Origin: Eledone cirrhosa
Taxonomy: Eukaryota
Length of the DNA stretch: 64,000 bases
Direction: 5' to 3'
Assembly (NCBI GenBank): GCA_964016885.1
Contig: OZ024740.1
Coordinates: 84,940,001-85,004,000, forward strand
Shown piece after piece: positions 1-64,000 of this stretch. The notes beneath the pieces were generated by a model, which saw only the letters and a program-made list of their open reading frames with translations, made no database searches and had not been told where the DNA came from. Made by a program: the position numbers and the translations under genes. How positions within the stretch are numbered: position 1 is the stretch's first letter; each line of letters starts with the position of its first letter.

Positions 1-239
1 TGTGATGAGAAGGGGGGAAACAGTGTTTAACTAATTTTAACATTACATGTAGCATCCATCTACAGGTGATTAAGTTAAGACTGAGGTGTAATCATATGAA
101 AAGGTCAATTTAAAACTAGACTGAGATTCTGCTTAAAATGATGGTCAATGAAGTGTTTACTTACTCAGATCCTTTGAAATAACTTTCTTTCTCTTACTGT
201 AACTAGACATACCTACGAAATAGAAAACAGTCGAATAGA

Positions 240-672
240 CAGTGGTGTGGTGTGGTGTAGTGTGGTGTGGTTTAGTGTAGTGGACAGTGGTGTGGTGTGG
301 TGTAGTGTGGTGTGGTTTAGTGTAGTGGACAGTGGTGTGGTGTAGTGTAGTGGAGTGTGGTTTAGTGTAGTGGACAGTGGTGTGGTGTAGTGGAGTGTGG
401 TGGAGTGGAGTGTGGTTCAATGTAGGGTGGGGGATATGGTGTAGTGGAGTGTGGTGGGATGTAGTGTGGTAGCATGTGGTGTGATGGCATGTGATGTGAT
501 GTGGCGTGGTGAAATGTGATGTGATGAAATGTGGCATGGCGTGGTGAAATGTGATGTGGCGTGGCGTGGTGAAATGAGGCGAGGCGAGGCGAGGCGAGAC
601 GAGACGAGACGAGACGAGACGTGGTGTGATGTGATGGTGTGCGGAGTGATTTGATGTGGTGTGATGTGATGT
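240..672. repeat. Degenerate pentanucleotide (GTGTG/GTGTA/GAGGC/GAGAC) tandem repeat
   Basis: 5-bp periodicity is directly visible. Confidence 0.9.
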
Positions 673-674
673 GA

Positions 675-1072
675 AATTTTTCATCCTATTTTTCATGTGC
701 TATCAACTAATCCAATCTCCAAGATGCTTGAAACTGACTTTTTCCCCCCAGGAAAACGGCGGGATGAGGTGGTTCCCCCTTCACCCGGATAAACCCTGCT
801 TACTCGGAATTTTCTCTTTGATTCTATTTTCATGCGTTATCAGTGAATATGACTTCTAAACCAGTCAAAAACAACTAGCTTTGGAGAAAGAGGAGTGGGA
901 GAGGGGAAGAGTTTTGCAGATCTACACCCACTCACATGTTGTGGGACTTAATCATTTTCGGTATATTTCCTGTGCTATTAATTAATCTGATCTCCTAGAT
1001 GCTTCCAATCAACTTATCTCCCTGGAGATCAGATTAGTTGATAACACATGAAAAAAAGATGAGTAAAAAATT
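675..1072. mobile_element. Possible MITE-like element with ~45-50 bp imperfect inverted ends
   Basis: 675-721 (TTTTTCATGTGCTATCAACTAATCCAATCTCCA) is near reverse-complementary to 1023-1072. Confidence 0.4.
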
Positions 1073-1074
1073 GT

Positions 1075-1835
1075 GGGTGTTATGTGGTGTGGAGTAGTGT
1101 GATGTATTTTTATGTGGTGTGATGTAGTGAGGTGTGTTTTTATGTGGTGTGATGTAGTGAGGTGTGGTGTTATGTGGTGTGGAGTAGTGTGGTGTGTTTT
1201 TATGTGGAGTAGTGTGGTGTGTTGTAGTGAGGAGTGGTGTATTGTGTTGTAGTGAGGAGTGGTGTGTTGTGTTGTGGTGTTGTGTGGTGTGGAGTAGTGT
1301 GGTGTGTTCTTATGTGGAGTGATGTAGTGAGGAGTGGTGTGTTGTGTTGTGGTGTTATGTGGTGTGGAGTAGTGTGGTGTGTTCTTATGTAGTATGATGT
1401 AGTGAGGTGTGGTGTGTTGTGTTGTGGTGTTATGTGGTGTGGAGTAGTGTGGTGTGTTGTAGTGAGGAGTGGTGTGTTGTGTTGTAGTGAGGAGTGGTGT
1501 GTTGTGTTGTGGTATTATGTGGTGTGTTGTAGTGAGGAGTGGTGTGTTGTGTTGTGGTGTGATGTGGAGTCGAGTAGTGTGGTGTGATGTAGTGAGGAGT
1601 GGTGTGTGTGTTGTGGTGTGATGTGGTGTGGAGTAGTGTGGTGTGTTCTAATGTGGTGTGATGTAGTGAGGAGTGGTGTTTTGTGGTGTGTTTTTATGTG
1701 GAGTAGTGAGGAGTGGTGTGTTGTGTTGTGGTGTTATGTGGTGTAGTGTTGTATGTTTTTATGTGGTGTGGTGAAGTGTGGTGTGATGTGGTGCGGTGCA
1801 CTGCGATGTGGTGTGGTGCAGTGCGGTGCAGTGAG
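1075..1835. repeat. Degenerate GTGTG/GTGTT pentanucleotide satellite
   Basis: Directly visible. Confidence 0.9.
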
Positions 1836-2026
1836 GTTCTTCATCTTTATCTTTATTTTTTCATTTTTGTATTCATCTTCTTTGTTTTGTCTTCCATCTA
1901 AACAAAAAAAATATATATAAAACATATATGTAGCCAATCTCTCAGACTTTTACAAAGCTCCAGGGAGATAAATTTAATATAAGTGGTGTGTTCCTGAACA
2001 GAGATACTACAAAATAGCTTAAAAGC

Positions 2027-2060
<34 letters not shown>

Positions 2061-2199
2061 AATAAATATACACGGGTGTGTATGATTGTGTATAGAAGAT
2101 TATATTAATAAAATGAATTCCAACTTTGTCTGATTTACTCGTTTTATTTACAATCCTTTAAAATTATAATGGTATTAGAATGAAATAGTATGGTAGAAT

Positions 2200-2870
2200 A
2201 TTAAGTGTTAAGTGTTAATTGAACAAGTAATTTCATGCTTTCGCAATCTTCAGGTTCATATTCTGTGGTGACAGTCAAGTTTACAATTTTCAACTGTAAT
2301 GAGATGGGTAAATTTTGCGCCTTATATACAGTGAAAAGCGGTTACAGAATGCTAAATTTTGCAAACTGTATTTCGACCAATCGGTGTGTAGTTTCACTGG
2401 ATTACTGAAGCTGATTGGTTTAGGCATCACGGTTGGTTGGGCATGTCTAACGACTTCTATTTGGCCCTATTCAAAGCATCAATTGTTTTGCTATTTTTAG
2501 AAATGATGAAAATAGCATTTTCTAGGGTTTTTAAACCCCTATGAATTATTATTGTTCATTTAGCTTGGGTTGGAATTTTGAAAAATATTCCCAAATTCAA
2601 ATATGAACTGCAAAAGCAGAAATCTAATTTACTGCATTAAATGCCCGAATTGTGAAGAACTATATGTCGGTCAAACTGGAAATGCACGGGTGCACCGACA
2701 GCAAATCAGAGACCCAAATATCCGTCAGATACCCCCTGAGTAACCATCTAGCAACATGTGGTCAGAAAATATTTATAATATTTCCATTCTACAAATTACA
2801 CAGGCCAAGTAAAATCAAGAGAAAAATCAAAGAAAAGAATTTTATTGATAAATTCCAACCCAAGCTAAAT
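2200..2870. mobile_element. Penelope-like element 3' remnant with inversion
   Basis: The + strand at 2652-2870 reads like a GIY-YIG C-terminus (LSNHLATCG...KRKIKEKNFIDKFQPKLN). AAATTCCAACCCAAGCTAAAT recurs inverted at ~2557-2577. It continues on the - strand into a UTR with CCAAT boxes, a TATA box and a degenerate HHR core. Confidence 0.55.
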
Positions 2871-3496
2871 ACAGGATGTTTGTTTACAAACACACCGAGC
2901 ATTATAATAAATGTTGGGTGAATCCATACGTACATATATATGTGTGTGCATGTATGTATATATATATACATACTACTGTACGTCTGTATACATATATGTA
3001 TGTACGTGTACATACTTATATTTAAGTAACAGCCGTACTGAGAGTGGGAAATGAAATTTCGTTTCATTTTTTCCGTTTATCGTTTTCGGTGCACCCGGCC
3101 GATTAACCCACTCGATATGCAAATTGGGCTACTCAGCCGTTAATATGCATAAAGTAAGTATATACGTTCAACACTCTGGCAGGAAGGTATACGGTGCTGA
3201 CGATAGCTAATAAGCTTGAAACTAGTACAGCGTTCCTTTGTCAGTGTTGAACAAACGAGCAACGATGGTTGCTGGACACTACGGCTTAATACGGGATGTT
3301 TGTTTACAAACACACTGAGCATTATAATAAATGTTCGGTGAATCCATACGTACATATATATGTGTGTGCATGTATGTATATATATATACATGCTACTGTA
3401 CGTCTGTATACATATATGTATGTACGTGTACATACTTATATTTAAATAACAGCCGTACTAAGAGTGGGAAATGAAATTTCGTTTCATTTTTTTCCG
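2868..3496 (+). mobile_element. Small non-coding HHR-bearing unit with ~208-bp direct terminal repeats (period 420 bp)
   Basis: 2868-3075 is nearly identical to 3288-3496. The spacer holds the octamer ATGCAAAT (3117-3124) and the HHR. Confidence 0.65.
3166..3252 (+). ncRNA. Type I hammerhead ribozyme
   Basis: CTGACGA 3197-3203; helix II AGCT-aata-AGCT with a U.U closing pair; GAAA 3218-3221; palindromic helix III ACTAGT; GUA cleavage triplet 3225-3227. Helix I is CGGTG/CAGCG (one mismatch), extended by GTTCAACACT/AGTGTTGAAC. Confidence 0.72.
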
Positions 3497-4141
3497 CATA
3501 TAAATAAATTTACAGTAGAATAACATAGCAAATATGTTTTAAATATATACATAAATAACATTACAAATGCTTAATTAACATTATAAATTGCTCGCGATTC
3601 TTTCAGAAGGATGTATTCCTTTAATGTTGCAATATTAAAGAAAATATACGTATATATATACATACATACATTTATTCAACTAAGGAAAGTGGTTGATTGA
3701 AAATCTGCCGACTCTTTCATAAGAGATGACAAACACTCAACAGTTTATGTTTATCCGGAGTTTTATTATAATAATTGTTTCTACTTTGGCACAAGGCCAG
3801 CAATTACCCAGTGTATTACTGGTACTTTATTTTATCGACCCCATAAGGATGAAAGGCAAAGTTAAACTCGGCGGGTTATAATAATAAACAAGAAAGACGG
3901 TATCATTTGCCCATCCCTATTTATTTTATTATGCGTATTTCATTTGTATAACATCTGTCCTACGTGTTCTCATATCAACGGATATCAACGAATATCTCAT
4001 ATCAACGGATATTTACATCTTGCATGGATTTTTGTCACAAGAAAACACGTAGGGCAGATATTATACAAATGACATATGTTTTCGAAATAAGTATAATAAA
4101 ATAAATAGGGATGAACAAGTGATACCGTCTTTTTTCTTTAT

Positions 4142-4239
<98 letters not shown>

Positions 4240-4240
<1 letters not shown>

Positions 4241-7200
4241 ATATGTTGAAAAGGTAACACACTAGAGAGAGATATACAGTGCGCTATCAATAAAACAGGG
4301 AAAAAGCCACCAGTGTATGGAATCTATAACCTATGAAAGGCAGACTATATACACGATAATTAAAAGTATAAATTAAAGCGTAAATAAATACCTCTATAAC
4401 TATATAACACACGTACAAATCCAAAGAGATCTGTTTCGCCAGTAAGTTGTTGACAGAAATGGAATAACCCCGGTTCCTCAGCGTGTATAAGGCTATACAT
4501 TTCAGACAACACTAAGAGAATTTAAAAGTGACTGTCCAGCTACACATGGGAGAGAGACGTCACAGCGTGTTTAAGGGCAGTGAACCAGTGGCCTCTGAGG
4601 GACGAGCTGCTAGAAAGGGCAGCCCAAAACCACTCAGAGAAGTGTGCTCAACCAAACAGAGGGATAGGAAAGACTGTTATAAGGAGCGAAATATCACGAT
4701 AAATTAACGGAGCCATAGAACCTCGCCATTCCCTGTAAATAATGTGCTCAAAGGAGAAGAAATCCTGAGCTCTTTAAAATACAATATGTTGAAAAGGTAA
4801 CACACTAGAGAGAGATATACAGTGCGCTATCAATAAAACAGGGAAAAAACCACCAGTGTATGGAATCTATAACCTATGAAGGCCCATTGTGACAATGGGC
4901 CTTCCGTCTTTGTTTCCGCATTTGTCTATGTGTTTCCGGAAAGACGAGGCCCTGGTTTTAGTGTGTTCCTTGATCCGGATGTGCAAAGGTCGAATTGTGC
5001 TACCTATGTAGTATTGGTTGCACCTGTCACATTCTATCTTATACACGACGTATGTGCGTAGGCAACAGTTAGCATGGCGTATCGGGCAGTCTCTGAGGGA
5101 ACATGCGTCAGTAGATTTTTCGGGTTTCCTGGAGAGGCATCTTCGCAGGGAGGGGCCCGAGTGGGCCAGGTGGATGTCGAGACCCTCCCTCCTTATAGCC
5201 TTGCAGATAGCGTTGGTGGTTTTCTCGCCCAGATGTGGCATTTTAAGGAAGCACTTGCCTTGGGTGCTTCTCTGTCTCTTGCGTCTGGTGTCTCCTATTC
5301 TGTCTGTGATCGAGGTAGGGTACCCGTTCGTCTCCAGCACCTCGAGGAATCGCTTGGTATGAGTGACACCACTCGCGGGATTGCTGCATCTGTTTTTGAT
5401 TCGCGCGATCTCGTTCGTGATGTATCCTCTTTTGGCACTGTTAGGGAGGGCGGACTTGTAGTGAACGAATAGGTCCCTGCAGGCTGCCTTTCTGTAGAAG
5501 TTGCAGTGGATCCCTCCTTGTTCCGTGATGTTGATTCGGAAGTCGAGGAGGGCAAGTGACCTGTCTTCGTTGGGGTGTTCAACACTGAAGTCAATGTTCT
5601 CGTCCGTGTTGTTGAACGTCTCATAGATTCTGTTCGCCGTGTCTTGGGAAGATGTGAGGATGAGGATATCGTCCACGTATCTTGAGAAAAAGGCTACGGC
5701 GTTGGGGTGGCAGGCGTTGAGTGCCTTGCGTTCGAGGTTGTCCATGTAGGAGATCGCTAGCACACCTGATAGGCTTGATCCCATGGGCAATCCCGAGGTT
5801 TATTGGTATATTTGGTCAAGGAATCCGAAGTAGGTGTTGTCGACGACGATGGATAGGAGTTGGTGGATGTCAGTGGTGGTGAGCCCGAAGCAGTGTAGGT
5901 CGGTGGATTGGACGCGTTCCATTAGTACATTGACGGCCGGGAGTGCCGGGACCGAGGTGTAGAGAGCGACTACATCAAGGCTGAAGGCATATCTGTTATT
6001 CCTTCTGGTGTCGGGATCCATTTGATGCAGGCACTTCAACACCTCCTCGGAGCTGTTAACGTGTCCCGGCAAGGTGTCTAAGATGGGTTTGAGTATTCTG
6101 GCTAGGAGCCATGAAATTTTGTAGAGTGGTCCCTCCACGCTCGATACGATGGGCCTGATTTTCAGGTCGGGTCCCTGTTTGTGTGTTTTCACGAGGTGGT
6201 AGAAGGCGGGTAGTCTGCTGTTCCTCGTGAGGAGGTTGTATCTCAGCTTCTTCGGGAGCTTCCGCCGGTCGCAGATGTTGGTCCAGGCGGAGTTGATGTG
6301 TTCTTCTATCTGCGCGGGAGTGATTCCCGTGACCTTGGAGTAGAGGTTGTCATCGTCAAGGTGTTGGAGGGCCAGGGTGTTGTAGGCCTCTCTGCTGATG
6401 ACGCAGAATTCTTTTCCCTTGTCGGAGGGGAGATAGATGAAGTTCTTCGATTTTAGGTTGGAGAGAGTGGTGAGTTGAGATTTGGTGAGGTTATGTGTTG
6501 TGCGTGTATGTGTGTTTGTGAAGTATATCCGAGATGTTTTAGCCTGATGAGTTTAGTGTCGAGTTCGTGGTTGGTGGGTGGGGGGTGGAGTGGGTTGTCG
6601 GGGTGGTAAGTGGGGAACTTGGGGTGGGTTGTGTCGGCGCTGTTATTATCTGTGGCGCTGTTGATAGCGGTCACCCATTTAAGTTGGTAAGCGGCTCGAC
6701 AAAAGTTGGCCTCGATGTTGAGTTTGAGTCTGTCGTCGAGACGCTGTGTGACGATGAACTTAGGTCCGAGGTGTAGGAGTTTCAGCTCGTCGCTCGTGAG
6801 AGTGCCGGTTAGGTGACCAGGTGCGTCGCATCGTTGAGGTATGGCTCGGTGTTGGTGGTTGCGGCGGTGGCGGTTGTTAAGTTGTTGTTTTCCACGTGGT
6901 TCTGGTCCGTCTGTTCGTTAGTGTCGATGTTCTCGTTGTGGCGTTTCGACAAGATCCACTCATATTTTCGCTTGAGCCGTTTTTTCTCGTATTGGACTCT
7001 GGAGTGGTAGCACTGGTCGATTGCTTTAGTGATTTTTAGGAGCAAGTTTCCGGGTGCTATTGGCAGTCGATGTGTCCGCTTATGGACGAGTAATTGGCGG
7101 TTGAGATGTCTCAGGATCTGTTTAATACACGTGCGATGTATGCGGTTAGTGGTGTTTTGGAAGGCTGGTGTATGTAGGCTTACTAGTAAGCGAATGTTCT

Positions 7201-7380
7201 TGATGGTGTTGGGGATGACATCGTTTTTTAGGCAGCGTTTCGGGAAAATAATTTGGCAGCCAGCGTTGGCCCATTTCTCCGACAGTCTAAACAGTTCCCT
7301 TACGGATGCAAACAATTCCTGGCTCAGGTGTAAGGATAAGAGAGTATTGAAGTTTGCTTGAAGCATTGTGGAACAATAAG
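4240..7380 (-). mobile_element. Penelope-like retroelement (RT plus C-terminal GIY-YIG), disrupted
   Basis: ORF fragments 6809-7441, 5800-6192 (IRPIVSS, FSLDVVALYTSVP) and 4867-5790 (GLPMGSSLSG, RYVDD, YVVYKIEC..C..YYIGST.R.L..RIKEH). A 98-bp direct repeat lies at 4240-4337 and 4783-4880. The element is flanked on both sides by (TA)n. Confidence 0.92.
4407..4488 (-). ncRNA. Type I hammerhead ribozyme with enlarged loop II, in the PLE 3' region
   Basis: Minus strand reads ATACACG-CTGAGGA-A-CCGG-(27-nt loop)-CTGG-C-GAAA-CAGATC-tctttg-GATTTG-TA-CGTGTGT. Helices I and III pair fully allowing G.U; cleavage triplet GUA. Confidence 0.75.
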
Positions 7381-7544
7381 TAAATATATATATATATATA
7401 TATACAAACACAGTGTCCCAAAAAATGTATACACACTTCAACAGCTAAGTAATCAAAGTGTGTATATATTTTGGAGGTGACACCGTGTGTATATATATAT
7501 ATATGTGTGTAACTAGTAAAACTGTAAAAACGCAGCGGTATATT

Positions 7545-7754
7545 CTAATTTGGCCCTTTTAAGGGACACCTATATTTTCATTTAAGTAACTCCACTTACA
7601 TCTATATGCTTTAATAAAAAAAAAATAAAAAACGCGTGAAAAAAAAAAAAATGTCATTTAAGTAACTCCACTTACGCGTGGTAGTAATACGGAAATAAAC
7701 GATGTTTTGCTTTCATCGGCTGCTTCGACTGACAGCTAATAGCGTTGTAGTGCC
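7545..7754. mobile_element. Solo truncated arm of the foldback element
   Basis: Ends in GCGTTGTAGTGCC, the same terminus as the 7906-9117 element; inverted relative to 7906-8110. Confidence 0.7.
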
Positions 7755-7905
7755 CACCAATCTAAACGAGTGATATTTTTTGAATTCTTCTCTCTCTTCG
7801 TATTTAGTATTTCTTGCTCTAAAATTCTACTTTAAAGTTCGTATCTTCTTTACAGACAGCTTTTAGCTGGTGATGGTTCGTGCTGAATCGAAGGTGTAAA
7901 AACAG

Positions 7906-9117
7906 GGCACTACAACGCTATTAGCTGTCAGTCGAAAGCAGCCGATGAAAGCAAAACATCGTTTATTTCCGTATTACTACCACGCGTAAGTGGAGTTACT
8001 TAAATGAAAATATCACGCGTTTTTTTAATTTATTTTTATTAAAGCATATCGATGTAAGTGGAGTTACTTAAATGAAAATATAGGTGGCCCGTAAAAGGGC
8101 CAAATTAGAAAACAAATTTAAGTTAATTAGAAAACAAGTCATAGTTATCAAATAAATTGGATTTAATCATTTATATTTTCATAGTCATGGTTATCAATGT
8201 AGAAAACAAGTCATTTTCACCAACAGTGGAATTACTGCTGACAGCTAATACCATGAACTATATTTTCATAGTCATGGTTATTAATGTAGAAAACAAGTCA
8301 TTTTCTCCAACAGTGGAGTTACTTCTGACAGCTAATACCATAAACTATATTTTTATAGTCATGGTTATTAATGTAAAAAACAAGTCATTTTCACCAACAG
8401 TGGAGTTAACTTAAATGAAAATATAGGTGGCCCTTAAAAGGGCCAAATTAGAAAACAAATTTATGGTTATCAAATTATTTTCACCAACCCTTTATGAAGA
8501 AATGTTTAGAAAACAATTTTTTTTCACCAACATTATTCAAAAGCATGGATACAGTCCACATGGAGACAAGAGACAGTCCCCATGAAGATTGATTGTATCT
8601 GCTGCAGTAGCGGTAGCGATGGAAAAATCGTGATGGTTAATTCCATTAACAATTTGGCCCTTTTAAGGGCCACCTATATTTTCATTTAAGTTAACTCCAC
8701 TGTTGGTGAAAATGACTTGTTTTCGACATTGATAACCATGACTATGAAAAGTTCATGGTATTAGCTGTCAGAGGTAATTCCACTGTTGGTGAAAATGACT
8801 TGTTTTCTACATTGATAACCATGACTATGAAAATATAAATGATTAAATCCAATTTATTTGATAACCATGACTTGTTTTCTAATTAACTTAAATTTGTTTT
8901 CTAATTTGGCCCTTTTAAGGGCCACCTATATTTTCATTTAAGTAACTCCACTTACATCGATAGGCTTTAATAAAAAAAATTAAAAAATAAAAAACCCGTG
9001 AAAACTCCACTTATGCGTGGTGGTAGTAATACGGAAATAAACGATGACGAATGACGTCACCTTCGCCTGCTTTCGTCGACTGCTTTCACGACTGACAGCT
9101 AATAGCGTTGTAGTGCC
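7906..9117. mobile_element. Non-autonomous foldback DNA transposon with ~460-550 bp inverted arms (possibly Merlin-like)
   Basis: Termini GGCACTACAACGC / GCGTTGTAGTGCC. Flanks AAAAACAG (7898-7905) and AAAAATAG (9118-9125) form a probable 8-bp TSD with one mismatch. Internal ~87-bp tandem repeats. The superfamily is inferred only from the GG termini and 8-bp TSD. Confidence 0.7.
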
Positions 9118-9394
9118 AAAAATAGAATTGTTTTGGTGAAAAGCGAAACTATACTAGCGCCGAAGTTACTTTGCTTCTTTTCCTCCACCTGTTTAGGGAG
9201 CCTGACAAAAAAAAATTCATGGGGTTTCCTTTTCTGCTCTTACTAAACCATAACAATTTTCCCCATATTTTATTAATGATCGGCGATCTTGCAGATTCTT
9301 TTTCTAATGAAAGATACTACAAAAGAGCTTTCGAAAATTCAAAGTATTTATTTAGCGAGGCTAGTAAGAGTTATCTGTTCTTAGGTCATACAAA

Positions 9395-9527
9395 ATGGCA
9401 GTGACATTGAATAAGAGTTTTGGAAAACTTAAATTACTTGTTTGTTCTCCATTGTATACTTCTAGAATCTTGAATGTATTCACAAGACCAATTCAACCAA
9501 TAATAACATTTGAGGATCGCATGAAAG
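9395..9527 (+). CDS. MRPL38: MRPL38 coding exon 1 (MAVTLNKSFGKLKLL...FEDRMK)
   Basis: ATG at 9395 in context AAAATGG; donor G|GTAAAA, phase 1. A possible acceptor TTCTTAG ends at 9384, implying an unidentified non-coding upstream exon. Confidence 0.75.
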
Positions 9528-12500
9528 GTAAAAAGAAAAAAAAATCATCGTATTTATATTGATAGTTCGATTTTATCATTTATCGATCAACATTATCTAT
9601 AGAGGTTACGTTAGATATCCCATTGCATTTGTAAAATTTATTCTTAATTGTTAAATTTAAGCTTCAAAGAAGACCATATTTTATATCAATTTATTTTAAT
9701 ATGGATCGTTACTTTTAATTATTATCTCAGTCAAAATTAATTCTGGTTTTTGTTTCGATGTATGTAAATGTTGTATAACTTACGCTAACAAGATTATCTT
9801 TATTAAAGCGGCTTACGGTTTCGTTTTTTTTTTTCTTCAATTATGTTTATGCCAGAAATTAACAAAAAAGATCCTGTGTTAAACCCCGATATAAACATTG
9901 GTTTGCCTTTACCAAAACGGAAGAAAAATAAGAATCGAGTAAAGCAATGGAATAAGGAAAGAGTAAAACTTGAACAAGATTCACGGCTATTAAAATGTAA
10001 GTGCCTTCATTGAGACGAAATATAAATATTTTGATTTAAGCCATTTATATATATATATATATATATATATCAGGTTTGAACCAGTTTAAAACTAGTTAGA
10101 CCATTATTCAACAGACTACTCCGATACTTTGGTTAGTAGAGTATGGCTGTATTATTAAGAACTATGGCCCGACGGCTGAATTCTTGCCGTTTCAACAGCT
10201 AGTTCCAGTCTCTTTATAATATATATATATGTGTGTGTGTTTGTGTGTGGATGTTGAACTCACCTGCCTAGCCCATGAAAGCTAGACACACTTGACATCT
10301 GACTTCCCACAATGCCCAAAAGCACAAAATACACCCTGTATGCTATCTGGTACCACAACAACAAAAGCACCCAGTCCATCCTGAAAGGTAATCGACATGG
10401 TGACACAAGAATAAGCACCTAGTTCACAATGTTAGGTGGTCGTGCTGGTGACTCACAAAAAGCGCCCTGTCCACACTGTATAGTGGTTGTGTTGGTGACA
10501 TGACAAAAGTGTCTAGTTCACCCTTTAAGGTGGTTGTGGTGGTGCCTTGATAAAAAGTACCCAGTCCACACTGTCATGTGGTTGGCATTAGGAAGTGCAT
10601 CTAGGTGACCGAATTAGCAACGGAGGTGGGTGCTCAGAAAGTACAATAACTAGGGTAAGAACGGGATGGAAGAAGTTTAGGGAACTACTACCACTGCTAG
10701 CTGCAAAAGGCTTCTCCCTCAGAATGAAAGGCAGACTGTATGATGCGTGTATCCGAACAGCGATGTTGCATGGTAGTGAGACCTGGGCGCTGAAGGTGGA
10801 AGACTTACGTAGATTAGAGAGAAACGAAGCCTGCATGCTCCGATGGATGTGTAACAGTAATATACGTGAACGACAAAGCATAAAGGAATTGAGAGAGAGA
10901 CTGAGCATAAGAGGAATCAAATGCTGCGTGCAGGAGAGGCGGTTACGCTGGTATGGACATGTGATGCGTATGAAGGATGACAGCTGCATAAAAAGGTGCA
11001 GAGCACTAGAAGTTGATGGAAACCGCGGAGTGGGGAGACCCAAGATGACTTGGGATGAGGTGATAAAAGCCGACCTTACCCAACTACACCTCTCAAAGTC
11101 AATGACACACGACCGTGACTTCTGGCGTCACGCAGTAATACAGGGTACCCGACCTCCCATGGGTACATGCTGAAGCATATAAACAATATGCCTCCACTCC
11201 CCCCACCGCAAGGTGGTCGTGGAGGTGCCACGGCAAAAAAGCACCCAGCCCACACTGTAAAGTGGACGTGTAGGCGCCACGAAAAAGCACCCAGCACTCA
11301 CTGTAAATGAGGTTGGTGTTAGGAAGGGCATCCAGCTGTAGAAATCAAGCCAGATCAGTTCCTGTATGAGCAAGGCATGGTCAGCCGACCAGACACTGCC
11401 CACAAAAGGACAACCCGTCTAACCCATGCTAGCGTGGAAGAACGGACGTAAAACGGTGATGATGATGATGATGATCTAGCCATAGAAATCTAGCCAAAAT
11501 ACAGATCGTATGAGCATGACATGGTGTCTAGACCTGGACTTGACTTGTCACATAATGTGACAACTCATCTAACCCATGCATGAAACATGGATGTTAAATG
11601 ATGATGATGATGGAGACTTGCAGCTGGAGTAAAGCACCAGACAGAGGGTGACCTGGTGGTGGAACAGCACAGTAGAGGCAGCCATTGAAGCCAAGAGACG
11701 AGCATGGAAAGACTGGAAAAATGGGGGTAGTAGAGACCAGTACCAAGCAGCTAAGATACAGGTATACAGAGCTCAGAGAGAGAGGCTGAAGAAAGGCAAG
11801 TTGTCAATGTTTTGAGACGTGAGGATCAGAGGTGTGAAGTGTCCATTATTGCAAGGCAGTGTGTTAGTGTGAATCGAAATGTTGGGGGAAAATGTGTTAG
11901 AAATGACACTGGTGCACTTAGCACCACTGATGCCCAAAAGAAAGAGGCTTGGAAATGTTACTATGAGAGATTGATGAATGTAGAGAATGAATGGGAGGAA
12001 AAGAAACTACCCCCAACTTACCCAAAGGAAATGAGCTATTGAAGTTGATAGTTTTAGGGTCAAAGATGCAATCAAGGTGATGAAGAATGGTAAAGCTGCA
12101 GAACCATCAGAAAAAGTTGCTGAGATGCTAAAAGCATTGGAAGAGGTTGGAGTCAAACTAGTAACCTGTATAGTAAAACAAGCAATACATGACGGAGTCA
12201 TACCTAATCACTGGCACAGCAATGCAATCATAAATTGCTACAAGGGCAAAAGTGATGCTCTAGAAAGGAGCAACTATAGAGGAATAAAACTAATGGACCA
12301 AGTTATGAAAGTGACAGAAAGAATTATAGGGCTGCTAATTAGGGAAAGAGTCAATATAGATGAAATGCAGTTAGGTTTTATGTCTGGGAAAAGTACTACA
12401 GATGCCCTCTTCTTAGTGAGGCAACTAAAAAAGAAGTTCATAGACAAAAAAAACACTATATTTAGCTTTTGTTGATCTAGAGAAGGCCTCTGACAGATTA

Positions 12501-15500
12501 CCATGATGTATTATCTGGTGGTCCTTAAGGAAATTAGGTGTAGAAGAATGGCTTGTGAGAGCAGTGCAAGCTATGTACAGAGGAGCTGCCATAGGAAATG
12601 AGTTAAGTAAGGAATTCAAGATACAGGTAGGAGTTCAATTCTTAGCTGACTGCTGTTCATCATAGTTCTTCAGGCCATAATAGAGAAGTTTAAAATAGGC
12701 TGCCCATGAGAACTTCTCTATGCAGATGATTTCGGCTTTTTTGGTGAAACCAAAAGAGCTGGAAAATAAATTTGGATTATGGAAACTGAATTTGGAATCA
12801 ATAGGTCTGAGAGTAAAGACAGTACCCATATTCCCCCAGGGAAGTGGCCATGCTCAATATGCAGAAAATGAGTAGGCATAAACTCCATACAATGTACACA
12901 ATGTAAATCTTGGATACACAAAAGATGTAGTGGGATAACAAGTAGACTAACAGGAAGGAAGAACTTTGCTTTTAGAAGATGTGCAGGAAAAATCAAGAGG
13001 AAGAATGCTAATGATATAAACCTTTTCCAGTCACATGAAGGATCCATAGGCCTGGTTGATAGTTTCTGCTATCTGGGTGACCTAATTAGCGGTGGAGGAG
13101 GGCGTGTCGAGAGTATAATAGCTAGAATAAGGATAGAATGGAAGAAGTTTAGAGAACTACTCCCACTGCTAACAAAAGGTTTCTCCCTACATACAAAAGG
13201 AAGACTGTATGACGCCTGTGTGTAGTGTGCGATGCTGCATGGTAGTGAAACATGGACTGTGACCGCAGAGGATATGCGTAGACTGGAGAGAAATGAAGCA
13301 ACTATGTTTTGTTGAATGTGCAATGTAAATGTGAGAGAAAGGCAGAGCTTGGATGAGCTGAGAGAGAAGCTGGGTTTAAGAATCCAAGAGGGTGTGCTGG
13401 AGAGAAGACTGCATTGGTATGGACAATGACTGATGGGTGTAGAAATGCCAGGAAGTCGTAATAGAGGATGACCAAGAAAGACCTGGGCAGAAGTTGTGAG
13501 AGTGGACCTCATACAATGTTTTTGCCTTTACAGGGTAGACTGGGTGCTTTTTGTCATGTCACCAGCTCAACCACTTTACAGTGTGGACTGGACACTTTTC
13601 GTCATAGCACTATTACAACCACCTTACAGGGATGCTGTTTGTCATGCTATATATATGTATAAAATGTTTAAAAAATGGATCTCCATTGTTTTTGGATGAT
13701 GAGTGTTCCAAATTGATCAACTGAACATCTTACTCAATGAGTTAGCATGGAAGTGGTTGAATATTACACTGATACATGTACCCATGACTTAATTCTGTGG
13801 AAGAATCTGTGTGACTGTGTGACAAAGTGAAGTTTTGAATTACAGCAATTTTGGCTTCATTTCCATAAGATTAGATATGATATACCATGCCCCATTCCAC
13901 TGTCCTTGTTTTGGGTTTTTCGTTATGCATTAACATTATCAGTGCTTCATTTTTAAGTGCCAGAAGTGCAATGGGAATCCCCATGGATTGAAGCAATTGA
14001 TAAATTCTATTGGATTGAATGTCTCCTTGTCCAGTATGCCAGTGCTCTTGTGCTTTGAGATCTATCTTGTATTCTGCTTGAAGTAATACTCTCAGGTCTT
14101 GAATAATCGTCCACCCCCTGCTTATTAATTTATCAGATTCCCCCACCCCATGCTTATTAAATTTTGCTATTCTATCTCCAGCAAAATTTTATTTTAAGTG
14201 GTAGCATTCCTGCGACAATTCATTTTCTTTATACATTAAAAAACATTATACATGATCAAAAAAGTACATTACTAGAAATCTCATATGTTATGAAATAAAT
14301 AGGATGGATTTGGGTCTCAATATGTAAACTAAACGACTAATTCTGTTTTTTAAAAATCAACAGAGGCAACCTAGAAAAATTACAGATTTTCCAACCCCAC
14401 CCTGCTTATCCCCCTGCTTTCTATTATTTGGGACCCGAGAGTACATCAGCTTTGTCATCTTCAGAGAGCACAATTTTTTTCTTATGTTCTTTAATTTTTA
14501 CTTAGATAAACACATGACTTAATATTGTATTTTATTTATTTATGATTTATTTTAGTGGAAATCAATGCTGAAAAAGTAAGAGAAGAAACATTAAAAGAGA
14601 AATGGCCCACTAATATACACATACTAGCCAAACATTACGGAATATATCGAGATCTCTTTGATAATACTTATTTCTACCCTCAGCCAGTACTCAATGTTTT
14701 TTATGATTATGATGAAGAATTTATCACTGTAGTTTATAATGGAAACAAAATTCTCCCTTCTGAGGTAAGTAATTTTTTTAATGTATTCAAAATATGTTTT
14801 GATCTTAAACATAAAAAATATTTTGGTTATTTGCAAATAAATAACTCCCTCCTATCAGTCTTGGAGGTCCTGAAAAGAACAATAAGTACTGCCCTTCCTT
14901 CTCCAATTAACCAATAAAAAAGTAAATGAATGAAGTTATCATCATCATCATCATGACCAGTTAACATTTATTTTTCCATGCTTGCATGTGTTAGACAAGT
15001 TGTCAGACAATTTAAGTCAGGTGACCATGTCATGCTCACATGGATCTGTATTTGGGTGTGATTTCTATGACTGGATGCCCTTCCTAACACCAGTGTGGAC
15101 TTGGTGCTTTTTATCGAAGCAACAAAACGACCATCTAACAGGGTGAACTGGCTGCTTTTTCATCATGACACCAACATGGCAGCCTTACAGCCATGATCGA
15201 CTGGGTGCTTTGTTGTTATTGTAGTACCAGATCATTGTTTAGATAAATTTGAAAAAATGCAACCAGGAAAGTTCTAGCTTTGAAATAATTCTAGTGTTAA
15301 TTATTATTTAAAGACAAAGGATAAAGAAATGTTGAAGCAATTGTAGAAGTTTGGTCTTAATGAATTTTTTTTAATCATCTTCATCTTTTGACGTCCATTT
15401 TAACATGCTAGTATGGGCTGAATGGGTCTTTTCCAGCACAGCTTTCCTTCACCTGCATTCCTTCATTGTCTCCACTGCCCAGATCTTTCTTTACTGCAGT

Positions 15501-18500
15501 TTCTTTCCACTGGCATCTCCTAGCACTTTTCACCCAGCAACCATAATCTCTATGTGTCACATGTTCGTACCAGCGCAGTTTTCTCTTTTGCATATTACAT
15601 CTGATTCCTCATATAGCCAGCTTTTCTCTCAGTTCATCCAGGCCCCATTGTCATGCACACACTATCATTACACATCCATTGAAGCAAGTTGGGTTCCTTT
15701 TTCTCCAGCCTCCGTTTATCCTCTGCATTTACTGCCCTTGTTTCATTTCCTTGCAACATCACACTTCCTTCATAAAGAAAAACCTTTTGTTGTGAACAGA
15801 GGCAGTAGCTTTCTGAACTTTGTTCCATCATGTTCTTATTCTAGCTACTATACTTTCGGAGCAACCTTCTTCATTGCTAATTAGATCACCAAAGTAACAG
15901 AAGCTATCATCGACTTTTATAGAGCTTTTTCAAGATTGTATAATGTTTATTACACTGGGGCTCTTACTACTAACTACCCCTGTGCATCTCCTACATATAA
16001 AGTCTACTTGAATGTGAGTAAATAAAAAGGTTGAAGTTTGGCATAAGGTAAGCTTTGATTAAGTATAGTTACAGACACTCTCATGTTACTCTTGCCATCA
16101 AAAATGCTATGAACCAGTGATTAGCCCAAATGATGCTATTGTTCACCAGTTGTGATATAAAACACAGCCAGAGCTGACAGAAGATATACTTCATATGTGG
16201 CAGATCCACACTAGTTAGATGAAGCAAAAGTAAGCTGAGAAACATTGGATATAAGAAGAATCATGAAATATGCAAGAGAGGAGGGTGCTGGTATGGACAT
16301 GTGATGCATATGGGGGATGGTAGTTAAGTAAAAAAAAAAATGCCAATAGATCAAAGTGGAAGGAATCTGCAGAACTGGTGAATGAAATGACAAGAAGAAA
16401 TATGTTGTTCTGGAGAATATCTGTCCAACCCATGCAAGATTTGGAAAAATAGTGATGGTTATGATTAAATATAGAAAATATATGAATGTTTGTATGATTA
16501 ATTACTGCTTTCCTATGTTTACAGGTGTCTGTTGAACCATACATTAAGCTGAATGTACCATCTGAGGAAAATGACACTTTCTGGTCATTGCTATTGACTT
16601 CACCTGATGGACATCTGCAAGATAATACATTGGAATATTTGCATTGGTTTATGTAAGTGTTTTGCTATTTCAATTTAATCCATATCTTCTAACCCTTTCA
16701 GGACTACATTTCAAATGAAATACACTCTATTTCAATTTATTAATGAAACATTTTAAAGGATTTACTAGAATTATTAATTATTTCATTGCTAAGATAGTAA
16801 CTTAATGTAAGGTCTTATATAAAATTATGTTGGAAGATTTTGATTTAAATTGAAAACCTTTAAAATGGGTTGTTTTATTTCATAGAACTAGAGCCGGTTT
16901 TGGCTGGGTTGGTAACTAAAGGGTTAATATGTGTTAGACTTCCATTGTAACTTTGACCAACTTAACAACCTGCTTATGAAATGAACAAGCAAGTGGTTGA
17001 GTATTCCACAAACACATGTACCCTTAAAATATTTCTGAGAGTGATTCAGCATGAGACAGTGAGTGACAAGGTTGACCTTGTTGAATTGCAGGCACAACCC
17101 TGTTTTGCCAGCTGAGTGAACTGGAGTAATATGTACAAGGACACAATGATTTGATATTCACCCAACTTAGCTTTCTCTCTCTCTCTCAGTGTTGACCAGC
17201 AAGTTTTTGATCAGCTGCTGCTATTTTTAGCTTTCTATTTGCTTGTCATCATCATGTTTCAATGTCTGTCATCTTTGTTAGCAATGGTTGGACATGTACA
17301 GACTGTGTGTATTTTATTGTGGCACCATATGTTATAGATTAAAGGAAATGCCGATCTAATATAAAATGCAAATTTATTTCCACATGTCCTTCTTGCTTTA
17401 ATAAAATTTTCTGTGATGATAAGAATTACATAGAGAATTGCAGCTGGCCTAATTTCTGTCATCTTAGCTAATTGTGACCTTGACTCACAATAACTAAACC
17501 TACCTTGTAAACAGATACAATGAGAAAAACACTGTATACAGCTTCATTGGCCTTGTGCCTAAATCAGAAACCATTATTAGAGTTGTTGCTTATTTTTTTA
17601 TATTTTGAATTATTTTATAATCATCTGTTAAATAAAATCGCTAATATTTGAAATAATGTTTGTATTTTCCTATCTTCCTGCAGAGGTAATATTCCAAATG
17701 ACCAAGTTGAAAATGGTGAAATTATTTGTAATTATTTACCACCTTTCCCTCTTAGAGGTTCTGGATATCACAGATATGTGTTCCTATTGTATAAACAAAC
17801 CAAAAAATTAGATTTCTCCTCAGAAATAAGACCACCTAACTGGTATGTATTCTAGATGATACAGGGTGAGTCATAAGTAACTAGGCAGGTCATCATCATC
17901 ATCATTTCATTTTACGTCCGCTTTTCCCTGCTTGCAAGGGTGGGACGGGAACTGATTCTGGCTTGATTTCTACAGCTGGATGCCCTTCCTAACACCAACC
18001 TCATTTACAGTGAGTGCTGGGTGCTTTTTTGTCGTGGCACCTCCACGACCACTCTGCAGTGGAATGATAGGGACCCCAGTCCCTATCATCTCATTTCTAC
18101 AGCAGGTCAACATTTATATTCCAAATGATAATATTTACTAAAATTCTAGTCATATGTTACGAAATTATAAATACATCAAACAAAGGTAGTTAAAAAATAT
18201 ATAACCATGGCTGATCATGCACAAATAAGTGGATGTTCAAAAGGTTATCTGTGAACCTTGTAATAAAAATGCATTGACTGCCCGGTTACTTATGACTCAC
18301 CCTGTATTTTAATAAATTTTGTATATATTTTTATGAAACTAAAGTATGTATTAAGTTATAATATTATCTTGCCCTCACATACCGGAATTTCTGAAATGAG
18401 TAACTGTTAAATTAGTTTAAAATTTGACTGCTTTAATTTTATATGCATTACCATTTTCTTTCAAGTTACTATATTTTATAATAATAATAATAATGAAATA

Positions 18501-21500
18501 TTGTGTACAGTGCTCAAGTGCACTACAACTCATCAAAAAGTGTATGTATAGTACATAGGGTAATGTACAAACGTCAGGAAAATTAACAGTGCATGAGTCA
18601 TGATATACATGTGTGCATGTGTATGGAAGGGGTACATCAGGTGTAGTTTTGGCGAATTTCGGGAAGCATGAGGGTTTTAAAGGATGCAGTGTCTTGGCAG
18701 CTAACAACTGACGCAGGCAGTTTGTTCCATGCTTCAGCAACTCTGAGCGTGAAAAAATGTTTCCGAAAGTCATGGGAGCTGTGCTGTTTTCTGATTTGGT
18801 AGGCATGTCCACGTGTGTTCGACACATGGAGATCAAAAAGGTGCTCAGGGTTGTTGTTCGCGAGATGGTTAATAACTTTGTGGGTGTTTACCAAGTCCAT
18901 TGCCAGACGTCAGAGCTTCAATGAATCCATGCCCAGGGAAGCAAGGCGTTCAGAGTATGGTAGGTGTTTGATGGAGGGTATGCGCTTGGTTGCATGTCTC
19001 TGAACAGTTTCCAGGAGGTCAATGTTCTGAGCAAGATAGGGGTTCCAGACTGATGATGCGAATTCCAAGTGTGGTCGTACCATAGCTGTATACAGCTTTA
19101 AATAGATGGCTGGAGAGCGGCTAACAAAGGTCTTGCTGAGTAATGCCAAGACACCCTCGGCCTTCTTGACAATTTTAGAGATGTGCTTTGTCCAACGCAA
19201 ATCGCTGCTGACAGTAATGCCCAGGTCACGTTCACAAGAGGACTTCTTGATATCAGTGTTGTGGAGGGAGTATGTGGACGCTGGATTTTTCCTCCCAAAA
19301 TGCATGGTGGTACACTTGTCCACAGCCAGCTTCAGTTGCCAGTCTGTGATCCATTGCTGCATTGTGTCCAGGTCTGATTGTAGGAAAGAGTTTTCTAAGA
19401 AAAAGTAACCTCTCTGACCCTGCTAATTTCTGACATATCCCTACAAGTTTCTCAACAGTGATAGGAATAAGGGGAAATAACCACTGCTTTGATCAGCTTC
19501 AGTTTTTTTTCCCTCTTCAGAACCACTAGTACAGTTTCCTAAGACTCAGATCTACTAGAAATCTGATAGCATATATTATATATTAGTGGTCCTTCACCCT
19601 TGTCTGTTGTGACAGCCTTCTAATATAGTTGTCTATCTATAAACCCTACCTCTCTCTCATCTTTTTTCTTGAATTGTAATTTCCTGTCAGTGATTCTTAT
19701 TTTTTAATGTTTGTGTGGGTTGTATGAGTCTTCTTTAGCACATCTTTGTCGTGTTCCTCATCATCTCTTTGAAGTTCAGCATTCTAAGATCACCTTTCAC
19801 CAAATCTGCTCAAATTTTTCTTGGTCTTCCTCTTCTGCAGCTTCTTTCCACTTTGAGCTCCTGGCACTCCTTCACCTAACAATCATCATTCATATGTATC
19901 ATGTGTCCATTCCACTGCAATCTTCTCTCTTTCACACTGCATCTGATTCCTCTTATGCCTAGTTTTTCCTTCAACTTATTTGTGGTTCATTTTTCATGCT
20001 CACAAACGTTACCCATTCTCTACAATCACTTTCCAATAACTTAATTGCTCGATATGAGCCAAAGTCTAGAGGATCACCTTTTCCCTTATTCAGAGTAATG
20101 AGAGCACTCAACTCCCTCTGGAATGTGGTCTTCATTCACCACTAACTTCTTGCTGCTTTTAACATGTCCCACAACTTTTGTTGATCCTCTTGTCATTCCA
20201 CTCTGCATTCTCAATGCTTCTTCAACTTCTTCCCCAGCTAGCTCCTATGCTGGTCTGAAAACTGGATTGCTTTCTATGTTGCTATCCCATTCATTCTCCA
20301 CATTCGTTAATCTCTCCGAGTCTACAATTTTTCCTACTTAAGCCTTCAAGTAGTTCAGTTCTGTTTCTTTTGCTTGACTTTGCTCAGAATCAATTCATTT
20401 TCTAAACATTCTTCTAAGTGCCTCTTGTGCTGTTGCCACTTCTTTCTTTGCAGGCCTATTAGTAGCCTTATAACTCTGATGAGCTGACTCTTCTGTTCCC
20501 ATATCTCTTGCTCTTTGCCAAGTGTCTTGGTGGTCTTTTTATCCATCCACACACATCAACAGCTCCTTACAAATCATCTTTCAAAGACTTCCAAGCACTC
20601 TCAAGTTCATTTGTGTCATCTAACATAGTTTCTCTTTTAGAGTTTCCTTCACTATTGTTTCTTTTAATCTCCACACTTTCAACCTTAGTTGATATTTCCT
20701 CCATTAAGCTCTCCTTTCACCCTCAAGTCATCGACAACTAAATGGTGCTGTGTAACAACCTCTTTCCCTAGAGTTATCTTTGTATCATGAAGGTTTCTAC
20801 TATTTCGCCCACATAACCATTAGGTAGTTGACAGCTTTCAATAACCCATCAAATGTGTACATGACAAATTTGTCTTTTTTTCTAGAATTGGGTGTTACAA
20901 AATGACACATCAGCTCCATCAGCAAATTTTAAAATCCTTTCACTCTTGCCATTACATCATCCTAATACCCAACATGAACTCAAAACCATCTGTACGCCTT
21001 CCCACTTATCTTTTCAAATCCCCTCCTACCACAATAACTTTTATGTTTTCAATCATCTCTATTGCACACACAAAAATCAAGACACCAGTACCATGCACAT
21101 CTTCTGGATACCCTTTCTACACAAATTTGTACTTTTGTCCTTGTCTTCCCTTCCATCACTTCTTTTCCATCTTGTCTCCTGCACATAACATATGTCCACT
21201 CTTCCTCTATTCAGTGCCTCACTTCTCCCGATCTTGTCATCGTCCGTTTTCCATGTCCCAAACTTTATATGCCAGTCTCCACAAGGAACATCAGGCACTT
21301 GGCCATCATAAATGGACTGGACTCCTCCTTTACTTTAACTGAGATCCCCACCTAGAATTTTGGTGTAGGAAGATGGGTTCCCATCCCCCACCAACAGGTA
21401 TTTTAGGTTGTACCTTGCCCAGATGTTATACTTATCATGAGGTCCTTTTTGAAGCAATGTTTTATGACTGGATGCTCTTTCTAGTGCCAACTCTTTTAGT

Positions 21501-23714
21501 TGCCTCTTATGGCATTCAGAGAGAGTATACCTATTCTAAAACAGATACACACAAATGAGGACACTAGTCTGAATAATTATGTATATAATAATTCCTCATT
21601 TCAGAAATACACAAAATTTACTTCTTTAAAATTTAATACACTGTAACGCATAAAAAATGTAACAGAAGTTGCTTATCAAACTTAAAAATTAGTTTATAAA
21701 ATAGGATACTTTAATTTTTAATTTTTTGTTTTTCTAAAGCAAATCCCTTGAAGAAAGATCGTTCAAAAACCTTGATTTCTACAAAAAATTTCAAGATGAC
21801 TTGACTCCTGTAGGCTTACAATTCTTTCAAACTAAATGGGACAAAAGTGTTACCCAGGTTTTCCACAATATACTTGGTGAGTATTTTCTTTCATTCTTTT
21901 ACTAATTGCAGTTGTTAGATTGTGGCCATGCTAGGGCACCACCTTCTAAGGTATAGTTGATTGCCATCAACCCAACTACTTATATCAGCAACCCTAGAAT
22001 TACAAATGACAAAATAGATTTGGAGGGTATTTCGATGTAAATAAATACCACGAGGTATATTATATTTAGTAATTCTGTAATCCACATGGATGCAATATGA
22101 CCAGATGGCTTAGAGGTTCTCCTCGCAATCATTAAACCCACCAGTTTGAACCCACCATGTGGCATCTTGACCAAGTGTTATATGAGGTTTCTCTCATAAG
22201 TAAAGGTACTGATGTTTTATTTAAATGTGTGCTTTCTTTGGACCAGGAGAAATTTTTGTTTGCTACTTCCCACTTTGCTATTTTGTTCTGGATTGTACTC
22301 TCACACCCATTATTCATCTCCTGTTATTACTTTATTCAAGAAATTTGGTTCAATTTCAAGTCTTCTAGCAAGAAGGTGATCTCCGATAGTATCTCAGAAC
22401 CTTGTTCATGAGTGATGGAATGCAGGAGGCTGAATTAAGTGCAATAATTGTAGAAGCTGGTGCAACCATGTTAAAAAAGGGTCGAGAGGACTCTACAGTT
22501 GTGTCAAGGGCGCAACCTCTCTAGTACTGGTGCCACAATAAAATATATCCAAGTATACTCTGTAGAGTCTGGGAACATATGTGAGTTGCATCCCCTGCTT
22601 ATCTGGGTAGGCACTTGGTCTATGACGACACATCCAACTTTGTTAACAGAGGAAAACGGACGTTAAAAAGTGATGATGATGATAATTTTCTTGAATACAT
22701 TTGCATCTGATTTATTTTGACATTTCAGTTTAAAATAAATTTTTTTTTCCCTCTAACTTCAGAAATGCCGGAACCTTCGTTTGAATTTATTTATCCTGTC
22801 AGATATTTGCCACACGAGAAAAAATGGCCACATAAAAAGCCTTTTAACAAGTAAGTATTGTTTTTATTATGCTAATTAATAATTGTTTCTACTTTAGGCA
22901 CAAGGCCAGCAAATACCCAGTGCATTACTGGTACTTTATTTTATAGACCCCGTAAGGATGAAAGGCAAAATCAACCTCGGCGGGATTTGAACTCAGATCG
23001 TAAAGGGACGTAACTATGCTAGAAAGCATGGCGTCCGACACTCTACCGATACTGTTAATCCGGTTTCAAATTTAACCCTTTAGTTGCCAACCCAGCCAAA
23101 ATTGGCTCTGGTTCTATGAAATGAAACCACCCATTTTAAAGGCTTCCAACATAATTTTTTTATATAAGAACCTTACATTAAGTTACTATCTTAGTAATGA
23201 AATAGTTAATAATTTTATCAAATACTTCAACATTCTTCATTAATTAATTAAAATAGGGTGTATTTCATTGAAGATGTAGTCATAAAAGGGTTAACCAGAA
23301 GTGGAAGAGAGGCAGTTGTGAATCTGACCCAGTTATTTGTTTACGTACTCACTTTGCTATCCTAGTTAAAAGATACTCACTTGTTTTTCCCTGTTGTGTT
23401 GTCTCATATGCATCTTTCTGGTGGCTTATTCTAAGCCATCGTGCAACCTGGGCTCAGTATTATGCAATATCACCGTTAAGCATGAAATTAAAATTCCCAG
23501 TGGGTGGTTGATGACAAAGATAGATGCTTTTGTTCATTTGTCCCATGTATTTTTTCCACATGCAATTTTGCTATTTATTACAATTAACAGTTTAGAGAAT
23601 ACACAGTTTAACTTTTAAGCAGTTAGGTCCTGTGTTGAGCTTCGAAAATCCTTGCTGCAATGATTTTCATTAGATTTTATCAGTGCATACTCTTTCTATA
23701 TATAGAGATATGTT

Positions 23715-23745
<31 letters not shown>

Positions 23746-26700
23746 CATCATCATCATCATCACCGTTTTACGTCCGTTCTTCCACGCTAGCATGGGTTAG
23801 ACGGGTTGTCCTGTTGTGGGCAGTGTCTGGTCGGCTGACCATGCCTTGCTCATACAGGAACTGATCTGGCTTGATTTCTACAGCTGGATGCCCTTCCTAA
23901 CACCAACCTCATTTACAGTGAGTGCTGGGTGCTTTTTCGTGGCGCCTACACGTCCACTTTACAGTGTGGGCTGGGTGCTTTTTTGCCGTGGCACCTCCAC
24001 GGCCACCTTGCGGTGGGGGGGGGGGGGGCATATTGTTTATATGCTTCAGCATGTACCCATGGGAGGTCGGGTACCCTGTATTACTGCGTGACGCCAGAAG
24101 TCACGGTCGTGTGTCATTGACTTTGAGAGGTGTAGTTGGGTAAGGTCGGCTTTTATCACCTCATCCCAAGTCATCTTGGGTCTCCCCACTCCGCGGTTTC
24201 CATCAACTTCTAGTGCTCTGCACCTTTTTATGCAGCTGTCATCCTTCATACGCATCACATGTCCATACCAGCGTAACCGCCTCTCCTGCACGCAGCATTT
24301 GATTCCTCTTATGCTCAGTCTCTCTCTCAATTCATTTATGCTTTGTCGTTCACGTATATTACTGTTACACATCCATCGGAGCATGCAGGCTTCGTTTCTC
24401 TCTAATCTACGTAAGTCTTCCACCTTCAGCGCCCAGGTCTCACTACCATGCAACATCGCTGTTCGGATACACGCATCATACAGTCTGCCTTTCATTCTGA
24501 GGGAGAAGCCTTTTGCAGCTAGCAGTGGTAGTAGTTCCCTAAACTTCTTCCATCCCGTTCTTACCCTAGTTATTGTACTTTCTGAGCACCCACCTCCGTT
24601 GCTAATTCGGTCACCTAGGTAGCAGAAGCTGTCTACTGTTTCTACAGGGCCCTCCCAGAGATTGGTGGTACTTGTTTCCTGTGGCTGTTTGCTTGCTGTT
24701 TCAGCACAGCTGCTGCATGTGAATCCTACATTCTTAATTAAGCTTCCTGAGATCCCGCTACATCTCTTGTGTACTATATATATATATAGATATATAGATA
24801 TATATATATAACGTCCATTTTCCATGTTAGCATGGGTTGTCCCATTAGAGGCAAGTTGGGTCAGGTGACCAGATCATATAGAACTGTTTCTGGCTAGGTT
24901 TCTACAGCTGGATGCCCTTCCTAATGCCGACCACATTTACAGTGTGTGCTGGGTGCTTTTTTTCATTACACCTACACAACCACTTTACAGTGTGGGCTGG
25001 GTGCTTTTTGTCGTGACACCTACATGACCACTTTACAATGTGGGCTGGATGCTTTATATATATGTATATATAAAATATTTGGTAAAGGCACTTGGTTTAG
25101 TGGCAAGAACTTTCATTTCAGCTCATGATTGTATGGTTGTGAGTTCCCAGCAGTAATTTGTGTCCTTCAGCAAACACTTTATTTCATGTTTTTCCAGTTA
25201 ATTCATCTAGCAAAATTGCCTGTAATTCAAAGGACCAGCCTAGTCACACCCAGTGTCATGCCGAATCTCCTTAAGAACAATGTTATGGATATATGTGCCT
25301 GTGGAATGCTCAGCCACTTGCACATTAATTTCACAAGCAGACTGTTCAGTTGATCAGATCAACTGGAACACTCGTCATTGGATTTAACAGATATTCAACA
25401 ACAACAGCATATAATATTTGTCATTAATAGCGATTGTTTACTTCAAAGTTTTTCAAGAACTACCAGCTTTTCAAAACAGTATTTTGAAAACCTGGTAGCC
25501 TTGGTGAAACTTTGAGGAAGATGATTACTTATAACAAATATTACATTGACTTTATATGTAGTGTATGAGTCTTTTATTCAGTGCATGTTTAATATGTTTA
25601 TCATACAAACCTATCAAACAAGCATTCTTCCCCATAGCCATGTGATATGCTTTAATTGTGACTCACTTAGTGAACTGTGAATATGCTGTATAGAGCTGAC
25701 AAAGGCTCCATAAACAATGTGGAAGGCAGCCCAATTAGTAGCTGTATAGAGCTGACAAAGGCTCCATAAACAATGTGGAAGGCAGCCCAATTAGGAGTGC
25801 TCTCACTCTAAATAAATATGGCTGTATGGGGCAGATATGGGCTCTGTAAGCCATGGAAAAGTCAGTTTAAATATATAAGACTGCATGGAGTAAATATGGG
25901 CTCCATAAACTGTGGAGCAGACATAGGCTCTGCAAGTCTTAGTGAAGGCAACTAAGGAGTGCTAGTGCAGTGGGGTCAGGTCTGATTTTATGCTGGTAGG
26001 CAAGTATTCTCCAGTACAGCACGGAACCAATTCTTACAGTCCTTTGCCATTGCTGTTGTAGGGTTCATCTTCTTAAGATTGGTCTTCCTTGCCTTCTTCC
26101 TGGGTCTCAGCCACTGAGATTTCTCTTTTGCACACTTCATCCAATTCCTTTTATTCCAAGTTTTTCTCTCAGCTTGCTTATGCTATGTCATTCATACACA
26201 CTAACATTACACATCCATATGTACATATATACTTGTGTATCATCATCATCATCATCACCGTTTTACGTCCGTTCTTCCACGCTAGCATGGGTTAGACGGG
26301 TTGTCCTGTTGTAGGCAGTGTCTGGTCAGCTGACCATGCCTTGCTCATACAGGAACTGATTTGGCTTGATTTCTACAGCTGGATGCCCTTCCTAACACCA
26401 ACCTCATTTACAGTGAGTGCTGGGTGCTTTTTCGTGGCGCCTACACGTCCACTTTACAGTGTGGGCTGGGTGCTTTTTTGCCGTGGCACCTCCACGACCA
26501 CCTTGCAGTGGGAGAGTGTGGGGGCATATTGTCTATATGCTTCAGCTTGTACCCATGGGAGGTCAGGTGCTCTGTATTACTGCGTGACGCCAGAGGTCAC
26601 GGTCGTGTCTCATCGCCTTGGAGAGGTGTAATTGGGTAAGGTCGGCTTTTATCACCTCATCCCAGGTCATCTTGGGTCTCCCCACTCCGCGGTTTCCATT

Positions 26701-27828
26701 GACTTCTAGTGCTCTGCACCTTTTTATGCAGCTGTCATCCTTCATATGCATCACATGTCCATACCAACGCAACCGCCTCTCCTGCACACAGCATTTGAAT
26801 CCTCTTATGCTCAGTCTCTCTCTCAATTCATTTATGCTTTGTCGGTCGCGTATATTACTATTACACATCCATCGGAGCATGCAGGCTTCGTTTCTCTTTA
26901 ATCTACGTAAGTCTTCCACCTTCAGTGCCCAGGTCTCACTACCATGTAACATTGCTGTTCGGATACACGCATCATACAGTCTGCCTTTCATTTTGAGGGA
27001 AAAGCCTTTTGCAGCTAGCAGTGGTAATAGCTCCCTGAACTTCTTCCATCCCGTTCTTACCCTAGTTATTGTACTTTCTGAACACCCACCTCCGCTGCTA
27101 ATTCGGTCACCTAGGTAGCAGATGCTGTCTACTGTCTCTACAGAACCCTCCCAGAGATTGGTGATACTTGTTTCCTGTGGCTGTTTGCTGCTTGCTGTCC
27201 CAGCACAGCTGCTACATTCTTAATTAAGCTTCCTGAGATCCCGCTACATCTCTTGTTGACCCATTGTTTGCATTTGGGGCAGAGAATGGAGTTCCTACCT
27301 ACACCTTTCCTACATACTGAGCAAGGCCATTTCCCTGAGGGGATCTGGGTTCTGTTTTCTCGTCTACTTACAAGGACCTTAGTCTTTACATATAAAAATG
27401 AGAAAACTCATCACTAGAACAGCCGTTAAAACAGCTAAATGCTGTCAAAGACAACAATGGGCAAAAATGTCCGAAAGACGATCCACCTTAGCTGTTTTAA
27501 TGGTTGTTCTAGCAATAAGTTTTCTCATTTTTATATATATACAACCAAATACATGCTTGCTTCATCTCGATCAGAGACAACATTGTTTTAACTATATACA
27601 CTTTTGTCTTACAGATATTTGGACAATTACAGAGATACTAAAAGTATAAAGGAAGAAGTATTAAAGGAAAAACTAAAGACATCCTCTCCTTTTAAGCCAC
27701 CCTCTCCAAGACCAATGTATCCTAACAGCTATACTCTTCCATGGAGTTGTCCAAAATGGTATCGAACAAAAATATCAAATATGAGACTTGGAAAAGGTCA
27801 ATGGCGTGATTTACATAAACATGATTAA
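9395..27828 (+). CDS. MRPL38: 39S mitochondrial ribosomal protein L38 (mL38, PEBP family); 8 coding exons, 402 aa
   Basis: Hand-spliced join(9395..9527,9856..9996,14556..14764,16525..16652,17684..17842,21740..21876,22763..22850,27615..27828) = 1209 nt with an open frame and all introns GT-AG. Motifs typical of mL38: [89 protein letters not shown]. The N-terminus is basic and presequence-like. Confidence 0.95.
9856..9996 (+). CDS. MRPL38: MRPL38 coding exon 2 (EINKKDPVLNPDINIGLP...LEQDSRLLK)
   Basis: Acceptor GCCAG|; donor T|GTAAGT; phase 1 to phase 1. Confidence 0.88.
10071..10216 (-). mobile_element. 5'-truncated HHR-family element (3' half of a hammerhead), between (TA)n tracts, in MRPL38 intron 2
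   Basis: Minus strand reads GAAA-CGGC-aaGAATTCa-GCCG-TC-GGGCC, followed by a tail homologous to 43296-43397 and 53566-53665. Confidence 0.6.
10605..11473 (+). mobile_element. Young 5'-truncated RTE LINE nested in an older RTE tail
   Basis: RTE C-terminus (KGRLYDACIRTAMLHGSETW...RRLRWYGHVMR...GRPKMTW) and a (GAT)n tail. TSD ATCTAG at 10599-10604 and 11474-11479. Confidence 0.92.
11615..13510 (+). mobile_element. Old degenerate RTE LINE ORF fragment
   Basis: Frameshifted RT (YKGKSDALERSNYRGIKL, DEMQLGF, TTDALF) through the C-terminal region. Confidence 0.88.
14556..14764 (+). CDS. MRPL38: MRPL38 coding exon 3 (LEINAEKV...[12 protein letters not shown]...GNKILPSE)
   Basis: Acceptor TTTTAG|; donor GAG|GTAAGT; overlaps ORF-track 14555..14917. 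Confidence 0.95.
15370..16005 (-). mobile_element. Degenerate RTE 3' fragment
   Basis: LRWYEHV-like motif and an RTE tail. Confidence 0.7.
16525..16652 (+). CDS. MRPL38: MRPL38 coding exon 4 (VSVEPYIK...[12 protein letters not shown]...EYLHWF)
   Basis: Acceptor TTTACAG|; donor AT|GTAAGT; PEBP motif. Confidence 0.95.
16693..16923. mobile_element. piggyBac-like MITE
   Basis: CCCTTT...AAAGGG termini with (C/T)TAA and TTAA flanks; an inverted homolog lies at 23076-23290. Confidence 0.7.
17684..17842 (+). CDS. MRPL38: MRPL38 coding exon 5 (IGNIP...[22 protein letters not shown])
   Basis: Acceptor CCTGCAG|; donor TG|GTATGT; PEBP GxHR motif. Confidence 0.95.
17862..18304. mobile_element. Tc1/mariner-type MITE carrying a nested truncated SINE (about 17890-18103)
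   Basis: TIR CAGGGTGAGTCATAAGTAAC / GTTACTTATGACTCACCCTG with a TA TSD; starts 19 nt after the end of exon 5. Confidence 0.8.
18478..19390 (-). mobile_element. CR1/L2-group LINE 3' fragment
   Basis: ERDLGITVSSDLRW..HI, LYTAMVRPHLEFASSVWNPY, TRGHAY, RKHFFTLRV; (ATT)n tail. Confidence 0.9.
19690..21480 (-). mobile_element. Old internally deleted RTE LINE including APE endonuclease remnant
   Basis: IKFGTW...VDICYVQETRWK at 21077-21298, plus degenerate RT and C-terminal pieces. Confidence 0.75.
21740..21876 (+). CDS. MRPL38: MRPL38 coding exon 6 (CKSLEERSF...[17 protein letters not shown]...HNIL)
   Basis: Acceptor TTTCTAAAG|; donor G|GTGAGT. Confidence 0.93.
22763..22850 (+). CDS. MRPL38: MRPL38 coding exon 7 (EMPEPSFEF...WPHKKPFN)
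   Basis: Acceptor CTAACTTCAG|; donor AA|GTAAGT. Confidence 0.93.
22878..23054 (-). mobile_element. tRNA-derived SINE (family A; central domain GCCTTTCATCCTTACGGGGTCGATAAAAT)
   Basis: A-box-like CAGTATCGGTAGAG, B box GAGTTCAAATCCC and an (ATT) tail. Further full or partial copies at about 3771-3877, 29265-29360, 32863-32958, 33578-33793, 35894-36072, 38633-38753, 42374-42557, 52971-53038, 53201-53373, 54300-54420, 55739-55855 and 58830-58920. Confidence 0.85.
23076..23290. mobile_element. piggyBac-like MITE
   Basis: TTAA|CCCTTT...AAAGGG|TTAA; inverted copy of 16693-16923. Confidence 0.75.
23746..24775 (-). mobile_element. Young 5'-truncated RTE LINE
   Basis: ORF 24046..24825; near-identical reverse complement of 10605-11473; (CAT)n tail next to (TA)n. 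Confidence 0.93.
25085..25410 (+). mobile_element. Degenerate tRNA/CORE-type SINE
   Basis: GGTTTAGTGG head, a TGTCCTTCAGCAAACACTTTATTTCA CORE-like segment and a (CAA)n tail. Related reverse copies at ~13700-13860, ~16970-17150 and ~46405-46640. Confidence 0.6.
25684..25793. repeat. Two-copy ~56-bp tandem duplication
   Basis: GCTGTATAGAGCTGACAAAGGCTCCATAAACAATGTGGAAGGCAGCCCAATTAG occurs twice. Confidence 0.85.
26240..27388 (-). mobile_element. 5'-truncated RTE LINE, same family as 23746-24775
   Basis: ORF 26563..26991 with the same 3' UTR and (CAT)n tail. Confidence 0.92.
27615..27828 (+). CDS. MRPL38: MRPL38 terminal coding exon 8 (KYLDNYRD...RLGKGQWRDLHKHD*)
   Basis: Acceptor TCTTACAG|; stop TAA at 27826-27828; matches ORF-track 27604..27828. 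Confidence 0.92.
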
Positions 27829-27843
27829 ATCGAAGTGTTCTTT

Positions 27844-27849
27844 AATAAA
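27844..27849 (+). terminator. Candidate polyadenylation signal of MRPL38
   Basis: AATAAA 15 nt after the stop codon, followed by a T/GT-rich tract. Confidence 0.6.
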
Positions 27850-27984
27850 TACGATAAACGTTTCTGTTAACTAACTGTTTATTTTGTATCTATTTACATC
27901 AAGAAAATAATATATTGGCCAAGTTTAGAATATTCCTGGTCAAATATAGACAACAAACATCCAAGGATAAAATATGATTATCAT

Positions 27985-28550
27985 CATGTAAATCTTGGAT
28001 ACAGTGGCATAACAGGTAGACTAACAAGAAGGGAAGATTTTGTATGTAAAAGATGCACAGGGGTAATTGAGGGAAAGAGTATCAGTGATATAAACCTTTT
28101 CCAATCACAGGAAGGATCCATTGAAGTGGTTGATAGATTCTGCTATCTAACTTAATGAGCAGTGAAGAAGAGTGCTCTGAGAGCATAGGATAGGAAGGAA
28201 GAAGTTTAGAGAACTATTCCCACTGTTGACAACAAAAGGTTTCTTCCTATGTACAAAAGGACGATTGTATGATGCCTGTGTGGAAAATGCAATGTTGCAT
28301 GGCAGTGATTGTAGAGGACATGCATAGATTGGAGAGAAATGAAGCAACCATGCTTTGTTGGATGTGCAATGTAAATATGAGGGAAAGGTAGAGTTTGGAT
28401 GAACTGAACACTCACTGTAAATGAGGTTGGTGTTAGGAAGGGCATCCAGCTGTAGAAATCAAGCCAGAATCAGTTCCCTTGCAAGCAGGGAAAACGGACG
28501 TAAAATGAAATGATGATGAGCGAGAAACTGGGTTTAAGAGTAATCTGATA
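27985..28550 (+). mobile_element. Old RTE fragment with nested SINE tail (28408-28519)
   Basis: Similar to 12900-13390; interrupted by an RTE-tail SINE fragment. Confidence 0.7.
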
Positions 28551-29387
28551 CGTGATGCACATGGTGATGATCATTTTTTTTTTAAGAGGAATAAGTAGCA
28601 AAACTGATGAGAAATGTAACCAAATTAACATATTTTAGGTTTTTCTTTGTTTTGTCATTAAATATACTAGCAGAAAAACTGTTCTTCGGGTGGTTTTCTG
28701 CTAGCATACGTAGTGTGCATATTGGTTTTATATGCAAATATATATGCTTATAGATATATGTAAATTGAAAAGTAAATTTAGAAGATTTATCGAGGGAGCA
28801 GTCATTATATATATATATCATCTTCACTGTTTTACGTCCATTCTTCCATGCTTTGCTTGTACAGAACTGATTTTTGCTTCGTTTCTACAGATGGATGCCC
28901 TTCATAACGCCATCCTCATTTACAGTGAGTACTGGGTGATTTTTGTCATAATATCTCCACAACTTTACAGTATGGACTGGGTTTTTTTTTGTTGTGACAC
29001 CTACACGACCACGTTACAGGGTGGGCTGAGTGCTTTTCATCGTCATACTTACACGACACCTATACAGTGGAAGGGTCAGGTGGGGCAGAGTATACTGTAT
29101 ATATGCTTCAGCTTCGGCCTGTGCCCATGGCAGGTCGGGTCTTCTATATTACTGCATAACGCTAGAGATCTCGGTACTGTATCATCGCCTTTTCTAGGTG
29201 CAATAGCGCAATATATATATATATATATGTGTGGTGTATATATATATATTGCCCAATTGCACCTAGTTAACCTCAGCGGGATTTAAACTCAGAATGTAAA
29301 GGGCCGTACTCTATGCTACAAACCATGTTGTCTGACGCTCTTCTGATACTGCCAATGCACCATAATTTTTTATTGAAAGTATACTGG

Positions 29388-29988
29388 AATAATAATAATA
29401 ATAATGAAATTATTGTGTAAAGTGCTCAGGTGCACTACAACTCATCAAAGGTGCATGTATAGTACATAGAATAATACACAAATGTCAGGGAAGTGAATAG
29501 TGTATGAGTCATGATATACATGTGTGTATGTGTATGGAGGGGGAACATTAGGTGTAGTGTTGGCGAATCTCGGGAAGCATGGAGGCCTTAAAGGATGCAG
29601 TGTCTCGACAGCTAACAACCGATACAGGTAGTTTGTTCCATGCTTCAGCAACTCTGAGCGTGAAAAAATGTTTCTGAAAATCATGGGAACTGTACTGTTT
29701 TCTGACTTTGTAGGCATGCCCACGTGTGTTAGACACATGGAAATCAAAAAGGTACTCAGGGTTGTTGGCAAGATGGTTAATAATTTTGTGGGTGTTTACC
29801 AAGTCAGTTGCCAGGCATCGGAGCTTCAATGTATCCATGCCCAGGGAAGCAAGGCGCTCAGAGTATGGTAGATGCCTGATGGAGGGTATTCGCTTGGTTG
29901 CATGTCTCTGAACAGTTTCCAGGCGGTCAATGTTCTGAGCAAGATAGGGGTTCCAGACTGGTGATGAAAATTCTAAGTGTGGCCTTAC
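29388..29988 (-). mobile_element. CR1/L2-group LINE 3' fragment
   Basis: ORF 29548..30021 (VRPHLEFSSPVWNPY...TRGHAYK...FFTLRV); same family as 18478-19390. Confidence 0.9.
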
Positions 29989-30162
29989 ACAATAATAATT
30001 ATTATATATATACATACACATAGGGCATCCAGCCAGAAACTCTCCTATATGAGCGAGACACAGTCACCTAATCTAACTTGCCCCTAATTGGGACTAACCC
30101 ATGCTAGCATGGATGATAGAACTTAATTGATGATGATGATGATGATGTAAATATATGTATAT

Positions 30163-30504
30163 GGAGGCACATGGCTTAGTGGTTAGAGCATTGGCCTTGC
30201 AATCGAAAGGTTGTGAGTTCAATTCTCAGACCGGGTGATGTGTTGTTTCCTTGAGCAAGACACTTTATTTCACATTGCTCCAGTTTACTCAGCTGTAGAA
30301 ATGAGATAATAGGGACTGGGGTCCATATCATTCCACTGCAAAGTGGTCGTGGAGGTACCACGGCAACAAAGCACCCAGCACTCACTGTAAATGAGGTTGG
30401 TGTTAGGAAGGGCATCCAGCTGTAGAAATCAAGCCAGAATCAGTTCCCGTCCCACCCTTGCAAACAGGGAAAAAGCGGACGTAAAATGAAATGATGTTGA
30501 TGAT
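30163..30504 (+). mobile_element. Full-length tRNA-head / CORE / RTE-tail SINE
   Basis: A box TGGCTTAGTGG, B box GAGTTCAATTCTC and CORE-like CCTTGAGCAAGACACTTTA. The 3' part is near-identical to the young RTE 3' UTR and has a (GAT)n tail. Confidence 0.8.
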
Positions 30505-30516
30505 ATATATATATAT

Positions 30517-30551
<35 letters not shown>

Positions 30552-30799
30552 CATACATACATGCATGAACATAAATATCCATATATATATACATGAACAT
30601 AAATATCCATATATAAGCAGAAGGGATATTCAATTTGTTGGTAATTCAACAAATATAAATGTTTATAACTGATTCAGAGCACTCAACAGTTTTCTGGAGT
30701 ATAATATACAATGATTTTAAATAAATGGAAACTATATTTATAAAACCATATTTATTCTATTATATATATTTCAAGGGTACCAAAATTTTTATCATCAGA

Positions 30800-32100
30800 T
30801 AAAATACGAAGTGTGTTTTATAAATTTTGACATAACCAAGGAAAATATACCTTAACTGTTCAAGTTTTCCTTGGACAGTTAAGGGATAAGAGAAGAAAAG
30901 TCAGATATTTCAAATTATTAAGATGAGTATGCAAATGAGGTTTAGGTAAAAGGGCTGAAAAAAACGTTATCTTAGACGCTATGGAAAATTTAAATAATTA
31001 TGATAAGTTTTTGTATGCGTAGGAAAGAAGAGAAAGGAAGAAGAGCTAGCATTTACGTTCATTTGGGGGGAAAAGTGGAATATGATTCCAGAGTTTATTA
31101 TGACTTATAATATTGTATATATAATCAATTAGATTATATGGAGAATTGTGGTTGTAAGTATTTTTATCTTATTATATTACGATACGTTATATGTATATAA
31201 ATATCTATACAGATTAATAATTGCGTATGTATTAGTATTATAGAGATAGACATAATTTACAATTATTAGTTGTTTATATATCAAATATGAGTTACGAAGG
31301 AGTTGATTTTGTATTTTACTTAAAAAATAGGTGGTTCAAGTTGTGAGAGTAGAACAATTTGTGGATTCAAAAATTTAGTTCAACATTGAAAATGTTTTCA
31401 GAATATTGTTAATTTAGCGAAGCTATACAGATTATCAAACATAATATGTTTATGTTTGCACGATTGGGAAAGGAAAGATAACTCCAATTTTGTTTGTTAA
31501 CCGTTAAATTTGATGAGTGATTTACTCCAAAATATATAGAGAAAATTATATATTGTTTTGTGTGAGATCAATTATTTTAGTTGAAAGTTGTGTGAATTTT
31601 TGAATGACAAAAAGAAAGGAAAAACGTAATGTGCTTTTCGAAGATCTATCGTAGAGAGGATAATTTTTCAGAATGTCATTCAGATTATCAATCTACATCT
31701 AAAAAAAATGCGTTATACACACACTATCCAGTTTTTTAATTATATTTAGAAGTGATCAGGATACTAATTTCTTCATCCGCTGATGAGCTAGGACTTTGGT
31801 ATTCCTCTTCACAAATAATATTGCGAAACAGTACTATCAAAACTGTCCGGGTGATCGGTAGTTACCACAATTCTGGTTTGTATTTATTTTTCTTGATTTA
31901 TTCTTAAATTGAGTCTAGCAAACCCTATTGTCTGTAGTTAGTATTTTTTTCACTTTAGCGATTCTGGTCCATTACGATTTGAACACATATATGTATATGT
32001 CTGTGTTCGTTTTTCTTTTTTGTTCAGTTATACTATACGGCTCGTAAAAACCTCTTTCCTAGAGCTAATTTACTTTAATGAGACTATTTTGAGTTTCTAA
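30800..32100 (+). mobile_element. Highly decayed Penelope-like 3' end (tentative) carrying a hammerhead
   Basis: Frameshifted RVEQ.WIQKFSSTL at ~31347-31392 resembles a GIY-YIG C-terminus; the HHR lies downstream. Boundaries are approximate. Confidence 0.4.
31773..31854 (+). ncRNA. Type I hammerhead ribozyme with enlarged loop II
   Basis: TCATCCG-CTGATGA(31780-31786)-GC-(34-nt loop)-GC-GAAA(31825-31828)-CAGT-actatcaaa-ACTG-TC-CGGGTGA. Helix I is 7 bp; cleavage triplet GUC at 31845-31847. Confidence 0.78.
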
Positions 32101-32296
32101 TTCAATACATGCCTTTGATATATATATAATGTGGGCTCGACTCCCATGTACGTCAATACTCATCTTTTTTTATTATCATGTTCCCCACCACCACCCCACT
32201 CTCAAGAGCGTGAAATTAATAAATATTTGTTTGTACTGCCTCTCTGTTTTGTTCCCGTTCAATTTTTCATTATATATATATATATATATATACATA

Positions 32297-32350
<54 letters not shown>

Positions 32351-33563
32351 TATTTCATCATCATCATCAAAACTGTTTTACGACCATTCTTCCATGCTAG
32401 TATGGGTTAGACGAGTTATCCTGTTATAGGCAATACTAGGCCAGGTGACCAGGCTTTGCTGATACAGGACTGATTTTTGCTTGGTTCTACAGCTGGATCC
32501 CTTTCATAACGCCATCCTCATTTACAGTGAGTACTGGGTGTTTTTTGTCGTAATACCTCCACGACAACTTTACAGTATTGACTGGGTGTTTATTGTTGTG
32601 ACACCTACACGGCCACTTTACAGTGTGGGCTGGGTGTTTTTCATCGTCACACTTACACACGACCCTATGCAATAGAAGGGTCGGGTGGGGCAGGGTATAC
32701 TGTATATATGCTTCAGCTTCGGCCTGTGCCAATGGCAGGTCGGGTCTTCTGTATTACTGCATAACGCCAGAGATCTCGGTACTGTATCATCACGTTTTAG
32801 AGGTGCAATATATATGTGTGTGTGTGTGTTGCCAAATTTCACCTCTCAATTGCGATGACAGAGTTAACCTCAGCGGGATTTAAACTCAGAATGTAAAGGG
32901 CCGTAACTCTATGCGGCGAAGCATGTTGTCCGGCGCTCTACCGATACTACCAATCCACCATAATTTTTTATTGAAAGTATACTGGAATAATGTTTTTTTG
33001 GTTCGTCATTAAAATAAATAAAACATAGATTTGGGTTCTCTTTCTATCATTATAGAATATAATACAATGTATGATTTGAAGGAGATTTGGCTGTTGTGTC
33101 TAACATTTACTTTTATATAAATTTCAATGTTCGGCTGCCGTTTCTAGCATTTTTGTTAACTATTTAGATGTCCACAAGCAATGTCGAAAGTTTCCTATTT
33201 ACTTCCCTTTGATCGTGATATTTACCTAGGTTTTCTAAAATAGTAACATCACTTAATTTCTTCATAACTTCATAATAATTCTTATATGTTGCTGCAATTT
33301 TATAGACATACTTATTAAAGTGTAGAGATACATATTAAAGATGACAGGACTGGAAAGTAATATATAAATTTAAAGTAGATTTGACCAGGACTAGTATATG
33401 TGATTAAAGGTATATTTCTATGGTATTCTTCTCATTTTATCACAAATTAAATGTATCTGTGTTTAGAGAGAGATTTCTTTGCTTCTGCAAGCATTACCTA
33501 AGTCTCAAGAAAAACATATTTCACTGGTGTTGCCGTAATTTCACAGAACTGTGTGGTTTGTAA

Positions 33564-34176
33564 GAGTTTTTCGAATATTAATAATTGTTTCTACTTTAGG
33601 CACAAGGCCAGCAATTACCCAGTGCATTACTGGTACTTTATTTTATCGACCCCGTAAGGATGAAAGGCAAAGTCAACCTCGGCGGGATTTGAGGTTGACT
33701 TTGCCTTTCATCCTTACGGGGTCGATAAAATAAAGTACCAGTAATGCACTGGGTACTTGCTGGCCTTGTGCCTAAAGTAGAAACAATTATTAAACATTCG
33801 ATTCGTTTGCAATTATGCAAACAAGTCTCAATTTTATCGCCCAATTTGCTGATATGCAAATCTGGCTGATCAGTGGATCTGCTAATATGCAGATCTGACT
33901 GATCAGCTAGTCTGCTAATATGCAAATCAGGCCGATCAGTCACTGTGTATTTTTGAAAATACCATATATTTTCACTAGCCCTGACAGTTTGGCAGGTGAA
34001 CAGTGAACTGTACTGATGAAGGGTGATACCCAGAAACATTAGTGTCTGCAGTTCTGTTCGCTTGCCAACACAAGAGCAAGAATGAAGGGTTCATTCTACT
34101 GACATGGCTATAAAATTGAGGCTTGTTTGCATAATTGCAAACGAATCGAATGTTATTATTAATATTCGAAAAACTC
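33564..34176 (+). mobile_element. Small non-coding HHR element with ~70-bp inverted termini; left arm interrupted by a foldback SINE
   Basis: 33793-33841 matches the reverse complement of 34106-34154 (2 mismatches in 49 bp). 33564-33585 is the reverse complement of 34155-34176. Three 33-bp octamer repeats and the HHR lie inside. Confidence 0.7.
33989..34068 (+). ncRNA. Type I hammerhead ribozyme with long helix I
   Basis: TTGGCAGGTGAACAG-tg-AACTGTA-CTGATGA(34013-34019)-A-GGGT-gat-ACCC-A-GAAA-CATTAGTG-TC-TGCAGTT-CTGTTCGCTTGCCAA. Helix I is 22 bp with a 2-nt bulge; helix III is near-palindromic; GUC at 34044-34046. Confidence 0.78.
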
Positions 34177-34186
34177 AGATTAAATT

Positions 34187-34222
<36 letters not shown>

Positions 34223-35639
34223 CCTTTGCTGCCGTTTCTAGCATTGTTGTTTACCACATAGATGTCCACAAGCTGGGTTGAAAGTTTCGTATTTACCTCC
34301 CTTTGACCGTGATGTTTACCTAAGTTTTCTAAATTAGTAACATCACTTATTTTGTTCATAGCATTCATGATAATTCATATTTTTTTTATTGAAATTTTAT
34401 AGAGATACTTATTAAAGTTGGTAGATTACTGATCTAGAAAGTAAAATATAAATTTAAAGTAGATTTGAATAAGACAAGAATATGTGATTAACGGCATATT
34501 TCTTTGCTACTTCTCTCATTTTTCGACACATTAAATATAACTATGGTTGGAGGGAGATTTCGTTACTACTACTAGCATTGCCTAAGACACCAGAAAAAAT
34601 TATTTCACTGGTGTTCCCATAATTGTACAAAACTGTGTAGTATGAAGGAGATTTGATGTTATTTTTTAATAGATTTTATGTCATATTCATATATGTCGGT
34701 GTTTATATATGTGTCCTGTAACAATAAAGTAAGACAATCAAAGAGATTAATAAAGTAAGACAATCAAAGTAAACACAATTGATTGAAAACAGACTACATT
34801 TGCTGGCGAAGCAATAAACACACATATTTATTTGTATGTGTGCATATTTTTTGTATAAACGTGTGTGTATATGTTTACAGAGTACGGATGTGTACACGAG
34901 TGTCTATTTTGTTTTGTGTGTCAATATCTGACCATAATAAGTACTTTGGGCTCTACGTGTAGTAAGCAGCTTTCAATACAGAAGAGACAGTCTTGAAATA
35001 AAAGATCAAACGCATAAAAAAAATGTCGAACTCTCTTACCATATATATAGGGCTTCCTGATTATTTCTCCCGAATGAAACAGTTCTAGTCCTGTAGAAGC
35101 CATTTCTATATTAAATATTTATACTCTGCTATGTATTGAGTACCTTATTTACTGTGGTTACCCTGGATTGAACCCGTACTTTGAGCTCTACATGTAATAA
35201 GCAGCTTTCAATACAAAAGAAACAGTTTTGAAATAAAAGATGAAACCCATTAAAAAGAAAAAGGAATTCATTAATTAATAACCCAATCTTTAGCAGCTAA
35301 CCTCAATATAGTGTTCATTAGGTAAGGTGACCATGTCTTGCTCATACAATGTCGAACTTTCTCTTCCCCTGCCCATATAAATTGTTTTCTTGAAAAACAG
35401 AGTGAGGGTCGGAAAGAATACTGCGTTTGCCGCCTTCTTACAAAGTAGGTAGAAGTCAATATGGAAGAGATAATCTAAATTAAATCAGAAACCAGCAACA
35501 AAGATTGAAGGTGGAAGTTAACGGTGATCATTTGAATAATGTTGTACAAGATGCTGGAGTTTAAGACGGGTGAACAGTTATTCTTCCTTCTTCATTCCAA
35601 GGAACATGCCAGAATGCTAATTCACACTTGCAACTTTCA

Positions 35640-36230
35640 TTAACGCCTTATCTAATGTTATACCATGTAGCCATAACGTCATCTCATGTCATACCATGTA
35701 GCGATAATGTTCTCTAATGTCATATATGTATCTATAACATCATCTAATGTGATACCATGTAGCAATAACATCATCTAATGTCATATCATGTAGCCCTAAA
35801 GTCATCTAATGTTATATATGTATCCACAACGGCATCTAATGCCATACCGTGTAGCAATAACGTTATCTAATGTCATACCATGTAGCTATCAATATAATTG
35901 TTTCTACTTTAGGCACAAGGCCAGCAATTACTCAGTACATTACTGGTACTTTATTTTATCGACCCCGTAAGGATGAAAAGCAAAGTTAACCTCGGCGGGA
36001 TTTGAACTCAGATCGTAAAGGGACGTAACTATGCTGGAAAGCATGTCCGACCCTCTACCGATATTGCCAATTGACCCAATATAATATTATCTAATGTGAT
36101 ACCATGTAGCTATAATATTATCTAATGTGGTACCATGTAGCTATAATGTTATCTAATGTCATGCTATGTAACTATAATATTAACTAATGTGATACCATGT
36201 AACTTTGTTATCTAATGTCATACCATGTGG
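35640..36230. repeat. ~29-bp minisatellite (ATCTAATGTCATACCATGTAGCNATAA) interrupted by a SINE
   Basis: Tandem units are directly visible; SINE at 35894-36072. Confidence 0.85.
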
Positions 36231-36833
36231 TATTAATTCCTGATGAAATCTTTGGGACGTCATCACAATATACGGCGTGTCTTGGACATTCAAACATGAT
36301 GGATCCGATCCCTTTCCAGATCTAAACACAGCTGATCTCTCCCAGAAAAAGTGAGACTGGGAGCGAAAGAATGGAAGTGAGTAGAGGATGAATAGGGTTG
36401 ATATTTTATTTATTGAACTGGGGGGGGGGGGTGAACTCAGAGTGCAAAGAGCTGGAATGAATACTGCAAAGCATTTATCCGATGTTCTAACGATTTTCCC
36501 AATTCGCCGTCTGTCAGCGTTAAATACGAGCTCACAAAATAGATTTAACAAAACATACTAACATAAGAAAATATTTGATTATAATGTCTATGAGAGAAAA
36601 TTATTACAATTGATTTTAATTAATGTTAAAATGATTTTCAAAAAAATCTAAATAAACATTTTATTTGTTTATAACTTTGTCTATTAATCCGTATGGTGAG
36701 CAAATGGGGTCCCACGTGTTGGCCTCCCTACAATTCCAGCGGACAGGATGGAGAAGACGTTATTGTAATAAATTCGAATTTGCAACAAACTAACAAAGCA
36801 TTTGTGGCGTTCGAGTGAGCTGTACTGCTGAGA

Positions 36834-36980
36834 GCGAAGTTCATATCATCGTTGGCGACTGGTCTTACCAAGGTGTCAGGTGATGCCCGTGAGGGTGCTT
36901 GGTTATTTCAGCGCCATAGCCTCGCCATCATCCGCGGTAATGCTGTGAGCGTGTTGGCTTACCTCAAAAAGTTCCGATGA
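36834..36980 (+). mobile_element. CRE-clade non-LTR retrotransposon C-terminal remnant
   Basis: AKFISSLATGLTKVSGDAREGAWLFQRHSLAIIRGNAVSVL matches the QRxSxAIxRGNA C-terminal signature of CRE-type elements as I recall it. Confidence 0.7.
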
Positions 36981-37255
36981 CCCTTATGGTATGTTAGCGA
37001 TGGATGCACTTAGTGTTGAACTAATGTTTTGTTTTGTTTTTCGCTTTGATTATATATTTTTGTGTGTGTACTATATTTATAAGTTTCCAATTAACAATCA
37101 ATTGATTATATGTATGTATAGCGAGGATACTGGGTTGTATGAATGTAACAAAACGAAACATGGTTTGTGTAGATAATATTTAATTAACAATGGTAGATAG
37201 TATAGTTGACATGTCAAAGAAATAGATGATAGAATGAAGCAAAGTTAGTAGTTAC

Positions 37256-37375
37256 CGTTTTGATTGCCAGGCAAACGCGGCTGGCAGAAGACGCCTGGCG
37301 AAAGCCAGGCGCCGGAAGGGCAATGAGAGGCAGAGAGCCGAGAGCTATTCGTTTTATAGGGCTCTGCCGGAAGTT
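37256..37375 (-). promoter_or_regulatory. Candidate Pol II core promoter / first exon on the minus strand
   Basis: GC/CpG-rich island; minus-strand TATAAAA at 37352-37358; Inr-like TCATTG at 37321-37326; two CCGGAAG ETS-type sites; donor-like CG|GTAACT at ~37256. Confidence 0.35.
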
Positions 37376-38250
37376 ACAGAAAGGGTTCTACTTCCCGTTT
37401 AGATGTTAATCCAAACAAGGGAGACAACCGCTACATATGTATTTCTATTCGATATAAATGTAATAAAAAGGAAAGAAACGAAATTACACAGCAACATTTA
37501 TAGTATGCAAGCACGTAATTCGAAGGACTTATTAATAAAATAATTCTTTCATCGATAAATTGAAGTTGATTTAAAACTGCATATTACAAAATGCAGCTAT
37601 CCAAATTAAATCGCGCTGCAATCAAGTTTGTCTTCCTTCTCTCTCAAGTTCGATTAAATAAATACCATTGTAATTAATTATTTACCACAGTTATAAAATT
37701 GATTGTAATATATCTCCAAATCAGGGTCACAACAAATAACCAAAATATGTGTAAATTTTTGAATAGCTGATTTACTTTAAGTTTACCCTTACACTATTGC
37801 GTGTTATCTCCCTTATGCTATAATGTTGTCTTGAACTATTTATCATACGCACTAATTGACCCGTAGAAATTCCACGACATATATTTGTTATTTCATCGAA
37901 TATCATTAGACTATTAAATGTCCTCATAATTTATGCCATTAATTTAATAGTTATATATTTTTTATTTAAAATGATTTTAGTGATAATTCCTTTTCGTTTT
38001 CCTCCCATATTGATATTTACAATACTAAAAAAAAAAAAAAAAATCATTTAATTTCCTAGTCTTTGAGAATCTAACATATAACTGGCCGAGACTAATTGTG
38101 GTGAGTAAATTTCCATCATATGTCATTGAATAAGTTAATCTAACTGGAAACGGAAACTTAGTTCTTTGTAAATGGTTCAGTCTTGCAGGCGACATTTAAA
38201 TGCACTAATGGGCAAGTGTTAAATAAGAGACGATTAAATACACGCGCGCA

Positions 38251-38357
<107 letters not shown>

Positions 38358-38949
38358 TCGTGACTTTCGAACTCACCTGGATTATACCCACTCGGAGCTT
38401 ACACACATGTACAAATACATACACCTATGCATGCAACCACACAACACACACCAACATGCGCACACACCCCTGTCATACATACAGACCAGCATATGCACCG
38501 TAATATGTGCCCCACACCAACCCACTGCACGTCGGTCACCCCCACCAGCCACCCACTGGGACGCCGGACCACACACCCTCACTCCTCCGTAATATTTTTA
38601 TTTTTGTATTTTCTTTCTAACGTTATTTCAACTTCTGAGTTCAAATCCCGCCGAGGTTAACTTTGCCTTTCATCCTTACGGGGTCGATAAAATAAAGTAC
38701 CAATAATGCACTGGGTAATTGCTGGCCTTGTGCCTAACGTAGAAACAGTTATTTCAACAACTTTTTATTAATTCTAATTATTTTTTTTGTATTCTTCATT
38801 CTTTAACGTTATTTTCTTTGCTATTTTCCTTTTGTGTTATTCCTGATGAAAGGCAAATTCCCGATACGTTGACTATGTAACTCATTCTTCTTTCTGCAAG
38901 CGTGGAACTAATACACTTCATGTTATTGTTCGTTTCGTGTTCCCTTGAG

Positions 38950-39001
<52 letters not shown>

Positions 39002-39221
39002 CTGCTTGTATGTATGTATGTATGTATGGATCCAGGGAACCTTATCTTTGCTCGATTTGTGGACTTGCTTGCAAATCCTTGGCACGTCTAAAATGTCAGG
39101 CCCGATATAAACATCCAAACTGAATGAACTGAAATGGTTGCTCGGATTATCATACATCGAAATCGACGGGAGAGTCCATCATATATATATTGTTATAATT
39201 GTTTCTACTATTGTTATAATA

Positions 39222-39840
39222 TGGGAGGGCCATGTTGCCAATAAAAACCCGTAACATTTGAGTTTCGCTTCAATTTAATAACTAGATGGTTATTTAGCTC
39301 TCACTGATCATTTCCACGCATTCTTCTACAACAAAATCTGTCAATGGATGAGTATGGTGATACCACACCCATGCTACCTATTATATAGTCTGTCAGGGCC
39401 CCAGGCTGGTTGCATTCGTTGAGAAGACTGCTGTGGAGGTCTTCTGTGGAGCCACATACGTCTGGGACCATTTTAATTATAGGGCTTATGATCATGGAAG
39501 GGAAGTAGGAAAGTCTGTAGTTGTTGGCAATGTTGGCTCCAAAGACTGGTCGTGTTAGCAACCCTATAACCAGATCACTATTTGTTTTATGGTATTTGCG
39601 AGGTCCACACAGCGTGGGTATGTCATTCTCCCGGGGATGAATATTGTTAGCTGTACGCATATTTGACTGCATTATTCTAGACCACATCATCATGTTAGCA
39701 TTGAGGGGTTATTTTTCTTTCCTCGTGCTCTCCTAGTATTGTTTCACTTGTGTTGATGATGTGGGGTTGCATTGCCTGGGTGTAGTTTAGGAGGTTATCA
39801 ACTGATATTCTGCCAGACTTATCTGTTGGTAAGCATGCAT
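39222..39840 (-). mobile_element. Degenerate Penelope-like RT fragment
   Basis: PTDKSGRISV, PTLCG.RK.HK, TRPV, CGSTEDL and IIGSM.V..YSSID motifs. The terminal GGGAGGGCCATGTTGCCAATAA is shared with 59738-59760. Confidence 0.7.
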
Positions 39841-39851
39841 ATGAGTTCTGA

Positions 39852-39904
39852 GAATGTCAGACAGCGCTGTTTCAAGATTTGTTAATCTTTCATCAGTGAC
39901 ACTC
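39852..39904 (-). ncRNA. Minimal type I hammerhead ribozyme
   Basis: Minus strand reads GAGTGTCA-CTGATGA-AAGATT-aaca-AATCTT-GAAA-CAGCGCTG-TC-TGACATTC. Helix I 8 bp, helix II 6 bp, perfectly palindromic helix III (ACAGCGCTGT), GUC triplet. Confidence 0.9.
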
Positions 39905-39929
39905 ACTCAGCATGTACTGGTGTGAAATA

Positions 39930-40787
39930 CGAGGTGTGTCAGAAAAGTTCCAGGACTGATGTCACAAAAGATTTATTTCAAACCCAAACTTCACACTAAA
40001 AGTTTTCTCCTTCAAAGTAATCCCCCTGGAGTATGTAACTGTAATCTTAGCTCTCTGCATCGATCAAACTTTTTTCTTCATAATTTTATATACATGTCCT
40101 CTGTTTCAGGTCGTCAAGCAATGAGCACAGAGCAACGAACAAACTTGAAAACTCCGTCAGAAGCACTGGGATTGCTGCAGCAAGTGTATAGAGATGAGAC
40201 GATGTCACGCTCACGTGTTTTTGAGTGGTGCAAGAGGTTTAAAGAAGAACGCGAGGACGTGGAAGATGACCCCAGGAGCGGAAGGCCCACAACAACCAGG
40301 ACTAAGGTCAACGTTGAGCGCGTCAGGCAGATGGGGCGTAGCGATCGTCGGCTGACTGTTCGACTGATGGCAATGGGCTGGGCATGAATCGGGACAGCAT
40401 CTGGAAAATACTCACTGAAGATTTGGACATGCGGAAAGTCTGCGCGAAGATGGTGCCAAAACTGCTGAACGATGACCAGAAGGGTCGACGCATGCAAGTG
40501 TGCCAGGACATCCTCGAGCGTCTTGAAACCGAACCAGACTTGCTAGGGACTGTCATGGATCTTCGAGTACGACCGGGAGGGGATCCGTTTTGAAGACGTG
40601 GATGACGGAACTGCGGAGGATCCCGGAAGAATCCTTCCAGGAGTGCATGCAAACGTGGCAGAAAAGGATGGAAAAGTGCATTAGACTCCAGGGAGATTAT
40701 TTTGAAGGAGAAAACTCTTAGTGTGAAGTTTGGGTTTGAAATAAATCTTTTGTGACATCAGTCCTGGAACTTTTCTGACCCACCTCG
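39930..40787 (+). mobile_element. Internally deleted mariner transposon
   Basis: TA TSD at 39928-39929 and 40788-40789; ~100-bp TIRs starting CGAGGTG; transposase remnants MSRSRVFEWCKRFKE.REDVEDDPRSGRP, KVCAKMVPKLL and QGDYFEG. Confidence 0.92.
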
Positions 40788-40895
40788 TAGACTATAGTGG
40801 TATTTTGTGTGATGATCACTTGCTGGTGATGCTCATAACATATAGGGGGAAAAAATCGGCTAGAAATGGTCACTTGCATATAATGTGAGCTTGGC

Positions 40896-40978
<83 letters not shown>

Positions 40979-41051
40979 GGTGTTGGATGCTTAAAGTGTC
41001 CGTATGCGGTAGGCTGCTTGAGCACGCGATGCTCTCATAGAGCAGAGTATG

Positions 41052-41232
41052 ATATCACAGAAAAAAAAGAGAATCAGTGTTGCGACGAATGGAATTTATT
41101 GGACATATTACAATCGTTTCTCTGGCGATCATCACATCGATCGTGATTCGAGCTGGTCGCCAGAGAAACGATTGTAATATGTCCAATAAATTCCATTCGT
41201 CGCAACACTGATTCTCTTTTTTTCTGTGATAT
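41052..41232. repeat. Near-perfect inverted repeat (~77-bp arms, ~28-nt spacer)
   Basis: 41052-41128 is the reverse complement of 41157-41232. Confidence 0.85.
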
Positions 41233-41333
41233 ATATATATATATATACAAATGAATATATGACATTTGTATTACACAGCTCAGAAATATTCCTTTCTTTG
41301 AGCTATTTAATTGTAAAAGACTATTTGAGTTTA

Positions 41334-41418
<85 letters not shown>

Positions 41419-41694
41419 AAAGTAAAAAGAATGACTTCACTTGTAGTTGGTATTCTATAACAATGTAATTTTATAATTTTACAATTTTATAATTTTGCTA
41501 TCTGGTCTAATAACTCCTTTGTTAACTTCGGAGAAATTTTTTTTTTTTAAACCTGTTTAACTTCCTGGAAAATTCTCTCGCATTCGTCGGTGACGATTGT
41601 TAAACTAATCTACAGTTATAATGTGGTAGTGTGTGTGTGTGTGGTGTTGGTTGTGATGGTTATGGTGTGGGTACACATACACACACACACACAC

Positions 41695-41736
<42 letters not shown>

Positions 41737-43051
41737 AAATTTAAATTAAATTAAATTAAGGGTGTCATGTCAGAGAGACATGCGACTTAACCCATGTGCA
41801 ACCACGCAGCACTCCATTTTTCTTATATTTATATTTTTTTCTCAGCTGCGATTGTCTGTTTCTTTCTTACTGCTTCCCCTCTCTCTGTATCTCTCACCTT
41901 CTTTTTACCCCCTCTGCCAGTCACACTCTCTCTCAGCTGGCCTCTTCCTCACACTTCCACTCACTCACTCTCTGCTTCTCCCCCTCTCTCACTTCCTCCC
42001 GTTTGACCTGTATGAAATCCTTTTCTCGCTCACATCTCACCCATGTCGGATGGTCTGTATCTCTCGTCCATGAATTCACCAAGCTTAAGCTTATAGATAT
42101 CATGTACTTGTCTCTTCCTATCTTTCCGTTGCAATACCATCGTTGTTTGTTTACATGTCTCGCTCGCTTCACGCGTTTTTACTTGTCCCAATAACTTTAT
42201 TTAGTTATTGCTCGCACCAACCAGTGGTATATGATTTTTAAAGCGATGAAATACCAATGAAGGTTGGAAGATCACTGATGAAGGACTAATTTTATTCATA
42301 TGTAACCCATGTGCAACCACGCAGCCCTCCATTTTTCTTATATATATATATATATATATAAGAAAAAATATATATAATTGTTTCTACTTTTTGGCACAAG
42401 GCCAGCAATTACCCAGTGCATTACTGGTACTTTATTTTATCGATCCCGTAAGGACGAAAGGCAAAGTTAACCACGGCGAGATTTGAACTCAGAACGTAAA
42501 GGGACATCACTATGCTGCGAAGCATGGCGTCTGAGGCTCTACTGATACTGCCAATCCAATATAATATAACCAGCCAAGCTTGCACTTTATTTTTAACTGT
42601 TATGGTTTAATTATCATTTTGTTTTCTGTTTAGCCTTTTTTTTAAAATATCTTCTTTTATGTTTTCAAAGAATTGTTATTGGGATGAGGGAGGGGTTTGT
42701 TTGCTGCTACCTCCATTGTGGGTAACACCTCCTACTACTACCATATTAAATCAACTGAAAAGAAACTAAATAATGGATGTTTGCAAAAGTATGTGTATAC
42801 AACCAAAATGTTTTAGGACAAAACTTCTTTTCTACCCCATATAATGAATGGTGTGTGAACGTTTAAATATTCTGAAGCCCTTTGTGGGCAAAAAGACCAC
42901 TCCCCTAAAAAAAAAGAAAAGAAAACAAACTCTTTTTTCATAAACTAATCTTTCTATGTAGAGCTTTCTGAAGCGTTGCCATTCCAAGCAAACAACAATA
43001 AAAATATTATTAAAATTTAAGAAAAGTTATTAAAAAAATAATTAAGTGTAA

Positions 43052-43107
<56 letters not shown>

Positions 43108-43196
43108 CTCTCATTCTCTCCCTCTTTATGTGTGTGTCTGTCTGTATGTATACACACACACATATATACATACAAACATACATATATAACACATAT

Positions 43197-43397
43197 ATAG
43201 GAAAAAGTATGACCCCGACGGCAGAGCTCAAGCCGTTTCGACGGCTATTTCTGGACTCCAGAAATAGCCGTCGAAACGGCTTGAGCTCTGCCGTCGGGGT
43301 CATACTTTTTCCTATTTCCCACTCTACTACCCTAAGTATTGAGTACTCTGGTGCGTTATGGTCCATCTGGTTCCTTACCACAATTCCTTTGTTAACA
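43197..43397 (+). mobile_element. Foldback copy of half-HHR element (perfect 59-bp palindrome plus tail)
   Basis: Arms 43197-43255 and 43257-43315; contains CGAAA-CGGC-ttGAGCTCt-GCCG-TC-GGGGTC. Confidence 0.75.
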
Positions 43398-43469
43398 CAT
43401 ATATATATATATATGTATGTGTGTGTGTTATACGTATGTTTGTATGTATATATATGTGTGAGTGTATAC

Positions 43470-43501
<32 letters not shown>

Positions 43502-43889
43502 TATATACAGTATATGTTTGTATGTATATATATATATATATGTGTGTGTATACATACAGACACGCACGCACCACGCGTATATATATATATATATATAAAT
43601 GTGTGTGTGTGTTTCTGTGTGTGCGTGTGTGTGTGTTTCTGTCTGTGTGTGAGTGTGTGTATGTGTGTGTGTGTCTATGTATGTGTGTGTGTGTGTACTT
43701 TTTTTTACAATATCTGGTATCAGTAAAATTGGATAAAGTTTTTATTTGAGATTAAGAATGGTAGAGAACCAATTTTAAAAGGCAATCTAGGAGGGTGTGG
43801 TTGTCTGCATGTATAAACAATATGAGTTCTTATAGCAGATGGAAGTATATAGATTATGGAATATTAAGAAATTAATAACCAGCCTCCTC

Positions 43890-46040
43890 TCCACCACTAA
43901 CCTCATTACCACTAACCTTACCACGACCACCACCACCACCATCACAATTACCACCATCATCACCACCAACAACCACTAGCGCCACCACCACCACCACCAT
44001 CACCACCACAACCACCACCATTTCAATCGCCACCACCATCACCATCACCATCACCACGACCATCACCAGCACCACCACCATCACAACGACCACCATCACA
44101 ACAACCACCACCGCCACCAGCACCACCACAACCATCACCACAGCCACCATCACCACCATCACCACCATCACCACCACAACCACCACCACCACCACCATCA
44201 CAACCACAACTACTACCACAGCCACCATCATCACCAACACCACCACCACCACAACAACAACAATCACCACAACCACCATAACCACCACCATCAGCACCAC
44301 CATCATCATCAACACCGCCACTACCACCATCATCACCACCATTACAATCACCACCACCATCATCACCATCACAAACATCATCACCATCACCACCACCATC
44401 ATCAACACTGCCACGACCACCATTACAATCGCCACCACTATCATCACCATCACAAACATCATCACCATCACCACCATCACCATCACCATCATCCTGATCA
44501 CCCGCATCACCACAATCATCATTACAACCACCATCACCACCACCACAATAACAACCACAACTACCACCACCACCACCACCATCATCATCACCATTACCAC
44601 TACCATCACAACAACCACCACCACCACAACCATCACCACAACCAGAACCATCACCGCCACTGCTGCCACCAGTCACCATTACCACAACCAACACCACCAC
44701 CACAACTATCGCCACAACCAACAACACCACCACAACCATCACCACAACCATCACTACCACCACCACCACCACAACCACCATCACAACCAACCACCACAAC
44801 CAACCACCACAACCATCACCACAACCACAACCATCACTACCACAACCAACACCACCACCACAACCATCACTACAACCAACAACACCACCACAACCATCAC
44901 CACAACCACAACCATCACTACCACCACCACCACCACAACCACCACCACCACAACCACAACCACCACCACCACAACCACAACCATCACCACAACCAACACC
45001 ACCACAACCACAACCATCACTACCACCACCACAGTCACCATTACCACAACCATCACCATAACCAACACCACCACAACCACAACCATCACCACAGTCACCA
45101 TTGCCACAACCAACATATCCACAACCATCACCACAACCACAACCATCACTACCACCACTACTACCACACCACCATCACAACAACAACCACCACCACAACC
45201 GTCACTACAACCACAACCATCACCACAACCACCACCACCACCACAACCATCACTACCACCACCACCACCACACCACTATCACCACAACCAACACCACCAC
45301 AACCATCACCACAACCAACACCACCACAACCATCACCACAACCACAACCATCACCACAACCAACACCACCACAATCATCACCACAACCACCACCAATCAC
45401 CACAACCAACACCACCACAACCATCACCACAACCACAACCATCACCACAACCAACACCACAACCACAACCATCACCACAACCAACACCACCACAACCATC
45501 TCCACAACCACAACCATCACCACAACCAACACCACCACAATCATCACCACAACCACCACCAATCACCACAGCCAACACCACCACAACCATCACCACAACC
45601 ACAACCATCACCACAACCAACACCACAACCACAACCATCACCACAACCAACACCACCACAACCATCTCCACAACCACAACCATCACCACAACCAGCACCA
45701 CCACAATCATCACCACAACCACCACCAATCACCACAGCCAACACCACCACAACCATCACCACAACCACAACCATCACCACAACCAACACCACAACCACAG
45801 CCATCACCACAACCAACACCACCACAACCATCTCCACAACCACAACCATCACCACAACCAACACCACCACAATCATTACCACAACCACAACCATCACCAC
45901 AACCAACACCACCACAATCATCACCACAACCACCACCAATCACCACAACCAACACCACCACAACCATCACCACAACCACAAACATCACTACCGCCACCAC
46001 AACCATCACCACAGTGACCATTGCCACAACTACTATAATA
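43890..46040. repeat. ACC/ATC/ACA trinucleotide-derived low-complexity array with higher-order units
   Basis: Directly visible; recurrent ~165-210 bp blocks at 45280-45960. Confidence 0.9.
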
Positions 46041-46689
46041 ATCATATACGTAGCCGATTTCCCTGAATTTTACGAAGCTTTGAGAGGATAAAGTTAATAT
46101 AAAGAGTGGTGTGCTCACACGCGGATATGATATAAAATAACTTATAAAATAGAGTGAAGTCCCTATGAGTCTGAAACAGATGTTGGCACCAGAAGGGAAA
46201 CTGTCGAAACAAATGCCGCAAAGCAAATTGTTCGGCAACTCTAACGATTTTGCCAATCTACAGTAACAGCAACAAAAACAACTACTTAGTAATTCTTAAT
46301 ACATATTTATGAGAATACGAACTTTGTGCGACTATTTCTGTTTAGTTATTGTTTTCACCTTGTGTGTGTGTGTGTGTGTGTGCCTTGGATTTCGACGAGT
46401 TTCAGTTATATGGTCACCAGAATAGCCTGCTCATGAAATCATCGTGCAAGTGGTTGAGCATTCCACTGACACATGCACCCACCACATAGTTTTAAGGGAG
46501 ATTCAACGTGACATAAGGTGCGACATGGCTAACCCTTTCAATTACAGGTACAACACATTCTTTCTAGCCAAGTGGGCTGGAGTAACATGAAATAAAGTGT
46601 CTTGCTCAAGGAGACAACGCTTTGCCGGAAATCGAAATCATGGCCTTCAATTTTACCCTGTAATTTCCTATAGAAACTAGTCTAAAGTG

Positions 46690-46967
46690 TGTCTCGAGCC
46701 CAGAGGATCATCAGGCCAGTGCTTATCCTGGTTTTCGTGGTGTGAAGCGGCTAAAAGTAGAAGACTTCCCCCTGAACAGGACGCCAGCCCATCACAGGGT
46801 TATTCTTCCCAGCTACTGCTGGTACTCATTTTTTTTTTCCAGCTAAGTATACTGGAGCAACGTAAAATTAAATATTATGCTCAAGAACACAACACACAAC
46901 CCTGTCCAGAAATCGAACCCACGACATTATGATCGTAAGTCTAACACGTTTACCACTAGGCCACATA
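46690..46967 (-). mobile_element. tRNA-derived CORE-type SINE (different 3' part)
   Basis: Minus strand: TGGCCTAGTGG A box, GGTTCGATTTCT B box and CORE-like TTCTTGAGCATAATATTTAA. Confidence 0.6.
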
Positions 46968-47530
46968 CAACAAATAGCAGCTGAAAAAATAACAAAGAGC
47001 ATTCATCTGCCCTGTTAAGCCTACCCACCTGCTCCCTAACCCCCACATAAAACAACTATGGGATCTGTTCTTTAAAGGGTTCTCTTACACGCAAGCCTTT
47101 TGTAGATAGGGACTTTGGCACGGAAACATCCTAAGAATTTCTGGGACAAGAGAAGTCTCTAAACTGTTGATTCTCTTATTACACTAGTGGTGAAGGGGAA
47201 AGATGGTGGCTTAATGATTTAAATTTTGATGGTGGGGTGGTGGTTGTTCTCTTCGGGCAGAGAAACAAATTCTTAAGAAGTTTTCACAACAGATTAAAGT
47301 TCTGTTATTTTAATAAATACTTGCTCTAGGGTTCTTATATATTTGATATATATTTATCCTTATCGAGCCCTCTTTGGATTTTAGGCTTCACATTTATTAT
47401 TATTTTGTTATATAACTTTTTATAAGGTCACAAAATTTGCTTTCGGAAAAGGACACTCAAAAAGATTGGGGCCTTGAGCCCAAAATTTAAACTTTTATAA
47501 TTGTCAAACAAAAATTTCTTTGAAAAAATC

Positions 47531-50500
47531 ATGGACCTCTCACAGTCACACCTTCCTCACAAACTAATACCTCACACCGACACCACCATTGTAAATTTTA
47601 CTACGTTTGCCAACACTAAAAATATAAGCAGTAGCAATAATTTAAATTTGTCTCATGCAGACATTCATTTCCCGCCATTTCCAATGACTGAAGGTGTTGA
47701 AGCCGCCACCCACCACCACCACCACAGCGACAACAGAAACAAAAGAAAAAAATAAATTATCTCGTGACATCGAAATGGATTCACCCAGAATGGACTCTTC
47801 CACACCGAACACCAATGACGCCACCACCACCACAACTGAAACTAAAAATAACAATAACAACAACAGCAACAACAACAATGAGAATAACATCGTGTCATTT
47901 GCGAAGGCAGCCAAAAAGTGCGAAACAATCCAGGTAACTCAGGAGGAATTAGATGAAGCCAAGAGAATGGTAAAGAAAGATGGGTACAGGGTCAGCCCCC
48001 TCCCCCAAATAAAATGGACCATCGGCGCCTATGCACTGTGTCTTATCGGACGATTAACATAAAATCGCGCCGAGTGGAACGGGCATCCGAGTCCCAAATC
48101 CCAAAAGCTTTGAGACATGTGTGGGCAAAAAAAACCCCACATCAGACGTGGGCAGAAATATGGAACCGTGGACGTGTTCTTTGGAACACCACAGGAGGCC
48201 AGAGAACACTCCATGGCCCCATTAAGAAGTGACGACTTCACACTCGTCCCAAACTATTGTGGCCAGAGACTCGTGAAGATCAGGGTGACCCATGTTCCAC
48301 CGGCCAGCGAAATTCCCTGGCTAATGGCTGCCGTTCTCGCCGGCATCGAGGCTAACACCAAGATAATCGAAAGAGCGAAAGAAAAGCAGGAGAACTGGGA
48401 TGGAGCTCCTGATCCAAGCGGACCAAAAAAGCATTGAGGAGATCCCAGAGGTAATAGACCTCACTGACGGCAGCCATCTCACCGTAATCGTCGAGGGTAG
48501 AAGGCCTAGGTGTGTCGTTTGTGGTGAAGGAACCCACCTAAGGGCTTTCTGCCCTCAGGCTAAAAGGTTGAGGCCACCTCTCTTACCCACCCCAGTGACT
48601 CAACCATCAACACCACCAGCAGCAGAAATGGCAGCAACAACAGAAGCAACTGGAACAGCAAAAACCCCAGCAACAGTAGCAAAACCAACACCACCACCAC
48701 CCAACGCGCCAGAACTAGCACCAGCGCCTACACCATCCACCACGCCACAACCAAAACCAACGCCTGTGGAGGATTTTCTACTCCCCGACCTATCGCAACT
48801 GGAAACAGATTGTGACAACGAGGAGTGGGAAACGGTATCAGGAAAAAAGAAAAAAAGAAAAAGAAGCCAAAAAAGAAAAAAATCCTCTTCCTTCCCTCTC
48901 CAAAAACAAAATACAGAGGGAAACAAATAAACTATCAAACAAAAAAGTTAGGACAGCTATGCCACCATCCACACCAGCCTCACCAACCCCATCACCACAA
49001 ACACCAACACCATCACCATCATTAATCCCAACACCACCATCACCTACACCACAAAAGTCACCAAAAAGCGAAACAGAAACAAACCCACAACAAACGCAAA
49101 CAAAACAAAACAACCAAAACGATACACACTACACAGCATTAAATTTGAACAACAAGCAATTTTTACACTACATCCAACACAACACCAGCATCACAGAAAA
49201 AGACTACAAAACACCCCAAAAGTTCACACCACCTCCACACATACAAATCACTCGCATCACACAGAAAACGTACACAACACTAAAACAAAAATTCCCCAAA
49301 GACATCGGAGACTTCCGACAAACACTCTCCAGGAGGATTTATAAAGACATCCTTCCGGAGGAGGCCACAAGCAGTGAAAAGGATGGAGAAACCATCCTTC
49401 CTCTACGAGAAGTAAGGTAAGTGGTCTTTCCCATCTTTTCCACTCCATTTCAACATGACCTCACTCAGAATAGGCAGCATAAATGCGCGTGGCTTGGGGT
49501 CGTCATGGAAGCAGGGCTACCTGCTCAACGACCTCAGGTCACTAAACATAGATGTAGTGGCCATCAGCGAGACCAGAATCTCCGAAGCACGGGCCTTCGC
49601 ATCGATCTTCGGCGGCTACGATGTGTACGCATCTCCCAGCCGTCCTGGATCGGGGGGGGGGGAGGAGTTGCTGTGATTTTTCGGAGAGGTTTGGATCTCG
49701 CCATACGGGCCATCTTGCTGAACCCAGAAGGTAAGTTGGTGGTGCTGGACGTGACCAGCGGAGACGGGCAAGCTTTCAGGCTAGTGGCCGTCTATGCCCC
49801 GACAGGAGCAGGGCGGCCTAATTTCTTCCGGCGTCTGGAGACCTTTCTTGGAACGTTCCGCTCGTTAGTGTTAGTGGGCGACTGGAATGGGATCTTAGAT
49901 GCACGCTGGGACTGTGTGGGATTAGCGAATAGGGGAGGAGGGTGCAAGAGCCTCACCAACCTGCTCAGGCGTTTTGAACTGTCTGACAGGTACCGATTCG
50001 ATTTCCCGAATGTGCCAATGTGGACTTGGACAAACCGCATAGGGTCATCCAGATAGAGTATTTTGTAAGGAAATAGATAGGTCTAGCATAGGCTGTCCAC
50101 AATTCAAGATAGTCAGTTACACGGACCACAAATTCGTGATCTGTGTGCTTGACTTAGATCGGCTTCATAGACGAGGAACCGGCTACTGGAAGCTAAACGC
50201 GTGCTTACCAGCGCACAAGGTCTACAGAGACCGGATTAGCAAACTAGTTAAGCGGGCGTTGACGGGGGCCATCGTCAACAACAAGTGGTGGTTTGCTCTG
50301 AAAAGAGCGATTAGAATAGAGTCCATTAGTTTTAGTAAGGCTTTAGCAATAGAGAAAAATAGAGCAGAGGGAGAACTAGTTAGAAAATTAGACGAGGCGC
50401 TTAGCAAAGGCATCGCGACCGACGTACTTGCGGCGAAATTGGCTCTTGACCAATTCTTCAATGCAAAGCACGAAGGCTGCGTCGTCAGAGCTAGGGCGCG

Positions 50501-52970
50501 TGTTCTCAGACACGAGGGGACGAAAGCCGTTCAATGGGCCCGAGTGACAGAGGCGCGTCGTGGCAACAAAGCCACAATCCCGGGTAAATGTGTGAAGCTT
50601 TTCAGCGACACTTCGCTCAGCTGTTCGAGGGCAGCGGCGGGCCGGATCGAGGGATGAACTTTAGTGTCTACCTCGACGGACTGCCGCGGCTCTAGGCCAC
50701 TGAGGCGGAGTGTTGCGAACAGCCGATAACAGCCGTTGAAGTACGGGAGGCAATGACTGGGTGCACAAGGGGTAAATCGCCTGGTTTGGATGGTCTGCCC
50801 TATGAACTTTACGTACAGATGCCAGATTTGTTCGGAGGCCTCTTGGCGGACGTCTACTGCAACTGGCAACAGAACGGGAGAATTCCCAGCTTTCTGAGCC
50901 GAGGAGCTGTGGCGCTGCTGAGAAAGGATCCGAACAAGGTGGATAACATAGATAATTTCAGGCCCATAACTCTTCTAAACACAGAGTTCAAGATTTTGGC
51001 GAAGGTGCTAGCAAAGAGGTTGGCGCTTGTCGTTGGTGGTCTGGTAGGAGAGGCGCAGACATGCGCCATTCCCGACAGATCCATCCACAACAACCTCCAC
51101 CTCATGCGATACATCGTAGAGAGGGTAGCTAGGGAACCTGGCACGAGTGGGTCCTTGATCAATTTAGATCATTCGAAAGCTTTCGATAGGGTCGACCATC
51201 GTTACCTAGTGGCAGTCCTGAGGGCGGCTAGCTTTGGGCCCGTCTTCAGAGGCTGGATCGCTGCCATCCACAGCAACATCTGCTCTGTGGTGAGAGTGAA
51301 CGGTCACCTTTCGGAACGGTCACATTACTGCACAAACTGGAGACGTTGAGGGGGATCCTGCGCAAACTAGGATGCGGAAGATCCGTTTCAGCATATGCGG
51401 ACGATGTCACCGCAGTGGTGTCGAACACCAAACACATCGAGGCGATCGGCACTACACTAAGAGAATACGAAGCGGTGACAGGAGCGATGATCAACCAGGA
51501 AAAGTCAGTGGGCCTGCAGCTCGGCACCTGGAGAGGCAGGTCCATGCCCTCCAACAGCGTCTTCGGGCGCTGGACGGACGGACCGGTTAAATTGGTAGGG
51601 GTCTGGTTCGGTCCGGACCTCCAGACGGACAAAAACTGGGACGAGGTGACGAGCAGGGTGGCTTCTCTCACCCAGAAATGGGCGGAGATGAAGCTATCCC
51701 TGAAAGGTCGAGCGGAGGTGGCTAACGCGTACATCGCGTCCGTCATCTACTACCGCCTGACCGTCGTACCTTGTCCTAAGCCCCGCCTGACTGCGCTGGA
51801 GCGTTTGCTCTTTCGCTTTTTGTGGAAGGGACGCGCTCCGATGGTCAGGCGGTCCATCTGCTGTCAACACCCGCTACGTGGAGGGCTGGGATGCCGTGGC
51901 TGATGATGCGCAAACACGCGCTCAGGCTACGACATCTCCACCCCTTCCTCGACGGTGATCAGGTGTGGTCGCCGTTTGCTAGACGCGTCTTTCCCCAGCT
52001 CGTCTCCTTGATGGAGCTGCAGTCCTGGGTCAAGCGAAGACCGAGAGGGAGCGCTTGGAGACTGGAATGTCTTCAGGCGCTCACAGCCCTCGACCAATAG
52101 AGGATTAGTGGAGGGGAAGAGCGACGACGTACTTGGGGAAACTCTAGGCGTCGATGAAAATTAACTAGCCAATCTCTTCGGAAGAACTTTCGGGCCGGGG
52201 CCTCTGGACAACTTCCAGAAATCCCTGGCCTGGCAGTGCTACCGAGGAGCTTTGCCAGTTCGGGATAAACTCTACAGGCATGGAGGTGCCGTCAGCCGGG
52301 CATGTCCGAGATGCGCGCAGGGCGACGAAACCGTCCTGCACGCACTCGTCCAGTGTCCGAGCATTGCTGACTTGTCGGTTTATGTCGAACACCTGCTGTC
52401 GTGTGTAGGACGGATCCAGCTATCAGCTGAGTCCATCGTGAGGATTGCGCCGCGCTCTTCCTTTAGCCGGGAAGGGCAGGCTGTTTTTATCTGTCTGGTG
52501 GCCATGGCGAAAGAGATAGTATGGTGGACACGTTTGAAAGGGCTGAAGACGAGCACTTACCTCTTCGGTGATGCCCTGATTAACTTTTGCAAATTGCATT
52601 TGAAAAAGAAAATTAGAGTAGAGAGGGAAGTGCTCTCTTCCCAGCATTTTGTTGAAAGATGGGTGAGAGAGGCAAGAATGGCCCGAGTGAATGGGCCTAT
52701 TCTGAGTATGTGTCTGTAAATTAAAGGTGGAAAACTGGGAGAGGGCACTTGCCCTGGTGGTCAGGGTCACTGTGGCTTTTTAATGGGCTTTCTCCACGAA
52801 TGTCCCTCGGAAGTCTCCCCCGTATTGGGGAATTTTTCATTGTTACTTTTTTGTTACATCCTCTGTTTTTTTTTTTACACGCAGAAATGCCCATTTGTAC
52901 CGTCCTGTATTGTCCTGTACTGACCTTTATGTCTACTTTATGTAAACCCTTGTAGTTAATAAAGAAAGCA
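47531..52970 (+). mobile_element. Near full-length Tx1/L1-group LINE, frameshifted
   Basis: ORF1 has a CCHC knuckle (CVVCGEGTHLRAFC) and a Pro/Thr-rich tract. ORF2 starts at 49455 with APE (GSINARGL, ISET, VYAP, LVGDWN, TDH), RT (KSPGLDGLPYE, NFRPITLLN, DHSKAFDRVDH, YADD) and a C-terminal CPRC..DETVLHALVQC. AATAAA at 52958-52963. The 5' boundary is uncertain. Confidence 0.92.
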
Positions 52971-53039
52971 TAATGCACTGGGTAATTGCTGGCCTTGTGC
53001 CTAAAGTAGAAACAATTATTATTATTATTATTATTATTG

Positions 53040-53107
<68 letters not shown>

Positions 53108-53454
53108 TCAATGAAAAAGAATTAGTTGATTTAGAATCAGCTGACTTATATATAACAGATTTCAAGCACTCAACGATATATGTTTAACCGGAGTTTTATA
53201 ATAATAATTGTTTCTACTTTTGGCACAAGGCCAGCAATTACTCCAGTGTATTACTGGTACTTTATTTTATCGACCCAGTAAGGATGAAAGGCAAAGTTAA
53301 CCTCGGCAGGATTTGAACTCAGTCCATAAAGGGCCGTAACTCTTTGCTGCAAAGCATGGCGTCCGACCCTCTACAATAAATTGGGATGGTCTAAACTTAG
53401 ACTCTAAAGTAACTGTCTTTCGTTTATTACAAATAAATAAATAAATAAATATAT

Positions 53455-53665
53455 ATAGGAAAATGTATTATGACCCCGACGGCAGAGCTCAAGCCGTTTC
53501 GACGGCTATTTCTGGACTGAAATAGAGTCCAGAAATAGCCGTCGAAAGGGCTTGAGCTCTGCCGTCGGGGTCATACATTTTCCTATTACCCACTCTACTA
53601 CCCTAAGTATTGAGTACTCTGGTGCGTTATGGTTCATCTGGTTCCTTACCACAACTCTTTCGTTA
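53455..53665 (+). mobile_element. Second foldback copy of half-HHR element
   Basis: Arms 53455-53518 and 53526-53585 with a 7-nt loop; same family as 43197-43397. Confidence 0.75.
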
Positions 53666-53674
53666 TATATATAC

Positions 53675-53746
<72 letters not shown>

Positions 53747-53822
53747 TTTAGTGTATGTACACTCCATATTCTTCGGAGTTTCCGGCTTGTATTGGCCGAT
53801 AATACTTCTTGTTGTTTTAATT

Positions 53823-53860
53823 GCCCTGATGAGTCCTTAATAGGACGAAACATTGTCGGC
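53823..53860 (+). ncRNA. Minimal type I hammerhead ribozyme (PLE type)
   Basis: GCC-CTGATGA-GTCCT-taat-AGGAC-GAAA-CATTG-TC-GGC followed by AATAAA, within a ~165-bp island between (TA)n tracts. Confidence 0.88.
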
Positions 53861-53905
53861 TAATAAAGACTTTTGATGTATTGAAGGCTTCTTTGTTTTA
53901 CTTTC

Positions 53906-53946
<41 letters not shown>

Positions 53947-54429
53947 TCACACACACACATATTTATACACACACACATATATTTATACACACGTATACAT
54001 AAGTCTACCATCCAAATAGATCACAGAACGTAAGGAGCTGGAACAAATACCGCAAGACATCTAGTCTGACGCATTTATAGTGACTTTCATGGTACTACTT
54101 GCCAGTCGTTCACGTTTGGGAGCTGGCTGCAATATTTGCTTGATATATCTAATAATTAAACATTTTTCTTTTGGTACTTTTGAAGGAAACAAAGATTTGA
54201 GTGATCCCATTGAATGTTTCGAGGCCTTTGCTCATGGAATCTGTACCGGTTTGGCATGAGGGGCGGGGGGGGGGGATTATGAACAGAGGATTAGGGAGTA
54301 ATTATTGTTTCTAAATTTGGCACAATGCCAGCAATATTTGAAGGGAAGGTGAAAGTCTATTAAATCGTCCCCTAGGGCTAATCTGGACGGGATTTGAACT
54401 CAGAATGTAAAGGGACGTAACGGAATAAT

Positions 54430-54940
54430 AATGAATGGTATCCTTTTCGTAGTAGTAGGCGTTGATTGGTGAAGGTGACGACAAGTAGGTCGATTATGTA
54501 TTAGAGGAAGAGAACGTTGGGACACAGAGTAGATAGGACATGGGACACATGCTGCGATGGTGCAATCTGATTAGAAGTCACCAACCAAAAAGATGGGAAT
54601 CTATCAGAACCCACAGGTAGCTAATTTCACCGAGGGAATTGCGTATAGATACGGTCAAACGTTTTGCTGGTACGAAGTCAAGACAGCACAGTTTTCATAC
54701 GATTTCTCTTGGGTGAGGAGAGCTCACTGGTGAGCGATATATGATAGTATGTCTCCGGTGGATATGGCTTTATGAAAGCCATACTGGTGGTCAGGAAGGA
54801 GAGAAGGAGATTCAATATGTTAGAAAAGATTGTTTATGGGTGTCATTTTTGTTTTAACATTTGAGACATAGGCAGTGGTAGAGGACTTGCTCTTTTGGGG
54901 GATGGAGCATTGTAATGTGCTTCCAAAGATCAGGATATAT

Positions 54941-55021
<81 letters not shown>

Positions 55022-55735
55022 CGTATTTTGTGAGTATAGTGGCTGACGTTGGTGTGTATTATTTTGGGAGTAATGATGGGATGTAATCTGGACCGATAGT
55101 TGAGTTTCTGTGATTGATAAGGAACGGGAATGAGTATTATGAAAAGCTAATAGAATTCTTGGGCATAGGACCAAAAAATCGGCTGAAATTTTGGAGGCGT
55201 GAGGGTTTGAGGGCTGTGTGGTCCATAGAAACTTCTCTTCGTGCTTTGGATGATGGTTTTCTTGAAGGAGTTGCAGGATTGGTCAAAAGCCGTCCAGTTT
55301 GTAGGAGTTTGTGACTTGTGGTGCTGGGTAAAAGCCGACCATTTGTAATGGTGGTTGACTTACATTACAACTCGTTATCGTTGTTTTATAGTAATCTCCT
55401 CCACACTTTACGTTACTTTTCCCTTAAACCTCGTAGTGGTGGGGAAACTGTATGGCGGAGCAGTGAACCACCGTTCTCTCTCTCCTTCTCTGTTGCAAGT
55501 CAGGACATGGACTGTTACGAAGTTTTTACCAGTTCATTCCTTGGTAATAACTACCAATTTCTTCTTTGGGCGTATTTGCCTCATTTTCCCCTGGAGGATG
55601 ATCTTGGTCAATCCGCCAGACTGTGCCACGTAACTACCATTTCAATGTTCTTTTCTTTACGGTGGGTTAGCAGGTCTTTGCAGTTGCCCACAAGTCTGAT
55701 TGTCGCGCGAATGCTTTCGTTGCTTATATGTTCTG
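54430..55735 (-). mobile_element. Highly decayed CR1/L2/Jockey-group LINE RT region
   Basis: The minus strand yields remnants resembling SKTFDRI, KL...GF and LSTLCP.LFL.YI.DLL; interrupted by (AG)n. Confidence 0.55.
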
Positions 55736-57059
55736 AATGGCAGAGTCGTTAGAATGTATTCGTTTCGGCTCTCTGAGTTCAAATCCTGTCGAGGTCAATT
55801 TTACCTTTCATCTATTCAAGGTCGATAAAAAAAAGTACCAGTCTAATACTGGGTCGATTCTTCCTCTATATATATCTTTCTCACTTCCCTTCTCTGGAAG
55901 AAATTTGCTGTGTTCAGACATTGAGAGGAAATTGGCTGCGCCAGGTTTAAAATGCCCAAGAAACGCTGTATGTTAATGCAGCACCCCTAGGGCTCCCTCG
56001 TGAGTTACTGGACCATGATCTTTTTGTAGCATCTCATTTTCATAAGAATAGTGAATTTAATATCGTTTGTTATCGCAGTTATAAATCCTCCACCGTATTA
56101 TTCCCCTCGCCCACCATTTCACTATACTGCAGCGACTAAAGCACTTCTTCAAATTTAGTTCTAAAGAGGTCAAAGTTTAGTCAGCAGAAATTAGGCGCAA
56201 TTCAATCATTGGGGGATTATTAAATGACTAAATGATTTGTTAAAAGACTAAGAAAAATATCTAATGCAATTAATTTATGAAAATATTAATTAAATCCGTG
56301 TTCGTGTCAATACTGGGTTATCGTTTGTATATATAGTGGATAAAGAGTAGGAAATACAGAAAGATAAAGTGGGAAGCAGGAGAGATAGAAATGTGTAAGA
56401 GAGACAGAATGAATGAGAAAGTGAGAAAGAAGACAGCGAAAGTTGAATATGAGAGAGGGATGGAAGATGTAAGAAGGTGAATTCTGAATAGAGAGAAAAA
56501 AGTGAGAAAGAGAAAGTGAACTGCTTTAGAGAGAGACCAGTGAGAGAAATTTAGTGTTAAAAAGGTGCTAAAATTAGTGAGTTGTATATTAGTGAGCGAG
56601 AGATAGAGAGAGTGAGACGACATACATAGAAAGAAAAACAAGAAAAAGCAAAAAAGAAACGACTAGTAAGTTTGTGTGAGGTGTGTGGTGTGTGTGTGAG
56701 AGAGAGAGAGAGAAGGATTTTGAAGTAGACATAAGAAAAAAAAAACGAGAGTAAGTTTGGTGGCGGGAGATATAGTGAAAGAAACAAAAGAGAAAATAAC
56801 TGAAGAGGATAGAATAACGTGTGAAGAAAAGAAAACAGATGGAAAGTGAGAGAAAGAAAGTCTGTGGAATTGGTATTAGTGTGAGTTGTGGCAAAGACAG
56901 AGTAAAGCAGAGCAAAAGAAGGAGTAAGAGTAGATTAGTAGAGAGTTGGTAACAGTAAGAGAGGGGGAGTGTGTGTCGAGGAGAAACTATAGGAGAAAGA
57001 TGTGTGTGTATTGAGAGAGAAGGATGAAATAAAGAGAGAAAGAAGAGCCAATTGAGAGA

Positions 57060-57360
57060 GAAAGAGAGGAGTGCGTATATAGAGAGAGGGTATGAGAAAA
57101 AGAGAGAAATGCTTATATATAGAGAAGGTATGAGAGAAAGAGAGTGAGATGCGCATATAGCGAGAGAGAAGGTATGAGAGAAAGAGAGTGAGATGCGCAT
57201 ATAGCGAGAGAGAAGGTATGAGAGAAAGAGAGTGAGATGCGCATATAGCGAGAGAGAAGGTATGAGAGAAAGAGGGTGAAGTGTGCGTATAGAGAGAGAA
57301 GGTATGAGAGAAAGAGGGTGAAGTGTGCGTATAGAGAGAGAAGGTAAGAGAAAAAGAGAA
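57060..57360. repeat. ~40-bp AG-rich minisatellite
   Basis: AGAGAGAAGGTATGAGAGAAAGAGAGTGAGATGCGCATATAG units. Confidence 0.85.
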
Positions 57361-58599
57361 ATAGTTGAAGTAAGATAGTGGTGTCAGTTGTACAAACCAA
57401 TAGACACACAGAAACGTAGAGTTTAAAAGTGTACTCATTACACGTACGTAAGTATTCCGCGAGGAGTATTCATCCAGCATAAACATTACGTTGATACACC
57501 GACGCATTCGTTTACACACTACAAACATACAGTAAGTAATGTTAATGAAACATACAGACAGACACATAATATAACACAAAAAAGTAAACACACACACAAA
57601 TACATTCACAAAGAAAGACACACGTATACAGACACACATCTGAGATACACACATACAAATAAAGACACTCGTATACAAACAGCATAGATACACACACACA
57701 CACGACATGAAAAATAGAAAGGTACTCATATTCACAAACAACATAGACATTACATAAAGTACGTACATTCTGACACACGGCATAAACATATACACATACG
57801 TACAACACATATTAGTCCGTAATATAAAATGAATGTAGGAGATAGCGTTAACTAATTGCTTGGCTGCCTGCCTGTCCTAAACCTGTGCAGAAAGAAACGT
57901 TCAGCTCTAACCAGGTTTGCTGCCTCTGCCTGCTTTTTGGTGCAGGAAATGACTAACAGACAAGTAGAGTTACTACTGAAACTCCTAGACATTTGGCAAG
58001 ACACCAGTAAACAATCCATACCATTATAGCTTCATAAGCAAGTGCCATGGACACGGAAAATCATTGTCTCAAGACTGGCTATCTCTTGAAGCAGGTAAAT
58101 CTTGTTGTCTTTATCTTTGTTTTACCTTATACATATACACACATGCATAACCACACTCGATCACGTTAACATATTTTTTTATCTCAGTGAATATATGTAC
58201 ACCTTGAGTGAGTGCATATGGCCTCAGTTTAGCTTACAAAATAAATATGTAAATACAAAACTAAACATTGCCAACTCATGTTAAAGTACAAGTTGTTAGA
58301 AGTAAAAATTGTTATGGTAATTTCCGATAAATAACATGTGATTATAGTAATTATGGAAAGAATGAGAAAGACTTAAATGTTCATGTGGGAATGATGGTAT
58401 AACATCTAACAATAATAATTTTAGTATTCAACAATTGGTAGTTTCGTTACATAAACATTAACCCCTCCCACAATTTATTCGTAAATCGACTCCGTTTATC
58501 TTTTGTTGGGTTTTGTAGCTGACACTTAAATGAATAATATATATATATATAAAAATGAAGGGTAGAGAAAATATTGTAGCAAAAAGCCAACAGTATTCC

Positions 58600-58644
<45 letters not shown>

Positions 58645-59844
58645 GTGTGTATGTTGTATATATTTATGAGGGAGTTAAACTGGGTAGTGAAAAAGACCGT
58701 TGACATTTTAATTTATCTTCATAGTCCGACAAAATAAAACACTTTATGACTTAAAGGGAATCTTAAAGACATTGCCATTATTCTGATACGATCACACTTA
58801 GACAGACTGTGTTGATAATGATTATACAAAGCACCAGTAATGCATTGGGTCGATTTGATCGGCTTATCCCTTCCCTTCAAATTGCTGACCTTGTTCCAAA
58901 ATGTAGAAACAATTATTATTATATACAAACACGCTCGTTTTCAATCTTTGATTCAGCGTCGTATTTTGAAATACAGTCATTGGCCTTGGACGTCCATATA
59001 TTTATATAGTTTAAAATGTGTTGTACAATAAAAAAAAAAAAACAACGAACTTTAACTGAATAAAAGACTCGATATAAGTGATAGTCTATTATCAAAGTTT
59101 CGCTTGGTATGTTGTTTATTTCAACAATTTGAATATGCTTAGGAATTTCGAAGTCTCTTTCAATAGAATTGTGTGTGTGTTTGTGTGTTGACACCAGTTG
59201 GTTGTGATGGTAGTTAACATAACTGTAGGTGGATCTATGCATGTTTTAATAAAATGTTTCAGTTTTGAAAACACAATCGATTGTGTTAACTTCGTTTTTA
59301 TAAATGGAATTTCATGAGCTATTTTTTTTCATATTTAAGTAATTCTGTACAGTTTTGCGACTTTACGTTTATTGTGTAGGTGAGAGGGGAAAAGTCACAG
59401 ATTTAAAATGCCTGTAACCACACCGACAGTAGGCGAGGATAACTCTTGATGATAAACTACCACAATACACACACACACACCTATATATAGTTTTTGTGGT
59501 CTACCCGGTCTCAACACCGCAGACCTCTCTCTAACGAGAGAGAGAGAGATTCCCAGTTGTGTCAGCGGTAACTACAGTTAAAAAGGTACTCAATACATTG
59601 TAGTGTATAAGCATTTTTTTTATTTCATATAGAAATGACTTCTACCGACTCAAACATTCGTATGAAATCATCTAGTCCTGTACCAGTCATTTCTATATAA
59701 AATAATATATACATCTCTCTCTCTCTCTTTATACTTTGGGAGGGGCATGTTGCCAATAAGAAACACACGCACCAGTACTTTCACTCCAATTTATTATAAA
59801 TTATAAATTTAAGAAATTTGTAAATTTCCCGTTGTTCATATATT

Positions 59845-59887
59845 GTCAAAGTTCTTTCGTCACACATTCTGTGACCTCTTCAGTGAC
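59845..59887 (-). ncRNA. Minimal type I hammerhead ribozyme (slightly degenerate)
   Basis: Minus strand reads GTCA-CTGAAGA-G-GTCACA-gaatg-TGTGAC-GAAA-GAAC-TT-TGAC; it lies near the PLE-terminal motif at 59738. Confidence 0.6.
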
Positions 59888-59922
59888 TGGGGGATTCTTT
59901 TCTTTGTTTTGTGCCTCTCCTT

Positions 59923-59970
<48 letters not shown>

Positions 59971-60062
59971 TCTTTTTAGCCCATGGAGCGCTTGCCAGCA
60001 TGACTCGGAATTTGCGTTACATTTCGCTTTTTCTACCTGCCGAAATGCGGTTCTCGCTGAAT

Positions 60063-60093
<31 letters not shown>

Positions 60094-60770
60094 GAAAGAG
60101 AGAGAGAATACACCGTAAATGTTTCATCACACTGATCATCAGTTATTTTAGAAAGTACTTTTAATTCAGTATAAAATTGTCGCAGTCGAAAGTAGTTACA
60201 TTTTAGTATAATTTTAAAAATATCATGTAGCAACACATGTGGTTTGCTGTATGTTATTGCTTCGTTTGTTGTTGATGTAACTGAGGCCTTGTGCCAAACT
60301 TAGAAATCATCGGTGTTATAGGTCAACTCTGTCTCCTTGTAAACATAGCTATAGTCACATGTTGCTGTATGCGGATCTCGCAGATCTTACATAATGTACA
60401 TACACACGCACACAGCTCTGTATGTGTACGCATTAGACATATCTTCATATATGTTATTGCTGTTTCTATATATATCTGATATCACACAAACGTGTTATAT
60501 TTACACAACGCCTTGTGCCTGTGTACACATGTAGAAAAGACTATATTCACATGTTTGCGTATGTATTAATCAGAGCGCATAGATTATTTCTCTTTTTCAC
60601 CTCTTTAGGCTTAACATAGAGTATGTTTTATTCGACTGTTTATCTTAATTTCCCACGTCCGTCCGTCCAATTGTTTTAATAACATTTAGTATTTGTTACA
60701 TAATTACACCTAGTTTCTGCTTTATCTTCTTAAGACTCGCCATTGTTGATGCTGACCTGCTCCCGGGGTC

Positions 60771-61656
<886 letters not shown>

Positions 61657-61657
<1 letters not shown>

Positions 61658-63852
61658 ATCATCATCATCATCATCAACGTTTAACGTCCGTGTTCCACGC
61701 TTGCATGGGTTTGGACGGGGGTAGTCCCACTTGAGGCAAGAGTGATTGTCTTGCTCGCATAGGACTGTCTGGCAGGTTTTCTACAGTTGGATGCCCTTCC
61801 TAACACCAACCACATTTACAGTGTGGGTCTGGGAGGTTTTTACCGTGTTGCCTACACGGCCACATTACAGCGTGGACTGTGTGTTTTTTTGTCGTGACAC
61901 CTACACGATCTCATTTGTTTCGGCCTCGAAGGCGCGGCACCAACATAACTTTACATAGAACGGGGTGGTGTGGATCGGGTGGGGGTGGGGGTGGTGGGAC
62001 GGGGTGTATTTTGTTAGAGATGCCTACTGGCTGGAGTAGGTTTTACTATATATTTAGGTAAGGCGGGTCTTCTCTGTTACTGAGTACCGCCAAAGGTCTC
62101 GGTCCAGTGACATTGTCTTGGAGAGGTGTAAGTGTGTGATGTCGGAGTTTATCAGCTCGTCCCAGGTTTTTCTAGGTCTGCCTATTCCGTGACTACCGTC
62201 TATCTTTATTGCCCTGCACTTTGTTATACAGCTATCGACTTTCATGCGCATCACGTGTCCATACCAACGTAGCCTTCTCTCGAGTAAACAACATCTGATC
62301 CCTCTTATCTCTAATTTTTTCCTTAGTTCGTTTATGCTTTGCCGTTCACGTATATTACTGTTACACATCCAGCGGAGCATGCAAGCTTCGTTCCTCTCTA
62401 GTCTGCGTATATCCTCTGCACACAATGCCCAGGTCTCACTGCCATGCAGCATTGCTGTTCGTATGCAGGCATCGTACAACCTGCCTTTCATTTTAGTGAG
62501 AACCCTTTAGCAGCTAATAGTGGTATAAGCTCTCTGAACTTTTTCCAACCAGTTCTGACTCTAGCTACAGTACTTTCAGAGCACCCTCCCCCACTGCTGA
62601 TTTTATCGCCCAGGTAACGGAAGCTGTCCACTATTTCTATAGAACCCTCTGCGCAATTGAAAGAGCTAGTAGTTTGTGGGCACTTGCTGCTACTTATTGC
62701 ACCAGAGCACCGGCCACATGTAAAATCTATGTTCTTAGTTAGCTTACCTGTGATCCCACTACATCTTTTATGCACCCATACTTTGCATTTAGGACATAAA
62801 ATGGAGTTTCTACCTACGCCTTTCCTACACACCGAGCACGACCATTTCCCAGAAGGGACCGCCGCCTTGTTTTCTTTCCTACAAACTAGCACTTTGGTCT
62901 TAGCCAGGTTAATTTTAAGTCCTTTTGACTCTAGGCCGTGCTTCCATGTTTGGAATTTCTTCTCTAGCTCGGCCATTGATTCCGCTATGAGTGTCAGGTC
63001 GTCTGCGTATAGGAGTTCCCATGGGCAGCCTGTCTTGAACTCCTCTGTTATAGCCTGAAGGGCAATAATAAATAGTAGTGGACTGAGAACAGAGCCCTGA
63101 TGGACGCCAACTTTTACGCTAAACTCTTCACTATATTCGTTGTTAATTCTAACCTTGCTGACTGTTTCTTTATACATGGCTTGTATAGCCCTCACAAGCC
63201 ATTCGTCAACGCCTAGTTTTCTAAGAGCCCACCAGATAATGGAGCGGGGGACTCTGTCGAAGGCTTTCTCCAAGTCGACAAAAGCTAAGTAGAGGGGTTT
63301 ACCTTTAGCTAGGTACTTCTCCTGTAGTTGTCGTACTATGAAAAGAGCGTCTGTGGTACTTTTGCCTGACACAAACCCGAACTGCATTTCATCTAGGTCA
63401 ATTCTCTCTCTGATTAGTTGCGCTATTACTCTTTCCGTGACCTTCATGACCTGGTCGATTAATTTAATGCCTCTATAGTTACTCCTATCTAGGGCGTCTC
63501 CTTTACCCTTATAACAGTTAACGATGATGCTGCTATGCCAGTCCTTCGGAACAACCCCATTCTGTACGACTTGGTTAACTATGCGGGTGACCATGGTGTG
63601 TCCCACCGTGCCAGATGCCTTCAGCATCTCAGCAACTATTTCCGAAGGCCCAGCCGCCTTACCAGTCTTCATATCCTTGATTGCCTTACTTATTATACTC
63701 CCCTCGACTAACACTGCTGGTCCCTCTATTGGGTCGATATGGGGAGACTGCCTTTCTCCCAATTATTCTCCTCATTTAGAAGCCTTTCATAGTGACACTT
63801 CCAAGCTACCTTCTTATCAGCGTCGGTGATGGCAAGTGTGCCATCGTCGTTT
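61657..63852 (-). mobile_element. 5'-truncated RTE LINE with nearly intact RT and embedded PHD-like finger
   Basis: ORF 62488..63762 (FVDLEKAFDRV, GVHQGSVLSPLLF, LLYADD) and 62054..62491 are separated by a single frameshift in an A-run. (CAT)n tail; inserted in a TA array. Confidence 0.95.
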
Positions 63853-63871
63853 AATATATATATATATATAT

Positions 63872-63989
<118 letters not shown>

Positions 63990-64000
63990 ATATATATATC

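Follow-up and report, generated by a model that had tools for sequence, protein, structure and literature searches.

The hammerhead motif at positions 31773-31854 of the window, by which we mean the whole 64,000-nt stretch of Eledone cirrhosa DNA analysed here, lies in a Penelope-type repeat and has a loop II that is predicted to pair over 18 bp with the leader just upstream of helix I. It is likely (we put the probability at roughly 0.68) that this pseudoknot in a type I hammerhead replaces the loop-loop contact and enables self-cutting. The core, the three helices and the complementarity between leader and loop are present in the window copy and are kept across diverged families of the repeat. 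To judge from these sequences, the long leader-loop II form of the pseudoknotted type I hammerhead in a non-autonomous Penelope-type element is real, conserved and new, and its cutting is predicted. The parts of the motif, the repeat that carries it and a sister repeat are listed below in window coordinates.

31714-32128, plus strand: 5'-truncated single copy of a non-coding tandem-unit repeat of ca. 515 bp (family A), ending in (TA)n
31752-31767, plus strand: leader strand, distal part of the predicted pseudoknot, pairing with 31796-31812
31769-31772, plus strand: leader strand, proximal part, pairing with 31790-31793 and abutting helix I
31773-31779, plus strand: 5' strand of helix I, pairing with 31848-31854 (7 bp, one of them U-G)
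31780-31786, plus strand: core CUGAUGA (descriptor scan)
31787-31824, plus strand: helix II (31787-31788 with 31823-31824, 2 bp), closing the 34-nt loop 31789-31822 (structure scan)
31790-31793 and 31796-31812, plus strand: parts of loop II predicted to pair with the leader, followed by the return linker 31813-31822
31825-31847, plus strand: core GAAA (31825-31828), helix III (31828-31832 with 31842-31846) and GUC, with the predicted cut after 31847
31848-31854, plus strand: 3' strand of helix I
32039-32066, plus strand: first GGCTC...GAGCT hairpin, just 5' of which many copies stop; putative start signal for reverse transcription
32100-32128, plus strand: 3' end of the window copy, the second common end point, located before the second hairpin of the full unit and joined to (TA)n
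4216-4880, minus strand: sister family B, 1.2 units of a 543-bp repeat, with hammerhead and leader at ca. 4407-4516

A descriptor scan of both strands of the window located the type I hammerhead at 31773-31854 and upheld every coordinate of the intact core, 7-bp helix I, 5-bp helix III, GUC triplet, helix II of ca. 2 bp and 34-nt loop that a first-pass annotation had proposed. The core fits C3-U4-G5-A6-N7-G8-A9, G12-A13-A14-A15.1 and U16.1-H17; the three helices are there, with helix I open and helix II, in which G10.1-C11.1 is present, only 2 bp long. Helix III consists of 5 bp with a 9-nt loop, and these dimensions of helices II and III separate the motif from the minimal hammerheads of Penelope-like elements (Cervera 2014), which in the available text of PMC4209133 have a long helix II and an absent or short palindromic helix III. 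The motif at 4407, on the minus strand, has the same layout, but its helix II opens with an A-C mismatch. Rfam models gave no match at either motif, even at E values up to 1. Further hammerhead cores, of ordinary or minimal type, are found in the window at 53820-53864 and 34012 on the plus strand and at 39860-39896 and 30798 on the minus strand. Five matches resembling the Rfam Histone3 stem-loop, three of which reach the gathering score, lie on both strands of 7547-8947 within a repeat with large inverted parts, and 39926-40757, 48367-52716 and 62057-63762 contain what we take to be a mariner-like transposase fragment and LINE-like reverse transcriptase fragments.

Both motifs sit in many-copy non-autonomous repeats of Penelope type. 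The family A unit measures 515-517 bp and has no ATG frame longer than 66 aa; units occur in tandem in several loci (L007, L008 and others), and unit lengths across the families are 515, 513, 543 and 495 bp. The family A copies listed from the animal's own 3.0-Gb genome, the best 40 of 1242 candidates, are 92-98% identical (for family B, the best 40 of 2398 candidates were scored), and most consist of 1-2.5 dispersed units with partial tandems, inverted 5'-truncated pieces and (TA)n flanks. The repeat thus combines the traits of a non-LTR retrozyme, namely a non-coding tandem unit within about 50-1000 bp with one type I hammerhead each, with those of a non-autonomous Penelope-like element, namely partial tandems, inverted 5'-truncated pieces, two alternative 3' ends (tail) and (TA)n targets. 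The window copy, which carries a single hammerhead, is probably a dead-end insertion.

The complementarity first noticed between 31752-31767 and the loop segment 31796-31812 was corroborated as 14 bp with a 2x2 internal loop and one bulge, at -13.1 kcal/mol. The 5 nt that had been placed between this strand and helix I are correct as coordinates but do not constitute a free linker, since 31769-31772 pairs with 31790-31793. According to the pairing energy calculation the full leader-loop II duplex comprises 18 bp at -18.3 kcal/mol and reaches helix I, and none of its bases in the window copy belongs to the core or to helices I-III. Equally good pairing was obtained with 3 of 1000 dinucleotide shuffles of the leader and with 50 of the 7526 34-nt tiles of the window, so that the window duplex alone is only moderately unusual; whole-motif folding gave z-scores of only -1.3 to -1.7 with a program that cannot draw pseudoknots. 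It is the conservation across families, rather than the single window motif, that provides strong evidence for the predicted duplex.

A pattern made of both core halves plus TATTCC gave 1,507 matches in the genome against 7 in the control and revealed further families, a leader-based pattern gave 1,333 against 13, and a pattern for the downstream hairpin, blind to the hammerhead, brought in additional families. The families were thus found by pattern searches and not with a genome-wide covariance model, and rarer ones, as well as an autonomous carrier, may be missed. From the clusters, 16 representatives were chosen by hand, one or two from each, and the duplex structure was taken from the window copy before the other families were scored. 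A leader-loop II duplex of 16-22 bp is predicted in 16/16, with loops of 30-38 nt and 0-5 bp of contiguous helix II, so that the pairing of upstream strand and loop is retained in homologs. A covariance model built from A-group copies alone recovered the 4407 motif (E value 2.3e-5) and, among the loci examined, further subfamilies. The first-pass proposal that such motifs form a conserved structural subclass, marked by a long pairing of leader and loop II, is supported by the presence of the duplex in all representatives, by the compensatory changes described below and by the recovery of the 4407 motif. The importance it gave to TATTCC and a nearby unpaired position is not: both window loops do contain TATTCC, but only 8 of the 16 representatives have it, several of them found by the search that demanded it, and it lies 3-5 bp closer to helix I in family B than in A. 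The conserved feature is the duplex, and not TATTCC or the position of the bulge.

In 12 of the 13 representatives tested, at most 14 of 1000 shuffles paired as well as the true strands, A7 being weak (41/1000). Mean pairing energies were -18.2 kcal/mol for cognate strands versus -10.0 for cross-group combinations (n=114), and A and D strands cross-pair, to -20.4 kcal/mol. In a MAFFT alignment of nine A-group sequences, the 20 pairs of the duplex are 86.7% paired, four of them have changed on both sides, and the score was reached by 1 of 500 shuffles, while slid registers gave 40-54% paired; the three hammerhead helices are 92.9% paired, with 5 of 14 pairs changed on both sides. Across groups A, C, D and G the six central duplex pairs are 79.5% paired, a value that no shuffle equalled (0/500), and slid registers overall fall to 23-54%. 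As the families share ancestry (A and C are 62% identical), these changes are not independent and the counts are not probabilities. The mis-registration of B, C and D by MAFFT lowers the pairing of the duplex to 69.8% on an unadjusted 16-row alignment, and RNAalifold predicted from that alignment only helix III and not the duplex. Among 12 further model matches examined, 2 had no parsable core; in 7 of the 10 parsable ones no more than 7 of 500 shuffles were as good, and in the other three the figures were 26, 182 (L245) and 262 (L229, whose core was mis-parsed). A7, L245 and L229 have no significant duplex. In A2 and A6 a helix II of 4-5 bp can compete with the proximal duplex. By eye, leader/loop II complementarity of 7-9 bp was also seen in other hammerhead families of the genome (L112:335, L105:8631, L090:3034).

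Pseudoknotted hammerheads were described by Perreault et al. (2011), the available parts of whose text (PMC3088659) report a stem II of 1-2 bp together with pairing of loop II or loop I to the flank, which holds stems I and II, and list members among all three types as well as the human C10 hammerhead (5 bp). The tested pseudoknots were needed for speed, and section 7 of the same source describes a stem II of a single base pair that relies on a 6-bp pseudoknot; making stem II longer slows cleavage in a tested pseudoknotted hammerhead. The motif studied here, with its predicted Watson-Crick pairing of loop II to the flank of stem I and the covariation in that pairing, would fall among these, as it shares with them a short stem II braced by loop-flank pairing. 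Compared by text only, the tested pseudoknots of that work (PMC3088659) have 5-6 bp, whereas 16-22 bp with internal loops are predicted here, in a 30-38-nt loop and within a high-copy animal retroelement. The PK hammerhead of Zhan et al. (2024; PDB 8YDC), as described in the accessible text of PMC11300833, likewise combines a vestigial helix II with pairing between the loop of that helix and an element that lies 5' of helix I. There, however, the partner of loop II is the loop of a separate hairpin (helix IV), with 6 bp formed and an A-rich triplex strand as the connection; the leader of the present motif is linear, contiguous with helix I and paired over 18 bp, and no helix IV is seen, which places it outside that class. 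By analogy with these systems, the long pairing would compensate for the vestigial helix II. A text search of the literature, for which figures, most subscription papers and some supplements were beyond reach, did not turn up any report of a 16-22-bp duplex between leader and loop II in hammerheads of animal retroelements, of the shared hairpin treated below or of a natural U4A core (further background on hammerheads and retrozymes is available in part in PMC7761336 and PMC6765202).

Other readings of the duplex have to be weighed against a role in self-cutting. That the complementarity is due to chance, or goes back to an ancient local inversion that every family has inherited, would be in keeping with the relatedness of the families and with the ease with which AT-rich strands pair, 50 of 7526 tiles being as good as the true leader; we nevertheless consider it very improbable, since both strands differ among A, B, C, E and G yet are complementary in register, and pairing drops when the registers are slid. 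A real duplex could instead act as a folding brake or end protector, in that the long hairpin keeps the catalytic strand in its loop and delays the cut until most transcripts are copied, or in that it shields the 3' end of the upstream product. The long leader-loop II hairpin is indeed the more stable structure by itself (-15.0 kcal/mol, against -8.9 kcal/mol for the three hammerhead helices), the minimum free energy fold of 31745-31860 includes the duplex without helix I, 816 A-group copies cross the cut site intact, and a Poseidon element is copied in vitro mainly from uncut RNA (available text of PMC11167929). The absence of helix I from that fold says little, however, as folding programs cannot draw pseudoknots; moreover, the duplex leaves the core and helix bases of the window copy untouched and in most families abuts helix I, like the activating pseudoknots (PMC3088659, section 7, as available), and we regard a brake or protector as unlikely.

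It can also be asked whether the fold is kept as a protein-binding or RNA-stabilising module while cutting is dispensable or lost. Across 13-16 representatives, at ca. 60% mean identity, the core bases are invariant except in family G, as expected if catalysis is selected. In family G (495-bp unit; 320 pattern matches against 4 in the control, for example L240:1214-1330, L251:1304-1423 and those in L546-L575), CAGA replaces CUGA (U4A) in 94 of the 100 matches listed. The change spans several subgroups, in which the duplex (median -17.4 kcal/mol, n=28), the helices and GUC are kept. A U4A replacement should harm the uridine turn. The U4 contact mentioned in section 8 of PMC3088659, in the part available, fits this expectation. 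That family G has spread with such a core means either that the scaffold rescues weak cores or that cutting is dispensable. Helix II begins with a mismatch in families B and E (A-C or U-C at 10.1-11.1), and helix III is interrupted and weak in families C/D, which mostly have GUU; these lesions too favour a non-catalytic module, as does the finding, in the available text of PMC11167929, that catalytic mutants had no reduced insertion in vitro. Against it, besides the invariant core bases, stand the 5' breaks of the A group. A search excluding intact junctions listed 47 rows, which sorted by eye comprise 8 breaks exactly at the cut, 15 rows (14 events) at ten positions after it, 1 ambiguous row, 10 internal deletions (2 of them ending at the cut) and 13 intact variants; breaks exactly at the cut thus make up 8 of 22 (p 0.0005-0.03, according to the number of positions counted as cut). 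In an unfiltered listing of the same group, whose copies are partly common to the 47 rows, 4 of ca. 17 breaks fall at the cut. No excess at the cut site was found in C/D (4/29), in B (1-2 of ca. 33, with a filter that hides cut starts joined to TA) or in the unfiltered loci (1 of 26). The pile-up is a hint of cleavage in cells, for the A group only, and we think it improbable that the fold serves solely as a non-catalytic module. A depth step near the cut in three contig sets of one sample, which holds many variant copies, was not counted as a sign of cleavage because the subfamilies share sequence after the cut and differ before it.

The 3' ends of the repeats point to their probable mobiliser. 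Of 46 mapped 3' ends of family A copies, a count that leaves out 27 alignments running to the end of the reference, 40 lie just before one of two GGCTC...GAGCT hairpins, which lie ca. 90 nt apart. The hairpin pattern gave 5,327 matches in the genome against 29 in the control, one of them on the inverted end of an ORF-bearing element. A Hydra-like ORF group, represented by 21 loci, has a short hammerhead or the hairpin in 11 of them and the hairpin in 7; both hairpins precede the ORF start in two loci, and of eight copies examined five end just before hairpin 1 and two before hairpin 2. Hydra-clade copies of this genome and the repeats have the same two hairpins and end points, a 3'-end signal common to the repeat and an autonomous family. 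The encoded protein bears the motifs CxCX5C, DKT, RWR and CxxC, which define the Hydra clade (PMC8557442, section 11, as available), and by eye resembles Hydra-1_Obim; the clade was assigned from these motifs and by eye. The two end points of family A match the two internal start sites that make the 'tail' of the Poseidon element in vitro (accessible text of PMC11167929). As far as the accounts of Hydra-clade elements by Craig et al. (2021) are available (PMC8557442), these elements share with the present repeats (TA)n targeting, partial tandems, inverted pieces and a hammerhead near the 3' end, but in the hammerheads listed stem II measures 3-7 bp and its loop 3-10 nt, and the present repeat lacks an ORF and has a 2-bp helix II in the window copy. 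The long-loop motif was not found in 21 longer and 29 shorter Hydra-like loci (the top matches of one protein search); where hammerheads were seen, they are of the ordinary short type. By this sample, the unit is not a derivative of the partner's pLTR together with its hammerhead, and the long form belongs to the parasites. These data suggest that Hydra-clade Penelope-like elements are the likely mobiliser of the repeats.

A dependence of animal non-LTR retrozymes on Penelope-like elements has been proposed (PMC7229834; 10.64898/2026.07.22.740005, both available in part). The metazoan retrozymes of these works (Cervera and de la Pena 2020; Li, Clavereau and Pollet 2026) and the present repeats are alike in that both are non-coding and come in tandem units a few hundred bp long, each with one type I hammerhead, but the latter, compared from DNA alone, are dispersed as 1-2.5 units with inversions and have a specific shared signal that leads to the Hydra clade; the accessible texts on metazoan retrozymes do not mention a pseudoknot. 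Other candidate partners and relatives were rejected. The family B unit lies directly behind a Penelope-like ORF (RT + GIY-YIG) at window 4870-7444, which is not its parent, since all the other copies of the ORF (29 of 29) depart from the window sequence at 4886, where a different 3' UTR follows. This neighbour (minus strand) is a near-complete element with frameshifts whose 3' end is replaced by the family B unit at 4880, and its family has many copies with 94-99% protein identity, among which L223 has an open frame of 923 aa. In a Neptune-like family with an ORF of 784 aa, neither the first kb of 3' flank at 30 loci nor two 10-kb loci contained a long-loop hammerhead. The 784-aa frame occurs in near-identical copies (L221, L225, L161-L190), and no hammerhead core was seen in L221 or L225. 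A partnership with Naiad was not supported, an 18-nt Naiad-end motif giving 4 one-mismatch matches against 1 in the control, and identity with the Naiad 'HHR_half_core' (Craig 2021) was discarded because two octopus Naiad ends have, by eye, GAAA before CUGAUGA (PMC8557442, available part). By eye, the 3' ends of Naiad_Obim and Naiad_Ovul look like a hammerhead with its strands in non-circular order (PMC8557442, supplement part 24, as available). Outside animal genomes, a pattern scan of at least 119 metagenome stretches gave helices I and III in 1 of 90 cores, a scan of 24 viral stretches gave 21 distinct matches, one of which combines a 5-bp helix I with a weak duplex, and the covariance model found nothing at E<0.3 in 100 loci (24 viral and 76 of the at least 119 metagenome stretches); we treat these matches as due to chance.

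Returning to the reading in which the pseudoknot enables self-cutting, leader and loop II would fold first, during transcription, as a long hairpin whose 17-nt apical loop holds the 5' strand of helix I, CUGAUGA and two helix II bases. The downstream strand could then dock into this apical loop and complete helix II (2 bp) and helix I (7 bp), an order that would need no threading and in which a short helix II would be favoured. Stacked on helix I, the duplex would keep stem II at the side of that helix; the return linker has 10 nt in the window copy and 6-8 nt in C and B, and by a rough estimate 10 nt spanning about two turns is feasible but taut. Read-through or tandem transcripts would be cut after GUC into unit-length RNAs, for which the A-group breaks offer a weak genomic hint, and these may become circular, like the RNAs of other animal retrozymes. 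The GGCTC...GAGCT hairpins may be recognised by an RT/GIY-YIG protein of a Hydra-clade Penelope-like element, which would start reverse transcription just 5' of them, and copies would be inserted into (TA)n, mostly from uncut or rejoined RNA. We hold only tentatively, and with some doubt, a further-reaching version in which the leader duplex, of two turns, forms first and templates the active site so firmly that even cores regarded as crippled (U4A in G, the 10.1-11.1 mismatches in B/E, the broken helix III in C/D) still cut, and the RNAs parasitise Hydra-clade elements through the shared hairpin that sets the start of reverse transcription.

As the long-loop form escapes standard descriptors and Rfam, animal genomes may contain many such ribozymes that have gone uncounted. 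The families make up a natural series in which the same scaffold bears different core lesions, suited to testing the rescue of a hammerhead core by a peripheral helix, and they bear as well on whether Penelope-type elements need ribozyme cutting. Moreover, the shared hairpin is a concrete, testable signal that would tie a retrozyme-like RNA to one autonomous clade.

What the first reader, a model, noticed from the sequence alone, without database searches (positions are those of the whole stretch)
43197..53665. Independent copies break just upstream of the ribozyme GAAA, and two fold back
Seen: the copies at 43197 and 53455 are palindromes centred ~17 and ~22 nt upstream of the HHR GAAA, with different centres, which suggests independent events. 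The 10071 relative also ends ~23 nt upstream of GAAA. No short helix II is visible in the retained part, implying a large loop II. Inference: a stable loop II pseudoknot like those at 4407 and 31773 stalls reverse transcription. That would produce recurrent truncation and foldback inversion, linking ribozyme structure to palindrome formation in the genome.
Basis: partly seen in the sequence, partly recalled or inferred. Interest (0 to 1): 0.7.

Follow-up and report, generated by a model that had tools for sequence, protein, structure and literature searches.

The report
Penelope palindromes centred on transcription start
These palindromes are back-to-back copies of the front end of a very abundant Penelope-like jumping gene; thousands of copies stop at the same spot, likely the capped start of the element's RNA rather than a ribozyme roadblock, and the two halves were likely copied separately from the two cut ends of the target DNA.

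Summary
Both palindromes are real and independent, and 10071 also has a small inverted stub. All three are front-end stubs of Hydra-type Penelope-like elements in (TA)n. The shared break (+1, 18 nt before GAAA) is a genome-wide hotspot: 44 of 93 sampled forward arms end within 7 nt of it (9 expected), and only 2,020 of 8,637 exact arms continue 5 nt further. Long copies supply the missing half: a type I hammerhead with a U3-A8 core and a long nested helix II, not a pseudoknot. +1 is the A of a TYAGTY initiator in both families, and symmetric joints carry a non-parental G/C 195 times against A/T 18 times, as a reverse-transcribed cap would leave. In 59 of 79 inverted pairs the geometry does not fit simple snap-back. 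Best reading: two target-primed reverse transcriptions start at fixed internal sites (+61, +140), run off the capped RNA 5' end and are joined head to head. No RNA data were available. The layout is known; its mechanism is open in the papers I read. This scan reached the same reading earlier on other DNA of this genome.

The parts
43197..43258 (-). Inverted arm, element positions +61 back to +1 plus one extra C (likely cap-templated); last two bases shared with the forward arm
   Evidence: sequence read directly
43257..43394 (+). Forward arm +3 to +140: 3' half of the hammerhead, internal start site +61, 80-nt tail ending at (TA)n
43261..43302 (+). 3' half of a type I hammerhead: helix II 3' strand, GAAA (43273-43276), helix III with palindromic loop GAGCTC, GUC cleavage triplet (cut after 43295), helix I 3' strand; the 5' core half is absent
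53455..53518 (-). Inverted arm +61 to +1, with a 3-nt duplication
53519..53525 (+). 7-nt junction insert identical to element +7..+13, ending in G before +1 (likely locally templated filler)
   Evidence: inference
53526..53665 (+). Forward arm +1 to +140; GAAA at 53544
10071..10211 (-). Forward arm of the sister family, starting at the homologous +1 (10211)
10210..10222 (+). Short inverted stub of the sister family from its internal start site, overlapping the forward arm
   Evidence: read by eye against sister copies

Best explanation
The palindromes are head-to-head pairs of the first 61 and first 140 bases of a Hydra-type Penelope-like element, likely made when two target-primed reverse transcriptions from the two cut strands of a (TA)n site run off the likely capped 5' end of the element's RNA and their ends are joined. 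Shown: the parent element, the two fixed outer ends at TA, the hotspot at +1, the initiator match, the excess non-parental G/C. Inferred: Pol II starts at +1 inside helix II of the hammerhead, so the RNA's front carries only half a ribozyme and is not cut there; the enzyme (a predicted dimer in a relative) primes at +61 on one strand and +140 on the other; both cDNAs end at +1, often with a C opposite the cap; host end-joining fuses them bluntly, by 1-3 nt of microhomology, or with short templated filler, trimming either arm.
For: Parent: stubs continue into an RT + GIY-YIG frame; successive +1 sites 3.19 kb apart in L252. Hotspot: 44 of 93 forward ends in -7..+7, p about 1e-20; 59 of 79 inverted ends in -7..+12; 2,020 of 8,637 exact arms continue to -5. 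Initiator: TTAGTC in this family, TCAGTC in the sister, the upstream pairing strand not conserved between them; TYAGTY with A as +1 is the Drosophila consensus (PMC6483594, passages). Cap sign: base before +1 is G 2,121, C 1,463, A 260, parental T 4,793; symmetric joints have central G/C 195 vs A/T 18; G precedes only 6 of 43 ends beyond +12; in long copies G replaces T at -1 in only 3 of 29 substitutions. Two primers: 61 of 79 inverted arms end at +61; 62 of 66 ending at +57..+64 run into TA; 33 of 79 inverted arms hold at least 10 nt absent from the forward arm, 12 with no overlap; 59 of 79 do not fit snap-back; 103 + 213 symmetric joints have 0-1 nt spacers, too tight for a hairpin loop. 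Long copies also end at +61 into TA. A relative cleaves and extends both strands and starts internally at two sites in vitro (PMC11167929, main text read).
Against: No RNA run was available, so the start site and cap are inferred. The parental T is still the commonest base at -1, and 18 of the first 50 two-base joints are parent-templated to -2: the edge is a few bases wide. 10 of 29 local G cases can be read as part of the inverted arm. An enzyme that adds C at any run-off end would mimic a cap. +1 lies in the 3' strand of a 7-bp upper hairpin. 45 of 93 forward ends lie between +8 and +115, with a mild excess at +34..+40 (7 ends, about 3 expected). Later deletions in palindromes could create some of the asymmetric pairs, and 20 of 79 pairs fit snap-back. 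Automated end calls err by several nt in some rows.
Confidence: 0.7

Rival explanations
1. One reading: stable ribozyme structure (a loop II pseudoknot) stalls the enzyme and the cDNA folds back on itself.
For: A large helix II domain exists (-13.9 kcal/mol) and +1 lies inside it; 20 of 79 pairs fit snap-back; some junction fillers copy nearby sequence.
Against: No pseudoknot found; the stronger lower helix is passed without a hotspot; 59 of 79 pairs and 316 spacerless or 1-nt joints do not fit a hairpin loop; the fixed +61 end needs a second primer or a fixed jump.
Confidence: 0.08
2. Twin priming as in the best explanation, but the common end is a pause in the upper hairpin of a longer RNA, not its 5' end.
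For: +1 sits 3-4 nt inside the upper stem; T is commonest at -1; some arms run a little further.
Against: Upper stem is weak (-4.0 kcal/mol) and differently built in the sister family, while TYAGTC is kept; non-parental G/C excess.
Confidence: 0.13
3. Self-priming on an antisense template, as proposed for head-to-head PLE palindromes (PMC3846280, passages).
For: Published reading of the same layout.
Against: The joint maps to a sense-strand initiator with a cap-like G, and both outer ends sit at fixed sites on TA; arms are often non-nested.
Confidence: 0.05
4. One ancestral hairpin amplified as a unit, or assembly artefact.
For: Perfect arms in 43197.
Against: 98 distinct junctions in 100 copies; subfamily variants shared by both arms of a copy; joints from the inverted arm's end into downstream forward arms also stand in short-read contigs (one sample, possibly the assembly's source).
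Confidence: 0.02

Closest known systems
EN+ Penelope-like element insertions with an inverted 5'-truncated pLTR and one-sided tail (PMC8557442, PMC3846280; passages)
   Same: Head-to-head inverted copy, tail on one end only, palindrome at the junction, hammerhead in the pLTR, (TA)n targets
   Different: Tail is about 80 nt, not 30-40; most copies are gene-less stubs; the junction is mapped to an initiator with a cap-like base, which I did not find reported
Hydra clade of PLEs, e.g. Hydra-1_Obim (PMC8557442 section 11 and supplement rows)
   Same: C-terminal GIY-YIG, RW motif, DKT, CxCX5C linker, no CCHH, CxxC and CxH motifs, (TA)n
   Different: A different family by eye (ORF and ribozyme differ from the listed Hydra-1_Obim); unit about 3.2 kb; no tree built
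Poseidon from Anolis in vitro (PMC11167929, main text)
   Same: Two fixed internal RT start sites bounding the tail; RT copies through an uncut hammerhead site; both strands primed
   Different: That work did not address joining of two cDNAs or the RNA 5' end
L1 twin priming (Ostertag and Kazazian 2001; only the reference line seen, mechanism recalled) and the untemplated cap G of full-length L1/SVA (PMC4859970, passages)
   Same: Two primers give an inverted 5' part; extra G at complete 5' ends
   Different: In L1 the two parts barely overlap and the internal site varies; here both sites are fixed and both cDNAs cover the same first 61 nt
U3-A8 core hammerheads of Schistosoma Cercyon PLEs (PMC4209133, passages)
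   Same: U3-A8 covariation, long helix II, palindromic loop III
   Different: Here helix II is extended by a second hairpin and split by the likely start site

Membership tests
EN+ Penelope-like element | RT followed by GIY-YIG endonuclease in one frame | tested here: met
   Motifs read by eye in broken natural copies and against published alignments; Pfam gave 0 hits for 4 pieces
EN+ Penelope-like element | pLTR repeated at both ends, inverted truncated copy, one-sided tail | tested here: met
Hydra clade | RWK-like motif, DKT, CxCX5C linker, CCHH absent, CxxC and CxH near the end | tested here: met
   RWR, DKT, CNCPDRSTC, one Cys between the GIY and YIG parts, CNLC and CKH; definitions
Hydra clade | (TA)n insertion preference | tested here: met
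   10,903 tail ends abut TA (pattern required TA); 62 of 66 inverted outer ends run into TA without that requirement
Hydra clade | Phylogenetic placement | not tested
   no tree built
Type I hammerhead (long copies) | Core, three helices, NUH triplet | tested here: met
   U3-A8 core in 1,838 exact places with all four bases at N7 among the 100 listed; CUGAUGA in the sister; helix II 84.5% paired with 2 double changes between families (15 sequences, effectively one comparison); Rfam gave no hit on the stubs
Type I hammerhead (stubs in the window) | Complete core in cis | tested here: not met
   5' core half and helix I/II 5' strands absent
Type I hammerhead | Self-cleavage | not testable with these tools
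   needs an assay
Loop II pseudoknot hammerhead | Loop II pairs with a distant loop | tested here: not met
   best 3-4 bp, shuffle p 0.86 (one natural copy)
Pol II initiator start site | TYAGTY with A at +1 | tested here: met
   consensus is from Drosophila
Pol II initiator start site | Capped RNA 5' ends at +1 | not testable with these tools
   indirect G/C excess only

The most novel reading that the evidence does not exclude
The promoter is placed inside the ribozyme on purpose: the RNA's capped front carries a dead half-hammerhead, the downstream pLTR carries the whole one and is cut after +41, so +1..+41 is repeated at both RNA ends like a retroviral R region. Internally primed cDNA runs to the cap and jumps to the 3' end to rebuild pLTR-ORF-pLTR; the thousands of palindromic stubs are twin strong-stop DNAs that failed to jump. 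This would explain pLTR regeneration, the tail and the inverted repeat in one cycle.
Probability: 0.2. Interest if true: 0.8.

Novelty: new member of a known kind. Interest (0 to 1): 0.5.

Why it matters
How Penelope-like elements make head-to-head inverted ends is stated as unresolved (PMC8557442) and was earlier ascribed to self-priming on an antisense template (PMC3846280). A family with over ten thousand short arms gives base-level statistics that favour a sense, capped template and two primers, and names exact positions (+1, +61, +140) for CAGE and for the existing in vitro assay. It also shows a routine source of thousands of perfect palindromes in an animal genome. The insertion layout itself is known.

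Tried and rejected
My first idea that junction GAG was a remnant of a CUGAUGA core directly upstream: rejected, the 8 hits are junction products and the true core lies about 50 nt upstream. Naiad clade: rejected, endonuclease is C-terminal. Pfam: 0 of 4 pieces hit. RNA: no RNA holder listed. Cap scar in long copies as a sign of strong-stop transfer: not found, G in 3 of 29 substitutions at -1; this neither supports nor excludes the novel case. over-called inverted arms through TA in a reference (84 of 100); redone (79 of 100, missing a few short stubs). One search folded a stretch without the upstream half and was uninformative. Downstream promoter motifs (DPE, MTE; recalled) were looked for by eye and fit poorly. 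Sequence look-up in earlier findings gave nothing. Samples were selected for similarity and not used for the counts.

Full report
Numbering: +1 is the A that starts the short element (window 53526; 18 nt before the GAAA).

Observation. The copy at 43197 is a perfect 59-bp inverted pair around one base; the copy at 53455 has a 7-nt spacer, one mismatch and a 3-nt duplication. Centres are 17 and 22 nt before GAAA. Each is (TA)n, an inverted arm from +61 back to about +1, a forward arm from about +1 to +140, and (TA)n. Forward arms differ at 7 of 138 positions, each copy has its own variant in both arms, and the flanks are unrelated next to the junctions, so they are independent. The 10071 copy (about 72% alike) ends at the homologous base 10211, followed by a short inverted stub of its own family.

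Family and parent. A 20-base core matches 12,784 places exactly (arms, not insertions; pattern excludes C at its first place; reversed control 0) and 10,903 tail ends abut TA. One copy continued past the tail into a reading frame; that frame has 1,039 candidates. [quoted passage not shown] RWR, DKT, CxCX5C, no CCHH, and CxxC/CxH match the definition of the Hydra clade (PMC8557442 section 11; supplement rows). Pfam gave no hit and I built no tree.

The ribozyme. Long copies supply the upstream half: helix I of 4-5 bp, a U3-A8 core (1,838 exact places; N7 takes all four bases among the 100 listed; this variant is reported in PMC4209133), a 9-10 bp helix II, an internal loop and a 7-bp upper hairpin, GAAA, helix III with a palindromic loop, and GUC with the cut after +41. 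The sister family has a CUGAUGA core and two double changes in helix II (15 sequences, effectively one comparison). The stubs hold only the 3' half.

Breakpoint map. I took the first 100 tail-anchored places on contig 1 and aligned them to five natural long copies. Seven run beyond -30. Of the other 93, 44 end in -7..+7 (9.0 expected if uniform, p about 1e-20), 4 in -30..-8 and 45 in +8..+115. The foot of helix II has 2 ends, +34..+40 has 7 (about 3 expected), +41..+48 has 4. 79 of 100 have an inverted arm; 61 of these end at +61 outside, and 59 end in -7..+12 inside. 98 of 100 junctions are distinct. Genome-wide, 8,637 exact arms reach +1 and 2,020 continue to -5; substitutions are too rare to explain the drop (29 at -1, 22 at -2 in long copies).

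What +1 is. It is the A of TTAGTC here and TCAGTC in the sister parent; the hexamer is kept while its pairing partner is not. TYAGTY with A as first transcribed base is the Drosophila initiator of paused promoters (PMC6483594), and D. virilis Penelope has an internal promoter with an initiator in its pLTR (PMC2377424). The base before +1 is T (parental, or the last base of a bluntly joined inverted arm) 4,793 times, G 2,121, C 1,463, A 260. G is 55% of non-T bases against 6 of 43 at ends beyond +12. Symmetric joints with both arms at +1 have no spacer 103 times, one G/C 195 times, one A/T 18 times and two bases 59 times (of the first 50, 18 parent-templated to -2 and 18 compatible with a cap base). 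An untemplated G marks capped full-length L1 and SVA copies (PMC4859970). Against: 10 of 29 local G cases may belong to the inverted arm, the edge is a few bases wide, +1 lies in a weak hairpin, and no RNA was available.

Foldback or two primers. A snap-back copy needs a loop and can only recopy what the first cDNA holds (geometric argument, mine). 33 of 79 inverted arms hold at least 10 nt missing from the forward arm, 12 without any overlap; 59 of 79, and both window palindromes, do not fit snap-back; 316 joints have 0-1 nt spacers. +61 also serves as the 3' end of long copies. In vitro a relative nicks and extends both strands, starts at two internal sites bounding the tail, uses uncut RNA and is predicted to be a dimer (PMC11167929). 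Later deletions may account for part of the asymmetry, and 20 of 79 pairs fit snap-back.

Mechanism. Shown: parent, fixed ends, hotspot, motif, G/C excess. Inferred: Pol II starts at +1; the enzyme nicks (TA)n on both strands and primes at +61 and +140 of the front pLTR; both cDNAs run off the cap; end-joining fuses them. Long copies would arise from the same sites in the downstream pLTR or by a jump (novel case, untested apart from one negative scar test).

Known and new. The layout (inverted truncated pLTR, one-sided tail, junction palindrome) is described (PMC8557442, PMC3846280; passages). PMC3846280 proposed self-priming on an antisense template; PMC8557442 lists the origin of these structures as open. 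Four searches of an open-access library found no paper mapping the junction to a capped start or invoking twin priming for these elements; subscription papers are not covered. The bioRxiv retrozyme preprint (part 1 of 5 read; supplements not seen) concerns tandem forms. Earlier notes of this scan reached the same reading on other DNA of this genome; I looked after forming mine, and they are not independent support.

Verdict. Real, recurrent and non-random; a new member of a known kind, with genomic evidence that makes an open mechanistic question directly testable. Interest 0.5.

Noticed in passing
window 33578-33793: 103-bp-arm palindrome of a different, ~170-nt dispersed family (D15) with no hammerhead seen; its 10-nt spacer reads as the family's own continuation with 2 nt of microhomology, as a true snap-back would leave. 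Useful contrast to the Penelope joints.
   Followed up: partly
window 53815-53870 (+): A separate canonical minimal hammerhead (Rfam Hammerhead_1, 31.7 bits, below the 34 cut-off) in another TA-flanked stub directly after the 53455 copy.
   Followed up: no
window 31773-31855 (+): Hammerhead with 2-bp helix II and 34-nt loop; 7 bp of possible loop II/loop III pairing, shuffle p 0.055. Unrelated family.
   Followed up: partly
window 4407-4486 (-): Hammerhead-like motif with CUGAGGA core and large loop II; 6 bp of G-U-rich cross pairing at best.
   Followed up: partly
window 7540-9030: Nested inverted repeats with an 87-nt tandem unit; Histone3 stem-loop Rfam hits are probably chance hairpins in a DNA-transposon-like repeat.
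   Followed up: no
window 43279-43291 and family: Loop III is a self-complementary hexamer (GAGCTC), which could pair two RNAs for twin priming or dimeric cleavage.
   Followed up: no
G000, 195 symmetric joints: The central C rebuilds a perfect TCAGTC initiator on one strand, so some stubs might be transcribed again.
   Followed up: no
G000:C1 list: Long copies also often stand in opposite-strand pairs a few kb apart, i.e. long head-to-head insertions.
   Followed up: no
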